Assembly (NCBI GenBank): GCA_025061115.1
Contig: JANZKC010000001.1
Span: forward strand, 544,001 to 608,000
Source: Candidatus Culexmicrobium cathedralense
GTDB taxonomy: Archaea; Thermoproteota; Methanomethylicia; Culexarchaeales; Culexmicrobiaceae
Direction: 5' to 3'
Length of the DNA: 64,000 nt
The notes beneath the pieces were generated by a model. It was not told where the DNA came from. It made no database searches and saw only the letters and a program-made list of their open reading frames with translations. Shown piece after piece: positions 1-64,000 of this stretch (its first letter is position 1; every line of letters starts with the position of its first letter). Made by a program: the position numbers and the translations under genes.

Positions 1-318
1 AACGTCCGCTTCCTTGCCAACCCCTAAAGGCTTACCAATGGCCTCCAAAAAACCCGAATTCACAAGGTACCTTAAGGCTAAGCAGTCATAACCCCAAGTG
101 GTTAACGAATAACCCTCATAAGCTCCAACACCCCTCCTCACAAGCCCCAGCTTGAAAAGCCTCCCCAAAATCCTAGAAGTCAACGACAAGTCAAGCTTAA
201 TCTTCCTCGAAATGTAATCTATCGGCACAAACTCGAAGTGAGGCATCCCCAACTCAACTGCCCTCAAAACCTTAAAGTCAGCGCGCCTAAGCATTTTAAA
301 CGCTTGAACGGGCAGCAT
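1..318 (-). CDS. rio2: RIO2-type Ser/Thr kinase, N-terminal part (runs off window edge)
   Basis: Manual translation from ATG 318: MLPVQAFKMLRRADFKVLRAVELGMPHFEFVP...GYSLTTWGYDCLAL...LGVGKEADV, matching the Rio2 winged-helix N-domain and P-loop; absent from the ORF track because it is partial. Confidence 0.9.
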   Translation of the reverse strand, partial: MLPVQAFKMLRRADFKVLRAVELGMPHFEFVPIDYISRKIKLDLSLTSRILGRLFKLGLVRRGVGAYEGYSLTTWGYDCLALRYLVNSGFLEAIGKPLGVGKEADV

Positions 319-567
319 GGCGACCAAGCAGAAAATAACGCATGAACTAATAAATATTATAGTGCAAAGCAAAAGCAATAAAACCACCAAAGCATAGAGT
401 GAAAAACATTTAAAACTTTAAATAATATCAAGCAATAAAGCAGCGAAAAATGAAAATAAAACCTAACTGCTAGAAATAGATGAGCAAATAGTTCAAAGCA
501 TGCAATAACTTTAAATACTTTAATGAGAAGGATTATAAGGAACAAATGTCAGGTGGAGGTGAGGTTA

Positions 568-867
568 GTGTCTTCCGAAATTTACGAAGAAAATGGCGTC
601 TTGATAGTTAAAGGCAAGGATGTAGTTAACGTAGCTTCAGCACTATCTTCAGAAACTCGATTGAAAATACTAGAGTTCCTAAGAGGAAAGGAGGCCGACA
701 TAGGGCAAGTTGCAGACTTCATCAAGCAAAGCAAGGCCAATGCAAGCGCCCAAATGCGAATACTCGAAAAGTACCACCTAGTCAAAACCATGTACAAGCC
801 TGGAATAAGAGGAGTCAAGAAGGTCTGCACGACAGACATTAAAGAAGTGAGATTAATTTTAGAGTAA
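568..867 (+). CDS. ArsR-family HTH transcriptional regulator
   Basis: ALSSETRLKILEFL...IGQVADFIKQSKANASAQMRILE wHTH pattern; GTG 568 follows GGAGGTGAGG SD (ORF track starts at 523). Confidence 0.8.
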   Translation: MSSEIYEENGVLIVKGKDVVNVASALSSETRLKILEFLRGKEADIGQVADFIKQSKANASAQMRILEKYHLVKTMYKPGIRGVKKVCTTDIKEVRLILE

Positions 868-1048
868 GCAGCAAACTTGAAATGGCTAATTTTAACATTA
901 ACTAATTTTAGTTAATTTCAATTAACCGTCAAGCCCCTTATTCTAATATTCTAAGCAAATTGCAACCGCATCATTCAACGCAAACTAGAAGAAGAGCATT
1001 AACTTGGGATTTGTGAAATATAGGCATAGCAATCAAGTTCTCCGATTG

Positions 1049-2693
1049 CTACTTGCGCCTAGCCAAGCTATATTCCAATGCAGCCTTCACAAATCCCAAG
1101 TACGGCGGCGAAGGTCTTCCCGGCCTGGACTTGAACTCTGGATGCGCCTGAGACCCTAGGAAGAAGGGGTGGTCCGGCAATTCTATGAACTCTATCCTCC
1201 TTCCATCAGGGCTCCTCCCGGAAAATACGAGTCCATGGCGCTGAAGGACATCCCAGTAGGCTGGATTAACTTCGTATCTATGCCTATGACGCTCATAAAC
1301 AATGGTCTTGCCATACAGCTTGTGCGCAAGCGTTCCAGGCTCCAAAACTATTGGGTGAGCCCCCAGCCGCATGGTCCCTCCCTTCATATCAATCTTCCTC
1401 TGCTCCGGCAGGAGATCTATAACTGGATTAGGAGTGTTAGGCGCATTCTCAGTGCTATTGGCATCCTTCAATCCAACGACATTTCTAGCAAACTCTATAA
1501 CTGCCATTTGAAAGCCAAAGCAAATACCCAGAAATGGCATTCCATTTTCCCTAGCAAACTTAACAGCTAGAATTTTCCCCTCAGTACCCCTAGGCCCAAA
1601 GCCTGGCGGAACTAGAACGCCATCATATCCGCGGAGCATTTCAAGCTCTTCAGGAGATTCCTCAAAGACCTCAGTTTCTATCCAATCTATTTTAACTCTA
1701 GTTTTAAGAGCAGCTCCAGCATGCTTTAAGGCTTCATTAATGCTGATGTACGCGTCAGCAAGCTTAGCATATTTACCGCACATTGCAATCTTCACTTCGT
1801 GCTCAAAGTTCTCAAAGGATGCCACCACGCTCTTCCACTTGCTCCAATCAGGCGAATTCAACTTCAACCTCAATCTCTTGCAAATGTAATCTCCCATGCC
1901 CTGCTGATCGAGTATCAGCGGAACCTTGTAAACGCAGTCTACAGTGTAGGACGAGAAAACCGCTTCCTGAGAAACGCTCCCGTAAAGAGCAATTTTACGC
2001 TTAGCTGAAGGCTCGAGGGGCACGCTGCACCTTGCAACTATGATGTCCGGCTGAATACCTATCCTCCTAAGCTCATTAACGCTGTGCTGGCAGGGCTTAG
2101 TCTTCTGCTCTCCAGTTACATCTAATATCGGAACTAATGCGACGTGAACGAACAGCGTGTTCTCGTAACCCTCCTCAAGCCTCATCTGCCTAATAGCCTC
2201 CAGAAAAGGCAAGCCCTCAATGTCACCTACAGTGCCTCCAACCTCAACCAGAACGATGTCAACATTGCTTCGCTTAGCTGCAAGCCTAATTCTCCTCTTA
2301 ATCTCATCAGTTATGTGAGGAACCACTTGGACGCATGCACCCAAATAGTCGCCTCTACGCTCCCTTTCAATCACGGTCAAGTAGATCTGCCCAGTCGTGA
2401 TGTTATTGTCCTTGGGCAAGTTCACGTCCAGGAATCGCTCGTAATGTCCCAGGTCCAAGTCTATCTCTCCGCCATCTTCGGTTACGAAAACTTCCCCATG
2501 CATGTATGGATTCATGGTTCCAGCATCAACGTTCAAGTACGGATCTATCTTGACGGCGGTTACGCTATAACCTCTAACCTGAAGCATCTTGCCAATTGAC
2601 GCTGCAACGACGCCTCTAGGGGGGAGCTCAAAGCAAGCTCCCTTTCCCCACGCTTGAAAGCACGCCGCCAGTTATGAAGATGTACTTGGTCAA
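1049..2693 (-). CDS. pyrG: CTP synthase, split by a 28-nt insertion (exon 1 2693-2644, exon 2 2615-1049; 538 aa when joined)
   Basis: The ORF track has [28 protein letters not shown] and QAHPEF. The missing N-terminus [17 protein letters not shown] is encoded from TTG 2693 (GAGGGGTGGTG SD upstream) in a different frame. Confidence 0.95.
2616..2643 (-). other. Candidate bulge-helix-bulge (BHB) mRNA intron in pyrG, AGGGAGCUUGCUUUGAGCUCCCCCCUAG
   Basis: GGGG/CCCU 4-bp central helix, 3-nt bulges AAA and AGA, 8-bp intron stem GGGAGCUU/GAGCUCCC with GCUUU loop; cutting after the 2nd nt of each bulge gives GGG AAA GGC GUC (G-K-G-V). Confidence 0.85.
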
Positions 2694-2754
2694 TTCACCA
2701 CCCCTCTACTAAACGAGTTATAATTTGAGATGGGAGCATAAATAAGTCACCGCC

Positions 2755-3570
2755 CTAAGCGAAAGCCTCAGGCGGCAATTCAGCTATTGGAGGAAGCCTC
2801 CGCTTATGCTCAGAAAATTCAATCATGGACTTAACCCTCAACACGTAATTCAACGGCAAATTCAACTCGGCAGACACTTCACTTGGAGGCATCTTCCTAT
2901 CTACAAGAAGGTGGAGTATTGGATCAATTACATCGTACGTGAGTCCAAGCTCCTCCTCAGCCAGGTGCCCCCTCCAAAGTCTAGGGCTGCTGGGCTTCTT
3001 GATTATGCTCTCGGGAATCCCCAAGTATTCGCCCAGCCTTCTAACTTGGGTCTTATATAAGCCTCCAATGGGAAGAATGTCAACTCCACCATCACCATAC
3101 TTGGTGAAGTACCCCAAGAGAAGCTCGCTCCTATCTCCAGTTCCAATCACAAGCCTACCCTCAAGATTAGCATAATAATATAGAAGGCACATCCTTATTC
3201 TAGCCCTCAAATTTCCAACCGGAACTTTAGCATCAAACCTGAAATTAGGAATTGAACTTGAAAAGGCTTCGAGAATGCTTGAAATATCTATTAAAGTATG
3301 CTTAACTCCAAGCCTTTCAGCAACTAGCAGAGCATCATCAACATCCTGCTTAGGAGTCACTTCAGGGTCAGGTAATATCAATGCGAGAACTCGATCAGGG
3401 CCAAGCGCTTCAACGCACAAATATGCAGTGACCGTCGAGTCCAAGCCTCCACTTAGACCTATGACCGCGCCTCTTATTGGAGGCTTAACGTGCTGCCTAA
3501 TAAAACTTGAAACTGCGTCAACCACGACTTCTGCATTAATTTCCAGCATGCGCGCAGCCCGACCAAACAT
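2755..3570 (-). CDS. nadE: NH3-dependent NAD+ synthetase
   Basis: GLSGGLDS, NLRARIRM, GYFTKYGDGG, KKPSSPRLW motifs. Confidence 0.95.
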   Translation of the reverse strand: MFGRAARMLEINAEVVVDAVSSFIRQHVKPPIRGAVIGLSGGLDSTVTAYLCVEALGPDRVLALILPDPEVTPKQDVDDALLVAERLGVKHTLIDISSILEAFSSSIPNFRFDAKVPVGNLRARIRMCLLYYYANLEGRLVIGTGDRSELLLGYFTKYGDGGVDILPIGGLYKTQVRRLGEYLGIPESIIKKPSSPRLWRGHLAEEELGLTYDVIDPILHLLVDRKMPPSEVSAELNLPLNYVLRVKSMIEFSEHKRRLPPIAELPPEAFA

Positions 3571-3612
3571 CTGCAGTAAACTTAAATTAAATCCTTCGAA
3601 GCCATAGGCAAG

Positions 3613-4350
3613 TTAAGCTAAAAAGCGGGTCAGCTTAAGTTGACCTGACCCGTCCAAGGGAAGATCAAATACAACGATGCGATTAACAGCTGGGAGAGAA
3701 ACGTTAAAAATTGTGGTGCCCTTAAGCTGAGCCTTCCACACCCTCGACTTGTGCGCATGCCCATGAACTACAACCGTAGGAGACCTCAAAGCTATAACCC
3801 TCTCCAACCTCCTACACCCCATTTCAGGCCAAATAGCAGCAGGCTCTCCTACAAGCGTCCTATAAGTAGGGGCGTAGTGAATGAGGAGAATAGTGAAGTC
3901 GCAGCCTACAAGCTCCTTGAGAAGCTGATCTATGACCTCCACCCTCCTAGAGTATATTTCTTCGATGTTACTGATGTTCCTCAACTGCCACCTCGTAGGT
4001 CTATCAAGGCTGCCTCTACTGCCAACCAAACCCACGGAGTAACCTTTAACATTCAGCTTCAACAACTCATCATTAAGCCAATTAACCTCTCCCCCATACT
4101 CCTCCCTGAGCCTCGGAATGCACTCATCATACTCTTCATTGCCAAAGCAAGCAATTATCGGCCCATCATAAACGGAGCGAACGGCGCTTAAAACCCTTCT
4201 AAACTCCCGCACATTACCCCTAAAAATCATGTCTCCCGCAAATAGAAACAAATTCAAATCCCTTGGAACTCTGGAAAGCGCATCGGCAAACTTAGATAGG
4301 TACTTAGGTGAATGGACGTCGGCTGTTGCAGCGATCCTAATGCTGCCCAA
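3613..4350 (-). CDS. Calcineurin-like metallophosphoesterase
   Basis: ADVH, AGD, GNEE, HYAP, HGHAH motifs. Confidence 0.85.
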   Translation of the reverse strand: MGSIRIAATADVHSPKYLSKFADALSRVPRDLNLFLFAGDMIFRGNVREFRRVLSAVRSVYDGPIIACFGNEEYDECIPRLREEYGGEVNWLNDELLKLNVKGYSVGLVGSRGSLDRPTRWQLRNISNIEEIYSRRVEVIDQLLKELVGCDFTILLIHYAPTYRTLVGEPAAIWPEMGCRRLERVIALRSPTVVVHGHAHKSRVWKAQLKGTTIFNVSLPAVNRIVVFDLPLDGSGQLKLTRFLA

Positions 4351-4355
4351 TGCAC

Positions 4356-5090
4356 TTAACCTTTCCCAGGTTCACTCTTCAAGTACTTTTCCAGCGGCTC
4401 GCCGATCACAATTCCCTTGCCTGGAACAATGTCGAATGTGTATATCGTCATGTCCACTGGAGACCACCTCATCTTCCTCACAAATATCGTTCTAACGAAC
4501 CTGCCGCCGACTCTCTGAAGGCCCAGAACTATTATTCCAGAAGCCAAGAACTCTTCAACGCCGTACCTGCTAAGGGAAGTTGAGCCCGTTGGAATGTCAC
4601 ACGTAACAACAGTTGTGCAGCCGAGCTGCTCCTCCAAATATGAAACTATTTCCCTAACGTACTCCCTAACCCACAGCAGATCTCCAACGCCCTGAGCTAA
4701 AGCTGAAATTGGATCCAAGACAAGCCTGCTGACGGGGATGTTCCTCGTATACCTTGCAATGACGTTAACAAAGGTCTTAGACTCCTTTCCATGCTTTAAG
4801 TCCTCAGTTCTCAACCTGATTTCAAATGGAATTAGGCGGCCCTCCTTCATGTACTGGTTTAAATCCCACCCCATGCTAGCTACTCCTGTCAGAACGTTGT
4901 GAATTCGGTCGTCGAAAGAAACGTATACGCAGTGCTCGCCATTCTTCAATCCGTGGAGAAGATACTGAATTGACATTATGGTTTTTCCAGCTCCAGTTTC
5001 GCCTGCAATCAAGTAAGTTCTACCCTTTATGAAGCCGCCCCCAATCATCTCGTCAAGCTTAGGAATACCGGTTGAAATTCTATCCAGCAC
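4356..5090 (-). CDS. KaiC/RAD55-like single-domain RecA-superfamily ATPase
   Basis: RISTGIPKLDEMIGGG, Walker A GETGAGKT, YGVEEFLASG, VRKMR; GTG 5090 preferred over TTG 5123. Confidence 0.9.
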   Translation of the reverse strand: MLDRISTGIPKLDEMIGGGFIKGRTYLIAGETGAGKTIMSIQYLLHGLKNGEHCVYVSFDDRIHNVLTGVASMGWDLNQYMKEGRLIPFEIRLRTEDLKHGKESKTFVNVIARYTRNIPVSRLVLDPISALAQGVGDLLWVREYVREIVSYLEEQLGCTTVVTCDIPTGSTSLSRYGVEEFLASGIIVLGLQRVGGRFVRTIFVRKMRWSPVDMTIYTFDIVPGKGIVIGEPLEKYLKSEPGKG

Positions 5091-5299
5091 AGCGACTCCC
5101 CTGCCCAAGCCACTTACAAGCAAATATACTACAATAAAAATTTAACCGTTTACGTTCAATGTTAATTGGCGGATGAAGAACACCAAAAAGTTGAGCAAAG
5201 GCAATGATACGCGACGGGCGAACTGACGCCACAAAAATCAACGTGCACCAGCGACAGAACAGTTTAAAAGTAGAAGCGCAAATTAAGGAAGGGAGCCTC

Positions 5300-5728
5300 A
5301 TGGAAAGAATCGAGGAACTTAAGAAGAGAGGCGAACTTATAGTAGAAGCGCCAATTGAAATTCTCCGAGAAGCAGCTAGGATAACCCTTGGAGTAGGAGT
5401 TAAGGAGTGCAGGGAAGACGATAACATAGTATTCACCTATGAAAGCCCTGTATGCCCGCCCAGAATAATTGCAAAGGAAATTGAGCCGGGAAAATACCAC
5501 ATATTATCATCAAATAAGTGCTCAATCCCAGACTGCCCATACTGGGAGAGATGCGCGAAACTAAGCACCGAAAGACTGAGAATATACGAAATAGCCCTTA
5601 ACAAGCTGCTTGGAAAGGGTAAGATTCTCAAGGCAAGGTACGAGTGGCTGCCAGAGAGAGTTAAAGAGGAGGAGCTAGAAAAGCTCATTGACAGGCTAAT
5701 TAGCAGACCCAAACCAGAAGAAATGTAA
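5300..5728 (+). CDS. Hypothetical protein with Cys cluster
   Basis: ATG 5300 after GGAAGGGAG; host-like codon usage; CPP...CSIPDCPYWERC; directly upstream of purA. Confidence 0.65.
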   Translation: MERIEELKKRGELIVEAPIEILREAARITLGVGVKECREDDNIVFTYESPVCPPRIIAKEIEPGKYHILSSNKCSIPDCPYWERCAKLSTERLRIYEIALNKLLGKGKILKARYEWLPERVKEEELEKLIDRLISRPKPEEM

Positions 5729-5742
5729 GTGGAGGGAGCAGG

Positions 5743-6762
5743 ATGCCCTGCATGGTCATTGTCGGAGGATTCTTCGGAGACGAAGGAAAAGGCAAAATAG
5801 TATCCTACCTAGCACTCAAAGACCAAGTAGACTTGGCAGTTAGAACAGGCTCAGTAAATGCAGGGCACACCGTAAAGTGGAACGGCAAAAAGTACAAGCT
5901 AAGAATAGTTCCAAGCGCATTCGTCCATGAAAAATGCAAATTACTGATAGGCGCAGGAGCAAACATAAACGTCTCAATATTCCTCAAGGAAGTTGAGGAA
6001 ACCAAGTGCAAAGGCAGAATAGGAGTAGACTTCCAATCATCGATAATCGAGGAAAAGCACATAGCTGAAGATAGGGGAAATGAATACCTAGCCAAGAAGA
6101 TAGGCACAACCGGGCAGGGAGTAGGGCCTGCAATAGCAGAAAGAGTTAGGCGAAAAGCCAAGCTAGCCAGGGACGTTCCAGAGCTCAAGCAGTACCTAAC
6201 CGACGTGGCATTAGAAGTCAACAAAGCCCTAGATAGAGGAGAAAAAGTCATTCTAGAAGGAACTCAAGGCACATTCCTATCCCTATACCACGGCACATAC
6301 CCGTACGTAACTGGAAGAGACACCACCGCATCAGCAGTTTGCAGCGAAGTTGGAGTAGGCCCAACCAAAGTGGACGAAGTACTCATAGTATTCAAGGCTT
6401 ACGTTTCAAGAGTAGGGGAAGGACCGCTCCCAGGAGAGCTAAGCCCAGAAGAAGCAGATAGAAGAGGCTGGACTGAAATAGCGACGGTCACAGGCAGGCG
6501 AAGAAGAGTAGCTCCATTCAACTTCGAGCTAGCTAGGAGAGCAGTAATGCTAAATGGAGCAACTCAAATAGCCATAACCAAGCTCGACATACTATTCCCA
6601 AGCTGCGCAAAGGCAAGAAACTTCGACAACCTCAGCGAGGAGGCAAAGAAGTTCATAAGCAAAATAGAAGATGAACTGGGAGTACCAGTAACATTGATAG
6701 GAACTGGAGAGGGAGTATACGACGTAATCGACCTAAGAGGAAGAAAGCTGGAAAAAACATGA
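5743..6762 (+). CDS. purA: Adenylosuccinate synthetase (short archaeal type)
   Basis: [44 protein letters not shown]. Confidence 0.95.
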
Positions 6763-7196
6763 AGCGAGCATATCCAAGCCAGCCAATAGTTGGAGTTGGA
6801 GCAGTAATCATAGACAATGAAAAAAGAATACTGCTAGTTAGAAGAGCAGCTCCGCCGGGAAGAGGCCTCTGGGCCATTCCAGGAGGAATTGTTAAGCTGG
6901 GAGAAAAACTGAAGGAAGCCGTTAAAAGGGAAGTCAAGGAGGAAACAGGCTTAGAAGTTGAGGTCGGAGACCTAGAAGACGTATTTGAAGTAATTATAAG
7001 AGATGAAGCTGGAAAAATAAAGTACCACTACGTAATAGTTGACTATCAGGCGAGGGTTTCAGGAGGAAAATTAAGGGCATCAACAGACGCGCTGGAAGTA
7101 AAGTGGTTCTCAGCCGAAGAAATTAAAAAGGTAAGGACGACGAAGGCCACCGGAAAACTTCTCGAAAAGCTGATTTCAACTGGAAAGATAGGGTGA
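6759..7196 (+). CDS. NUDIX hydrolase (ADP-ribose pyrophosphatase-like)
   Basis: Nudix box [24 protein letters not shown]; ATGA overlap with purA. Confidence 0.9.
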
Positions 7197-7206
7197 GAGG
7201 AGCAGG

Positions 7207-9771
7207 CTAACCACTGCACCGGCCATGCAGGCTGTAGAGGGAGTTGAATAGCAGTTTAAATGTGCCGTGAGTTTGAGCTCTAAATTGAGGCCTAAACGCC
7301 ATTAGCACTATCCTCCCATCGCCATACCTAGCTGAAATCATAGCCGGCTTCCTGCCCAAGTACTTCTCTCCAATAAGCCAGCCGCTCTGCATTATGTCCC
7401 TCTCCGGGTAGGATAGCACCACCTCGTAGAGCTCGTTATTGTAGTTCGGCAGTATCTGCAGAACTGGACTGAAGTGAAATAGCACATATGCCTTCCTCGG
7501 CATTCCATATCCCAATGGGTGATTCACATCGACATTAACCTTCAGCATTGAGCCTGGGCAGAAGAACTCCTTAGGCTCAAGATCCAACGACAAGTCCTTA
7601 ATTGGCAGCTTGAAGGCGCTTATCACAAACTCGCAAGACCTATTGAAAGCCACGATCACTCCGCCGCCCTTGACGAATTCCTTCAACTTTTCAACGCCCT
7701 CCTTTCCAAGCCCACTCCTGTACTCTGGAGGAATTGGAGGAAGGACGAATGGTCGCTTAAGCCTTTTAGTGAGCTCCTCCTCAATATTCTCCCCAGTTAT
7801 TAGGCATGGATAGTCGTTCGCGAAAATTAGAAGGTCAACCTTCTCCGAAAGCTTGCCATCAAGTATGTCCTTATCCATGATCACCTTGTAGGGGAAGCCG
7901 TACTGCTCAAGAAGCCACCTAGTCCACCCCTCATCCATGTTGCCGCCATAGTACCTCTGATAGATCCCTATTCTCAGCAGCTTCAACTCCACAAATTCAG
8001 CTTCAAGCTCCTCATCAACGCAAATGAAATCGACGTGAAACCTGTCGCTTGCCTCCTGCAGCTTACTAGCAATTCCATCCTGATTTGGAATGAAGAATGA
8101 GCCTGCTGGAAGCTGAACTCCATTAAAGTTTAGAGGCTCAGTCAGCCTATAAACCTTGAATCCAGAAGCGAGAAGCAAGTTTACCGCTGCATAGCTGTCG
8201 TTGTACCTGCAGCTAAGCAAGTAGCCAACCTTCGACTCAGCAACTTTAAACTTCGGATACTCAACTTCAACTACCTTCTCAAATTCACCGTCAAACCTCT
8301 CATCCACAGCTTCCACCTTAACGCCCATGTAGTCCGGCAGGGTGTACGACGCCACGTCATAGGGCTTAATTGGAGTGCCATCCCTAGCTCTAGTCCACTC
8401 ATTATCAGGGTAAATAGTCCTTTGCAAAATGTACTTGACGAAGGCTCTAGCTGGCTGAGCTAAGAAAATCACGTACGTTCCAGCTGGGAAAACCTTATCT
8501 CCAACCTTAAACTCCCTCTTAGCCCTATGAACCTCAACGTCCAATCTTAAGAAAACTTCAATTAGCTTAAGAGCAGTAAGCGGGTCATGCTGATCCAGCG
8601 GAATTATGAAGGCGTAAGGCGGCTCTCTCAATCCCCTCTCAATATTCCTCATAGCCTTGACGTACATGTTCCTCAAAAGGACCTCCCTAAGCTTAGCCGC
8701 AAGCTCAAGGGCAGCCAAGTTGGAGATCTTCTGCTGCCTAACTATGTCCCTTAACCTCCACCAGCCTCCAGGCCATGGATTTGGAAAGCTCATTTGAGGC
8801 CTATCAGCAGCTCTACCCCTATGGCCAGTCAACTGATGAGGGTGAATGTAAATTGGAGTAGCAATCTTCACGGTGGCAGACTCGGTGAGCATCCCCACGA
8901 TATTGAGGAAGTTAGCCAAGTTCAAGAACGAGGCAGTCCACTCAGCCGTAAACGGCGGGCCGCCCTCAACCCCCTTAACTCCCTCCTCCTCAAGCCTAAC
9001 AGCCATGTAACCTCCAAACATCTGATGCTCTCTCCAGAGAAGGGGATCAATTTCAGGGCTTATGGGGTCATACCATGGAGGAATGTAGAGCCTAGCGCCA
9101 TAGCTCCCCATGTGATGGTTATCTATGTAGGCTTGAGGCTTCCAATCCCTATAAACAACCTTAGCAAACATTTGAGACTCCCTTTGAGTGAGCATGTAAG
9201 CATCCCTATTATTGTCGTGGCCGCAGTACTTGTGATATAGCCAAGGAGGAGGAGAGCCCTCATACTCAGTTCCAAGCCACTTGTTATACCAGTCCACAAC
9301 CATGATTTGGCCGTCCGGGTTGAAGCATGGAAAAAGCAGAACTATCACATTATCTAAAATCTCCTTAACTCGGCCATCATCACTAGTTGCCAGCTCGTAC
9401 GCAAGCTCAACAGCCATTTGAGTGCCGCCAACCTCGGTGGCGTGCAAGCTATTCGTTATAGCTACGACGGCTTTACCCTCCCTAACCAGCCTATCAACCT
9501 CTTCCCTAGACAAGCCCCTTGGATTAGCTAGCCTGCGCGAAATCTCCCTGTACTTTTCAAGGTTAGCCAAGTTGCTTGGGGAGGAAATGTAGGCCAAGAT
9601 GAACGGATTGCCCTCAGTGGTTTTACCTAGCTCCACGACCTTCACTCTATCGGACTTTTCATCCAGCAACTTGAAGTACTCGACTATTTTATCCCACCTA
9701 GCCAGCTTCCTATCCTCACCCATCTCAAAGCCGAAGAACTCTTTAGGAGAAGGAATGCCTTTGAGTGGCAT
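7207..9771 (-). CDS. M14 zinc carboxypeptidase-family protein with C-terminal GATase-like domain
   Basis: HATE zinc motif, NPDG, HDNNRD, DNHHMG; C-terminal NMDEGWTRWLLEQY segment. Confidence 0.85.
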   Translation of the reverse strand: MPLKGIPSPKEFFGFEMGEDRKLARWDKIVEYFKLLDEKSDRVKVVELGKTTEGNPFILAYISSPSNLANLEKYREISRRLANPRGLSREEVDRLVREGKAVVAITNSLHATEVGGTQMAVELAYELATSDDGRVKEILDNVIVLLFPCFNPDGQIMVVDWYNKWLGTEYEGSPPPWLYHKYCGHDNNRDAYMLTQRESQMFAKVVYRDWKPQAYIDNHHMGSYGARLYIPPWYDPISPEIDPLLWREHQMFGGYMAVRLEEEGVKGVEGGPPFTAEWTASFLNLANFLNIVGMLTESATVKIATPIYIHPHQLTGHRGRAADRPQMSFPNPWPGGWWRLRDIVRQQKISNLAALELAAKLREVLLRNMYVKAMRNIERGLREPPYAFIIPLDQHDPLTALKLIEVFLRLDVEVHRAKREFKVGDKVFPAGTYVIFLAQPARAFVKYILQRTIYPDNEWTRARDGTPIKPYDVASYTLPDYMGVKVEAVDERFDGEFEKVVEVEYPKFKVAESKVGYLLSCRYNDSYAAVNLLLASGFKVYRLTEPLNFNGVQLPAGSFFIPNQDGIASKLQEASDRFHVDFICVDEELEAEFVELKLLRIGIYQRYYGGNMDEGWTRWLLEQYGFPYKVIMDKDILDGKLSEKVDLLIFANDYPCLITGENIEEELTKRLKRPFVLPPIPPEYRSGLGKEGVEKLKEFVKGGGVIVAFNRSCEFVISAFKLPIKDLSLDLEPKEFFCPGSMLKVNVDVNHPLGYGMPRKAYVLFHFSPVLQILPNYNNELYEVVLSYPERDIMQSGWLIGEKYLGRKPAMISARYGDGRIVLMAFRPQFRAQTHGTFKLLFNSLYSLHGRCSG

Positions 9772-9879
9772 AGAAACACCGGAAAAGATTATTGAACAAC
9801 ATGCTGATTTAACGTTTTCGCGCTGGAAACCGTAATTATGAAGTTAGAATACTTCATTAACTGGTAAACGTAATTTCAT

Positions 9880-11265
9880 GTGAGGAGACCAGGCGTGGAG
9901 GAACTTGAAGGGTACAGGGGGAAGTCGCTGAAAGCAATATTGGAGGCAGGAGCAAGCATTGGAGATAGAATTCGCATTACAAGCGGAGGATTAACCTACG
10001 AAGGAATACTCATGCCCAGAGCTGGAGTATGCGACGACAAGCACATAGTCATAAAGCTGGACAACGGGTACAACATAGGCGTCCGAGTAACACCTGAAAT
10101 GAAAATCCAAGTAATTGAAAAGGCAGAGAGGCGGGAAGCTAAAATGGAAGCGGCCGAGGGGAAATCCATCCGCAAGGGGGATCTGCCCTCAGTATCAATA
10201 ATAAGCACTGGAGGAACAATAGCAAGCAGAGTTGACTACAAAACCGGAGCAGTCTACCCAGCACTGACAGCTGAAGACCTCTACAGCGCAGTTCCTGAGC
10301 TCGGAGAAGTAGCAAACATACGCGCCCAAGTCCTCTTCAGCATCTTCAGCGAAAACATGACTTGCGAGCACTGGACCAAAATAGCGGAAACAGTGGCAAA
10401 GCACATTGAGGAAGGCTTCGACGGCATAGTTATAGCCCACGGAACCGACACGATGGGATACACCGCTGCAGCCTTGAGCTTCGCCCTACAAAAACTGCCA
10501 GTCCCAGTAATCCTAGTGGGGTCCCAGCGCTCGTCGGACAGGCCATCGTCAGATGCAGCCATCAACCTAACATGCGCAGTAATAGCCGCCGGCAAAGCTC
10601 CATTCGCAGAAGTCTCAGTTGTAATGCATGGAAGCTCCAGCGACAAATTCTGCCTAGCCCACAGAGGAACGAAAGTTAGAAAGTGCCACACAAGCAGGAG
10701 AGATGCATTCCAATCAATCAACGACAAGCCAATAGCCATGATCAAGCCATCAGGGGAAATCACAATGCTAACCGAAAACTACAATCCAAGGCGTGAAGAC
10801 AACGCAGTGGAAGTCAAAGCCAAGTTCGACCCAAAAGTAGCCCTAGTAAAAGCATATCCGGGAATGGCTGGAGAAATAATAGACTTCCTAGTCGACAAGA
10901 AGTACCACGGCATAGTAATTGAAGGCACAGGGCTAGGCCACGCACCCTACAGCGCCTTTCCAGCAATTAAAAGAGCAATCGAAAATGGAGTGGCAGTAGT
11001 AATGACTTCACAGTGCATTTGGGGAAGAATAAACATGAACGTCTACAGGACTGGAGTTGAGCTACTTAACATGGGAGTAATTCCAGGGGAAGACATGCTG
11101 CCCGAAACCGCCCTAGTCAAGCTGATGTGGACGCTTGCACAAACAAGAGAGCTCAGCGAAGTTAGAAGAATCATGCTCACAAACATTGCTGGCGAAATAA
11201 ATCCAAGAACAACCCACCTCCAATTCATAGCAAATCCATATGAAAATGCAGGGTGGTCAAAGTGA
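9880..11265 (+). CDS. gatD: Glu-tRNA(Gln) amidotransferase subunit D
   Basis: KLDNGYNIG N-domain, STGGTIASRVDY, HGTDT, GSQRSSDRPSSD. Confidence 0.97.
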   Translation: MRRPGVEELEGYRGKSLKAILEAGASIGDRIRITSGGLTYEGILMPRAGVCDDKHIVIKLDNGYNIGVRVTPEMKIQVIEKAERREAKMEAAEGKSIRKGDLPSVSIISTGGTIASRVDYKTGAVYPALTAEDLYSAVPELGEVANIRAQVLFSIFSENMTCEHWTKIAETVAKHIEEGFDGIVIAHGTDTMGYTAAALSFALQKLPVPVILVGSQRSSDRPSSDAAINLTCAVIAAGKAPFAEVSVVMHGSSSDKFCLAHRGTKVRKCHTSRRDAFQSINDKPIAMIKPSGEITMLTENYNPRREDNAVEVKAKFDPKVALVKAYPGMAGEIIDFLVDKKYHGIVIEGTGLGHAPYSAFPAIKRAIENGVAVVMTSQCIWGRINMNVYRTGVELLNMGVIPGEDMLPETALVKLMWTLAQTRELSEVRRIMLTNIAGEINPRTTHLQFIANPYENAGWSK

Positions 11266-13187
11266 AGAAGCGGGAAGCACCGCTAAACTACGAAGAACTG
11301 GGACTAAAAGTGGGACTGGAAATACACCAGCAATTAGACACGAAGCACAAGCTCTTCTGCAACTGCCCCACCATACTAAGGGAAGACGAGCCCGACGTAA
11401 TTATAGTTAGGAGGCTAAGGCCAACCCAAAGCGAGCTGGGAGAAGTAGATCCAGCAGCCCTATTCGAATTCAAAAGAGGAAGAATGTACGTTTACGAATC
11501 ATATGAAGACACCATATGCTTGGTGGAGCACGACGAAGAGCCCCCGCACGACCTAAATCCAGAAGCTCTTGAAATAGCTCTCGAAATAGCCCTCATGCTA
11601 AATGCAAAGCCAGTAGACGAAGTCCACGTAATGAGGAAAATAGTCATCGACGGGTCAAACACAACTGGATTCCAGCGAACAGCCATAATTGCAATGGAAG
11701 GATACGTCGAGGACGTCGACGGCAGAATAGGAATAAAAACTATATGTCTCGAAGAGGAAGCTGCAAGAAAAATTAGGGAGGAAGGCAACAAGGTATACTA
11801 TAGGCTGGACAGGCTTGGAATACCCCTAATAGAAATAGCAACAGCTCCAGAAATAAGAAGCCCAGAGCAAGCGAGAAGAGTAGCCCTGAAAATAGGGCAG
11901 CTAATGAGAGCCACAGGGAGAGTTAAGAGGGGTCTAGGAACAATAAGGCAAGACCTAAACGTGTCAATAAGAGGAGGAGCAAGAATCGAAATCAAGGGAG
12001 TTCAAGACCTAAACCTAATACCAAAAATAATCGAACTCGAAGTCGAAAGGCAACTAAACCTAATAAAAATTAGAGATGAACTGGCTGCCAGAGGCCTTAA
12101 GGAGGAAGACCTGAAGTACGAGTTCCACGAAGTCACCCACATATTCAAGGAAACGAAGTCAAAGCTAATTAGAAAAATGCTAAGCAGAGGAGCAGTAGTA
12201 TTAGCAGTTAAGCTCCCCAAATTCGCAGGGCTGCTCGGAACCGAAATTCAGCCCAACAGAAGACTTGCAACCGAAATGGCTGATAGAGCCAAGTTCTGGG
12301 GAGGCGTGGGAGGAATAATTCATACAGACGAGCTGCCGAAGTACGGAATCACCATCAAAGAAGTTGAAGAATTGAAAAAGGCCGTATCAGCCTCAAACGA
12401 AGATGCAGTAGTAATAGTAGTGGACGAAAGAGGGAAATGCGAAGAAGCACTAAAAGCAGTAGTTGACAGAGCCAGAGAAGCCCTCAAAGGAGTTCCAGAA
12501 GAAACCAGAGCTGCAAATCCAGATGGAACCACAAGGTACAGCAGGCCCATGCCCGGAGCAGCGAGAATGTACCCGGAAACCGACGTAAGGCCAATACCAA
12601 TAACCAGGGAGCTAATAGAAGCACTAAGAAAGAAGCTTCCGGAGCCCATCGAAGTTAAAGTAGCCAAGCTCGTAAAGAAATATGGGATAAGCAGAAAGCT
12701 TGCTGAAGAGCTGGCCGACTCATCAAACATAGAGCTATTCGAAAAAATAGTTAAGGAAACCAATGCACCGCCAAAGCTCGTGGCATCAGCGCTCGAGTAC
12801 ACGTTGAAAACCCTGAAGCACGAGCACGTGCCAATAGAGAACATTACAGACACCCACTTAACCCAAGTATTCAGCCTCATAGCAGAAGGAAGGCTAGCAA
12901 AGGAAGCACTGCCCGAAGTATTGAGGTGGATAGCCGAAAACCCAACGAGAAGCGCTGAAGAAGCAATTAAAGAGCTGGGAGTAGAGCTAATACCACTGGA
13001 AAAGCTCGAAAAAATCATTGAAGAAAAAATCTCAGAAAACTACCAGCTAATCAGGGAAAGAGGCCTAAAAGCCATGTCCCCAATAATGGGCGAAGTCATG
13101 CGGGAAGTCAGAGGGAAAGCGGATGGAAAAGTCGTAAGCCAAATTGTAAGGCGAAAAATCCTGGAAATCATGGGAAAGCTAGCCTGA
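11253..13187 (+). CDS. gatE: Glu-tRNA(Gln) amidotransferase subunit E
   Basis: GLEIHQQL, MRKIVIDGSNTTGFQRT, RGLGTIRQD, GAARMYPETD. Confidence 0.97.
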   Translation: MVKVKKREAPLNYEELGLKVGLEIHQQLDTKHKLFCNCPTILREDEPDVIIVRRLRPTQSELGEVDPAALFEFKRGRMYVYESYEDTICLVEHDEEPPHDLNPEALEIALEIALMLNAKPVDEVHVMRKIVIDGSNTTGFQRTAIIAMEGYVEDVDGRIGIKTICLEEEAARKIREEGNKVYYRLDRLGIPLIEIATAPEIRSPEQARRVALKIGQLMRATGRVKRGLGTIRQDLNVSIRGGARIEIKGVQDLNLIPKIIELEVERQLNLIKIRDELAARGLKEEDLKYEFHEVTHIFKETKSKLIRKMLSRGAVVLAVKLPKFAGLLGTEIQPNRRLATEMADRAKFWGGVGGIIHTDELPKYGITIKEVEELKKAVSASNEDAVVIVVDERGKCEEALKAVVDRAREALKGVPEETRAANPDGTTRYSRPMPGAARMYPETDVRPIPITRELIEALRKKLPEPIEVKVAKLVKKYGISRKLAEELADSSNIELFEKIVKETNAPPKLVASALEYTLKTLKHEHVPIENITDTHLTQVFSLIAEGRLAKEALPEVLRWIAENPTRSAEEAIKELGVELIPLEKLEKIIEEKISENYQLIRERGLKAMSPIMGEVMREVRGKADGKVVSQIVRRKILEIMGKLA

Positions 13188-14249
13188 AAGCTCCTTAAGC
13201 TTATCCGGCAAGTACTTCCTCACAATGTAGGATAGGCCATAGCGGCTGAAGCTCTGCTGCTCAGCCTTCCTCCTAATCTTAATGAACTCATTGATCTCCC
13301 TCATCCAAAACGGATCCTGATACCTCGGATCCCTCTGCAGAAGCATAAGCCTATTCAAGTCCTCAGATGTCATGGGCTCAGTAGGCAGCTTATACCTAGT
13401 TATATCAGTAGCCCAAACTCCAAGCCACTTAGCATCAGGAGTCGTAAGCTCAGTTAAGTGAGCTGCATTAGCAGACCCGGAGATAATGACCATCGCAATG
13501 TGCATCCCCCAAACATCAGCGTCAGTTAAAATGTACACTGGAAGTCCAAGCTCAACGTTCAACCTCCTCAAAAAGCGCCTAGTAGCCCTCGGAGCCTGCC
13601 CAGCAGTATGAACGAGAACAGCGTTAAAGGTCTTGTGAACCTTCTCGGCAATAAACCTTGTGAATAGGCCGCCAGTCTCAATTGCAATAACCTTGTCAGC
13701 ATTGCACTCAACAAACTCTGCAGAAAGAAGCGAAGGCCCGATCATCATGCCGTCAGGGTGGGAAGCCAAGTTAACCCGCTTCCCATAGTAGTCCGGGTCG
13801 GGAGTAGTATACTCGATAGTCAAGTCCCCGAAAACGGCGCTCCTCTCCTCGGGAAAGATCATGAAGTCCTCCCTAGGAACGCCCAAAATGGTTTCCAGGT
13901 CAGCGACGATCTCATTGGACTCCTGCTGGCTCTTGAAATTTATTCCGAAAGCCTCAGAATTGTAGTACAAGTCCCTAAGGGTTGTTGGCTGATTAGCCAA
14001 CATCGACTTGTAGGCGAAAAATGCAACCCAAATCAGCTGAGTCAAAGACTTGATTTGCCGGATGTTGGCTGCACTCCTAGTGATAACTTGGTCGCCGAGA
14101 ACGAACTGCCGCAATCTAGGGTCGTAAATTATGTTGCTCGTAGTCCTACTTCGAATTCTAACCCTAGGAAACTCTCCTCTCTCAAGCTGCTCGTAAATGC
14201 TAACGCCAAACTCCCTCAGCCTAGCTAAAATGTGCCTCTTATGCTCCAT
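13179..14249 (-). CDS. top6A: DNA topoisomerase VI subunit A
   Basis: TLRDLYY catalytic Tyr motif, Toprim IAIE and TDADVWG, KAEQQ; ATG 14249 preferred. Confidence 0.95.
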   Translation of the reverse strand: MEHKRHILARLREFGVSIYEQLERGEFPRVRIRSRTTSNIIYDPRLRQFVLGDQVITRSAANIRQIKSLTQLIWVAFFAYKSMLANQPTTLRDLYYNSEAFGINFKSQQESNEIVADLETILGVPREDFMIFPEERSAVFGDLTIEYTTPDPDYYGKRVNLASHPDGMMIGPSLLSAEFVECNADKVIAIETGGLFTRFIAEKVHKTFNAVLVHTAGQAPRATRRFLRRLNVELGLPVYILTDADVWGMHIAMVIISGSANAAHLTELTTPDAKWLGVWATDITRYKLPTEPMTSEDLNRLMLLQRDPRYQDPFWMREINEFIKIRRKAEQQSFSRYGLSYIVRKYLPDKLKELSG

Positions 14250-14256
14250 GGCCCTG

Positions 14257-15770
14257 CTACTCACGCCTACGCCACCCCCTAAGCAGCCGAGAAACATCTG
14301 GAGGCTGAGGCCTACCTGCAAGCTCAGCTGCAAATTCAGCAATCTTAGGTAGATAGCGCTCTAAAATGTTAATCTTCCTCCTAATCGCAGCCTTCCTCTC
14401 CTTCCTAGCCAAGTAAGCCCTAAGCTTCCTGGCGCAGGCCTTCAAAGCCCACTCAATTTCATAGGCTATTTCAGGCCTATCAGCAATAAACTCCTTTCCA
14501 ACAGTCTTGTAGGGCACCTTAGTCGACACTATGTGGACGAAGAAGGCTATCGGCATGCTCAAGTCTATCTTATACCTAGCCCACTTAATCGACTTGATGA
14601 CCTTCATCGCAACGTCGCTGTGCGCATCGTAGAGCAACGGTATCTTATTAGCATACCTGTACAAGTTTATCTCGCCAGGCTTTGGAGGAGATATGCTGGC
14701 GCCATAAGCTATCGCAGCCTCAACAATGAATGGGTGGCCAGCGTAAGCTGAAGGCTTCCGCTGAACCGCGACAACGAATTCTGGGTTAAGCTCCTTCATT
14801 ATACCCTTCTCTAGAAGCTTAGGCCCAATCGGAGATAGGCAAGAAGCATCTGGTGGCAGAAAGTCGTTGAACTTACGCATGGCACTAACGATGCGGACAA
14901 TCTCATCCGACTTCAAGCTTCTAGGATCCCTATCCGGATTAATTTTCGCAAACTTCAAGAACTTGATTGCAGTTCTCCTTCCAACCCTGTGAAAGCTATT
15001 CGCAATGAATTCAACGAGATTCTTAGCGCGAGTCCGCCTGATCAGCCGCTTCAAAAGCTCAACGTCAACTCCATGAGGGTGAGGGCGAACCTCCTGAGGA
15101 GGCTTAGGCATCTCAGTCGTAACCCTCTGAAACTTGTAAAGAATGCCGTCGGGATCTATGAAGCTTATGTTAGCGTATGGCAATATTATGGCGGTCTGCC
15201 TAAAGTACTCCAAAATTCTTGGCTTAGCCCTAGAGTAGTCGCCCTCAAACGTAAATTCAATCACGGTTCCATGCCAGTAGGTGGGATTAGGCAAAGCCTT
15301 GATTCCGCCTCTACGAAGTATGGGCTTATTATGCTGAATGTCTATCATGAGCTCGCAGAAGTACTTGGTTGGCCCGCCGGTGCTCGTCAAAATCCTAACT
15401 GGACTGTGAGTTGTGATCTGCCCATAAAGTATGGCCATCTTGCCTCCTAACCCGAAAGTCCCTCTAGTCTGCCTCAAAATGTACTTCGACCCGAAGAGAA
15501 CCCTTCCAAAGGCAGATGCAATGTACTCCTTTGGAACTCCGCAGCCATTATCCTCAACTCTAATTCGGTAGACGTTGCCCCTGCCCTCCGACATCAACCT
15601 CACGTAAATGTCGGGCAGAATTCCATGAGTTTCACAGGCGTCCAATGCATTCTCAACTAGCTCTCGAACAATGGTGTATGTAGCTCTAACTGGATTGTCG
15701 AAGCCCGCTATGTCCCTATTCCTGTAAAAAAATCCGCTGGACTAATTGCTTTATACACTTCTTGAGTCAA
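14257..15770 (-). CDS. top6B: DNA topoisomerase VI subunit B, with an apparent 1-nt frameshift at a T7 run (15726-15732)
   Basis: GHKL motifs (RELVENALDA, EDNGCG, QTRGTFGLG). N-terminal MTQEVYKAISPADFF is in a different frame from YRNRDIAGFDNP. Confidence 0.9.
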
Positions 15771-15818
15771 ACTTAACACCGCTCACATATAAGATGATAA
15801 AGCTATTTAACTTCACGC

Positions 15819-16400
15819 TCAGTACTTCCTCCAGAGAAGAAACTCCTTCCGCTTCAACCTCCTCCTCTCCCTGTGAAGATAGCTGTAAACAGTCCTATGC
15901 TGCGCTCCACTAGCAAGCATCTCAACGGCACGTCTTGCAATCCTCACCCCATCATAGTCCCCCACGATGGCAACGGTGCTCCCATAAACGGAAATGTACG
16001 TGCCAGTATGCTCCTCAATTATCTTCCTAGTCTTCCCCTTCTCACCAATAATTCTACCCTTAATTCTGGTTAGAGCATTTTTCGAGCTGCCGACGAACTG
16101 AGTTAAATCAATGATATCCAATATCTGATCCTCATCCAGAAGCCTAAACGCCCTCTCAGGGCTGAAGCCATGAGCAATAGCTAAAATCACGTTTTTCGCC
16201 TTCAAGAGGTCCTCATACGTAGCCTTGGAGGGGTCGAGCTCAAGCATGACCGAGCCCGAGGAAGTATCAACATAAACCTCAATTCCAGTTTTATCCTCAA
16301 CTTCCCTCCTAACAGCTCCGCCATTACCAATAATAACGCCAATCCTATCCAAAGGCACGTTAACGTAATCCCTAACTATTGGGGCTCCCCCTTCACCCAA
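15819..16400 (-). CDS. KH-domain rRNA processing protein (Dim2/Pno1-like)
   Basis: RIGVIIG, GFSPERAFRL, RIKGRIIGEKGKT; conserved rio1-KH-top6B gene order. Confidence 0.92.
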   Translation of the reverse strand: MGEGGAPIVRDYVNVPLDRIGVIIGNGGAVRREVEDKTGIEVYVDTSSGSVMLELDPSKATYEDLLKAKNVILAIAHGFSPERAFRLLDEDQILDIIDLTQFVGSSKNALTRIKGRIIGEKGKTRKIIEEHTGTYISVYGSTVAIVGDYDGVRIARRAVEMLASGAQHRTVYSYLHRERRRLKRKEFLLWRKY

Positions 16401-17170
16401 CGCAAAGCCTCCTCCAAGCTTGGAACATCCAAACCAACTTTAATGAAGAAATTCAATAAGTTTTCCAGATCCCTAACTAAAAACTCCTCCGCCATGGGGT
16501 GGTCGAGCAGCACTCCCTGCCCAATATCAATGAACACGGGCCTATCATTCCACACCATTATGTTGTACTCGCTCAAGTCGGCGTGAACGAGCTTCGCCTT
16601 AACGTAGAGGAGCCTAACGAACTCGAAAACCTCACTGAAGAAGGACTTCAAATCAGCAGGCAGGTAGTCCTTCAGGAGGGGGGCTGGAGCCCCATTCTCA
16701 CCAATAAACTCCATAACCAAAATATTCTTATTAACCGCATAGGGCTTGGGAACCCTAACTCCAGCCTCATAAGCTCTCTTCAAGTTCCTAAACTCCTTCC
16801 TAGCCCAGGCATAAATTAAGGAGCGAGTATCTCTCCTAACTCCCACGAACCTGGGGTCACCCTCAATGTAGAGCGACATACTCCTCCTAAACTCGGCAGT
16901 TGAAGTCAAGTAGATCTTAACTGCAACGTCCTCGCCATCAGCATTTTTAGCCCAGTAAACCCTAGCCTCCTTACCTGCATTGACAACCCCATACATGACG
17001 TCTATGAAGCCCCTATTGATGAGATCATACAAGCCCATCAGGGTGGACCTGTCGAAAACCTCCTCAACAGTCTCATAGAGATCCTTATCTTTAATCCGCT
17101 TAAGCCTCCTCCTCTCTATTCGCTCAAAAACGATGCGCTCAGTCTCTTTATTCTCCTCACTATTAGCCAT
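16376..17170 (-). CDS. rio1: RIO1 Ser/Thr kinase
   Basis: GKEARVY, AVKIY, WARKEFRNL, LVHADLSEYNI, IDIGQ. Confidence 0.95.
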   Translation of the reverse strand: MANSEENKETERIVFERIERRRLKRIKDKDLYETVEEVFDRSTLMGLYDLINRGFIDVMYGVVNAGKEARVYWAKNADGEDVAVKIYLTSTAEFRRSMSLYIEGDPRFVGVRRDTRSLIYAWARKEFRNLKRAYEAGVRVPKPYAVNKNILVMEFIGENGAPAPLLKDYLPADLKSFFSEVFEFVRLLYVKAKLVHADLSEYNIMVWNDRPVFIDIGQGVLLDHPMAEEFLVRDLENLLNFFIKVGLDVPSLEEALRWVKGEPQ

Positions 17171-17191
17171 AACTTAGCTCTCCAAGCTCCC

Positions 17192-17530
17192 TCAATACTC
17201 AATCTCCAACTCCTCAGGCATGTGGCCGGCCTCCCTAAGCCTATAAACTTCATCCCTAGTATAACGCCACACTATATCCCCTCTAGACTCGAACTGGAAG
17301 TCCCATGGAACAACGAGAACTATGTCCCCCTCCCTCATCCACATCCTCTTCCTATACCTGCCTGGAATCCTACATACTCTAACGTAGCCATCTGCGCACT
17401 TGACCTTAGCTCTATCAAACCCTAAAAGCTGAATTATCACTCCTACAATTTCACCCTCAGCTGGAATTCTAAGCTCAGCCTTCTCCTCATACCGCCCCTT
17501 CTTCCTTCTGCGCCCCAAAATATTCACCAT
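17192..17530 (-). CDS. eif1a: Translation initiation factor aIF-1A
   Basis: CADG..RVCRIPG, WMREGDIVLVVPW, GDIVWRYT. Confidence 0.95.
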   Translation of the reverse strand: MVNILGRRRKKGRYEEKAELRIPAEGEIVGVIIQLLGFDRAKVKCADGYVRVCRIPGRYRKRMWMREGDIVLVVPWDFQFESRGDIVWRYTRDEVYRLREAGHMPEELEIEY

Positions 17531-17577
17531 CCACCACTAGCAATAAAGCAGCCAATTATTTAAGCTAATCTAAGCTG

Positions 17578-18651
17578 CTAAGCAAAACCGACAATGTAGA
17601 TTTTCCCATTCAGCTTTATAAATCGAACTTCACTCCCCAACTTAACCTCAAGCTCCTCAGGCCTCTCAACCTCATAGACCTCATAGGAAGACAAGTCCAT
17701 CAACTGAACGGTATCCCCATAAGCCGAAAGCACAACTGCAGTTGGAAGCTCATCCATTGAAGCGATCTTCTCAACCTCACCAGACCAAACGGCCTTATAG
17801 CTTATCGAGCAGCGCCTCCAACTCCTCAAATCCAGACCGAAAAACCTTCCACCCCTAAAACCCTCAAAGCGCATAATTGAGCTCCCAACCCTAATTACGT
17901 CGCCGAAAGTGAAAGGAGGAAGCCTAACCGAAATCGTCAATCTGGAAAGCCGCTTACCAGTAGACTTCTCAACTCCAATCACCTTAAAGGTCTCCTTAAG
18001 CATAGCTCCAGTTTCATCCTTAATTCTGGAAGCAATTAGCTTAGCAATTCTAGTGCTTGCAAACTTGAAGTCGAAACCCCCGGTAACCCTCTTAGCTTCA
18101 ACGATGTAAGCGCTCCTATCGCTCTCAATCTCCCTTGAAACCAGATTTTCAACCAACCTACATATCAGAGTTACTTCATTCCTAGTCAACTGGCGATCTT
18201 CAGCTCTAACCTGAACCGTAGCCACATAGTATTTTGAAGCCATCTTAATGCAAATGGGGCAGCTCACCCGCTTAACTTCAACCTCAACCACCGCCTCCTC
18301 CTCATACTCGGGAATGGAGGGGTGAACGCTTCCAGAAGCAATAATTCTAACCACAACCCTGCCCTTACCTCTAAACTCCTCGGGGACGACCTTAAAGCTG
18401 CCTCGGCCAGCTAACTTAACGCTCCTCTTAACAGCCTCCGCGGAAGCTTCAAAAGCTGGATTACCTGTCCTGCACTTAACCCACCGGCCATTAACCCTAT
18501 AGGCGCCGCATGAACTGCAAACCTCAACTTCAAGTCGACTTGGAGCGCGAATCAACTTGTGGCGAGCCCTATAGCAGGACCAGCACAAATTATCTATTAA
18601 AGGCTCATCCTCGGACTCGAATTTGCCGCAAATAGCGCAAAATCTCCTCAC
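17578..18651 (-). CDS. nmd3: NMD3-family ribosome biogenesis protein
   Basis: Four CxxC pairs, YYVATVQVR, C-terminal VQLMDLSSYE OB-like domain. Confidence 0.9.
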   Translation of the reverse strand: MRRFCAICGKFESEDEPLIDNLCWSCYRARHKLIRAPSRLEVEVCSSCGAYRVNGRWVKCRTGNPAFEASAEAVKRSVKLAGRGSFKVVPEEFRGKGRVVVRIIASGSVHPSIPEYEEEAVVEVEVKRVSCPICIKMASKYYVATVQVRAEDRQLTRNEVTLICRLVENLVSREIESDRSAYIVEAKRVTGGFDFKFASTRIAKLIASRIKDETGAMLKETFKVIGVEKSTGKRLSRLTISVRLPPFTFGDVIRVGSSIMRFEGFRGGRFFGLDLRSWRRCSISYKAVWSGEVEKIASMDELPTAVVLSAYGDTVQLMDLSSYEVYEVERPEELEVKLGSEVRFIKLNGKIYIVGFA

Positions 18652-18673
18652 AACTTACACCCATCAAACCTGG

Positions 18674-19015
18674 CTAAATGATCTTCACGAACTGAGCATG
18701 AGGCTGACCCTCAATCCAAATAACTGCATCTTCATGAATTATCCCCTCCCTAATAGCGCTAGCCACAATCTCCTTGCCGACAATATTCCCTATCGAAGCG
18801 GACTTGAGCGCGACAATTGCTTCCTCGAGCGTGACAAGCCTTCCGCCATAAAAGCTCTCCTTAATCTCAATTTTAATCCTACCCTCCCTAAATGTCCTAC
18901 CAAGAATATCTGCATCGCAAACTGCGACCAGAATATCCTTGCCCCTAGACCAGATGTTCATGTAGAAAAGCTTTTCACCGTTGCTACAGCAATCCCTGCT
19001 CACATCATACACCAA
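18674..19015 (-). CDS. DUF424 family protein
   Basis: LVAVCDADILG, ESFYGG, NIVGKEIV, PHAQ; start uncertain. Confidence 0.85.
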   Translation of the reverse strand: MVYDVSRDCCSNGEKLFYMNIWSRGKDILVAVCDADILGRTFREGRIKIEIKESFYGGRLVTLEEAIVALKSASIGNIVGKEIVASAIREGIIHEDAVIWIEGQPHAQFVKII

Positions 19016-19047
19016 TCAAAAATACATTTCAACACTTATTTAGCTTC

Positions 19048-19476
19048 CTAAATCCCCCTAACCGAAATGCTCGTTCTAGCTCCACATGCAGTGCAAACGA
19101 GAATGAACACCCTCCTCTCCTTGGTGACGTAGGTGTCCGGAGCCCCGCAAATCGGGCAAATCACGAAAAGCTTAGCATACCTCTCAACGACGTTGTTGAT
19201 GGTTGACCTCGAAAACCTGCCTTGAAGGAGAAGCCGCGAATCCTCAATCTCCCCAGCCGTACCAATCTCCCTCAAAATGAAGCGGGCAACCTGCTTCGGC
19301 TCCCTATTCAGGACGTCGCAAATATCCTTAAAATTGTGAATTATCGTCCTATTCCCAACTATGGAAACCAATGCTGATGGAATCTCAAATCTCTCAGCCT
19401 TAGTCACCGTCTTAGGAACCATAGACAATGCCCTTTCCAGAAGCTCCTCATAAGTCCATTCGCTTACGCTCTTCAA
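19048..19476 (-). CDS. eif2b: Translation initiation factor aIF-2 beta
   Basis: YEELLERA, ERFEIP, GNRTII.NF, CPICGAPDT...CTACGA. Confidence 0.95.
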   Translation of the reverse strand: MKSVSEWTYEELLERALSMVPKTVTKAERFEIPSALVSIVGNRTIIHNFKDICDVLNREPKQVARFILREIGTAGEIEDSRLLLQGRFSRSTINNVVERYAKLFVICPICGAPDTYVTKERRVFILVCTACGARTSISVRGI

Positions 19477-19568
19477 GGTAAATCCTCCACCGCCATATCG
19501 CCATCCGCAAACATAAAGTTTTCTCCACCCTCAACCTATTAAATCGAAATCATTAAAGTTAATTATCG

Positions 19569-20936
19569 GTGATCCAGTTGGAGTACATCATCATGGCGAA
19601 GTCAGCGGTAACCATGAGCGAGCTAGGAGTAATCAGGGATGCAGCCATAGTGGTCGAGGAAGGCGAAGTAATTGAAGTTGGAAGGCAAAGCCAGTTGAAG
19701 TCCAAGTACCCAAGGTACGAGAAGGTGGACGCATCAAACTGCGTTGTAATTCCAGGCCTAATAAACGCCCACACCCACATGGCCATGAGCCTGCTGAGAG
19801 GATACGCGGACGACCTAATGCTACACGAATGGCTTGAAAAGTGGATCTGGCCCCTCGAAAGCAAGATGAGCAGCCGAGACATATACGTAGGAGCCCTACT
19901 AGCATCAGTTGAAGCAGTCAAAATGGGGACAACAACGGTCAACACCATGTACCACTACAACCCAGACTACAACGAGGCGAAGGCAATCCTGGAAGTGGGA
20001 TTAAGGGGAGTAGTATCCCACGTCTGCTTCAGCTGGAGGAAGGAAGAAGACTTCAAGCAGCTAAACCACCTAACCAAGCACTGGCACGGCAAAGGCAGCT
20101 GGAAAATTAGAGCTGCAATATCACCCCACGCACCATACACGGTCGACCCGAAATACATGATAGAACTTAGGGAGTACGCCGACGAGCTCAACAAGGACGC
20201 CCAAAAGGACTACGAGAAAATCATAGTTCACATACACCTAGCAGAAACCAAAAATGAAGCTGAACTAGTCAAGCAAAAATTCAAAGTAAATGTCAGCGAA
20301 GGAGTCGTCAAGTACCTATACGACTTGAAGGTTCTCAAGGAAGACGTAGTTGCAGCCCACTGCACTTGGCTCACAGACAAGGACATCCAAGCCCTGAAAA
20401 AGGCCAATGTAAAGGCAGTGCACAACCCAGCAAGCAACCTCAAGCTAGCATCCGGAATAAGTCCAGTGCACAAACTGCTCAGCGAAGGAATCACAGTTGC
20501 CCTTGGAACCGACAGCGCATGCTCAAGCAACTCGCTCGACATGTTTGAAGCAGTGAAGCTCGCAGCCCTCCTACATAAGGGAGCAACCCTAAACCCAACC
20601 GTCGTGCCAGCTGAAACAGCACTAAAAATGGCTACAGTAAATGGAGCTAAAGCGCTGAGCTGGAGCAGCCAAATAGGCACGATCAAGCCCGGAGTGAAAG
20701 CGGACCTCGTAATCATAGACTTCAACAAGCCGCACCTAAAGCCCCTATTCAACGAGTTAAGCCACCTAGTCTACGCAGTTAAAAGCCTGGACGTTAGAGA
20801 CGTAATGGTCAACGGAGAATTCATCGTCGAAAACGGCAAGGTGAAAACCGTCGATGAAAACTGGGTCATGAAGGAAGCTGAAAAAGTTAAAGAAAGCCTA
20901 CTTGAAAGATTACGTGGGGAAGCGCGTGAAGTTTAA
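19569..20936 (+). CDS. mtaD: Amidohydrolase, probably 5'-methylthioadenosine/SAH deaminase
   Basis: [33 protein letters not shown]; overlaps ahcY. Confidence 0.8.
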
Positions 20937-22167
20937 AGTTAAAGACTTAAAGTTGGCGGAGCAGGGAAGAAGGCAAATAGAGTGGGCAGAATCGAAAATG
21001 CCAGTTCTAATGAAAATTAGGGAGAGATTCAAATCCGAAAAGCCGCTGGAAGGCATGAAGGTAAGCGCTTGCCTCCACGTAACCAAGGAAACAGCAGTTC
21101 TAATGAAAACGCTAATCGCAGGAGGAGCTGAAGTAGCGCTAAGCGCATCCAACCCACTCTCAACCCAAGATGAAGTGGCAGCAGCACTCGTCGAAGAGGG
21201 AATAAGCGTATACGCGTGGAGAGGCCAAAGCGAAGAAGACTACTTCAACTGCATAGGGCTCTCGCTAAAGCACAAGCCAGACATAACAATGGATGATGGA
21301 GGAGACCTAACCGTCAAAGCGCACATGGACGGATACGCCGAAGAAGTCATTGGAGGAACCGAGGAAACGACCACAGGAGTATTAAGGCTGAAAGCCATGG
21401 AGAAGCAGGGAGTTCTAAAGTACCCAATAATCGCAGTCAACGACGCGCACACCAAATACCTATTCGACAACAGGCATGGAACTGGGCAAAGCACGATCGA
21501 CGGAATAATGAGGGCGACAAACGTGCTACTAGCAGGAAAAAACGTGGTAGTAGCAGGCTACGGCTGGTGCGGAAAGGGAATAGCGATGAGAGCCAAAGGA
21601 ATGGGCGCAAATGTAATAGTAACCGAGGTAAACCCGCTAAGAGCGCTAGAGGCAGTGATGGATGGCTTCAGGGTCATGCCCATGGAAAAGGCAGCCGAAG
21701 TAGGAGACATATTCATAACCGCAACAGGAAACATCAACGTCATAAGAGGAGAGCACATGATAAAAATGAAAAGCGGAGCAATACTCGCAAATAGCGGCCA
21801 CTTCAACGTCGAAATAAACCTAAAAGACCTTGAGAGCCTAGCCACCTCCAAGAGGAAAATAAGGCCCAACGTCGATGAATACACCCTCAAAAACGGAAGA
21901 AAACTATACCTACTATGCGAAGGAAGGCTTGTAAACCTAGCAGCTGCAGAGGGACACCCAAGCGAAGTAATGGACATGTCATTCTCAAACCAAGCACTAT
22001 CAGTCGAATACCTAGCGAGAAAAGGCAAAGAGCTAAAGCCAGCAGTCTACAAGGTTCCAGAATTCATAGATGTCGAGGTAGCGAGACTAAAGCTGAAAAG
22101 CCTAGGAATAGAAATAGACAAGCTAACAAAAGAGCAGGAAGAGTACATACAGAAATGGCAGCTCTAA
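20926..22167 (+). CDS. ahcY: Adenosylhomocysteinase
   Basis: [43 protein letters not shown]. Confidence 0.97.
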
Positions 22168-22203
22168 TTAGGAAAATTTATTGACAAGTAGTTAAAGATA
22201 AGC

Positions 22204-23181
22204 ATGGGGGTGCTACTAATAGAAATCTCTAAGAAAGCGAAGAGACTAACAGACCTGCCAGGAGTAGGGCCGGCAACCGCGGAAAAGCTCATCAACGCAG
22301 GATTCAGCTCCCTTGAATCCATAGCCATCGCAACTCCAAGCGAGCTCGCAGCAGCCACAGGCGTGTCCGAAAAGGCGGCGCAAAAAATAATAATTGCAGC
22401 AAGGGCAGCCCTCGACATCGGATTCAAAACAGCAGACATAATCTACGAGCAGCGATTAAAGGTCAGCAGAATAACAACTGGAAGCAGAAGCCTAGACAAG
22501 CTACTAGGAGGAGGAGTTGAAACCCAAACAATAACCGAAGTATTCGGAGAATTCGGAAGCGGAAAAACCCAGCTAGCACATCAGCTGTCAGTAAACGTGC
22601 AACTGCCAATCGAGGCCGGAGGATTAAATGGGAAGGCACTCTACATAGACTGCGAAGGAACCTTCAGGCCCGAAAGAATAGTCACAATGGCAAACGCCCT
22701 AGGACTAGACCCAAAAGAAACGCTGAAAAACATCATATTCGCAAGAGCGTACAACTCAGACCACCAAATGCTAATCGCGGAGCAGGCAAAGGAAATAATT
22801 GAAGATGAAAACATAAAGCTAATAGTAGTAGACAGCGTAACAGGCCACTTCAGGGCAGAATACCCAGGGAGGGAAAGCCTAGCTGAAAGGCAGCAAAAAC
22901 TTAACAGGCACCTACACACCCTGGCAAGGCTAGCGGACGTATACAACATAGCAGTCTTCATAACCAACCAGGTAATGTCAAGGCCAGACGCATTCTTCGG
23001 AGATCCAACAACGGCGGTTGGAGGCCACGTACTATTCCACGTGCCAGGAGCAAGAATATACTTGAGGAAAGCCAAGGGCAATAGGAGAATAGCGAGGCTA
23101 GTTGACAGCCCATACCTACCTGAAGGAGAAGCGATATTCGCGATAACCGAGGAAGGAATAAGAGACGCAGAGGGAAGCTAG
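22204..23181 (+). CDS. radA: DNA repair recombinase RadA
   Basis: N-terminal Hh[37 protein letters not shown]; no intein. Confidence 0.97.
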
Positions 23182-23241
23182 AAGCCAGCCACTGCTAAAG
23201 AATTTAAATCCACAAAACAAAGTAAGCTAAGGGGCTCGAAG

Positions 23242-24375
23242 CTGATTAGGAAAACCCATCTCCACGACCACTTCGTAGCTAAAGGAGCAAAAATGGTTGA
23301 CTTCGCAGGCTGGCACATGCCACTATGGTTTGAAAGCATAATAAAGGAGCACCTAGCAGTTAGGAATGCCGTAGGAATTTTCGACGTAACCCACATGGGG
23401 AGAATGCTCATAACCGGAAAAGACTCATGCAGCTTTCTCCAGTACGTAACAACCAACAACGTCGAAAAGCTCAAGGTCAAAAGGCTTCACTACTCAACAA
23501 TCTGCAATCCAAGCGGAGGAATAAAGGACGACATAATGCTCCTAAGACTAGAGGAGGAGAAGTACCTTCTCATATGCAACGCCTCAAATAGAGAGAAGAT
23601 ATTCAACTGGCTTAAACAGCACGCCGAAAAATATCAAGTTCAAGTGGAAAACATCTCAGACGAAGTCCCCATGTTCGCGCTTCAAGGACCCCTAGCCGAG
23701 AAAACCCTTCAAAAGCTAGTTGAAGCGGATTTAAGCAAGCTCAAGCACTGGAGATTAACCAAGGCGAAAATCCTAGGAGTAGAAGCAGTAATCAGCAGGT
23801 CAGGCTACACGGGCGAAGACGGCTTCGAAATAACCCTGTGGAGAATACCCCTAAGCGAAGCCCAAAAGGCAGTTGAAGTTTACGAGGCAATACTCGAAGC
23901 CGGAAAGGAATATGGAATAGCGGAATGCGGGCTAGGAGCAAGAGATACATTAAGGCTGGAAGCAGGACTAGTCCTCTACGGAAACGACATCGACGAAGCC
24001 ACAACACCACTAGAGGCAAAGCTGGAATGGGTGGTAAAGTTCGAAAAGGGAGAATTCATAGGAAGAGAAGCACTCATGAAGCAAGCGGAGGAAGGACTAA
24101 AGAGAATTAGAGTCGGACTAAAAATGATTGATAGAGGAATACCTAGGCAGCACTACGAAATATACAGCGGAGAAGAAAAAATCGGAACAATAACCAGCGG
24201 AACGTACTCGCCACTGCTAAAGGTTGGAATAGCCATGGGCTACGTGAAACCACAATATGCAGAGCCAAAAACGCAAGTCGAAGTCGTTATTAGGGGGAAA
24301 AGAGCAAAAGCAGAAATAGTAGATTGGCCATTCTACGACCCCACAGCTTACGGAAGAAGGAGGGTGAAAAAATGA
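23242..24375 (+). CDS. gcvT: Glycine cleavage system T protein (aminomethyltransferase)
   Basis: FDVTHMG, SRSGYTGEDGFE, GLGARDTLRLEAG; conserved RKTHLHDH..GAKMVDFAGW extends upstream of ATG 23293 to CTG 23242. Confidence 0.93.
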   Translation: MIRKTHLHDHFVAKGAKMVDFAGWHMPLWFESIIKEHLAVRNAVGIFDVTHMGRMLITGKDSCSFLQYVTTNNVEKLKVKRLHYSTICNPSGGIKDDIMLLRLEEEKYLLICNASNREKIFNWLKQHAEKYQVQVENISDEVPMFALQGPLAEKTLQKLVEADLSKLKHWRLTKAKILGVEAVISRSGYTGEDGFEITLWRIPLSEAQKAVEVYEAILEAGKEYGIAECGLGARDTLRLEAGLVLYGNDIDEATTPLEAKLEWVVKFEKGEFIGREALMKQAEEGLKRIRVGLKMIDRGIPRQHYEIYSGEEKIGTITSGTYSPLLKVGIAMGYVKPQYAEPKTQVEVVIRGKRAKAEIVDWPFYDPTAYGRRRVKK

Positions 24376-24785
24376 AGGTAAACGACTATGAAGTTAGGGA
24401 GGAGCTGTACTACACCAAAGAGCATGAGTGGGCTAAAATTGAAGGAGAACTCGTCCGAATAGGAATAACGGACTACGCGCAGAAGCAGCTGAGAGACATA
24501 GTTTACGTCGAACTTCCCGAAGTAGGCAAGAAGATAAGCAAAATGGGCGTCCTCGGAACAGTCGAGTCGGTAAAGGCGGTATCAGAGGTTTACAGCCCAC
24601 TAAGCGGAGAAGTTGTCGAGGTAAATGAGGAGCTGGAAAACAGCCCAGAGCTAATAAATCAAGACCCCTACGGGGAAGGGTGGATAGCAGTACTAAAGCC
24701 AAGCAACCTTGAAGAAGAGCTCAAGGACCTCATGAAAGCCGATGAATATGCAGAATACTTGAAAAAGGAAGTTGAAGAGCATTAA
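24372..24785 (+). CDS. gcvH: Glycine cleavage system H protein
   Basis: YTKEHEW, GITDYAQ, lipoyl motif VESVKAVS, DPYGEGW; ATGA overlap with gcvT. Confidence 0.95.
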   Translation: MKVNDYEVREELYYTKEHEWAKIEGELVRIGITDYAQKQLRDIVYVELPEVGKKISKMGVLGTVESVKAVSEVYSPLSGEVVEVNEELENSPELINQDPYGEGWIAVLKPSNLEEELKDLMKADEYAEYLKKEVEEH

Positions 24786-25897
24786 GCAACTCTAACTATT
24801 TTTTCCTCACCATAATCGGTTATAACCCTCATATATCCCCTCAAAAGCTCATCCACCTCGGGATCCCCAGTATCAACCCTAAGGCAAGGTATGGTTGAAA
24901 GCTTATAGTGCGTAGCAACCACAACGATGTTTCTACGCCCAACTCTCCTAATAACTTCAGGGCTAATCTGCTGATTCCCCCTACCGAAGATGAAGCCCTG
25001 ACTCCCAATAGGCGTAACCACAATGACGCTTCGCCTACCCTCAATTTCGCTCAGAATTCTCCTCTCATCAACGTCAAGAGCTAAAAGCCTCCTGCCATGA
25101 AGAACGTCGACTCCAAGGAGAGTTTTAGGCAAGCCGAGGACGTCGGCAATCGCCTTAACAGTGGTTCCAGGACCCAAAATGTAGATTACATCATCCTCCA
25201 TTCGCTCCACAAAGTACCTCGCAATCGCCAATTGATTTTCCCGCTCATCCTCAGTTTGGGGGCTGGGAGACTTAGCGCTTTGAATGTAGTTTGGCTCATA
25301 TGGAACAAGCAAGTAGCCGTAAAGCCTAGCTGAAAGGCGGCCCTCCCTAAAAGCCTCCTCATCAACATCCATGACCTCAGCCTCCCTCAGAGGAAGATTT
25401 CCGGCCAAAAATTCGGCTACAACCTTAGCTGCAACCGCAGGATTAATGGCAAAAACTGCGGAGTGCATTTTAACTCCAGTAGGAACGCCCAAAACTGGAA
25501 CCTTCAAGTCCACCGACTCGCAGACATCCCGAGCAGTTCCATCGCCACCGCAAAAAACGATTAGGTCAACGCCGAGCTCAGCCATCTGGGCAGCAGCACG
25601 CCTGGTATCCTCCGCAGAGGTTCGATCGCCAATCTCCCCAACAACTACTGGATCGAAGCCGCACTCCCTAGCTTCAAACTCACCCATCTCCCTAGGGTAA
25701 GTTATCAAGGTGCACTGGACCCCAAGCCTCCTCAGCTCCCTAAGCATCTGCTTAGCTCTCTCAGGAGCAACCGGCTTCGCCCCAAGCCTAATCGCTAATT
25801 TAAGAATCTCCTCACCGTCAGTCCCCTTTAAGCCAACTCTACCGCCCATTCCAGCTATGGGGTTAACTATGAAGCCAAGCCTCTTCATATCAACCAC
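24782..25897 (-). CDS. ATP-NAD kinase family (AcoX-like) protein
   Basis: VNPIAGMGGRVGLKGTDG, GGDGTARD, GVKMHS, GRGNQQ. Confidence 0.85.
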   Translation of the reverse strand: MVDMKRLGFIVNPIAGMGGRVGLKGTDGEEILKLAIRLGAKPVAPERAKQMLRELRRLGVQCTLITYPREMGEFEARECGFDPVVVGEIGDRTSAEDTRRAAAQMAELGVDLIVFCGGDGTARDVCESVDLKVPVLGVPTGVKMHSAVFAINPAVAAKVVAEFLAGNLPLREAEVMDVDEEAFREGRLSARLYGYLLVPYEPNYIQSAKSPSPQTEDERENQLAIARYFVERMEDDVIYILGPGTTVKAIADVLGLPKTLLGVDVLHGRRLLALDVDERRILSEIEGRRSVIVVTPIGSQGFIFGRGNQQISPEVIRRVGRRNIVVVATHYKLSTIPCLRVDTGDPEVDELLRGYMRVITDYGEEKIVRVA

Positions 25898-28800
25898 TAA
25901 AGGGGAGTTATGCCCATCCTATACTCTTCGTCATCTATCCTCCAAAGCTTCTCGTACGCAGCCTTGTAGGGCGGCGTCTGCGTGAGAAGAAGCTCCTTAA
26001 CCCTCACTTCCCTCAAGATGTACCACTCCATGGACTTGAGCATCTCCAGAATCCTCCTATTGGAAACCGCCACGTAAGCGTCGATGTAAGCCTCAATTGG
26101 AAGGTCGAGCTCCTTCCTCATTTCCTGCAATCTCCTCACAACCTCCCTAGCCAATCCCTCGGCAATCAGCTCATCGGTCAACTCCACGTTCAAGTAGATG
26201 TCTCCAAAGTTGAATGAGGACCTCACATAGCCCTCTGCAACCTCCTCCCTCACAACGAGGTCCTCAGCAGTCAATCTAATTCGCTCCCCATCAATTTCAA
26301 CTTCATAATAGCCGCTGGAGTCAAGAGCCCTCTTAACCTCAGCAGGATCAACCGACTGGAGAGCTTCCAGCAGCAACTTAAACTTATCCTTAAGCTTCGG
26401 CCCTAAGGAGGCATGGTTCGGACTTACTTGAATCACCTTAAGCTCATCCTCCTCACCTTTAGCGAGAAGCCTAACCTGCTTGACATTTGCTTGCTCGCAA
26501 ATCACTGACTTAAACTCCTCAATTGCACTATCAACTTCAGGCATATCCGAAGCAACCAGCAGCTCCATCAAAGGATATCTGAGCTTTATCCTTGCACTCT
26601 GCCTAGCACTCAGGGCAGCCTCCACAATCGACCTAGCTATACCCATAAGCTTCACAAGCCTCTCATCCACGAGGTCTTCAATAGGCTCAGGCCAGTCGCA
26701 CATGTGAATGCTTTCAGGAAGACCTTCATCTGCAGGCCTGAAAATCCCTTGATAAAGCTTCTCGGTTATGAATGGAATTATTGGAGCAGCCAACTTCAAG
26801 AAAGCGAGAAGCACGTGATAAAGAGTTGCGTAAGCAGCAAACTTCGTTGGATCCTCACTTTCAATCCAAGTTCTCCGCCTAATCAGCTTGATATACCATC
26901 TGCTAACGTCCTCAACTATGAAGTCCCTCAAAGCTCTAGCTGCCTCATGAATGTGAAGACTCTCCATAGCCTCAGTAACCTTCCTAACCAGCAATTGGGT
27001 CTTGCTTAGAAGCCACCTATCCTCAGGCTGAAGGTGCTCCCTAACGTCATTCAAGCTGCACTTAGCAGGAGAGTAGCCGTCCAAGTTCATGTAAAGGCTT
27101 GCAAAGTAGTAGACGCTCCACATTATCTTCAACGCCCTATAGACCTCGCCCAGCTCATCCATGGAGAAGCGCAGGTCCTCCCAAGGAGTGCACTGGAGCT
27201 CATACCACCTGAGAGCATCCCTACTATACCTGCTGAAAACCTCTTCAGGGTAAACAACGTTTCCAAGCGACTTGTGCATTGCCCTGCCATACTGGTCAAG
27301 GGACCAGCCGTGCATTAGCACCTGCTTGTAGGGGGATCTGCCGAATCCAATGTAGCTGCTGACAAGCAGGGTGTAGAACCAACCCCTAGTCTGGTCAGGG
27401 CCCTCAAGGATCAAGTCCGCTGGCCACCACTTCTTAAACTCATCCTCACGCGATGGGAAGCCCAAGCAAGCCCATGAAGCAACGCTTGAATCCATCCAAA
27501 CGTCTAGAATGTCAGGTACCCTACGCATCTCTCCTCCACACTTGCACTTCAAAACAACTTCATCTATCCAAGGCTTATGAAGGTCGAGGACAGGCGGAAG
27601 CCTTACGGCTTTGCTCTTCAACTCCTCTACGGAGCCAATAACCTCCCTACGCCCACACTTCTCGCAGATCCATATTGGGAGTGGGGCACCCCAATACCGC
27701 TGCCTCGAAATAACCCAGTCCCTCACATTTAAGAGCCAATTCCTAAACCTACTCCTTCCAGCCCAGTCGGGAACCCACTTTATCCGCTCATTCTCCTCAA
27801 GAAGCTTCTCCTTTATCTCCGGAACCCTGATAAACCACTGCCTAGTCGCCCTGAGAAGAAGCGGAGTCTTACAGCGCCAGCAATGAGGATACCTATGCCT
27901 AACCTTCCCCCTATAGAGAAGGAGGCCCTTCCTCTCCAAGTCCCTAATTATATCCTCATTAGCATCCCAAATCAGCTTACCAGCATACTTACCTGCTTCA
28001 CCCGTAAACCTCCCAGACTCATCCACGGGAGAAACTACGGGCAAGTTGTACTTCAACCCTACAAGGAAGTCCTCTTCACCATGCCCAGGAGCAGAGTGAA
28101 CGCACCCAGTACCCTCCTCCATCGACACGAACTCCTCACTCAAAACAACCCTATGGGCGCCGCGGATTCTCCTCTGAACATCAACCTCATCGAGGAGCGG
28201 AGGAACGTACTTCAATCCCTCGAGCTTCCTACCTGGAAATCGCTCTAAAATTTCATAGTCCAACCCGACCTCGCTGAAGACGGCCTCACACCTAGGCTCA
28301 GCTAAAATGTAAACTTCATCTCCAACTCTAGCTCTCACATAAGTATGCTCGGGATGAACCATAACAGCAACATTAGCAGGCAAAGTCCATGGAGTCGTAG
28401 TCCAAATTAGGATGAACTCACCATCCCTACCCTCAACCGGAAACTTAACGTATATGGACGGGTCCTCAACCTCACGATACGCGTCGGTCACCTCATATCC
28501 CGAAAGCACAGTTTCACATCGAGGACACCAGTGGAAAACCATGTAGCCAACATCAAGCAACCCCTTCTCCTCAGCCTTCTTAACCACCCACCACTCAGCC
28601 TCGATATACTCCCTAGCTATGGTCATGTAGGGCTTATCCCAATCCATCCAAACTCCCAAATTCTTAAACTGCCTCTCAAGAACCTTCAAGTGCTCAAGAG
28701 CATACTCCCGGCACTCCTCAACGAAGCGCTTAACTCCAAGGGACTCTATATCCTTCTTCGTCCTGAGGCCAAGTTTCCTCTCAACCATAACTTCAATGGG

Positions 28801-29076
28801 TAGGCCATGCATGTCATAGCCAGGCTGATCCCTAACATCATAACCCCTCATCCTATAAAACCTTAGGAAAGCATCCTTCAACACCTTGTTCCAAGCAGTT
28901 CCCACGTGAATTGGATTGGTAACGTACGGCGGCCCATCCAAGAAGTAGAATTTTGGACCATTAGCTCTAAGCCTCTTAACCTTATCATAAATCCTGTTCT
29001 CATCCCACCACTTTAAAACTTCAAGCTCCCCTTCACTGCCAGGATAATCCCTACTTATAGCTCCAACAACACCCAT
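25897..29076 (-). CDS. ileS: Isoleucyl-tRNA synthetase
   Basis: DGPPY, HVGT (HIGH), WTTTPWTLP editing domain, DWVISRQRYWG, GPDQTRGWF, MHKS (KMSKS). Confidence 0.97.
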   Translation of the reverse strand: MGVVGAISRDYPGSEGELEVLKWWDENRIYDKVKRLRANGPKFYFLDGPPYVTNPIHVGTAWNKVLKDAFLRFYRMRGYDVRDQPGYDMHGLPIEVMVERKLGLRTKKDIESLGVKRFVEECREYALEHLKVLERQFKNLGVWMDWDKPYMTIAREYIEAEWWVVKKAEEKGLLDVGYMVFHWCPRCETVLSGYEVTDAYREVEDPSIYVKFPVEGRDGEFILIWTTTPWTLPANVAVMVHPEHTYVRARVGDEVYILAEPRCEAVFSEVGLDYEILERFPGRKLEGLKYVPPLLDEVDVQRRIRGAHRVVLSEEFVSMEEGTGCVHSAPGHGEEDFLVGLKYNLPVVSPVDESGRFTGEAGKYAGKLIWDANEDIIRDLERKGLLLYRGKVRHRYPHCWRCKTPLLLRATRQWFIRVPEIKEKLLEENERIKWVPDWAGRSRFRNWLLNVRDWVISRQRYWGAPLPIWICEKCGRREVIGSVEELKSKAVRLPPVLDLHKPWIDEVVLKCKCGGEMRRVPDILDVWMDSSVASWACLGFPSREDEFKKWWPADLILEGPDQTRGWFYTLLVSSYIGFGRSPYKQVLMHGWSLDQYGRAMHKSLGNVVYPEEVFSRYSRDALRWYELQCTPWEDLRFSMDELGEVYRALKIMWSVYYFASLYMNLDGYSPAKCSLNDVREHLQPEDRWLLSKTQLLVRKVTEAMESLHIHEAARALRDFIVEDVSRWYIKLIRRRTWIESEDPTKFAAYATLYHVLLAFLKLAAPIIPFITEKLYQGIFRPADEGLPESIHMCDWPEPIEDLVDERLVKLMGIARSIVEAALSARQSARIKLRYPLMELLVASDMPEVDSAIEEFKSVICEQANVKQVRLLAKGEEDELKVIQVSPNHASLGPKLKDKFKLLLEALQSVDPAEVKRALDSSGYYEVEIDGERIRLTAEDLVVREEVAEGYVRSSFNFGDIYLNVELTDELIAEGLAREVVRRLQEMRKELDLPIEAYIDAYVAVSNRRILEMLKSMEWYILREVRVKELLLTQTPPYKAAYEKLWRIDDEEYRMGITPL

Positions 29077-29248
29077 GTCAATTCGCCCTCCAGAAGAAGC
29101 ATTCACTTAAAAACAAGTACCCTAGCAGAAAAGTCCGCGTGTAAAGCCCTAAATTTGGCGCTGATACACTCTCCAGCCTCCTCATCATAGGGGAGAAGCA
29201 ATAATATTTAAAGTTTATTGAACATTAGGGGTAAGGGGAGGAAGCACA

Positions 29249-31270
29249 TTGCGAAAACGATCGAAGATTAGGGGCATCGCCAAGCAGCTGCCCCACCTAA
29301 ATCAAGCAATCAAATTTACTGCGATAATTCTGATCTTCGCCTTAGCTTTGGGAATAAGAATGCTCCCAATGAAGTGGGGATCATGGCTGACAGCCTACGA
29401 CCCCTACTTCCAATATAGAGTTACGGAGTACATAGTTGAAAACGGCTTCCAAGCGTGGTTCTCATGGAAAGATGAAATGAGCTGGTACCCATTCGGCAGA
29501 AACATACCTAAAACCTCATACCCTGGAGTTCCATTCACAGGCGCATTCTTCTACATGCTCGCCAAAACCCTGGGAATCGAAATGTCAGTCATGGAGATAT
29601 GCACCCTTGTACCAGCAATTCTAGGAGCATTGTCAGCAATTATAGCCTACCTAATTGGAAGGGAAATTGAAGGCGAGGCTGTAGGAATATTCTCAGGACT
29701 AATCTTAGCCACCGTGCCAGCATTCATCAGCAGAACTTCAGCAGGATTCTACGACACCGAAAGCGTAGGCTTCTTCGCATACATGCTATCCCTATACTTC
29801 TGGGTGCTAGCCATGAGGAGAGACTCAACGGCGGCAGCGGCAATCTCAGGAGCAGCCCTAGCATACATGGCTGCATCCTGGGGCGGAAGCATCTACCTAC
29901 TAAACCTATACGCGCTCTACGCCATCGTAATGGTGCTCCTAGGAAAGTACTCCAGAAGGCTCCTTAAAACGTACTCAATAGCAGTTGGAGTCAGCCTACT
30001 CCTATCCGCTCAAGTACCTCTATTCACTAGGAAGTACTTGATAAGCTACGCAACGATACTGCCCTTAATCGCGATGGCAATCCTAGCAATCAAGGGAGTT
30101 CTCGAGGAAGCCGACGACAAGAAAGCCAAAATGCTCGGCCTAGCAGCCATAGCAGTCATAGCGCTAATGGGAGTGGCAGCCCTAGAAAGCAGAGGATACA
30201 TTACAGCTCTAACAGGCAGAATACTCTCAGTCATAAATCCATTCGTGAAGGAAGCTCAGCCCCTAGTCGCATCGGTAGCTGAGCATAGGGCGCCAACATG
30301 GGGGCACATATTCCTCCAGTACGGAGCAGTCCTAATTCTAGCTCCATTGGGAATGTACTTCGCACTCAAGAGGGGGAGGGACACCGACATTCTACTAGCT
30401 TTAGGAGCACTGACAAGCGCCTACTTCGCATCCACAATGATAAGGCTCTTAATGCTCGCAGCACCCACATTCAGCATACTTGCAGCCATAGGAGTAGTTA
30501 GAATTCTCAAGCCCCACGCCAATATACTCATAGGCAGAGCAATTCCAGCCAGGAGAGGAAGAAAAGTCACAGTTAGGATTAGTAGGGGTGGAAGCGCGTG
30601 GATCATGGTGCTACTAACCCTAATCCTCATATTCAATACGATTTCATGGAGAGCCACCGCATATACGGCTCCAACCATAGTCACTTGCGGAGGAATACCT
30701 GGAGGAACAGGCTACCAGGACTGGATCGAAGCCCTCATATGGATGAGGGAGAACCTACCCGAAGACGCGGTGGTAGCCTCATGGTGGGACTACGGCTACT
30801 GGATCACAGCCCTCGCAAACAAGACATCGGTAATCGACAACGCCACGCTTAACGCAACCCAAATAGAGAGCATAGCACTAGCATTCATGTCAAATGAAAC
30901 CACAGCCCTCAAAATATTCAAGAAGCTTGGAGCAACCCACGTAGTCGTCTTCGAAGCCTTCGACCCACAAACCGGATTCCTACTCCACGGAAGAGGCTAC
31001 GGAGACTTCGCAAAGTCCTACTGGATGATCAGGATAGCAGATCTAAACGAGTCGGACTACATAAAGTACTACCCAGACAAGGGAATTCGAACTCCCGAAG
31101 GACCTAAGGCAGCCAACGCAACGCTTTACAGAATGCTATTCGCGACAAGAAGACATCTATGGAAAATGTGGGGAATAGACATTCCAGAGCCAGAGCACTT
31201 CGAACTAGTATTCAAGTCAAGCAATGAATTCGTATTCGTCTGGAAAGTCCTCTACGAGGAAGAGGGCTGA
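29249..31270 (+). CDS. aglB: Oligosaccharyltransferase AglB/STT3
   Basis: Multi-TM N-terminal region, YDPYFQYR, SVAEH, WWDYG, DNAT, DFAKSYWM. Confidence 0.95.
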   Translation: MRKRSKIRGIAKQLPHLNQAIKFTAIILIFALALGIRMLPMKWGSWLTAYDPYFQYRVTEYIVENGFQAWFSWKDEMSWYPFGRNIPKTSYPGVPFTGAFFYMLAKTLGIEMSVMEICTLVPAILGALSAIIAYLIGREIEGEAVGIFSGLILATVPAFISRTSAGFYDTESVGFFAYMLSLYFWVLAMRRDSTAAAAISGAALAYMAASWGGSIYLLNLYALYAIVMVLLGKYSRRLLKTYSIAVGVSLLLSAQVPLFTRKYLISYATILPLIAMAILAIKGVLEEADDKKAKMLGLAAIAVIALMGVAALESRGYITALTGRILSVINPFVKEAQPLVASVAEHRAPTWGHIFLQYGAVLILAPLGMYFALKRGRDTDILLALGALTSAYFASTMIRLLMLAAPTFSILAAIGVVRILKPHANILIGRAIPARRGRKVTVRISRGGSAWIMVLLTLILIFNTISWRATAYTAPTIVTCGGIPGGTGYQDWIEALIWMRENLPEDAVVASWWDYGYWITALANKTSVIDNATLNATQIESIALAFMSNETTALKIFKKLGATHVVVFEAFDPQTGFLLHGRGYGDFAKSYWMIRIADLNESDYIKYYPDKGIRTPEGPKAANATLYRMLFATRRHLWKMWGIDIPEPEHFELVFKSSNEFVFVWKVLYEEEG

Positions 31271-31437
31271 TCCTTCAAGGCAAGCTTTTTCATCAAACGC
31301 CTATAACGCGCATACTTATCATCAGGAGAAAATTTGGCTGGATGAGGTATCCTCAACGAGCCGCCGCAGTATGGGCATGCATCCTTCCTAAGAGTATACC
31401 TTCCGCACTTAGTGCACTTCCTCAAAAGCCAAGGCAA
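31252..31437 (-). CDS. nop10: H/ACA RNP protein Nop10
   Basis: CTKCGRYTL..CPYCG..PHPAKFSPDDKY. Confidence 0.95.
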   Translation of the reverse strand: MPWLLRKCTKCGRYTLRKDACPYCGGSLRIPHPAKFSPDDKYARYRRLMKKLALKDQPSSS

Positions 31438-31447
31438 CCTTCAACCC

Positions 31448-32254
31448 TCAAACCCTAGTGAAGCTCCCCTGACCACCAAGCTTCTTGATAGTATTTAAAG
31501 CTGCTTTAACGATTGATTCCATCGCAGCTTCAGCAATCTGATAATTCCTAGCAGTAATATCAATTCTATATCGAGGAGAACCTACAGTGTAGATTCGAAA
31601 TGAAATATCGTACTTCCCGCCGGCCTCAGCAGCCTTCATCAACGCCTCCTTAACCCTCAAAACCCCATCTGGAGCTGCAGAAGTCAACTGGAGGATGCCG
31701 CTGATCTTAACCTCAGGAAGCTCAATGTAAGCCTTAGCCAGCTCAGCTAAAACCTCAGCCCACTTCCCGGGAACCCCAGCTTTAAGTAGAGGCTCAACCC
31801 CCTTCATGGCTGCAGCTTCAAATCCAGCAAAAATCTCCCCAAAGTAGTCCTCCATGGGCCAGCCGGCTTCCTCATAAGCTTCATCAAGCGTCTTTCCAAG
31901 CCTATCAGCAGCCATCTCCAAGAACTTCTCAGCCCTCTGAAGCCTCTTCCACTCCAAAAGCTTCTCCTTCCTCTCCTTGGCAGTAACCCTCCTCAAAGAA
32001 AGGTCGACGTGCCCCTTCCTTGGATCAACCCTAATAACCTTCAAAACAACCTTGCGGCCCTCCTTGAGGAAGTCCCTGATATTGTGAACCCAGCTGGAGG
32101 AAACCTCACCAATAGGCACATACCCCTCGATTTCGCCGTATTCATCTAAAATGACGTATGCACCCCTATCGAAAACCTCTGCAACAGTGGCCATCACCAG
32201 CTCTCCAAGCTCGGGCAGCGGCCTCCTCCTTCTAACCAACCCATAAACCTCCAA
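31448..32254 (-). CDS. eif2a: Translation initiation factor aIF-2 alpha
   Basis: PELGELV, S1 domain LDEY, KVIRVD.KGHVDLSLRRV, GSPRYRI. Confidence 0.95.
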   Translation of the reverse strand: MEVYGLVRRRRPLPELGELVMATVAEVFDRGAYVILDEYGEIEGYVPIGEVSSSWVHNIRDFLKEGRKVVLKVIRVDPRKGHVDLSLRRVTAKERKEKLLEWKRLQRAEKFLEMAADRLGKTLDEAYEEAGWPMEDYFGEIFAGFEAAAMKGVEPLLKAGVPGKWAEVLAELAKAYIELPEVKISGILQLTSAAPDGVLRVKEALMKAAEAGGKYDISFRIYTVGSPRYRIDITARNYQIAEAAMESIVKAALNTIKKLGGQGSFTRV

Positions 32255-32257
32255 TAA

Positions 32258-32470
32258 CTACTCCAAAACCCTAACCAGCTTGCCCTCAATAATAGCCTTA
32301 CCGCCAGTCGGCCTAACCAAAACCTTATTGCAAACCAAGCACCTAACCACCGTGGAGGCCCTATCAAAGGTTATCTGCTCATTGCCGCACTCGGGGCAGC
32401 TGACCACAATGAACCTGCTTTTAGGCTCCGGAATGAGTATCTTCTTCCTCTTCATCCTAACGATAGTCAA
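32258..32470 (-). CDS. rps27e: 30S ribosomal protein S27e
   Basis: PKSRF..CPECGNEQ..CLVC..PTGGKA. Confidence 0.95.
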   Translation of the reverse strand: MTIVRMKRKKILIPEPKSRFIVVSCPECGNEQITFDRASTVVRCLVCNKVLVRPTGGKAIIEGKLVRVLE

Positions 32471-32471
32471 T

Positions 32472-32756
32472 TCACCTCACCTCCACAATTTCAATCCTCT
32501 TCATCCTAATGCCCTTCCTATGCAGAATGTATCCGCAAACCCTGCAGGTTAGCTTCAAAGTCTGCTTCTTAGTTACCTTAGCAAACCTCTTCTGCTCGGA
32601 CTTCCTCTTGCTACCATAACCCTTCTTCTTAGCCCTATACCTCCTCTCTCCAGCGGCGAGGGCCCTCCTCTTACCGGCCTTATAAAGCGACACGGTGTGC
32701 TCGGTATGCGCCTTACATCTCGGGCAGTAAGTCCTTATGATTCTAGGAACCTTCAT
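32472..32756 (-). CDS. rpl44e: 50S ribosomal protein L44e
   Basis: [34 protein letters not shown]. Confidence 0.95.
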
Positions 32757-32762
32757 TCACAT

Positions 32763-33284
32763 TCACCCCAATATCTCAACTACACCCCTTCTAGCCAGCG
32801 CTTCAGCATTTATCACGGGTATATTCGCTACATCCTCAGGCTTAAACGGCCCATACGTCTTCAAATCAGCGCCTACAAAGGCTGGAACCTCTCGAAGAAA
32901 ACGAACTAATATTTTTTTCGCGAGCACGCCCTCCTCCAAGCTTGCGAACTTCTCAGTTAAGGATAGAAACTCCTCAATTGCGGATGCAATCTTCTCATAA
33001 GCGCTTAGCTCAACTTCAAGCAGATTCTTGGGAGGCTCGCTTCCACCACTCATGAAGTGCTTCAAAATCTTCCTCAACCTCAAACATACAATCGAGCTTA
33101 TAATTTCACAGGCAAGCTTAGCCTCGGCTTCAGCAAGCTTAGCTTCAACATCCGATCCCCCCTTAACCTTATCCCTCAAGCTCTGCATGTAAGCTTGAAC
33201 ATTAATGTAAAAGTCGGATGGAAGCTGGGAAAGCTCCTCCGACTCAAGCTCCTCATTAAGAACATTAATCAAGTGCTTGTACAT
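32763..33284 (-). CDS. GINS complex subunit (Gins51/GINS15-like)
   Basis: LSQLPSDFY A-domain; C-terminal VPAFVGADLKTYGPFKPEDV B-domain; priS-GINS-L44e synteny. Confidence 0.85.
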   Translation of the reverse strand: MYKHLINVLNEELESEELSQLPSDFYINVQAYMQSLRDKVKGGSDVEAKLAEAEAKLACEIISSIVCLRLRKILKHFMSGGSEPPKNLLEVELSAYEKIASAIEEFLSLTEKFASLEEGVLAKKILVRFLREVPAFVGADLKTYGPFKPEDVANIPVINAEALARRGVVEILG

Positions 33285-33329
33285 GATTGAGCCTCACTAT
33301 AATCCAGTAAATCTAAGTCAGTTATATTA

Positions 33330-34580
33330 TTAGCCCTCACCCCGCGGTAGGGTGGCAGCGCCCTTACATAGAAGGTAGATGGCTGCAGGCATTGGAAGCG
33401 TCACAGTAGCATCCTCAAACGGCCCAAAAGCCTCCCCTCCAACCGCAAAGCTCGGAGCACGATCAACGTGAACCTCAACCTCCCCCCTCCTAAAAACAAC
33501 TGCATCAACAAGTGGGTCGAAGCTCTCAAGCTCGCTGAAGCTCAACTTCTTAACCTTAAACCCGGTCTTCCCATGAATAGTTTCAGGCAACCTCATAAGG
33601 CGCTTAATGTCGGTCGTCACCCTCTCATCAATGAAGCTCCCCTGAGCCCTAGCAACGTGGGAGGCAATTCTGGACCAAGTAAGAACCGAAACACCCTTAA
33701 TTGAAGGCCACCTAGGAGGAGTGCTCTCCAAGCTCCTCAAAATCTCATCCCTATGCTCAACGATAACCCTTGCAACCCTGCTCCGCCTAATAACCTTCCG
33801 GACATCCTCAATTGAAGCTCTGCTTATGAAGTCGTAAAGCCCCCTAGCAAGCCTCCCCCGCCATCCTGGATCAGCCAGGTCTGGAGGGCCACCGCTTAGG
33901 GAAGCTCTGGAGAAGCCGTGAAGCTTAGGCATGATCCCCACACCCCTAATGTAGTCGGTTATCTCCCTCCTAGCCTCCTGCGATAGCTCCCTAACAACAT
34001 CACTATGAACGTGCACGTGATACCCCCTATGGCCCGAGAAGTTGAAGGACATCTCGCTTGTAGATAGCCCCAAGTCAGCAACCAAAAAGTCCTCCACGAG
34101 CTTGATCGTCTCGCTCTTAGCCACCTCAAGGCATAACTCGCAAAGCCAAGTTTCAGCTTTCAACCTCTTGGACTTACACTGGGGGCAAGCCTCGGGAGCC
34201 ATTCCAGATGAAGAGTAGCCGCAGTCAAGGCAAGTCCACCTGTCATGCTCCTCCTTGCATGGAGTGGGAATGTGATCCGCATCAATGTCGAAGACGAGGT
34301 CAGCCCCGAGCCAACCCTTACTATCCATATCCTCCGCATTAGGCACCTCATAGTAGGCTGAGGAGAAGTAGGCGTGGAGGGGAGCCTCACGCCTCAAAAA
34401 ATCATTAAGCTCATCACCACTCCTAAAGGACAAGTGCCTAACCATCCCTTCCCTACCAAAAAGAATGAAGCCAAACTCCCTCCTCTCAATGAGCTTTGGA
34501 GGTGGAATCAGGGACCTCGCATAGTATGCGGAAAACATCCTCCTAAGGAATTGATGCTCACCGCTCAACTTCGCTCTCAC
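33330..34580 (-). CDS. priS: DNA primase small subunit with Zn-ribbon insert
   Basis: REFGF, LVFDIDAD, FSGHRGYHVH, IDERVTTDIKRLMRLP; true start probably 34580 or 34568, not 34673. Confidence 0.93.
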   Translation of the reverse strand: MRAKLSGEHQFLRRMFSAYYARSLIPPPKLIERREFGFILFGREGMVRHLSFRSGDELNDFLRREAPLHAYFSSAYYEVPNAEDMDSKGWLGADLVFDIDADHIPTPCKEEHDRWTCLDCGYSSSGMAPEACPQCKSKRLKAETWLCELCLEVAKSETIKLVEDFLVADLGLSTSEMSFNFSGHRGYHVHVHSDVVRELSQEARREITDYIRGVGIMPKLHGFSRASLSGGPPDLADPGWRGRLARGLYDFISRASIEDVRKVIRRSRVARVIVEHRDEILRSLESTPPRWPSIKGVSVLTWSRIASHVARAQGSFIDERVTTDIKRLMRLPETIHGKTGFKVKKLSFSELESFDPLVDAVVFRRGEVEVHVDRAPSFAVGGEAFGPFEDATVTLPMPAAIYLLCKGAATLPRGEG

Positions 34581-35619
34581 CCTTACTGCTCTTAACCTTA
34601 ATCTTATAGTAGGTAAGCGGGTGCTTAACCCTAGCACATAGAGGATCAACGCCGGATCCAACGCATAAGCCAAACGTCCTCAAGGTGCTGCAGCTTGGAG
34701 GAGTATACTTAATCCTTGAGCCCCTAAGCCCAGCAATGTGCTCAACCTGATACCTAGTGACGTTCTCATTGAAGTCCGCGGTCAAGCTAAATAAATGCAC
34801 GACCTCATCAACGCTCTTCCCCACATTCAGCAGAAATGAAGTTAATGCAAATCTAGCCATGTGGGAAATGGAGCTGCCCTTAAGGAGATCGCTCAAAATC
34901 GACCGCATGCAGGGCGGAAAGGCGCTCTCAACAACAGGCCCAGCGTACTCCTCCTCAATTTTAATGTACTTCCTAAAGCTTTCAAAAAGCTTCCTCAAAT
35001 CCTCAGCAGCCCTAGCAACCTCCTCGGGAACAACTATGCTTGGAGGAGGAGAATCAGCTCTACTTGCAATTCTAGCTCTAACAGCCTCTCCAATTAGCCT
35101 CGCAAGCTCATACTTTTGAACTCTAACCCAACCCCTAGAAACAAGCCTATTAACGAGCTTCCAGCTTGGAGCGTGAAATGAAGGGGCAACGCTCAAGTAA
35201 TCTGCGAAGAAAATCTCGAAGAAGCCGGCCTCAGCACACCGCCTAACCCTCCACCTAAAGTTGCTCTCAGCCAAGTACTGAGCCTTCCAATCCTCATCCA
35301 CCCTAAGCTCCTCATAAACCCTCTTAGCCTCAGCAACAGCATACCTCCTAAAAAGCGGAGGCTCACCTACGATGGTAAGCAAGGCCAAAGCCGCGGGATA
35401 GGAGAGAATTTCAACTTCAACATCAGTTAAGTCGGTTTTAACTCGGCCAAGCTTCACCGCACTTTCAATTCGCTCAACAGCTCTCCTCAAAATAACCCTA
35501 TAACCAGGCTTTGCGAGCTCGCTTAAAGTTAAGCCAATGCCTTCAACGTACTTGACGGCTTCAACGCTGAATGGGTACTTTGCCAAGTCCTCCTTGGTGA
35601 AAGCACCCCTCACGCGCAC
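34558..35619 (-). CDS. priL: DNA primase large subunit
   Basis: AKYPF, WKLVNR, FPPCM, HMARF, YQVEHIAG, YTPPSC, HPLTYY. Confidence 0.95.
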   Translation of the reverse strand: MRVRGAFTKEDLAKYPFSVEAVKYVEGIGLTLSELAKPGYRVILRRAVERIESAVKLGRVKTDLTDVEVEILSYPAALALLTIVGEPPLFRRYAVAEAKRVYEELRVDEDWKAQYLAESNFRWRVRRCAEAGFFEIFFADYLSVAPSFHAPSWKLVNRLVSRGWVRVQKYELARLIGEAVRARIASRADSPPPSIVVPEEVARAAEDLRKLFESFRKYIKIEEEYAGPVVESAFPPCMRSILSDLLKGSSISHMARFALTSFLLNVGKSVDEVVHLFSLTADFNENVTRYQVEHIAGLRGSRIKYTPPSCSTLRTFGLCVGSGVDPLCARVKHPLTYYKIKVKSSKGESEVER

Positions 35620-35668
35620 AACCTCTAATTAATAAGGGTAGGCAGATTGAAATAAGTTGCTAGCTCAC

Positions 35669-36430
35669 CTAAGCCTCCATTCTCGGAGCCAAGTAGTAAG
35701 TTATCCTGCCCTCCCCTGGAAGCATGAAGTCAAGCCTCAACGGCATGTCAGTTGAAAACTGCACTGTAACTATTTCAGCTGCAGCAACAGCCTTCATCAT
35801 GTCCGACAAGTAGCTTAAGCTGTAAGTGCTCCTGGAAGGCTCCTTAACTTCCAGCTCCACCAGAGAGCCCATATCCTCGCTAAGCTTAACCTCAACATCA
35901 CCCCTATCCCCAGAGGCAGTTAACATCAATGCTTCCTGATCGGCAGTGAACCTGACGTAATCGCTAACGATGCTTGCATCCTTAATTGCATCCTTCAAAG
36001 CATCAGCAATCACTCTAGCCTTAACATTGAACTCCAAGCTCGGAGAGGGAAGCTCCTCGCCAGCAATGTCTATTAGAGGCATTCGGAAAGTCCTCAAAGC
36101 CTTCCCCATGAAGCGCAAAGTCAACCTAGACCTGTCAGCGACCTCCATCTCCAATCGCTCCCTAGCCGAAGCCCTCTTAAGCAGCTTATTGAACTCGTCG
36201 AAGTTCACTCCAATCACCATCTCCTCATCACACCTGTACTCGTCGAAAGCAAGTTGAGGCAGATCCAGCTCAATCATAACGACGTGGGATGGATCCATGG
36301 CTCTCAGCCTAAGCCCATCCGGCGAAGCCACGAAGTTTGCTTCATCTATAAGCTCAGCAATTGCAGATACGATGCTGCGCCAGATCTTCGCACTCGTAAA
36401 AACAGCCCTAAACACTATTAACACCTCCAA
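35669..36430 (-). CDS. pcn: DNA polymerase sliding clamp PCNA
   Basis: AMDPSHV, YSLSYL, DMPLRL, YYLAPR. Confidence 0.95.
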   Translation of the reverse strand: MEVLIVFRAVFTSAKIWRSIVSAIAELIDEANFVASPDGLRLRAMDPSHVVMIELDLPQLAFDEYRCDEEMVIGVNFDEFNKLLKRASARERLEMEVADRSRLTLRFMGKALRTFRMPLIDIAGEELPSPSLEFNVKARVIADALKDAIKDASIVSDYVRFTADQEALMLTASGDRGDVEVKLSEDMGSLVELEVKEPSRSTYSLSYLSDMMKAVAAAEIVTVQFSTDMPLRLDFMLPGEGRITYYLAPRMEA

Positions 36431-36457
36431 AATACTATTAGCGACACGTTTAATATT

Positions 36458-36664
36458 TTATTTACTTTGACGCTTCTTCACGTCCTCGCAAATCTCCCTT
36501 GAAATTTTTAGAGCACTTTCAATCATCCTCCTAAGCCTAGAAGCGTAAGTCTTAGCGTTCAAGTAGTAGGGGATCCTCGCCTCAACCTCGGCAACGGCCT
36601 TCAGCGCTTTACTTAGAAGAAGCTCCAAAGCCTCAGCCTTATCCTCGAGACTGCACTCCGACAC
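36458..36664 (-). CDS. Small helical hypothetical protein
   Basis: 68 aa, coupled to the tfs stop codon, fills the gap in the operon. Confidence 0.6.
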   Translation of the reverse strand: MSECSLEDKAEALELLLSKALKAVAEVEARIPYYLNAKTYASRLRRMIESALKISREICEDVKKRQSK

Positions 36665-37002
36665 TAATCATATTCCCTCCAAGTATAGCCGCACCTAGTG
36701 CACCTGAAGAACCTGGTTGGACTTTCATCAGCCCTCCTAGTTTGAACCATCCACCAATAAGCCTCATTATGCCCGCACCTCGGGCATTCAACCCTAGTGG
36801 TGGGAAGCACCTTTGGAAGCTTGCTCTCATCAACCACTATAATTCCCCTATCCGGAGCGTGCTTGATCTCCTTAACAATCTTGTAGGTCGAGTCCTTCTC
36901 AACTGGCTCGGAGTAATTGCACCTCGAGCAGTAAAGCTCAACCACCCCATCACTTGAGCGCTTAGGCCTAAGCAAGCCGCCGCACTTCGGACAGAACTTC
37001 AT
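36664..37002 (-). CDS. tfs: Transcription elongation/cleavage factor TFS (RpoM family)
   Basis: FCPKCG..CSRC and CPRCG..QTRRADE..FFRCTRC with intact acidic DE hairpin. Confidence 0.93.
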   Translation of the reverse strand: MKFCPKCGGLLRPKRSSDGVVELYCSRCNYSEPVEKDSTYKIVKEIKHAPDRGIIVVDESKLPKVLPTTRVECPRCGHNEAYWWMVQTRRADESPTRFFRCTRCGYTWREYD

Positions 37003-37026
37003 TTGAATTCGCCTCTGAAAAGCCAG

Positions 37027-37482
37027 CTAATTACAGCGCAAAGTCTCTAATAGGCTTAACGCTAAAAGTCTTGCAACCCTAATCGGCTCAGGAAAATCGC
37101 CAACAACAACTACGCTCAACAGATCTTCAGCAGCATCAAAGCTTAAACCCTCAAACTTCAAGTACAAGTCATACTTGCTTGAGCGCTTCGCTCCAGCGCG
37201 CCAGGCTGAGTCAACTGCAATTACAGGGCGCTTCAGCTCATCATAGAGGCGCTTAACGTCAATTGCAATGTCCCCCCACTCAAAGCCATCGAATAAAACG
37301 TAATTTACTTGAGGGTAGTGGGGGGAGCACTTCAAAAGCTCAACGGCCTCCTCAATAGGATGCTCCAAGCACGCCTTGGATAGAACGCCGTCAAGCCAAA
37401 GCCCACCCCTAAAAATTGTGCATACAACTAAGTTTTCGATGAAGGTCAGCCCAGCAACCCTCGTTTCAAGCTTAACTCTCAC
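37027..37482 (-). CDS. DUF99 (endonuclease V-like) family protein, divergent and short
   Basis: RGGLWLDGV, LYDELKRPVIAV, PEPIRVA. Confidence 0.65.
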   Translation of the reverse strand: MRVKLETRVAGLTFIENLVVCTIFRGGLWLDGVLSKACLEHPIEEAVELLKCSPHYPQVNYVLFDGFEWGDIAIDVKRLYDELKRPVIAVDSAWRAGAKRSSKYDLYLKFEGLSFDAAEDLLSVVVVGDFPEPIRVARLLALSLLETLRCN

Positions 37483-37880
37483 TTAAATCTCTCCCAGATA
37501 AGCTTCAGCAACTCAGCGAAGGCATTGATTGAGGCTTCGAACTCACCTTCATCAAGCATGCACTTCAACTTGGATGCAAGCAGCTCTATGGCCTCATCAA
37601 TTCCAACGATCTTGGAAATCCAAGCGTAGGCAACCAGGGCTTCAGCGGCATCTCCCCTGGCCTGAACGTCAACTCTCCTGGGAAGCTCAGCTCTAAGGCC
37701 AGCCCTCCTCAAGGCCTCAGCCAAAATTCTATTTGAAACCCTTTCACCGCAAAACTTGCCTAAAACCCTAGATTTAGCGGCGGAATATAGGAAGTTTACT
37801 AGGCTATCGCCGAGCTCAGCCAATCCCTTATCCATTAAAACGCCGCTTAAGCTCGAATATCTCCCCATCAAGTCACCCAT
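37479..37880 (-). CDS. Archaeal mini ribonuclease III-like protein
   Basis: DKGLAELGDSLVNFLYS, GDAAEALVAY. Confidence 0.7.
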   Translation of the reverse strand: MGDLMGRYSSLSGVLMDKGLAELGDSLVNFLYSAAKSRVLGKFCGERVSNRILAEALRRAGLRAELPRRVDVQARGDAAEALVAYAWISKIVGIDEAIELLASKLKCMLDEGEFEASINAFAELLKLIWERFK

Positions 37881-38169
37881 TAGACTTAAGCGCGCTTAAG
37901 AAAAGCTCCTTAAACTTCAACGCATTATCCCTAACCCGCTCAGCCGCTTCAATAACCGCTTGGATCGGAGCCTTAGAGCCATCGGTTTGAACGTAAATTC
38001 TCGGCTTCCCAACCAAGGGGTGATCAATGTGGTAAGCGGCGAACACCACGTGCTTATCGTTAAAAAGCTCTTTGCATAGGGCATTGCAAAGCGTGTGATC
38101 CTCACCTTCAAGCTCCAACTCGAGGGAACTTTCGTCCACCTTAACAATCCTCACCTTACTCAAACTCAC
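37873..38169 (-). CDS. rpoL: RNA polymerase subunit Rpo11 (L)
   Basis: GEDHTLCN, FAAYHIDHPL. Confidence 0.95.
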   Translation of the reverse strand: MSLSKVRIVKVDESSLELELEGEDHTLCNALCKELFNDKHVVFAAYHIDHPLVGKPRIYVQTDGSKAPIQAVIEAAERVRDNALKFKELFLSALKSNG

Positions 38170-38206
38170 ACCTCAGCGCCTAGAGTCCACTTACATCAAA
38201 ATAAAG

Positions 38207-38845
38207 TTAGCGGAAAAGCTCCTCAACCTCCTTTAAAGAGGACAAAAGCTCGGTAAGCGCCTCCCTCCAAGCCTTGCGGAGCACGAGCCTTCCACTCTCA
38301 TTCCTACCCAAAAGCTTAAGCTCCTCAGCAGCACCAACCACGGTCCACAAATCCAGCCCGGAAACGCTTGAAGCCAATGCGAGGAGCTTCTTGACGCTGG
38401 ATGACTTGGTTTCATACTGAAGATTCGAGTATGCAGATCCAATTAGCCTAGCAACTTCAAATACGGTGTCTTCATCAGCGTCGGTTTCAACTCCACCATC
38501 AACAACTCTGCACTTAAAACCCCTAAGCTGAAGAGCTTCGGCCAGAAGCTCCAGCGAAATGGCTGTGCCAGCCTCCCTAGATAGAGCTCTAACTTCAAAT
38601 AGGTTGATTCCAACAAGCTTCAACTTGGATTTCCTCTTGACAATTGAAGTAAGCTCCCTAATTAGGCTTGCAGCCCTCCTAACATCATCATGGGAGCCGC
38701 GCACGGCCACCTTAACCACTCCAGGCTTAGAAGAAATGCTTAAGTCCACGAAGGTCAAGCGGCTGCAAATGGCGTCCAAAATCGCCAGAAGCTCCTTCTC
38801 ACTTGAAACGCTGATCTTAAATACCCTCTCAACGCCCCGCCTCAA
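38207..38845 (-). CDS. Conserved hypothetical protein (DUF2067-like)
   Basis: Lies between csl4 and rpoL; LAEALQLRGF..VETDA; family call is from synteny and recollection. Confidence 0.55.
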   Translation of the reverse strand: MRRGVERVFKISVSSEKELLAILDAICSRLTFVDLSISSKPGVVKVAVRGSHDDVRRAASLIRELTSIVKRKSKLKLVGINLFEVRALSREAGTAISLELLAEALQLRGFKCRVVDGGVETDADEDTVFEVARLIGSAYSNLQYETKSSSVKKLLALASSVSGLDLWTVVGAAEELKLLGRNESGRLVLRKAWREALTELLSSLKEVEELFR

Positions 38846-39422
38846 GGATTAATCCCCCATAGTCAGCTGCAATCTTCCTGGACTCATAGGCCCTGCAATT
38901 CTGGCAGAATAGCCGGTCCCTCCGCCTAATAAGCGGCGACAAGCACCTCGTGCACTTCGCAAGCAGCACTCCAAGCTTAGAGCCCCTCATGGAAAGCTGG
39001 TAGGGAGTCCAGGAGTTGAGCACCTTAACTCTAACCCAATCCCCCAGGCGAACAGCATCAAACATGCTCCTAAACTTCTTCCTAATTGAAAGCTGGGAAA
39101 TGTGCAGGAAGCCAGTTAAGTAGGAAGATAGCTTCCCCTTACCCTCAAGATGATACATTCTAACAATCGCAATTTCATCCTTAACGTCATAGACAACTCC
39201 TAAAGCGACATCGCCCTCCCTAGGCAGCGGGAGGAAACACCCCTTATACGGCGCAACCGAAATAACCCTCTCCGCCAAGTCAAAGCGGACCATGCCAGCC
39301 CTAGCAGAATAAATGTTCCCATTCTCCTCGTAGGTGCCATCGCCTGGAATGAACTCCTCAATAACTGCCAGAAACTCCCCTGGAAGCACGAACTTGCCCT
39401 GAAATCGCTGCATAATCACCAC
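38829..39422 (-). CDS. csl4: Exosome RNA-binding protein Csl4
   Basis: VLPGEFLAVIEEF.PG.GTYE, S1 domain, LGV..A.C..C...C..C..ESRK. Confidence 0.93.
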   Translation of the reverse strand: MVIMQRFQGKFVLPGEFLAVIEEFIPGDGTYEENGNIYSARAGMVRFDLAERVISVAPYKGCFLPLPREGDVALGVVYDVKDEIAIVRMYHLEGKGKLSSYLTGFLHISQLSIRKKFRSMFDAVRLGDWVRVKVLNSWTPYQLSMRGSKLGVLLAKCTRCLSPLIRRRDRLFCQNCRAYESRKIAADYGGLILEAGR

Positions 39423-39465
39423 CCCTTACGAGCACATTTAAAATCCACTCGCTCGCTGCGCACAG

Positions 39466-40104
39466 CTAGCTCTCAGCCAATATTCTGTAAAGATCCACTT
39501 TAACCTTATGCCTCCTCTCAAAGTGGAAGTCGAACATGCGAGGTATCTCCAAGTAAAGTGGAATTATGTCAGTTACAACTCCGCCGAGCTCACCCACAAA
39601 CTTTAAGATGAAGCGCCTATTAAGCTCCCCAGCCTTGTGGAGGGAGTAGACCACCGAAGCCGAGGAAAGGGCGGCCTTCAGAAAAGCCCTATCAGCACCC
39701 CTCCTCTGAACCCCAAAAGGCGGATTCTGAACTACCGTATCCCCCCTAATCGAGAGGCTCTCAACGGAGGCGCGAATAAAGTCCACGCATCCACGGACAC
39801 CAACCTCCTCAGCATTAGCCAAGGCTACCCTCAAAGCCGTTGAATCGACATCAACGCCAACCACGAAGTCAGCTCCCAAAAGAGCAGCCCCAATGCCAAG
39901 CCTCCCACTTCCACAGCCGAAATCCAACACAGCCTTCCCCTCAATATCATCGTAAGTCCTCCCAGCAAACCAGAGAACCCTAGCTGCAGCTCCAGCTGAA
40001 ATAGTGTACTGCTCAAGCGAAGGAGTTGGGGAGGGGTGGGGCTTAACCCCCTCAAGAATAATTTCCAAGTGCCTAAGCTTCCTTATCCTCCCCATCAAGT
40101 CCAC
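39466..40104 (-). CDS. METTL5-family (rRNA N6-adenine) methyltransferase
   Basis: LEQYT, DFGCGSG, QNPPFG, YSLHK. Confidence 0.9.
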   Translation of the reverse strand: MDLMGRIRKLRHLEIILEGVKPHPSPTPSLEQYTISAGAAARVLWFAGRTYDDIEGKAVLDFGCGSGRLGIGAALLGADFVVGVDVDSTALRVALANAEEVGVRGCVDFIRASVESLSIRGDTVVQNPPFGVQRRGADRAFLKAALSSASVVYSLHKAGELNRRFILKFVGELGGVVTDIIPLYLEIPRMFDFHFERRHKVKVDLYRILAES

Positions 40105-41125
40105 CCATTATAGTTGGAATCGGAAGTCCACTAACACCTTCAAATCCACCCAAAGCCAACTTCAACTCTCCAACGGTAATCAAGGGCTTCCTAAACCTAT
40201 CAGCATCATCAATTGCAATTCTAGGGCAGGCAGCAGCAACAAAGGCATCAACTTCATCAAAGGGGTATAGGGCTTCCGGCGAAATCTCCCTAGCAGCTAT
40301 CAAGTAGCATTTCCTACCATAACTCAAAATTAGCTTCTTAGCTTCAAGAGCAACATCAATCACCGCCTGCCCAGGCTTAACTCCAACGATAACTCCAAAA
40401 ACATCAGCATCCCTCGCCCTAGCGATGCTCGACCACCTCAAACTCAAAATTCTCTTCAAAAGCTTGGAGATATCCCTAGCCTCCCCCCTATATGGATCCG
40501 CCACAACCACAGGCTTGCCAGTTGAAAGAGCAACGCCAAGCGCATGAAAGTCCCCGCCAGCAATAACAAGGAATGCATCCACGCCACTCATAACCGAAAG
40601 AGCAGCGCAAACATCGCAGCCCAAAATTTGACCATCAAAGGGGACTCTACCACACCTACCTCCAATCAAAACCTCAAATCCAGAGGCCTCAAGAAGCCTC
40701 CTAGCTTCATCAAGCTTATGAACATGCTGAACAGTTGAAACCAAACCTATAACCCTATAGGATTTAAGCAGCTTAACAGCACTCTTAACAGCGCCAGCAA
40801 CTGGAAGCTCCGAAAAGGCAGGAATGTAAACTACCGGCACTTCACTAGACTTCAAAAATTGGGTATGGCCAAAGTGGATTATCAAGTCGGCAGAAAGCCT
40901 CCTAGCTTCATCAAACGCCACGTCGCACCCGCCATAGCATGGGTCAGCCAATACTATAACATCAACTCCGCACTTAGACTCAATCTCCCCAGCCAGCTTA
41001 AGAGCATAAACCTTCAATCCATCAGGAAACTGAAGAATAACCCTCCTAGCACGCCTACTCCTAACCTCTCGAACAACCCTATCCAACTCGAAGTTGTACA
41101 CTTTAAACCCCAAACAACCTTTCAC
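40073..41125 (-). CDS. dph2: Diphthamide biosynthesis enzyme Dph2
   Basis: LQFPDGLK, PCYGGCD, HFGH, GQILGC, ACPRIAIDD. Confidence 0.95.
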   Translation of the reverse strand: MKGCLGFKVYNFELDRVVREVRSRRARRVILQFPDGLKVYALKLAGEIESKCGVDVIVLADPCYGGCDVAFDEARRLSADLIIHFGHTQFLKSSEVPVVYIPAFSELPVAGAVKSAVKLLKSYRVIGLVSTVQHVHKLDEARRLLEASGFEVLIGGRCGRVPFDGQILGCDVCAALSVMSGVDAFLVIAGGDFHALGVALSTGKPVVVADPYRGEARDISKLLKRILSLRWSSIARARDADVFGVIVGVKPGQAVIDVALEAKKLILSYGRKCYLIAAREISPEALYPFDEVDAFVAAACPRIAIDDADRFRKPLITVGELKLALGGFEGVSGLPIPTIMGGLDGEDKEA

Positions 41126-41233
41126 CTACACTCCTATTAGGCAATTACTACGCCACTAAATGCAGGCAACAATGAAAAGCGAAATGAGCAGGTAAACCTG
41201 CTGCGAAAATAGCAAAAATAAAGAAGAGGGATG

Positions 41234-41401
41234 TTACCCGTACACTTTAAGTGCGGAGCGAGCACTTACAAACTCCTTACGAATCAGATCCCTTATTGCT
41301 ACCCTGATCACCTCCGCCCTAGAGGTGTATCTGCCACTCTTGACGAGCAGATCAATTTCATTAAGGATAGCTTCAGGAACCCTAGCAACAATTACTTTCA
41401 C
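41234..41401 (-). CDS. Small ribbon-helix-helix regulator (CopG/CdrS/aCcr1-like), 55 aa
   Basis: Manual translation MKVIVARVPEAILNEIDLLVKSGRYTSRAEVIRVAIRDLIRKEFVSARSALKVYG; GAGGGGTGA SD; below the ORF-track cutoff. Confidence 0.85.
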   Translation of the reverse strand: MKVIVARVPEAILNEIDLLVKSGRYTSRAEVIRVAIRDLIRKEFVSARSALKVYG

Positions 41402-41451
41402 TCACCCCTCCCCCACAAAAATAAATTAAACTCGCTAACACTTAGGTGTGC

Positions 41452-41471
41452 GTATTACTAGTGTATTACTA
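41452..41471. promoter_or_regulatory. Tandem GTATTACTA direct repeat upstream of the RHH gene (putative operator)
   Basis: Exact 9-mer at 41452-41460 and 41463-41471 (11-bp period). Confidence 0.5.
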
Positions 41472-41698
41472 AGAGAATACAAATTTACATGAAAAATTCC
41501 ACTGTCAAGCCCCCTCAAAATCCAAAAAAGGAATTAGAGAGGAGAATATCTGGAAAACTAGATAAAAATTAGGGAAATACGCTGCGAAAAACGTGGAAAA
41601 AACTCAAAAAAACTAAAAAAGGCGAAAAAAGGCTGCTACTTGAAATCGGTAAGTACAAAATATTAGAGTGAGAACTCCGATATCTATCGAGGAGCAAC

Positions 41699-42973
41699 AT
41701 GAGGAAGATTTACGTGGAAACCTACGGGTGCTCAGCGAACGTAGCTGACACGAACATAATGGTCACCCTGCTGAAGAAGGCAGGATACGAAGTAGTTGAC
41801 AGCATCGATGAAGCAGACGTAGTGATCCTAAACACCTGCACGGTTAGAGGCGAATCGGAGAGGAAAATGGTCAAAAGGCTCAAGGAGCTTGAAAAGCTCA
41901 GGCAAAGGTTGAACTTCAAATTAGTAGTTGCAGGATGCCTAGCTAAGGCTCAGCCAGCACTCATAGCGAAAATCTCCCCCAAAGCTTCGATGCTCGCGCC
42001 CCAGCTAATTGAGGAAGTAGTGGAGGTCGTGAAGGACGACTCCCGAATCATAAAAATTCTAGGTGAAGGCAAGAGGAGGACCCTGCCAAAGCACTTCGAA
42101 GGAGTTAAATTCACAGTTCCAATAGCCGAAGGCTGCATTGGAAGCTGCACGTACTGCATAGTTAAAGTTGCTAGAGGCAGGTTGAGGAGCTACCCTCCAG
42201 AGGAAATCGTTGAAGCAGTCGAATGCGCAGTGAAGGCTGGAGCCAGGGAAATTAGGCTAACAGCCCAAGACACGGCGGCATATGGACTAGACATAGGGAC
42301 AAGCCTGCCAGAGCTAGTGGAGAAAATAACTGAAATTCCAGGGGACTTCATGATCAGAATTGGAATGATGAATCCAGATGGAGCCCTAAAAATGCTAGAC
42401 AAGCTCCTAAAGGTCTACGAGAGCGATAAGGTGTACAAGTTCATCCACATACCGCTTCAAAGCGGAGATGACAGAATACTAAAGTTGATGAGGAGGAAGT
42501 ACACTTCAAGCCAATTCATCCAATTAGCCCGCGAATTCAGAAGGAGATTTCCAGAGGGCTTCATAGCAACAGACGTAATAGTAGGCTTCCCAACGGAGGA
42601 CGAGGCGGCATTCAACAACACGCTTAAAGTTATCAGCGAAGTCGAGCCAGACAAGGTTCACGTAGCAAGGTACAGTCCAAGACCCCACACCGAAGCAGCA
42701 GCACTACCTCAAATACCCGAAGCGGTGAAGAAGAAGAGGTCGAAAATCATGACAAACCTATCGCTCAAGATAGGCTTGAAGAGAAATATCCCACTCGTAG
42801 GCAGGGTTGAGGAAGCTTTAGCAGTTGACGAAGGATACGGCGGAACCATAAAAGCTAGATTGAACAACTACAAGATCGTAGTCTTCAATGGAGATCCGAG
42901 CATCATTGGCGAGAAAGTAAAAGTAAAAATTGTTGAAGCATCGCCAATCCAGCTCAGAGGGAAGCTCATCTAG
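41699..42973 (+). CDS. mtaB: tRNA t6A37 methylthiotransferase (MtaB/e-MtaB), radical SAM
   Basis: ETYGC, NTCTV, GCIGSCTYC, TDVIVGFPTE, C-terminal TRAM domain. Confidence 0.9.
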   Translation: MRKIYVETYGCSANVADTNIMVTLLKKAGYEVVDSIDEADVVILNTCTVRGESERKMVKRLKELEKLRQRLNFKLVVAGCLAKAQPALIAKISPKASMLAPQLIEEVVEVVKDDSRIIKILGEGKRRTLPKHFEGVKFTVPIAEGCIGSCTYCIVKVARGRLRSYPPEEIVEAVECAVKAGAREIRLTAQDTAAYGLDIGTSLPELVEKITEIPGDFMIRIGMMNPDGALKMLDKLLKVYESDKVYKFIHIPLQSGDDRILKLMRRKYTSSQFIQLAREFRRRFPEGFIATDVIVGFPTEDEAAFNNTLKVISEVEPDKVHVARYSPRPHTEAAALPQIPEAVKKKRSKIMTNLSLKIGLKRNIPLVGRVEEALAVDEGYGGTIKARLNNYKIVVFNGDPSIIGEKVKVKIVEASPIQLRGKLI

Positions 42974-43254
42974 CCTCCTGAAGCAGGAGGCAGAATTGCA
43001 ATTTCATCTCCACTGCAAACTTCCCTTCCAAGCTCCTCTGGAACCCTCAAGTAAACCCTATTAACCGTAACTCGAAGGTAATCGTTGAAGCGTCCTCCCT
43101 CCCTAAACAAGCGCTGCTTAAAGTCATCGCCTAGAAGCTCAGCCAACTTCCTTAAAACGTCCAGCACGGTCGCTCCACTAGGAAGCTCCACCTCAATGGA
43201 GCCTGCACCTGCAATCTCCCTTAAAGAAGCGAAAAGCAGTACTTTGACCTTCAA
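42970..43254 (-). CDS. MoaD/ThiS/SAMP ubiquitin-like protein
   Basis: FASLREIAG, C-terminal LPPASGG. Confidence 0.9.
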   Translation of the reverse strand: MKVKVLLFASLREIAGAGSIEVELPSGATVLDVLRKLAELLGDDFKQRLFREGGRFNDYLRVTVNRVYLRVPEELGREVCSGDEIAILPPASGG

Positions 43255-43262
43255 AGCTATCG

Positions 43263-44783
43263 CTAATCCCCCTTAAGCTTCCGCTTATACATCCTCCACG
43301 ACAAGCACATGGTCCTTGGGTGGCTGGCCTTCACTTCATCAAGCCTCTCAATGGCAGTGTTGGTGGGCGCAGACGTCACCTTAGACGGGTCGCTGTAGGC
43401 TTCCTCCGAAATCCTCTTCAACACTTCAACGTAGCGGTCAATGTTCTCCTTAGATTCAGTGTCGGTGAACTCGATCATCAAAGCCTCCTTAACTATCAAT
43501 GGGAAGTACATGGTTGGAGCGTGAAGCCCATGGTCAAGCAGCCTCTTAGCCACATCCAAAGCTCTAACTCCAGTTTCCCTAAGCATCGGCTCAGCGCTCA
43601 AAACGCACTCATGCTTCCTCGGCTTATCGGGCGAGTAGGGCAAGGAAAATCCCCTAACGCCGGAAATTCTCTTTAGGAAGTAGTTGGTGTTGAGAACTGA
43701 AAGCTCCGCAGCCTCCTTCAAACCCCTAGCACCCATTGAAAGTATGTAAGCTGCAGTCTTAACTAGAACGGCGAAGTTCCCATAGAACGACCTAACCTTC
43801 CCAATCGAATGCGGGCGGTCGTAGTCTAGGTAGTAGCGCTTCCCATCAAACTCGATCACCGGTACTGGGAGAAACTTCTCCAGCTCCTCAGTAACTCCAA
43901 CCGGGCCGGCTCCAGGCCCGCCTCCACCATGAGGAGTGGAAAACGTCTTATGAACATTGATGTGAACGATGTCGAATCCCATGTCGCCAGGCCTAACCTT
44001 ACCCATAATGCCATTCAAGTTAGCTCCATCATAGTACAGGAGGCCCCCAGCCCCATGAACTATGTCCGCAATCTCCAATATGTGCTCCTCAAATATCCCA
44101 AGCGTATTTGGATTCGTCAACATCAAACCCGCAGTTCTATCGGAAGTAGCTGCCTTCAGCGCCTCCAAATCCACGCAGCCATCCTCAGCCGACGGAACAA
44201 CTACGACCTTAAAGCCTGCCATAGCAGCGCTAGCGGGATTCGTCCCATGAGCACTATCCGGAACGATCATCTCATCCCTATGAGGCTCACCATTAAACCT
44301 GTGGTAAGCCCTAATAATTAGGCAGCCAACGTACTCCCCATGAGCTCCAGCTGAAGGCTGAAGGGTAACCCTATGCATGCCAGTTATCTCCGCAAGCCAC
44401 TTCTCGACCAAATACATGAGCTCAAGCGCACCCTGAACAGTGCTCTCATCCTGGTATGGGTGAATCCAAGCAACATCATCGAGGGATGCGAGCTCCTCAT
44501 TAACCTTTGGATTGTACTTCATCGTGCAGGAGCCAAGCGGGTAGGGCCCAGAGTCAACTCCATAGTTCATCTGGGAAAGCCTAATGAAGTGGCGGGCAAC
44601 CTCAACCTCCGAAAGTTCAGGCAAGTCGACCTCATCCCTTCTAAGCCCCTCGGGAATGAGCTTAAAGACATCGCCGACAGCCCGCTTAACCTCACCGTCA
44701 GCCTCAGGAGGTAGATGGCCGATTCTCCCCGGAGTACTGAGCTCAAATATTAAGGGCTCAATCCACCTAGCCTGCCTAAACAC
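43263..44783 (-). CDS. gcvPB: Glycine dehydrogenase subunit 2
   Basis: YPLGSCTMKYNP, SAHGTNPAS, HKTFSTPHGGGGPG. Confidence 0.96.
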   Translation of the reverse strand: MFRQARWIEPLIFELSTPGRIGHLPPEADGEVKRAVGDVFKLIPEGLRRDEVDLPELSEVEVARHFIRLSQMNYGVDSGPYPLGSCTMKYNPKVNEELASLDDVAWIHPYQDESTVQGALELMYLVEKWLAEITGMHRVTLQPSAGAHGEYVGCLIIRAYHRFNGEPHRDEMIVPDSAHGTNPASAAMAGFKVVVVPSAEDGCVDLEALKAATSDRTAGLMLTNPNTLGIFEEHILEIADIVHGAGGLLYYDGANLNGIMGKVRPGDMGFDIVHINVHKTFSTPHGGGGPGAGPVGVTEELEKFLPVPVIEFDGKRYYLDYDRPHSIGKVRSFYGNFAVLVKTAAYILSMGARGLKEAAELSVLNTNYFLKRISGVRGFSLPYSPDKPRKHECVLSAEPMLRETGVRALDVAKRLLDHGLHAPTMYFPLIVKEALMIEFTDTESKENIDRYVEVLKRISEEAYSDPSKVTSAPTNTAIERLDEVKASHPRTMCLSWRMYKRKLKGD

Positions 44784-46186
44784 TACACACCACCTCCAAG
44801 CGCAGCTCTAAATGCACTCACAAGCTTCTCTATATCCTCCCTAGAGTGAATTTCAGTAACGCAGTACAATGCAGATTCGCCCAGCTCAGGAAACTCGCTC
44901 TTAATCACCTTACCCCCATGAACACCCATTTCGAGAAGCCGCCCATGAAGCTCCTCAATGCTCAACGGGGACTCGTCAACGTTAACCACGAACTCCTTGA
45001 AGTGGGGAGCATTGAATAGGGGAGCCTTAACCCCCGGAATCTCATTAAGCCTCTTCATAGCGTAGTGCGAATTGTAAAGTATGGTTTCACAAAGCTTCCT
45101 AAGCCCCCTAGGACCTAGAAGCGAAAGGTAAACTGCAGCTGCAACCGCACATAATGCTTCATTGGTGCAAATGTTGGAGGTAGCCTTCTCCCTCCTAATG
45201 TGCTGCTCCCTAGTCTGCAAAGCCATTACATAGCCCCTCCTAGAGCCGTCCTTAGTAGTGGTCATGCCAATTATCCTTCCAGGCATTTGCCTCATCAGCT
45301 TCATGTCACCTCTACACGCGAAAATCCCTAGGGATGGGCCGCCGAAGTTCATTGGATTGCCGAGAGGCTGCCCCTCGCCCACAACTATGTCGGCGCCATA
45401 ATCTCCAGGAGCCTTTAAAACTCCAAGTGAAATCGGATCCACTCCAACGATGTAGAGTGCTCCAGCCCTATGAGCTATGGAGGCTACCTCCTCAACATTC
45501 ACCTCAATCAAGCCAAAGTATGAGGGGTTCTCCACATAAACAGCAGCAACTTCGCTTGAAGCGGCATCCTCCAGCGAATTCAAGTCCAATAAGCCAGTCT
45601 CCCTATCATACTCCACCTCAACAACCTCTATGCCGTGAGGGCTAGTGTAAGTTTTAAGTACGAACTTCCGATCAGGGTGAATAGCCCTCGGAACAACTAT
45701 CTTCCTCCTCCTCGTCACCCTAACAGCCATGAGGGCGGCTTCAGCCAACGCTGAAGCCCAATCATACATTGAAGCGTTAGCCACATCCATTCCAGTGAGC
45801 TCGCAAATCAAACTCTGATACTCAAAAAGCGCTTGAAGCATTCCCTGCGACACTTCAGGCTGATATGGAGTGTAGGAAGTTAAGAACTCCGACCTCCTAA
45901 CAATCTCCTTAACAAGCGAAGGCACGTAGTGAGGCCAGCAGCCTGCTCCCAAGAATATCGGCATCTCCAATGCATTCACGTTCTTCGACAGAACTCTGCG
46001 AATAAACCTGTAAACCTCCCACTCAGACATTGGGCCCGGAACCTTTAGGTCGCGGTTCAACCTAATGCTCTCGGGAACATCAGCGTAGAGCCCATCAACA
46101 TCGCTAACCCCAATTTCCCTCAACATCTCCTCCTTAACCTTAGGAGCAGAGTTCGGCAAATATGGGTGAGTGAACCCCCTGCTCAA
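44783..46186 (-). CDS. gcvPA: Glycine dehydrogenase subunit 1
   Basis: YTPYQPEVSQG, NASMYD, QTREQHIRREKATSNICTN. Confidence 0.96.
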   Translation of the reverse strand: MSRGFTHPYLPNSAPKVKEEMLREIGVSDVDGLYADVPESIRLNRDLKVPGPMSEWEVYRFIRRVLSKNVNALEMPIFLGAGCWPHYVPSLVKEIVRRSEFLTSYTPYQPEVSQGMLQALFEYQSLICELTGMDVANASMYDWASALAEAALMAVRVTRRRKIVVPRAIHPDRKFVLKTYTSPHGIEVVEVEYDRETGLLDLNSLEDAASSEVAAVYVENPSYFGLIEVNVEEVASIAHRAGALYIVGVDPISLGVLKAPGDYGADIVVGEGQPLGNPMNFGGPSLGIFACRGDMKLMRQMPGRIIGMTTTKDGSRRGYVMALQTREQHIRREKATSNICTNEALCAVAAAVYLSLLGPRGLRKLCETILYNSHYAMKRLNEIPGVKAPLFNAPHFKEFVVNVDESPLSIEELHGRLLEMGVHGGKVIKSEFPELGESALYCVTEIHSREDIEKLVSAFRAALGGGV

Positions 46187-46260
46187 CCCTCAGTCACCGA
46201 GAAAACTATTGCGCAAATAGCTTAAAACCTATTCATTCCGGAGAAGCGAAACAGCTAATT

Positions 46261-46694
46261 AAAGGCCTCAAGCTGAGGAGAATGTACTTCAGCAGCTTCA
46301 CGCCGATGCTCGGCACGCCCCTCGAAAATTGGAGGAGATGCCCGAAAAGCAGGGAGCACAGCCTATACCAAGCTTCATTCCTAATGATAGACTACGGATT
46401 CACCCTCGAAGACCTAAAACCATACTAAATGAAAGCGAAATGCTGCCAAAAGGAAACTCAAAGCTAGCATACGTAAAGGCAAATCCCAACTAGTGTCCAG
46501 TCAACCCAGCAAGCGCAAAGCTAAAGGAATTACTGAAAGTACTTGGAATGGGACCAAAGTCAGCTGGGAAAATCCTAAAGCTCAGAAAGGAAGGGAAGGA
46601 GGTCTGGACGTTCAAGGACGTAGCCGACATAGTTGGAGTGGGGAGGGCAAAGCTGGCAGCCCCACACCTGCATTTGAAGGGAAGGCGATGCTAA
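46261..46694 (+). pseudogene. 3' remnant of a radical-SAM/HhH 'DNA modification/repair' protein gene
   Basis: RRMYFSSFTPMLGTPLE..REHSLYQASFLMIDYGF, frameshift near 46425, then SKLAYVKANPN*CPVN..ELLKVLGMGPKSAGKI (HhH); N-terminal CxxxCxxC half absent. Confidence 0.75.
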
Positions 46695-46766
46695 GCAAAT
46701 ACGCTTTTATTATCCTATACTGAAGAGGATATATTGCTAAAGATAAGTTGAGAGTATGGTGATTCC

Positions 46767-48431
46767 ATGAAAAACTCAAAAATAGCAATCGCAGCAATAA
46801 TAGCCATAGCACTCCTAATGCAAACCTGCATTCCAACCGAATCCCAAAGCCCAGCCAAGCTGACGATCACAAGATTAATAGACGTCCAGCAAAGCTACAC
46901 CCTCATAATAGATGAGGTAACCGTAGCCCAAGGCAGCCTAAGCAACCTAACCATATACCTGCCAATACAGTATGAAAACAACACCTACGCCATAAGAGCA
47001 GTGGATTGGGAAGGCGAAGAGCTGGAAGTCAAAGTTCAAAGCACAGCAAACTATATGCAACTCAACGTTGAACTACCTCAAAAGCCAGCTCCCCTCAAGG
47101 TTAAAATCGAAATCTATATGATCAACCTACTCGCCCAAGCCGAGCATGATCTCGTCAAGCTAACCATCCCCCTCTACCCAACCCTACCCATAGAAGTGGA
47201 GTCCTGCTACGTAGAGGTCCTCCTACCCCAATGGACGAAAAGGGTTGAATCAGTCAATCCAAGTGCAAACGCCACCCTACTGAATGGAAGGTACTCGGTG
47301 AACTATACTAAAGCGCCGCTCCCAGCAATGATGGAAGAGCAACTTGAAGTAACATTCTCAGCAACCCTACATCAAGTTCAGTGCTTGAACTTGACAAGGG
47401 AAGTTAAGGTAAATGGAGAGCTCGACATCCTAGACGCAATCAAATTCAAGAACGCAGGGTTCACCTCCATACCAAAAGCATATGGAGTCAACTTCACCCT
47501 ACCCAAGGATGCAACCATAATTTCTGTAAAAGACGACTTCGGCGACCTCAAATTCAAAGTCCATGAAGCTGGAGAAGAAAAAATCGTTAACGTCAAGCTA
47601 AGGATAAATCTGGAAAGCGGATGGAAGTACGAAGTCTACATCCACTACAAGCTGCCAAGCTCAGGCTGGATTAAGGAGGAGGCGAACAAGGAGCTTTTAG
47701 TCCCCATGGACCCATTCTACAAGTTCCCAGCGGATCAACTCAAGGTAATAATTGACCTTCCTCCAGGCTCGGAGCTAAAGGCAACCCACGGAATGGAGCC
47801 AGCATCAGCCAATGGCAAAGTCATTTACGTAGCGCGCAAAGTAATAGGCGGCAGCTACCCACACAACGTGAAAGTGGAGTACACACCGCCGCCACTCAGA
47901 ATTGAAATACCAACAAGCGTGCTAGCCGGAACTTTGATTGGAGCACTAATTGGAGCAGCAGTATACTTCAAGCGCTACGTGTTCAAAAAGCCCAAACCCC
48001 CAGTCGAAGCAGCCCCCACCTACCTTGAGGACCTCTACGGAGCATACATGGATAAACTCGAAATTCTAATCGACATGAAAAACCTCGAAGAAGCCTACAG
48101 AGCAAAAAGAATAGTGAAAAGAGCCTATAGAGCGAGAATGAGGGAGCTTAGAGAAGAGCTAAAGCAAGTCGACAGCAAGATAAGTCAACTCAAAGCCAAG
48201 GCACTGGCTGAAAACGCAAAGCTGCAAAGCATAATCAAGGAGCTCGAAGAAGCAGAAGCCGAGTACTCAGCAGCAATGATGAAATTGAGGGAGCTTGAAA
48301 GAAATTATGCTTCAAAGAAGATAACAAGAAGAGAATACGAAGAAGCAAGGAGAACTCTAGAGAAAGACGCAAGAAAAGCCAGAATGAAACTCGAAAGAAA
48401 GCTCGCAGACCTCCTAGAATTAGCCTCCTAA
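46767..48431 (+). CDS. Type-I membrane protein, ribophorin I (OST1/RPN1)-like
   Basis: Signal peptide, beta-rich exodomain with VKDDFGDL..GWKYEVYIHYKLP, one TM helix, cytosolic helical tail. Confidence 0.6.
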   Translation: MKNSKIAIAAIIAIALLMQTCIPTESQSPAKLTITRLIDVQQSYTLIIDEVTVAQGSLSNLTIYLPIQYENNTYAIRAVDWEGEELEVKVQSTANYMQLNVELPQKPAPLKVKIEIYMINLLAQAEHDLVKLTIPLYPTLPIEVESCYVEVLLPQWTKRVESVNPSANATLLNGRYSVNYTKAPLPAMMEEQLEVTFSATLHQVQCLNLTREVKVNGELDILDAIKFKNAGFTSIPKAYGVNFTLPKDATIISVKDDFGDLKFKVHEAGEEKIVNVKLRINLESGWKYEVYIHYKLPSSGWIKEEANKELLVPMDPFYKFPADQLKVIIDLPPGSELKATHGMEPASANGKVIYVARKVIGGSYPHNVKVEYTPPPLRIEIPTSVLAGTLIGALIGAAVYFKRYVFKKPKPPVEAAPTYLEDLYGAYMDKLEILIDMKNLEEAYRAKRIVKRAYRARMRELREELKQVDSKISQLKAKALAENAKLQSIIKELEEAEAEYSAAMMKLRELERNYASKKITRREYEEARRTLEKDARKARMKLERKLADLLELAS

Positions 48432-48485
48432 CCGCTACTCTAAGCTAAAAAAGCTTAAAAACTAACTTAAAGCTAGAAGCATAAG

Positions 48486-48677
48486 GTGAAACTTATGCCA
48501 AAAGTTGTGGTAGACGAGGAAAAGTGCATCGGCTGCGGAACATGCGTTCAAGTATGCCCAATGGGAGTCTACGAACTAGTTGACGAGAAAGCCAAGCCAG
48601 TAAATGAAGATCAGTGCGTAGCCTGCAGAGCATGCGAAGCCCAGTGCCCAGTCCAAGCAATCACCATTGAGGAGTAA
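48486..48677 (+). CDS. 2[4Fe-4S] ferredoxin
   Basis: CIGCGTCVQVCP and CVACRACEAQCP. Confidence 0.95.
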   Translation: MKLMPKVVVDEEKCIGCGTCVQVCPMGVYELVDEKAKPVNEDQCVACRACEAQCPVQAITIEE

Positions 48678-48793
48678 AATAAATCCACCCTTTTACCTCA
48701 ACATTTTTATTCAATTTCAAATTCACAAACGCAGCCAGCTGACATCAGGCTCACGCTAAACGTATATTGCCCCTCGACGCAAAGTAGATTGAA

Positions 48794-49159
48794 ATGCCAT
48801 TCAAATGCATGAAATGCGGAAAATGCTGCAGAGAAACCGAAATGCCCCTAACGATGAGCGACATCAAGCGAATAACGTCGCTCGGATATAAGGTCAGCGA
48901 ATTCGCCACATTCAACGGGGCGGCCTGGCGATTAAAGAACGTTGATGGACACTGCTTCTTCCTAAATCCAGAAACCAACGAATGCAAAATATACCCCCAC
49001 AGGCCAGAAGGATGCAGAATATACCCTATAATATACATAGAAGGAGTTGGAGTTTCAGTCGACCCAGAATGCCCAGCAGCCCACACAGTAACTCCAGAGG
49101 AAATTGAAAAGGCAGCTCCAAAACTAATGAAACTAATTAGGGAGATAGAAGAGCCATGA
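48794..49159 (+). CDS. YkgJ-family cysteine cluster protein
   Basis: CMKCGKCC..CFFL..CKIYPHRPEGCRIYP. Confidence 0.9.
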   Translation: MPFKCMKCGKCCRETEMPLTMSDIKRITSLGYKVSEFATFNGAAWRLKNVDGHCFFLNPETNECKIYPHRPEGCRIYPIIYIEGVGVSVDPECPAAHTVTPEEIEKAAPKLMKLIREIEEP

Positions 49160-49335
49160 AGAAAATCATTAAAGCATTAAAGAACCTCCTGCACGAGCAA
49201 GCCTACTGCCCCCACTGCAAAGATTACGTAAGAGTAAAAGTCGAAACGCGCAGAAAAGGAAGAAAAACCGTCGAAATAAGATCCTGCACCCAATGCGGAA
49301 GAATAATTGAGGAAATTGTGAAAAATAAAGTTTAA
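49156..49335 (+). CDS. Small zinc-ribbon protein, 59 aa
   Basis: MKKIIKALKNLLHEQAYCPHCKDYVRVKVETRRKGRKTVEIRSCTQCGRIIEEIVKNKV; ATGA overlap with the ykgJ-like stop codon. Confidence 0.75.
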   Translation: MKKIIKALKNLLHEQAYCPHCKDYVRVKVETRRKGRKTVEIRSCTQCGRIIEEIVKNKV

Positions 49336-49439
49336 AATGCCCTCACAAATTCCAAGTGCAGAAAGGAATAATTCAATGCAAAAATTAATTGGAGCCGCCC
49401 CCAAATAAAACTACGACAGGGTGATGCGAGAGTAGAGCC

Positions 49440-50228
49440 TTGAGCGGAAAAGCGAGCAAAAAGAACAAGAAGGACGAGTACTGGCTGATAGGAAATCCGC
49501 TTAGGCGAAGAATACTTGAAATCATAGCTGAAAGAGGGGCAATAACCCCCTCAGAGCTGAGAAGAGAGCTGAACATAAGCTTTGGGACGCTCTACTACCA
49601 CCTAAACTTGATGAAAAACTACTTAGAGCGCAACTCCAACAAGGAGCTGAAGCTCAGCCCAGAAGGGTGGCGAGCACTATCATACGTCAGCGAGCTGGAA
49701 GTACTGAGAAAATTCAAGCTCACAAGCCTAGTAACAATATTCGAAACTGGAAAGCGAACGACCCTAAGAGCAGCACTAGCAACCCTAACCATCGCCAGCT
49801 ACATCGCAGCAGACCACCTGTACGGGCTGAAGACGAGCCTCATGATATCATTCTTCGAAAGCAGGCAAAGTCCAATACACCTATCCGCCCTCCACGTCCT
49901 AGGAAACTGGCTCACATTAACCTTAATAATGCTAGTACTAACCATCATACTCACAAGGAGAAAGCTAAGCCTAGCCGAAATTACAAACACGCTAATAGGC
50001 GTTGCTGCCTCCACATCCCCATGCCTACTATACCTTTGGTCAGCAATACTGGACAGCAGCTTCAGCCAATACGTGTTCGTAGCCTCCCAAGCATTAACCT
50101 GCATGATGATAATATCAATGCTCATAGGCACGCTTAAAATTGGAAGCGAAAAGGCAGCAATAATAACCCTCCTAACCATGTACAGCGCCCTCCTAGCCCT
50201 AGAAGCAGTAGCCACGTTCTTAATTTAG
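49440..50228 (+). CDS. Membrane-bound winged-helix transcriptional regulator
   Basis: NPLRRRILE..SFGTLYYHL wHTH followed by about 5 hydrophobic segments. Confidence 0.8.
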   Translation: MSGKASKKNKKDEYWLIGNPLRRRILEIIAERGAITPSELRRELNISFGTLYYHLNLMKNYLERNSNKELKLSPEGWRALSYVSELEVLRKFKLTSLVTIFETGKRTTLRAALATLTIASYIAADHLYGLKTSLMISFFESRQSPIHLSALHVLGNWLTLTLIMLVLTIILTRRKLSLAEITNTLIGVAASTSPCLLYLWSAILDSSFSQYVFVASQALTCMMIISMLIGTLKIGSEKAAIITLLTMYSALLALEAVATFLI

Positions 50229-50247
50229 CTCTCGAATTATTCGAGAG
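50229..50247. repeat. Perfect 9-bp inverted repeat CTCTCGAAT-T-ATTCGAGAG
   Basis: Read directly from the sequence between the regulator and the surface-protein gene. Confidence 0.7.
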
Positions 50248-50285
50248 CCACCTCGACTCAACTCGAGAAAATAAAGCTTTTCTCC

Positions 50286-52958
50286 ATGAACTCCAAGGGT
50301 AGAGCGGCGATGCAAATGAAGAAGACCTTAATCGGATTAGCACTACTAGCACTAACAGTAATATCGACCCTACCAGTAGCTCAGCTAGCAGCAGCCCAAA
50401 CCACCCAGCCAGCCCTCAAGCAATGGAGGACAAAGGGCTGGAAAGCCATTGAGACGGACGTCGTCACAATAATATTCCCAGCAGGAGGAAAGCACCCAAT
50501 ATTCATCTGGTACTACAACAGGGACAACAAGACAATCCACGTAGTTCACTTCAAGGGAATGTGGGACTACTTTACAATCGACGTTCCCCACCTAATAGAG
50601 TTCAGGAGAAACCTGAACTTCACAGCTGAATTGGTCAACAAAACCATAACCTCCAAGCTCATAAGAAGGGCAATTGAAATCGAAAGACTGCACAGGTGGC
50701 TTCAACTACACTTAAACAAAACAGCGGAGAAAGCCAGGCAGCTAAGCCTAGAGCTGGAGGAGGCAGCAAATGCAACTCGCGCAATCAAAGAAAGATTCGA
50801 GCGAGCCTGGCAGATACGCATGAGAATAATGAACGAAACAAGAAATATCGTAAGGGAATGCTATGAAGCCATCAAAAGCATAAACAACTTCAACGAAAGC
50901 CTAAGGGGATTAAAGGAGGAATGCGGTCAAGGCGGCTGCGACATATCATTAAAAGTTTCAACAATGAAGGCGTTCACCAAGCAATTAGCAATCAAGATCG
51001 CGGAAAGACTGCTGTTAATGCTGAATCAAACCATGGAATTAAACGCAACAATGCTTAGAAGCCGAATGCATGAAATGGACGTGGAAATAGGCGAAATGAT
51101 CGGCTTATTGAATTCAGTTACAAGCGAATTGAATGCAACTGACAGCATCATCCAATCATTCTTCGGCCCCGGACACCACCTCCTACAGAGGATAAGGCAG
51201 AGAATCAGCAAGTGCAGAAGCCACCTAGCCGAGATCTCTGAAAAGCTAAGCTTAATCCGCAGCGTAACTCGATTAGCAATGGAAGAGGCAGATGAATTGG
51301 AGGATGAAATACGTGAAGCGCGCAAGCACTTTGAGCATGCAAGCAAAGTAGTTAAAGTGATCAGGGAAGTAATGCATGAACTGAAAGCCGACCTAGAAGA
51401 GGGAGCTGCAAACTACACAGACCTACAAAACATCGTCAACGTTGCTCTAAACGCTTCAATCAACATTTCACACGTCCTACAAGTATTAAACAAATTAAAT
51501 GTAACCACAGACGTTGAGGTTGCAGCGTCGCTGGCAAGGCAATTGGACCTCAACGTAAGCAAAGTCAAATCGTTCATAATCAATATTGAAAAGAACATCT
51601 CCAAAGCAATGGGCAGGTGTCATGAAGAGGCCGAGAAAGCAAGGCAAATGATGGAGAACATAAAGGGAATGGTTGCAGCGTGGAAAGCCAAGTGGCGCCC
51701 ACCATTCTTCCACTTCGCCTCTGGATTCTGGAACCTAACCGACGTAGGGCCAATAACGGCAGAGGATGGAACTGAAATAGGAGTGACGTTCACATACAAG
51801 CTAACCTACGTTCCAAATCCCCACTTCAAATTCCTCGAAGACAACCTAATGATCAGGTGCAGGTTCTACTATGTGCCAGTAAAGGAGGAAGTTGGCAACG
51901 TAACCTACACGGTAACCAAGGCGGAGCTTAAAATGGACTTCGTCCTAAGCAAGTGGAATTGGATACTGGATGAAATCAAGGAAGCACTAGAGGAGTACGG
52001 CGTCAAAGTAAATGGAACCGAAGGACTTGCACTATGGATAGACGCAGCATCACTCAACCTGGAAAGGCTACGGAAACACAACATGACAATCGTGGAGGCA
52101 GGAGAGAAAATTGCTACGGCAGCTGCAAGGGCAAGCATATTAACTCACGTAAACGCAGTGGGAAGAGAAGTAAAGGTTAACGTAAACGTGAAGGTTAACG
52201 CCACCAAGGAGTATGAAAGGCCGCTGCCAATACCGAGGGAGCTAGGCGAACACCTGAAAATCAGATTCCTATCGGAAAACGAAACTCTAGGAGGATTCTT
52301 CAAATTCATAAACGTTGCAACAGTAACCTATCCAAATGGAACTAGGGAAACAGTTGACGTCAAAGCATCATACTTGGAGGCAGGCGGAGCACTAAGAATA
52401 TTCATATGCTACCCATACTTCGATGGAGGAATATTGGAGCACGATCCAAGCATAGGACTTGAAGTGGAGGAAACCACAACGCCCGAAGCCCTAAACCCAA
52501 TCTACACGCTACAAGCTCCAACGGCAGGGGAGCTTGAACCAACATCCGCTCTAATAATAATGGCAGCAACGCCAAAAGCCACAGAAATCACGGCAACCCA
52601 TGGAGAAACCATAGAGGTGGAAGTAGCACTAAAAGACGCATATGGAAGGCCAGTTGAATCGGCAAGCGTTGAAGTAACAATTGCAGGAACTACATATACA
52701 GCAACTGAAGTTGAGCCAGGAGTATACGCTGCAAGCATACCAACTGAAGACCTGTCACCCGGAAAGTACGTTGCAGAAGTAGAGGCCAGCAAGGAAGGAT
52801 ACTCATTAGCAGAGGCTTCCATCAACATAGTCATAAATCCAAAGCCGCCTGCCCAGCTAATAGTTGGATTCGAAACGGTAGTCATGACTGCAGTAGCAAT
52901 AGGAGCAATTGCAACCGCAATCATAGTAACCAAGAAAAGAGCGGGAAAGAAAGTTTGA
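50286..52958 (+). CDS. Large membrane-anchored surface glycoprotein with long helical/coiled-coil insert
   Basis: Signal peptide, about 23 N-x-S/T sequons, Ig-like segment (LKDAYGRPVESASV..PGKY), C-terminal TM plus basic tail. Confidence 0.8.
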   Translation: MNSKGRAAMQMKKTLIGLALLALTVISTLPVAQLAAAQTTQPALKQWRTKGWKAIETDVVTIIFPAGGKHPIFIWYYNRDNKTIHVVHFKGMWDYFTIDVPHLIEFRRNLNFTAELVNKTITSKLIRRAIEIERLHRWLQLHLNKTAEKARQLSLELEEAANATRAIKERFERAWQIRMRIMNETRNIVRECYEAIKSINNFNESLRGLKEECGQGGCDISLKVSTMKAFTKQLAIKIAERLLLMLNQTMELNATMLRSRMHEMDVEIGEMIGLLNSVTSELNATDSIIQSFFGPGHHLLQRIRQRISKCRSHLAEISEKLSLIRSVTRLAMEEADELEDEIREARKHFEHASKVVKVIREVMHELKADLEEGAANYTDLQNIVNVALNASINISHVLQVLNKLNVTTDVEVAASLARQLDLNVSKVKSFIINIEKNISKAMGRCHEEAEKARQMMENIKGMVAAWKAKWRPPFFHFASGFWNLTDVGPITAEDGTEIGVTFTYKLTYVPNPHFKFLEDNLMIRCRFYYVPVKEEVGNVTYTVTKAELKMDFVLSKWNWILDEIKEALEEYGVKVNGTEGLALWIDAASLNLERLRKHNMTIVEAGEKIATAAARASILTHVNAVGREVKVNVNVKVNATKEYERPLPIPRELGEHLKIRFLSENETLGGFFKFINVATVTYPNGTRETVDVKASYLEAGGALRIFICYPYFDGGILEHDPSIGLEVEETTTPEALNPIYTLQAPTAGELEPTSALIIMAATPKATEITATHGETIEVEVALKDAYGRPVESASVEVTIAGTTYTATEVEPGVYAASIPTEDLSPGKYVAEVEASKEGYSLAEASINIVINPKPPAQLIVGFETVVMTAVAIGAIATAIIVTKKRAGKKV

Positions 52959-52960
52959 AT

Positions 52961-53884
52961 TCACCTAAAAACCCTTTTCTTTTTACGGCTTGAAGATTTA
53001 TGGTCGGTTTTAAATTTCAATTCAACAACATCACCAACAATAAAGCTCCAAGAAGAAGGCTTAATCACTTTAAGTAGAGGCTTATTAAAGTAGCTTCCAA
53101 CACCCCTAACCCTCAAACCCCCAACATAAACTTCACACAAAGCCTTGAAAAGGGAATAGCAGCTAAAGCCCCGATAAACCTCTCCAACCACGCTGCCCAA
53201 AGCATCAACAAGCCTAAAGCCAGCTGGAAGCGCCAAATTGAGGGCAGCGCCATAACCATAGTGGGGCAAGCCTCCATCAACAAATGCAGCTTCACCATCA
53301 GCATATAGAGCCAAGCCGCACCTCATAAAGCCTCCACAATCAGATGGTCTAAGCCACACGTAGCATCCGCAATCCTCGTAAACTGTGTAGAGGCTGCCAA
53401 TGCAGCTCGGCTTTGAAATTAAGCGAACAGCTGGACTAACATCAAGTTCAAATGCCCCTAAAGCCCTCTTCGCATCATCTGGAGGGCGCACCTCAATGTG
53501 CATGTGCAAGTCAGACCAAGGGGAGAAGTAGCCCGAAGTCCAAAGCACGCCAAGATAATCCCCAAGAGAAACCCTCTCACCAGGTTTAACCTTAGGCTTA
53601 ACGTGAAGTATTTTTAAGACAGCATCATCCCCAACCCTAATGATAGTTAGGTAGTCGAAGCCATCTGCATCCCTCCTAAACCTCGGGCACTCAAACTTCT
53701 CAACCTCCAAAACAACGCCTTCCTCAGCAGGGAAGAGAGCCTCCAAATCCGGAAAGTAGATGTCAATTGCAGATGAAGACTTGTGGGCAGGATATGGACT
53801 ATTGAAAAAGCTAAACCAGCAGCTGCTTGGAACCTTAACCTCCAAACCCCTACACTTCGCAATGGTGACGTACATGCCCACCAC
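52961..53884 (-). CDS. Conserved archaeal protein with M23-peptidase-like motifs
   Basis: SPYPAH...AIDIY, KILHVKP, HMHIEVR. Confidence 0.6.
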   Translation of the reverse strand: MVGMYVTIAKCRGLEVKVPSSCWFSFFNSPYPAHKSSSAIDIYFPDLEALFPAEEGVVLEVEKFECPRFRRDADGFDYLTIIRVGDDAVLKILHVKPKVKPGERVSLGDYLGVLWTSGYFSPWSDLHMHIEVRPPDDAKRALGAFELDVSPAVRLISKPSCIGSLYTVYEDCGCYVWLRPSDCGGFMRCGLALYADGEAAFVDGGLPHYGYGAALNLALPAGFRLVDALGSVVGEVYRGFSCYSLFKALCEVYVGGLRVRGVGSYFNKPLLKVIKPSSWSFIVGDVVELKFKTDHKSSSRKKKRVFR

Positions 53885-54019
53885 AATCGATTAACCGTGA
53901 TTAGCAATCAAGTGATACGCAGATAAGTATTTAAGACAACTTCGAATCGTAACCTATTTATTATGACAGAAACAGCTATACTACGGTGATTCGACTATTA
54001 ATGAAGGAGGATTCGACTA

Positions 54020-55225
54020 TTGACGATAAAACCCGTAATCGTTGGAGCAGGTAGAACCTCATTCGGAGAGCACTACGAGGAAAACCCCGAGGAACTAATT
54101 GAGGAAGCAGGGCTAAGAGCCCTGGAAGCCGCGGGAATCGAAAGGAAAGATCTAGATGCAGTCTTCATAGCAGATTACTTCCTCCAAGTCACCAACAAAA
54201 TCGGGCTGGAGGAGGGATTCATCTCAGAGCTGCTTGAAATCAACGTTCCAATGGAAACCCTGCGATCATTTAGCTCAGCGCTCTCCTACGCATGCAATGC
54301 AATTGAAGCAGGAAGATTCAACGTCGTCCTCGTAGGTGGAGTTGAAAAGATGACCGACAGGCTCGACAAGATAAGAGATGACCTAATGATGCTTGGAGAC
54401 CCATGGAGCTACTACGCTGGAGGAACCCCCGAAGCATTCCACGAACTAATGCTCAGAGAATACGTTAAAAAGCACGGAATATCCGGAGGCGACTACGAGA
54501 AGCTGCTGAAGGCATTGGCATTCATTTCATCAAAGAACCACGAATACGGATCCACCAATCCGCTCGCCCACTTCTACGGAAGGAGGATAAGCGTTGAAGA
54601 CGTCATCAAAATGAGGAAGAGGAGCGGAAGCATCCTAGGCCTATACGACTTCGCCCCAATATCAGATGGAGCCTCAGCAATAATAGTAGTAAGCTCGAAC
54701 GTAGCCAGCAAAATAGCGGATGAAGGATTGCTAATAGCTGGAAGAGGATGCGCAACCGACTACATATCCTACTTCGCAAGGGAGGAAAAGGCAGGATTCA
54801 AATCCACCAGAAAGGCAGCTGCAAAAGCATTTGAAGAGGCAGAAGCGTCAGTCAAGGACATCGAGCTAGCAGAGGTTTACGACCAATCAACGCTTCTGGA
54901 GCTCACCACGCTTGAAGACCTGAAGCTCTGCGAAGCAGGAAAAGCGTGGGAAGTAATTTACGGAAGCTGCGAAGCAGGAAAGCTCACCTACAACATCAAT
55001 GGGAAGGAAATATACGTAAACACCAATGGAGGGCTAAAAGCCGACGGCAACCCATTGGGAGCAACTGGAGGAGCACAAGTATGCGAAGCATACACGCAGC
55101 TACTTGAAAAAGCCGGCGCAAGGCAAGTCCAATTCAGCAGCAAAGACCCCCACGCATTAACCGTAGAGCTTGAAGGCTTTGGAACCAAATCATACGTCTA
55201 CATATTTAGGAGGTGGAGAGGTTGA
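54020..55225 (+). CDS. Thiolase-fold protein lacking canonical catalytic residues
   Basis: VGGVEKMTD, APISDGASA, AEVYD, VNTNGGLKADGNPLGATG; no ACAS Cys motif. Confidence 0.85.
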   Translation: MTIKPVIVGAGRTSFGEHYEENPEELIEEAGLRALEAAGIERKDLDAVFIADYFLQVTNKIGLEEGFISELLEINVPMETLRSFSSALSYACNAIEAGRFNVVLVGGVEKMTDRLDKIRDDLMMLGDPWSYYAGGTPEAFHELMLREYVKKHGISGGDYEKLLKALAFISSKNHEYGSTNPLAHFYGRRISVEDVIKMRKRSGSILGLYDFAPISDGASAIIVVSSNVASKIADEGLLIAGRGCATDYISYFAREEKAGFKSTRKAAAKAFEEAEASVKDIELAEVYDQSTLLELTTLEDLKLCEAGKAWEVIYGSCEAGKLTYNINGKEIYVNTNGGLKADGNPLGATGGAQVCEAYTQLLEKAGARQVQFSSKDPHALTVELEGFGTKSYVYIFRRWRG

Positions 55226-56730
55226 GCTCCGAGCCAATTGAGAGGAGAGTTAGCTACATAGCAGACAGGCTTAGGGGAAGCGAATGCACCCTATGCGGAA
55301 GAAGGTACTTCAAGCCAAGAGACTACTGCGGAAAATGCGGTAGGAAGAGCTTCGGAAAAATGAGGGAAATAAACTTCTTCTACTCCAAAGGCGTGGTGGA
55401 AGTATGTACCATCATCATGGAAGCCACCAACAGATTCAGAATGCTAGCCCCATTCATATATGGAATAGTATCCTTCAATGGAGTTAAAGTTCCAGGAAGA
55501 CTAACCGACTACATACCTGAAGGGGAATTCGACCCAGCCAAGTTCGAGGGAAGAGAAGTTGTAGCTAGATTTAGAAGGAGGTACTCGGCCAGGCCCGAAG
55601 ACATAATTCCAACATCATCGCTCACATTCACCTTCGCAGACGAATACTACCCATACATGGAGTACAAGGTTGAAAAGCCGAAGGAGTACTCGGAAAAGCC
55701 GGGAATAGTAGGATATGGCCTATACACTTCAAGATTCAGAATTAGGGAAGGCAGAATGGAGAGGTCAGTCCCATTCCTAGATGAAGACGCCATAACAGCT
55801 GCAGTTGAAGCAGGAAAAATAGCGCTCATCCACTCAGCATTAGACAGCAAGCTCATAAGGAAAATCTACGTGGGATCAGAGTCAAATCCATATGCAGTCA
55901 AGCCAATAGCCTCCAAAGTCGCCCAAGTCCTAGACCTAGGCGAAGACCTCGGAGATGCAGTTAAGGGAGTAGACGCAATAGACACCGAATTCGCATGCAA
56001 AGCAGCTACAAGCATGTTCAAAGACGCAGCAGCACTTACAAGCTACATGAACAATCTAGGCGAAGACTACTTCGCAATGGTTATCGGAGCAGACAACTCC
56101 CAAGCAGCACCAAGATGGGCTCCAGGAGGAGAGCTCGACTACTTCGTTGGATTTGGAGCAGCAGCATTCATAATCGGCAATCGAGACGTCATAGCTGAAA
56201 TAGAAGGATGGTACTCATGCACCTCAGACACCCCGGACTTCTGGAGGAGAGACGGGCAGAAATACCCCATGCACGGAGGAAGATTCACAGGCGAGCCAGC
56301 CTACTTCAAGCACATAATTAAAGCTGCTAAAGCCCTCATGGACAAAATGAGGCTAAAGCCAAGCGACATAGAATACTTCGTCCCCCACCAGCCAAACGCT
56401 AGATTCCCACTCAAAGCAGCCAAGAGGCTTGGATTCAAGAACGAGCAGTGCCTACCCGCACTTAAAGTTGTAAACTTCGGAAACCTATACTCAGGCTCCT
56501 CGCCGGCAGGACTCGCGGCAGTGCTTGACATAGCCAAGCCATACGAAAAAATACTCCTAGTAAGCTACGGCTCAGGAGCAGGAAGCGACGCGTACCTACT
56601 AACCGTAACGCCAAAAATAGTTGAAAAGCGGAAGAGGACGGAGAAGTTCAACGTGAAGTGGCAGGTTCAAAACCCATACCTAAAGTACATAGACTACAGC
56701 ACCTACAGAAAGTTCAAAGAGGGAATTTAA
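55213..56730 (+). CDS. DUF35 (Zn-ribbon/OB)-HMG-CoA synthase fusion
   Basis: N-terminal CTLCG..PRDYCGKC + OB fold; C-terminal GSESNPYAVKP, EFACKA, DTPDFWRR, HQPN, SYGSGAGSD. Confidence 0.9.
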   Translation: MERLSSEPIERRVSYIADRLRGSECTLCGRRYFKPRDYCGKCGRKSFGKMREINFFYSKGVVEVCTIIMEATNRFRMLAPFIYGIVSFNGVKVPGRLTDYIPEGEFDPAKFEGREVVARFRRRYSARPEDIIPTSSLTFTFADEYYPYMEYKVEKPKEYSEKPGIVGYGLYTSRFRIREGRMERSVPFLDEDAITAAVEAGKIALIHSALDSKLIRKIYVGSESNPYAVKPIASKVAQVLDLGEDLGDAVKGVDAIDTEFACKAATSMFKDAAALTSYMNNLGEDYFAMVIGADNSQAAPRWAPGGELDYFVGFGAAAFIIGNRDVIAEIEGWYSCTSDTPDFWRRDGQKYPMHGGRFTGEPAYFKHIIKAAKALMDKMRLKPSDIEYFVPHQPNARFPLKAAKRLGFKNEQCLPALKVVNFGNLYSGSSPAGLAAVLDIAKPYEKILLVSYGSGAGSDAYLLTVTPKIVEKRKRTEKFNVKWQVQNPYLKYIDYSTYRKFKEGI

Positions 56731-56736
56731 GGCCCC

Positions 56737-57975
56737 TTAAGACCTCAACTCTTTTTGCTTAATAATCAAGTCAACCGAGGGGTAGGGGGAGCCGGCCATC
56801 CCATGAAGGAAGGCTCCCCCACTCAAGCACACCGTCCCGCCTGTGCTGGTAATAATCCTATCCAACCCGTACTTCACTATTTCGGCGGTAGTATCGCCGC
56901 CGAGAAATATCAAGCCGCTGCCTGCAATCCGCTTAGTCAGGATTATGCCGTGATTATAGCCCCTCTCATAAACTCCAAGCGGGCCAGCCCTAATCCTAAT
57001 GGTCTTCTCCTGAAGCTTCTCAGCATATAGGTCGACGGTCTCCATGCCAATATCCATGATGACTCCATTACTCTTGCTCAACTCGTTTATTGAGACCTCC
57101 CTATTCTCCCCATTCTCCAAAACGACGAAGTCAACTGGATGATAAATCTTGAACTTCCTAACAAGCATCCTAGCAACATCAAATATTTCAGGAGAAAACT
57201 TCTCCTCCAAAAACCTATTATTCCTCGGCCCCAAGTCATACCCCTTAACCCTAGCAATAAGCTGGCCGGGCAAACCGCCAGTAAAAGCATCCATTTTAGA
57301 GAGAATTGAAACCAAGTAATTCGTCTTAGCAAGCTTAGCGCCACCCATAATAATGCCGCAGTCGCCGGCAGGCTCATGCAAAACCTCACTCAAAGCCTTC
57401 AACTCATAAACAGACCTAACTCCAACCCAAGTTGGAGCAATGTATGGCAATGCCATCAAGCTTGTGTGAGCCCTATGCCAAACGGGCATTGCATCATTAA
57501 CGCAGCTCTTAATCACACCCTTAAAGAACTTGATGTAACTTGAAGTTGAAGGATCAAACTCATATTCGCTCTTAAACATCCTAACATTGTCAAGGAGGAG
57601 AATTTCGCCGGCCCTAAGCTCCCTAATCCTACGCCTAGTCTCCTCAGTAAACACCTTATCGGCTGGAATGAAGTCGATGTCAATTTTAGTGGGTAGAAGC
57701 CGCCTCAAAACAATCCAATGCTGCTTCAAGCTAATGAAGTCCTTATTTCCAGGCCTCCCCTGATGAGCAGTTACAACCAGCCCAGCATACTCGGAAAGCA
57801 GCTCCAAAACATGGGCATAAGCAATTATCCTCATATTATCCTCCATGATCCTGCCGCCAACAACAGGAATGTTAATGTCGATCCTAACAAGGGTTGGAGA
57901 ATTTAGCTGAGAAGCCAAGTTAACCAGCCAATAATCCCTAGTAGCCTTATAGTAGTCGACCCCCACAACCACCAC
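56737..57975 (-). CDS. Divergent phosphoglycerate kinase-family protein
   Basis: RIDINIP, HQGRP, LLDNVR, NDA..HRAH, GGAK, GPLGVYE, GGDT. Confidence 0.75.
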   Translation of the reverse strand: MVVVGVDYYKATRDYWLVNLASQLNSPTLVRIDINIPVVGGRIMEDNMRIIAYAHVLELLSEYAGLVVTAHQGRPGNKDFISLKQHWIVLRRLLPTKIDIDFIPADKVFTEETRRRIRELRAGEILLLDNVRMFKSEYEFDPSTSSYIKFFKGVIKSCVNDAMPVWHRAHTSLMALPYIAPTWVGVRSVYELKALSEVLHEPAGDCGIIMGGAKLAKTNYLVSILSKMDAFTGGLPGQLIARVKGYDLGPRNNRFLEEKFSPEIFDVARMLVRKFKIYHPVDFVVLENGENREVSINELSKSNGVIMDIGMETVDLYAEKLQEKTIRIRAGPLGVYERGYNHGIILTKRIAGSGLIFLGGDTTAEIVKYGLDRIITSTGGTVCLSGGAFLHGMAGSPYPSVDLIIKQKELRS

Positions 57976-58075
57976 CTATATTTACGTCTGTATATATAAC
58001 TTAAAAGTCTTCCCGCCAACCGAAGACAGCAAGAACTTTAAACCCAAAATTGAAAGGAAAAACGGAGGAAAAGCA

Positions 58076-58639
58076 ATGGGCAGATTCGAAGTAATGGCAC
58101 TCCTACAAGCAGCAAGATACTACCTACTATCAGGAGACAGGGAAAAGGCATACTCATTTGGACTCAACAGAGCAATATTCTACGCATGGGCCAAGCACAA
58201 AGGCAAATTCCAAGCAAAAGTAAGAAAGCGCAGACTAACCAAGCCAATTGAGCAGGTAAAGGAGGGAGACAAAATAATGGTATACTTTGGAGATGAAGGA
58301 GCATTCATATCACCTAGAGGATGGTTCATGATTGGAAACATTGAGCAGAGACCAGAGGACTTCAAGAGACAGGTAATTTACAAAATAAATACGCAGGTAC
58401 CCTTCGAAAAAGCATGGAAAGCTGCAATAAATTATGTAAGTAAATTCGGCAAGAATACCTTACTTAGTCAACAAAAATTTTATGAGAAAGTATATAAGCC
58501 AGTTAGAGATAACTTCCTGAACCTAATCAGCAGCCAAGCAACTTCTTCTAAAAACAAAATTCAAGACTTATCAAAATTTATAAAAAATCAGACAAAAGCA
58601 ACTAAAGAAGAAGCTAAAGTGCCAGAAAAACCCAATTAG
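58076..58639 (+). CDS. Hypothetical protein
   Basis: 187-aa ORF, GGAGG SD, TTTAAA promoter-like element upstream. Confidence 0.75.
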   Translation: MGRFEVMALLQAARYYLLSGDREKAYSFGLNRAIFYAWAKHKGKFQAKVRKRRLTKPIEQVKEGDKIMVYFGDEGAFISPRGWFMIGNIEQRPEDFKRQVIYKINTQVPFEKAWKAAINYVSKFGKNTLLSQQKFYEKVYKPVRDNFLNLISSQATSSKNKIQDLSKFIKNQTKATKEEAKVPEKPN

Positions 58640-58830
58640 GCTTCTAAAAACGTAAAAACGGCCCTAGGACGCTTCTCATAGTTCCCCATTCACGCACACA
58701 CAGTTAAGACACTCACAGAATCAGGGCATAAAGTAGTTAACTAGATTTAGGAAAGGATATATCTTATAGAGAAGAGATATTAATATTAGAATACCATCCT
58801 CTACAAATAATATTGTAGGGGTTGTTTTAC

Positions 58831-59850
58831 ATGCCCCTTATTAGTATCTACGGAACAGTATATAATAATGCTTACATAATAGAAAACTCTATATCCTCTC
58901 TAATCAGAGCATTACGTGATTTCGAAGAAAGATATGAGCTAGTTATCGTGGAAAACTACTCTACTGACGGAACTTGGGAAAAGTTACTAAAGATAAAGAA
59001 ACAATACGAAAACCTGAGACTCTTTAGATATAAATGTAGCAGAGGAAAGGGAAGAGATATAGCTCTTAGACAAACTACAGGCGACTTTGTCATGTACCTA
59101 GATTTTGATTGTCTATTTAGTCGCGAGCTTGGGATGATCGTTGAGAGACTATCTAAACTCTGCATGAAAGGAGAAATATGGAACTTCGGCTTCTCGACTA
59201 GAGAAACTATGATAGAGCAGATTGGCGGATGGAAAGATTTAAACTTTGGCGAAGACTGGGAACTTCTCGGAAGAGCGATTAAAAGAGATGTAAAAATAAA
59301 AATCATTCCAGTGAGACGACCCATTCGAAATATAAGGACGACTGAAAACGGAGTATATGGAGAGAGAAGGTATACTCGAGGTACAACATCCTATCTATCA
59401 AGGAAATTACGAAACCTTCGAGACACAGTAATTGGATGGAATTTAAACCCTGCTCATGTAATTTACTCTAACGATAATCTAGCAAGACCTAGCACGTTCA
59501 TGCTATTAATCCTCTCCGCAATCTATAGCTTTACTTTTAGTAATGATCCGCAACATATTAAGTACAAAGTGTACGCAAATACAGAGTACCTACTTCCAGA
59601 AGAAGTAGGCTTGCCTAAAGAATGGTTTTACATTAAATGGGAAAATATTGATCAAACATGGTCAGTAGTGGTTAAACACGTTAAGGAGTTCATCAGAAAG
59701 GATAAAAGAATCCATTTTGCAATACTTCCATTTAGGAAGCTACTAATCTGTTTCAGAGAATATGAAGTATTTAAGAAAAGCTTAGAGGAACATACGTTTT
59801 ACCCATCTTGTGAAAGAATAGGAAAAATTATACTTAAACAATATTTTTGA
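58831..59850 (+). CDS. Family 2 glycosyltransferase (AT-rich)
   Basis: ISIYGTVYN, VENYSTDGT, YLDFD, GEDWE. Confidence 0.85.
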   Translation: MPLISIYGTVYNNAYIIENSISSLIRALRDFEERYELVIVENYSTDGTWEKLLKIKKQYENLRLFRYKCSRGKGRDIALRQTTGDFVMYLDFDCLFSRELGMIVERLSKLCMKGEIWNFGFSTRETMIEQIGGWKDLNFGEDWELLGRAIKRDVKIKIIPVRRPIRNIRTTENGVYGERRYTRGTTSYLSRKLRNLRDTVIGWNLNPAHVIYSNDNLARPSTFMLLILSAIYSFTFSNDPQHIKYKVYANTEYLLPEEVGLPKEWFYIKWENIDQTWSVVVKHVKEFIRKDKRIHFAILPFRKLLICFREYEVFKKSLEEHTFYPSCERIGKIILKQYF

Positions 59851-60080
59851 AACTAAGTCTATATATTTTTGGTATATATAGTAAGGAGTGCATCACCAGT
59901 GGTGAACCTATTTTCATAGAGTCATCTGGGGAGCTTCTCCTTGTAAGTTCGTCTAATTTTCTTTTCCTGAACTATCATACGCGCTAGGCGTTCTAAATGG
60001 CAATTCAACTTCAAGCACAAACTTAAAGTTAATAGATCTTGCAATAATCATATACTTCGTAAGCGGAACAGGTTCTTCGG

Positions 60081-60200
60081 CTGATCTTAAAATATAAAAC
60101 AATAGACGATAGAGACCTCCTAATAGGAGCTACAGTAATAGTTCACACATTCTAATACTAACTAAAAAATCACGAACACGTCAATAGATAAAAAATATAG
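60081..60200 (+). pseudogene. Degraded VapC/PIN toxin fragment
   Basis: KTIDDRDLLIGATVIVH followed, after frameshifts and stops, by LILTK..NHEHVNR, the C-terminal PIN pattern. Confidence 0.5.
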
Positions 60201-60250
60201 ATTAAAGCTGCTTTAGACGCTAAAATTTCAATTTAACTTGTAAGAATTAT

Positions 60251-60326
60251 TGGTAGCCGGGGGGAGATTCGAACTCCCGTCGGCGGGGCCAAAGCCCGCC
60301 ATGCTTGGCCGCTACACCACCCGGCT
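60251..60326 (-). tRNA. tRNA-Gln(UUG), intron-less, CCA encoded
   Basis: AGCCGGG acceptor stem with A1-U72, anticodon arm GCGGG-CTTTGGC-CCCGC, T-arm GGGAG-TTCGAAT-CTCCC; 76 nt. Confidence 0.97.
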
Positions 60327-60386
60327 TCACTAGAATGATAGGTAGATGCTAGAGTATAAAAATTTCCTCACTTCGCTGAGGCATGG

Positions 60387-60809
60387 TCACCGCTTCACTT
60401 CATATGAGGCTGTGACGCGCACACCGCCATTCTTCAGCATCAGTGAAACCGAGCAGTACTTCTCCTTGGAAAGCTGAATTGCCCTGGCAACCTTATCTTC
60501 ATCAACATCTCCATAAACAATGTAGTTCAAATGGATGTCGGTGTAAACTCTTGGAGTCTCCTCCCTACGCTTGCCTTTAACGGTTATCTCCAACCCCTCA
60601 ACCCTCTGCTTCATCTTACTCAAAATTGAAACTATGTCGTAGGCTGTGCAGCCAGCTAAAGCTATTAAAACCAGCTCCATAGGGCTAGGGCCCAACGGCG
60701 GATCAACTACAGCTCCGGGAGCTTTAAGCACTACGGCATAATTCGACTTCGTCTTGCCGATGAAGCCATAGTCCTTGACCAGCTTCAAGGAAACCTCAAC
60801 TTCACTCAT
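60387..60809 (-). CDS. OsmC/YhfA family protein
   Basis: GPSPMELVLIALAGCT, LSKEKYCSVS. Confidence 0.9.
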   Translation of the reverse strand: MSEVEVSLKLVKDYGFIGKTKSNYAVVLKAPGAVVDPPLGPSPMELVLIALAGCTAYDIVSILSKMKQRVEGLEITVKGKRREETPRVYTDIHLNYIVYGDVDEDKVARAIQLSKEKYCSVSLMLKNGGVRVTASYEVKR

Positions 60810-60822
60810 ACACGTACACCTC

Positions 60823-62208
60823 CTACTTCGAGTAAATCTTGGTCTTAGAAATGTCAATTAAGCCGTATGGAACGTTAGCCTTCCTAATGGCTTCCTCACC
60901 CCGTTCAGTCGTCAATATGAAGCCGCCGCTGCCAACGACAACCCCATTAACCATGATTATCTCACCCCTAGCAATTCCCAAGCAAGCCTTACAGGACACT
61001 GGATCTATAACTGTAATGTCGGCATCCGCACCAACACCCAAATGACCCTTACTTTCCAATCCAAGCATCCTAGCTGGATTAAGTGAAAGCTTAACCGCCA
61101 ACTCAGAAAGCGTCAATGCCCCAAACTTCACTAGGAGCATGCCCTTCTCCACAGCCACATTCCTAGGAATAGCTCCACCATCAGTGCTTATCGCATCAAT
61201 TATGAAGTTGCCATCAGAGTCCTTGGCAGTAGCCAGAACTATTTGAGCCTCAGGATCATTAACTGGAAAGCTCAAGCCAATCTCAGTTTCAGCTTCAAGC
61301 CAATACCTCAACCCTTCCTCGCCAGTAACTAGAAGCACCTCACCTCCAGCTTCAACCCTAACACGAGCATAGCCGTCTAGGATGGCTTGCTTAACCCCAT
61401 CATAAGTTTCGGGATAACCCCTAAGCCTCAAGCAGTTCCGAGTAACCCTACTAACTGGAACGCCATTAACGCACTTGCCGCTAGTCCCATTAATAGTAGC
61501 CAGGTAGGATTCGGAGGCAATATTCCGCTTACCCCTCAAATGTTCCAAAGCCTCCAAAGCCTCAGCAACAGGATCCTTAATCAAACCCCTACAATAGCTA
61601 TTCACGTGAGCAACGTGAAGCCCATTATCACCAGCAAGCTCGACAGCCTCAATAAGCCCATTCAAGTCACTGCCAGTCTCAGTAGTGCCAACGTGAAAAG
61701 CGATGTACGCTTTCTGCCTATTGCACTCCTCAATGATTTTAGCGGTCGTCTCAGGCGTGAAAGGCCTATGACCACCAGTAATCTTAAGCCCCAAAGCCCC
61801 TTCACTAACAGTTCTCGAAACAGCATTCTCAATCTCCTCATCAGTCAACGTATCACCAGCATCAGGATAATAATGCCTAATATTAGTCACGAAAAGCACG
61901 TTCAAACCAGCGCCATAAGCCTTCAAATTGCTTATAATCTCCTCAGCTGGAGCACTAAGGTCAAAAGCAGTTATAACGCCAGCCTTAGCCATCATCCTAT
62001 GCCCAAGCTTATCAATATGAACATGCGAGTCAATAACCCCTGGAAACACTATTTTACCCTTGACATCGATAGCCACTTTGGCCTTCCGAGCATCAAGCTC
62101 GTCAGCTACTTCAACTATCCTTCCATTTTCTATTCCAATATCTAAAACATCTTCAACCCCATTTTTAGGGTCAACGACAAAGCCGCCTTTAACAAGTAAA
62201 TCGTACAT
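60823..62208 (-). CDS. Metal-dependent amidohydrolase (dihydroorotase-like fold)
   Basis: PGVIDSHVH, AFHVG, HVAH, STDGG, NPARMLGL..KGHLGVGADAD. Confidence 0.85.
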   Translation of the reverse strand: MYDLLVKGGFVVDPKNGVEDVLDIGIENGRIVEVADELDARKAKVAIDVKGKIVFPGVIDSHVHIDKLGHRMMAKAGVITAFDLSAPAEEIISNLKAYGAGLNVLFVTNIRHYYPDAGDTLTDEEIENAVSRTVSEGALGLKITGGHRPFTPETTAKIIEECNRQKAYIAFHVGTTETGSDLNGLIEAVELAGDNGLHVAHVNSYCRGLIKDPVAEALEALEHLRGKRNIASESYLATINGTSGKCVNGVPVSRVTRNCLRLRGYPETYDGVKQAILDGYARVRVEAGGEVLLVTGEEGLRYWLEAETEIGLSFPVNDPEAQIVLATAKDSDGNFIIDAISTDGGAIPRNVAVEKGMLLVKFGALTLSELAVKLSLNPARMLGLESKGHLGVGADADITVIDPVSCKACLGIARGEIIMVNGVVVGSGGFILTTERGEEAIRKANVPYGLIDISKTKIYSK

Positions 62209-62407
62209 GGCTAATCCCATAATGTATAGCCAACAGTCAACCTATAAATCAATAACTATTCCATGCAAGTTTACCCTAGCTAAATAGTAAATGCAGTTCT
62301 TTCCAACATTCCTTAAGTCTACCTTAATAATGCAAGATAATGTTCGTACTAAAAGTCGCTTAGTCCACCAAGTTACTCTGCTGTAAAATTAAAATGATCA
62401 TACAGGC

Positions 62408-63250
62408 TTAAATAATGCTGGAATTCCGGTTGAGCCCAGACATTATCTGAATATCGTGGTTATATACCTCAACCCATGGAACTTCCAGCAAACTTTTATC
62501 GCCCCAACCACACGGATGCCCTACAACTCGATAATATCCAATTCCATATGGAAGCCAGTTCTTCAAAAATTTAAGAAGATTTTTTCTAAAGTATAACTTA
62601 AAAGTCTTAAGAGGTGCATAAACACCTAATAACTCAGAATGATCAGAAGTTATGGCAATACTATACCCAAGTTTCATAGCTGAATAAATTAACTTCTTTG
62701 CAACTTTGAGAACATATCTCAGGTTTTCTAAGTAGGCTCTTGCGAATTCCTTTCTAGCCTTACTGCTCCTAGTTGCCTGCTTATATATACTTGAACCTGC
62801 CAATGTAGGATCGTCACCATAGTCTCTCAGCCAAGTACTACAAATAAATGGAGCATGCGGTTGAAGATAATGAACAATTAAATTCTCTCCTCTTAAAAGA
62901 TACCTTAAAGCTATTAGATTAACGTGTTCAGCCCTAACAGTTTTTAGCTTATTATCCCAAAACTTAACTGAAACATCAATTACGCGTTTAAATACATTCT
63001 TTCCTTTAAATACAATTGATACCCAAGGATTTGCCGACACATATACTGCATTAACAGGCTCTGTAAAAGTTTTCTCCAACCATTCTTTGGTACAGCTGCC
63101 GGCGGATAGAACTCTTTCAACATTTACATTCAAATTACCTAAAAAACGAATGTTATCCTCCAACATATCAGGTCTACAAGCATCTAATACAAATAGAATA
63201 CTTTTGTTGTGCCTCAACAACCGATAGATTAGGATTCTCTGGCTCTTCAC
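62408..63250 (-). CDS. Alkaline phosphatase/sulfatase-superfamily protein (AT-rich)
   Basis: VLDACRPD, GSCT, HYLQPHAPF, ITSDHSE, VPW. Confidence 0.75.
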   Translation of the reverse strand: MKSQRILIYRLLRHNKSILFVLDACRPDMLEDNIRFLGNLNVNVERVLSAGSCTKEWLEKTFTEPVNAVYVSANPWVSIVFKGKNVFKRVIDVSVKFWDNKLKTVRAEHVNLIALRYLLRGENLIVHYLQPHAPFICSTWLRDYGDDPTLAGSSIYKQATRSSKARKEFARAYLENLRYVLKVAKKLIYSAMKLGYSIAITSDHSELLGVYAPLKTFKLYFRKNLLKFLKNWLPYGIGYYRVVGHPCGWGDKSLLEVPWVEVYNHDIQIMSGLNRNSSII

Positions 63251-63650
63251 CTATAACACATCCATAAGCTCATTGTCCATTAGTTGTGAGACGATCAAAG
63301 CGTATCATGGCAATGAGCCTCCAGGGTAATATAATATGGTGTAACTAATTAACAACTACGCATATTCTTTGAAAAACATTTATCCTAAACATAGAAATGT
63401 TAGTGATTCAACTGTCAATCAACCGCAGTTAATCATAAAAGATTATGAGTTTTATGGTGTGATTTATGAAAGCTATCATTAAGCCAAGATATAATGTAAC
63501 AAAATTATGACATTTTGAAAAGTAGATTATAAGTGAGAAGATATAGTAATCTTCAATATTGTAATGTATAAAGTAAAGCATTATACCTTAATATTAAATA
63601 AGCTTAGTTAAGTTATATTTAATAAGGTAATTAACTGGAGGATCTAAACT

Positions 63651-64000
63651 ATGGTAAAAATAACTTTTATAACTTTTACTAGGAACTCAGCAGCTAGAAT
63701 TGAAGGTTTACTTAAACATATAAGAGACATAGTTGATGAAATCATAGTTGTAGATGGTTTCAGTACCGATGGTACGGTGGAGATAGCTAAAAGCTATGAT
63801 GCCAAGATATACCTGAGAAAGCCTTGGGGATATCCCGATCCAGACCGCATGTTTGCTTTAAGGATGGCTTCAAATGAGTGGATTATATACCTCGACGATG
63901 ACGAACGACTATGTCGAAAACTTAAGAACGACATCAGAGATATCATTGAGAAATCCAAAAACGTATCAGCATTTAGCACACTGCGCATTAACATACTACC
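63651..64000 (+). CDS. Family 2 glycosyltransferase, N-terminal part (runs off window)
   Basis: MVKITFITFTRNS..DEIIVVDGFSTDGTVEIA..WIIYLDDDER. Confidence 0.88.
   Translation, partial: MVKITFITFTRNSAARIEGLLKHIRDIVDEIIVVDGFSTDGTVEIAKSYDAKIYLRKPWGYPDPDRMFALRMASNEWIIYLDDDERLCRKLKNDIRDIIEKSKNVSAFSTLRINIL

Follow-up and report, generated by a model that had tools for sequence, protein, structure and literature searches.

An intron of the bulge-helix-bulge (BHB) type in crenarchaeal cbf5 pre-mRNA is said to have been described by Watanabe in 2002. In eukaryotes, the HAC1/XBP1 mRNAs are cleaved at stem-loops by IRE1 and rejoined by an RtcB-type or tRNA ligase, and the XBP1 intron is 26 nt long. This unconventional cytoplasmic splicing of HAC1/XBP1 is mentioned in PMC13149111. 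The crenarchaeal cbf5 intron is treated in Yokobori 2009 (PMC2738675), which also states that introns had been predicted in other protein genes and cites for this a paper on a rudivirus and a book chapter on Sulfolobus. The 5′ UTR of the Haloferax volcanii HVO_1309 mRNA contains a BHB intron with both in vivo and in vitro support (Schwarz 2020, PMC7714728), and cbf5 was described in the same 2020 paper as the sole archaeal protein-coding sequence with a tRNA-type intron. The reference list of a 2025 paper cites cbf5 work only (PMC12397907), and a review of archaeal recoding mentions none of pyrG, hypD, cbf5 and intron (PMC8211752). In the main texts of the literature to 2025, with subscription journals covered in part, we found no report of a BHB intron in pyrG (i.e., the CTP synthase gene) or hypD.

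In the window (i.e., the whole stretch of 64,000 nucleotides that was analyzed), pyrG lies on the minus strand, where exon 1 (2693-2644, 50 nt) and exon 2 (2615-1049) are separated by an insert of 28 nt (2643-2616). Exon 1 comprises a TTG start, 16 codons in all and two bases of the Lys17 codon; exon 2 supplies the third base of that codon and continues from Gly18 to the stop. A Shine-Dalgarno-like purine-rich motif, GAGGGGTGGTGA (2695-2706, minus strand), adjoins the exon 1 start on its upstream side, and a GGNGGTG-type motif is found a few nucleotides 5′ of the exon 1 TTG/GTG start in all 10 pyrG-bearing genomes of the order. Left unspliced, the ORF that starts at this TTG (2693-2628, minus strand) ends after 21 aa at a TGA within the insert, and the main pyrG frame picks up at 2614. 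Exon 2 alone matched the CTP synthase models PRK05380 of NCBIfam (770.8 bits, cut-off 308, profile positions 19-530 of 534) and TIGR00337 (763.6 bits, cut-off 462.75), with a CTP_synth_N domain (positions 16-265) and a GATase domain. Removal of the insert by the BHB rule yielded an in-frame CDS of 1617 nt encoding 538 aa plus a stop, which had zero residues extra and zero missing when compared with 10 uninterrupted orthologues. The joined gene is thus predicted to encode a full-length CTP synthase, to which exon 1 contributes the N-terminal segment absent from the exon 2 model matches. Lys17 and this conserved segment presumably form the nucleotide-binding loop of the enzyme. Removal restores both the frame and the conserved motif exactly. 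We interpret the 28 nt as a BHB intron in the pyrG pre-mRNA, with a probability of about 0.88. The sequence-only reading that had drawn attention to this locus placed 28 extra nt between the pyrG N-terminus and the rest, gave the unspliced message as a 21-aa peptide ending at a stop, and restored the Lys codon and 538 aa with the EndA rule; its coordinates and its product were confirmed.

The proposed structure is built around a 4-bp central helix, in which the exon strand GGGG (2646-2649, codons Val15-Gly16) pairs with the intron strand CCCU (2621-2618). On either side of this helix sits a bulge of 3 nt, AAA (2643-2645; predicted 5′ cut between 2644 and 2643) and AGA (2615-2617; predicted 3′ cut between 2616 and 2615), so the intron would extend from the third base of bulge 1 to the second base of bulge 2. 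These elements are as the earlier reading had claimed. The intron hairpin (2622-2642; stem 2642-2636 with 2628-2622, loop 2635-2629) forms seven Watson-Crick pairs plus one U.G pair, and the looser exon-exon stem with one extra G was also found: its 3′ strand (2610-2613) pairs with 2650-2653 after an unpaired G at 2614, but this outer helix is weak, consisting of four pairs that are mostly G.U and requiring a 1-nt offset. In the proposed pathway, the transcript would fold with the GC-rich intron hairpin as a cap, a two-subunit (alpha/beta) EndA would cut past the second base of each bulge, and RtcB would ligate the exons to rebuild the Lys17 codon and the conserved SSVGK/GVV segment of the CTP synthase, whereas unspliced RNA could give only the short peptide. 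The predicted junction is ambiguous by 1 nt (an A lies on either side), and the product is unchanged by it. That the pyrG transcript is cut and rejoined in vivo, and precisely where, is inferred, as is any part that its splicing may play in regulation.

Folding energy alone was not significant for the 71-nt stretch (z of -1.22; 19 of 200 shuffles folded equally well or better). The minimum-free-energy fold favored a 5-bp central helix with an added U-A pair, a register that leads to an out-of-frame product; the 4-bp register alone gives the right frame, and its choice rested partly on that outcome. It is because of comparative data, not folding energy, that the motif is regarded as being beyond chance. 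The insert was present at the same codon in all 10 of the pyrG-bearing genomes of the order (12 genomes searched), and the two genomes with no pyrG match were 57% and 45% complete. Insert lengths in the 10 genomes were 28, 26, 24, 25, 26, 21, 21, 21, 22 and 27 nt, which give remainders of 1, 2, 0, 1, 2, 0, 0, 0, 1 and 0 after division by three and so fall into all three classes. The bulge-4 bp-bulge geometry was exact in each of them, and despite the differing lengths a cut after the second base of each bulge gave an in-frame CTP synthase every time.

In the alignment of the 10 sequences, all 143 of the 143 structure cells were paired. The four central helix pairs (alignment columns 15-46, 16-45, 17-44 and 18-43) formed in every genome, the closing pair being G.U in seven and G-C in three and the remaining three pairs invariant G-C; bulge 2 was AGA in six genomes and AAA in four. 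Four of the seven stem pairs of the intron hairpin had changed on both sides, with zero unpaired cells, so the pyrG alignment that had been proposed as a check did reveal a covarying stem. None of 500 shuffles matched the observed pairing or covariation score, and slid controls were 53-70% paired, although the 10 genomes are kin and shuffle statistics overstate their independence. Every cell of the outer exon-exon helix was pairable in the 10 genomes, mostly as G.U, and no pair had changed on both sides. Given that this exon-side helix is weak, G.U-rich and offset by 1 nt, the predicted pyrG motif is relaxed rather than canonical hBHBh′. The class to which the order belongs comprised 62 genomes, and the nearest named pyrG relatives carry the label Candidatus Bathyarchaeota. 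Single internal stops in three pyrG matches designated f6 proved to be natural stop codons.

Like the cbf5 intron, the putative pyrG intron is short, lies within a protein-coding region and is defined by a BHB. It differs in that pyrG encodes a central metabolic enzyme, the site is a Lys codon 17 codons from the start that leaves a 50-nt exon 1, and the intron is limited to one order but universal among the pyrG genes of that order. The two BHB cores are also mirror images of each other (GGGG.aaa...CCCU.aga in pyrG, CCCU.aga...GGGG.aaa in cbf5). With HVO_1309, pyrG shares an mRNA as the substrate, in its case predicted, of the tRNA splicing endonuclease. The HVO_1309 intron, however, is located in the untranslated leader and leaves the reading frame whole, whereas the pyrG intron splits the coding sequence, so that splicing would be obligatory for function. 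Archaeal pre-tRNA and pre-rRNA BHB introns share with the pyrG insert a pair of 3-nt bulges spaced by 4 bp, the enzymes predicted to act on them and a similar range of sizes, but the pyrG substrate is a translated mRNA, and its protein sequence places a further constraint on the exon half of the motif. The HAC1/XBP1 introns resemble the predicted pyrG intron as short frame-changing mRNA introns removed independently of the spliceosome by an endonuclease and a tRNA ligase, and differ in that the endonuclease is IRE1 rather than EndA and the splicing is a regulated stress switch. We regard the predicted pyrG intron as a genuine member of the archaeal mRNA BHB-intron class.

Both exons are under strong purifying selection in the joined frame. 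Across all 45 pairs, summed pS was 0.542 and pN 0.033 in exon 1, and in exon 2 pS was 0.73-0.89 (saturated) vs. pN of 0.04-0.13. The three BHB-forming exon codons, GTG GGG AAA, were invariant in 10 of 10 intron-bearing genes, while among intron-less relatives GTG occurred in 1 of 36, GGG in 7 of 36 and AAA in 13 of 36. Synonymous sites are thus frozen at precisely the exon bases that take part in the BHB, and only in insert-bearing genomes, as expected where protein sequence constrains those bases as well. The way in which relatives conserve the insert, with covariation and with frozen exon codons, indicates that it is functional. These results also bear on the proposal that the insert is never removed and that exon 1 is a small ORF or a relic, with translation starting at the internal Met of exon 2, nine codons past Gly18, or yielding a two-piece protein. 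A 512-aa ORF does begin at ATG 2587, and the equivalent of this ATG is the first canonical start of the exon 2 frame in 7 of 10 genomes. Its product, however, would be without the whole conserved N-terminal segment, a Shine-Dalgarno-like motif precedes exon 1, strong purifying selection acts on exon 1 in precisely the frame that continues into exon 2, the internal Met is replaced by Ile in one genome (G009), and the first start lies elsewhere in 3 of 10. Non-removal would also leave the BHB geometry and the covariation unexplained, and we consider it extremely unlikely.

All the genomes compared were metagenome-assembled, and the contamination estimate of the genome studied here (G000) is 7.65%. 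Metagenome assembly, together with the fact that an annotation pipeline would label pyrG frameshifted, could suggest an assembly artefact or a decaying pseudogene. The insert is nevertheless present in contigs of runs X1, X2 and X3, which come from three studies (X1 is possibly the source of the assembly), and in 10 independent genome assemblies. The run contigs cross positions 2400-2900, including the insert, with 0-1 differences, no gap and no joint; a contig of a relative in run X2 gave a match that ends exactly at 2644. A single CTP_synth_N match was found genome-wide, indicating one pyrG copy, and synonymous sites of this gene are saturated yet pN is low. The artefact or pseudogene explanation is therefore effectively refuted. 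Of the observations that had been named in advance as telling against an intron, an assembly artefact is countered by the contigs carrying the insert, and a second pyrG and relaxed selection by the single copy and the low pN. No second copy of the intron sequence was found in the genome with up to 5 mismatches allowed, and there was no sign of a repeat.

Four further predicted sites bear out the suggestion that introns of this kind occur more widely among the mRNAs of the lineage. The cbf5 gene of this genome contains a predicted 20-nt BHB intron (contig C2:254526-254545), removal of which restores GHGGTL/DPKV; its TruB_N match covers exon 2 only, a 319-aa stop-free frame. The hypD gene of the same genome has a predicted BHB mini-intron as well, and in a sister family two further putative BHB introns are found in pyrG at other codons (sites B and C, site A being the one in the window). 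Under a strict filter requiring 4/4 pairs, the EndA cut rule restored the frame in 8 of 8 genomes examined for cbf5, 13 of 13 for hypD, 9 of 10 for pyrG-B and 8 of 10 for pyrG-C. Over the five sites, the rule was right in 48 of 51 instances, and each of the three misses had one A.C mismatch in the central helix as read from the sequences. In all, three genes of one archaeal class hold five predicted BHB-intron sites, and every site is supported by covariation. The predicted introns of pyrG and hypD extend protein-coding BHB introns beyond the single gene cbf5.

The genome encodes the enzymes that such introns would need. Above cut-off, PF01974 (EndA) matched twice and PF01139 (RtcB) once; the EndA alpha gene shares the contig of pyrG, and EndA beta and RtcB are also encoded in the genome. 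Both EndA paralogues (186 aa and 174 aa) carry N and C domains. When compared with the two-unit EndA model NF006795, one paralogue aligned to the second half (179-345) and the other to the first (3-162), the latter also having weak matches to "subunit beta" models. By eye, Tyr/His/Lys, which we take to be the EndA triad, were found in the 186-aa EndA only. Introns are predicted in 17 of the 47 predicted tRNA genes of the genome. EndA of the (alpha-beta)2 type is linked to relaxed motifs. Hetero-oligomeric EndA has been associated with cbf5 mRNA introns, with gain and loss among lineages (PMC2738675). It might be argued from the weak outer helix and the relaxed rather than canonical hBHBh′ motif that the insert is spliced by other machinery (i.e., another nuclease and ligase, or self-cleavage) and that the likeness to a BHB is partly a coincidence. 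We regard this as very unlikely, given the exact geometry in 10 of 10 genomes, the 48 of 51 instances framed by the EndA rule alone, the EndA and RtcB genes of this genome, and the reported splicing of BHB-type cbf5 introns in other archaea (PMC2738675; PMC7714728).

The short GC-rich hairpin within a coding region is superficially similar to the inserts of programmed translational bypassing, in which ribosomes would take off before or inside the hairpin and land just before exon 2 and the RNA would never be spliced. The inserts of T4 gene 60 and the mitochondrial byps are likewise short, hairpin-forming and missing from the protein. Bypassing is defined by a take-off codon adjoining a stop and a matching landing codon (PMC8211752), a combination that the pyrG sequences do not show. 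No stop follows the take-off codon (AAA or GGR). If the hop began at the split Lys codon, the codons of take-off and landing would match in 4 of the 10 genomes and differ in the other 6 (AAA vs. AGA). The first full codon of the insert is Gly (GGG/GGA) and the landing codon Gly18 is GGC/GGT, so that the two are synonymous in 10 of 10 genomes but identical in 0 of 10; a hop from the GGR of the insert to the GGY of Gly18 may be conceivable at the pyrG-A site only. At the inserts of identical architecture, matching codons were found in none of 28 cases (0 of 8 for cbf5, 0 of 10 for pyrG-B and 0 of 10 for pyrG-C), and at the latter two sites the required Tyr codon arises only on joining. Bypassing would also not account for the 4-bp helix conserved between exon and intron, for the pair of 3-nt bulges or for the frozen exon codons, and no description of it in Archaea was found in passages of the recoding review (PMC8211752). 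As a general rule, ribosomal bypassing fails on these codon comparisons, and for pyrG itself we judge it highly improbable. Every sequence-level prediction of a BHB intron that was open to test (i.e., conservation, covariation, selection, copy number, assemblies and enzymes) was borne out.

The loose genome-wide BHB and ORF-rescue scan, which the sequence-only reading had recommended, gave 25,581 raw motifs, 5,704 after filtering and 352 coding passes; pyrG and hypD were in the list, but the displaced controls gave 349 passes, and because there was no excess over them the scan is uninformative. A split-HSP screen of 6,091 ORFs of genome G029, 1,686 of them with matches, returned eight candidates, and a frame-restoring BHB was found in cbf5 alone. 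No fitting BHB was present at C1:106.8 kb (an in-frame 171-nt extra), C1:765.5 kb, C2:243.9 kb, C2:386.2 kb, C2:414.7 kb, C4:35.2 kb or C4:187.5 kb. Several of these seven rejected candidates resemble antisense ORFs. In a short-exon scan of 1,002 tests, which covered the genes shared with G029 (750 strong HSPs) and left short 3′ exons aside, pyrG scored 67 and hypD 63, both real, against 37 for the best shuffled control. Scores of 59 (C1) and 50 (C4) were rejected, as an antisense ORF and as an RNA-like region with no fitting BHB, respectively. A strict mini-intron scan gave 25 matches and missed pyrG, for which the G.U limit was exceeded once the stem was extended; an apparent rescue at C2:433530-433549 sits within an intact 286-aa ORF and was rejected. 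The number of intron-bearing genes in this genome is at least three, as a lower bound.

For more than 20 years cbf5 has been the only known case, and pyrG would add an essential metabolic gene, with the cell's only CTP synthase relying on the tRNA-splicing machinery. Genes of this kind will pass for frameshifted or truncated in annotation pipelines, by which the metabolic completeness of uncultured archaea would be underestimated. With the predicted introns, it would become testable by comparison how archaeal protein genes gain and lose introns and at which sites, which bears on the origin of protein-gene introns. The frozen synonymous sites are a clear case of bases that are constrained at once by an RNA structure and by the protein they encode.

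Tentatively, and with odds well below even in our estimation, the BHB mini-introns (19-33 nt) may be elements of a class that is spreading among protein-coding genes in these archaea rather than isolated relics; as part of that idea, pyrG would have gained introns independently at three codons in two lineages. If so, an active insertion mechanism would be expected, e.g., the EndA/RtcB reaction reversed, followed by reverse transcription and recombination, and splicing could be a checkpoint through which nucleotide synthesis, the maturation of hydrogenase and the modification of ribosomes are coupled to RNA-processing capacity. Two of the pyrG sites lie 30 nt apart, both with ACCCAUA as the exon context and with identical intron ends, as expected from copy-and-insert. 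The hypD intron is patchy, and one genome holds both an intron-bearing and an intron-less copy. All five sites fall in the most conserved, catalytic-motif codons.

On the minus strand of the window, a Shine-Dalgarno-like motif (GAGGGGTGGTGA, 2706-2695) lies upstream of the TTG at 2693 that opens pyrG exon 1 (50 nt, 2693-2644), and an insert of 28 nt (2643-2616) follows, both extents being taken from scripted arithmetic. Without removal of the insert, the frame from this TTG encodes 17 residues, then GSLL and TGA, i.e., a 21-aa ORF (2693-2628, minus), and the remaining CTP synthase, up to its stop at 1049 (minus), is in a different frame. The sequence-only reading had ascribed this break to a bulge-helix-bulge (BHB) intron, the motif cut by archaeal EndA after the second base of each bulge and rejoined by RtcB. 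Its arithmetic was reproduced by script: exons 1 and 2 combined comprise 1617 nt (538 codons and a stop), and the spliced junction rebuilds exactly the ...SS(V/I/L)GKG... stretch, which 10 orthologues of other archaea and of bacteria have uninterrupted. Exon 2 alone begins to match curated CTP synthase models at profile position 19 (770.8 bits against PRK05380; cut-off 308). A second intact pyrG copy was looked for, and the genome (1.98 Mb, 25 contigs) gave a single CTP_synth_N match.

The same codon is interrupted in relatives. A pyrG match was found in 4 of the 5 genomes of the window's family (protein 87-89% identical) and in 10 of the 12 of its order, and all of these genes (4/4 and 10/10) carry an insert at the Lys17 codon (pyrG-A); completeness of the two genomes of the order that lack a match is 57 and 45%. 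Class-wide (62 genomes), the pyrG-A intron is restricted to this order. Read by eye, exon 1 starts with TTG in 9 of the 10 genomes, GTG in one (G005) and ATG in none, each start being preceded by a strong Shine-Dalgarno-like motif. Given that the insert lengths (28, 26, 24, 25, 26, 21, 21, 21, 22, and 27 nt) cover all classes mod 3 and that each insert contains an in-frame stop, a fixed +1 or -1 frameshift is excluded. In three public DNA runs, each from a different study (X1, X2, and X3), unbroken contigs cover 2400-2900 of the window with 0-1 differences and neither gap nor joint, so the 28 nt are also present there; X1 is a possible source of the assembly, and depths in X2 and X3 are 78 and 8, respectively. 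None of the listed runs was of RNA. A low-depth 175-nt contig of a related organism in X2, an independent sediment metagenome, has 5 differences in 50 from exon 1 and diverges exactly at 2644, the predicted 5' splice site. Judged by eye from the reverse-complemented consensus, its loose end runs straight into ...K-GVTAASLGK and would thus represent an intron-less pyrG allele.

Substitution patterns point to a functional gene. For exon 1, read in the frame that exon 2 continues, pS was 0.542 vs. pN of 0.033 across all 45 pairs; for exon 2 (245 codons, the window's genome against each other genome), pS was 0.73-0.89 and pN 0.04-0.13. The low pN against saturated silent sites indicates that function has been maintained across this divergence in all of pyrG, the separated first 17 codons included. 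The single copy, the 10 genomes with the insert, the contigs of three studies and the low pN exclude a pseudogene or an assembly artefact. Selection also bears on the reading that nothing is removed and that translation starts at an internal initiation site in exon 2 (ATG at window 2587 and homologous positions). Such initiation would drop a conserved 10-residue segment upstream, and it leaves the selection on exon 1 unexplained.

In terms of RNA structure, the BHB shape drawn in the sequence-only reading can form: exon strand GGGG (2649-2646) pairs with intron strand CCCU (2621-2618), flanked by two 3-nt bulges, AAA (2645-2643) and AGA (2617-2615), with a GC-rich intron hairpin at 2642-2622 (all minus). 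The case for the BHB is not founded on folding energy, which is statistically unremarkable for this 71-nt stretch (-27.2 kcal/mol, z = -1.22; 19 of 200 shuffles equally stable); in the minimum-energy fold, a further U-A pair extends the central helix to 5 bp, and the outer exon-exon helix is weak. On the 10-sequence alignment, all 143 cells of the BHB were paired, compared to 53-70% with the 3' partners slid. The covarying stems sought among relatives were found in the hairpin, where 4 of 7 pairs were altered on both sides (12 cells; 10 sequences). None of 500 column shuffles matched the observed pairing or covariation score, figures that are inflated by the kinship of the sequences, although synonymous sites among them are saturated. 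Most tellingly, the exon-half codons GTG GGG AAA are identical in all 10 intron-bearing genes, while all adjoining codons vary at the silent position; of 36 intron-less relatives, 1 has GTG, 7 have GGG, and 13 have AAA at the corresponding sites. RNA structure thus constrains these codons only where the insert is present.

The proposal that mRNA introns are more widespread in this lineage was borne out at further sites. A loose scan of the genome for BHB motifs and ORFs gave 352 matches vs. 349 in controls, i.e., no excess. When probed with the ORFs of G029, a genome of this class that is complete in one contig (1,538,194 bp), a split-HSP screen recovered cbf5, and a short-exon screen placed pyrG at the top and found hypD, which encodes a hydrogenase maturation factor; hypD and cbf5 also ranked top among the 25 genome-wide matches of a strict "mini-intron" scan. 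The 20-nt cbf5 insert (contig C2:254526-254545, locus L131:1371-1390, plus; CCCU.aga.GCCCU.aaa.AGGGC.GGGG.aaa) interrupts the GHGGTL|DP motif within its Asp codon, and splicing it out restores GHGGTL|DPKV. It is found at the same site in 8/8 relatives examined (19-29 nt), and most families of the class (62 genomes) have a split or stop-interrupted cbf5. Its BHB core is a mirror image of that of pyrG. Removal of the 26-nt hypD insert (C2:34688-34713, L270:1089-1114, minus; CGGC.aca.CAGCCGC.auuaa.GCGGCUG.GCCG.acu), which splits a Thr codon, restores MHVCG-T-HE; all 13 genomes retrieved carry a BHB-compliant intron of 20-28 nt at this site, and compensatory variants of the stem are numerous. Its distribution across the 62 genomes is patchy: hypD is split in the window's genome, G002, G005 and the sister family f9, and contiguous in G001, G006-8 and families f6 and f7, with one intron-bearing and one intron-less copy in G009.

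In f9 (10/10 genomes, G052-G061; L119-L128), the Lys17 intron is absent and two other introns occur in the first ~200 nt of pyrG: pyrG-B (19-27 nt) in the Tyr codon of KIDP-Y and pyrG-C (30-33 nt) in that of MNP-Y. Under a strict filter, 9/10 and 8/10, respectively, were BHB-compliant; in each of the others, the central helix showed, by eye, a single A.C mismatch. The two have the same exon context (ACCCAUA) and the same intron ends (GGC.../...GCCGGGU) and are separated by 30 nt of mature mRNA; the common context and ends suggest that one may be derived from the other.

Ribosomal bypassing instead of splicing is formally possible for pyrG-A only, as a Gly-to-Gly hop. As described in a passage of PMC8211752, bypassing requires that the take-off codon adjoin a stop and that the landing codon match it. 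At the split codon, the two are the same in 4/10 pyrG-A, 2/13 hypD (3 more being synonymous) and 0/8 cbf5 genes, and in 0/10 for each of pyrG-B and pyrG-C, where the unspliced codon is a stop.

Components predicted for splicing are encoded in the genome, namely one RtcB and two EndA-family proteins (186 and 174 aa), in each of which an N and a C domain are recognised. The 186-aa protein is encoded on the contig that carries pyrG; it corresponds to the second half of the two-unit EndA model and keeps a Tyr, a His and a Lys, which we take to be the catalytic residues of the family. In the 174-aa protein, the His is missing; this protein corresponds to the first half of that model and weakly matches "subunit beta" models. 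The pair would fit a hetero-oligomeric enzyme, a type that the literature (PMC5829648 among others) associates with relaxed motifs and with the splicing of cbf5 mRNA. ARAGORN predicted introns in 17 of 47 tRNA genes, some at non-canonical positions; two, with implausible predicted lengths of 637 and 1895 nt, are probably mispredictions, or may reflect split or permuted genes.

Besides tRNA and rRNA, passages of a 2020 paper mention a BHB intron in one mRNA (cbf5) and a new 5'-UTR case in Haloferax (PMC7714728). A passage from 2009 names cbf5 as the sole gene with confirmed splicing, others being merely predicted (PMC2738675), and, for mRNA, the reference list of a 2025 paper cites only cbf5 papers (PMC12397907). 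A full-text literature search, with many subscription journals and supplements outside its scope, found no report of a BHB intron in pyrG or hypD. The pyrG insert shares with the cbf5 intron the motif and the predicted enzymes but differs in gene, sites and lineage. Thus, it would be a new case of the cbf5-type mRNA intron. The original observation was correct, and every test that sequence data permit supports the BHB-intron reading; we put the probability that the pyrG insert is spliced by EndA/RtcB at a little under nine in ten.

It should be added that the five sites (pyrG-A, -B and -C, cbf5 and hypD) all fall within motif stretches that are among the most conserved of their genes (GKG, DPY, NPY, GTLDP and CGTHE). 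This location may reflect insertion preference, ascertainment or, since the BHB exon half has to remain constant, retention bias.
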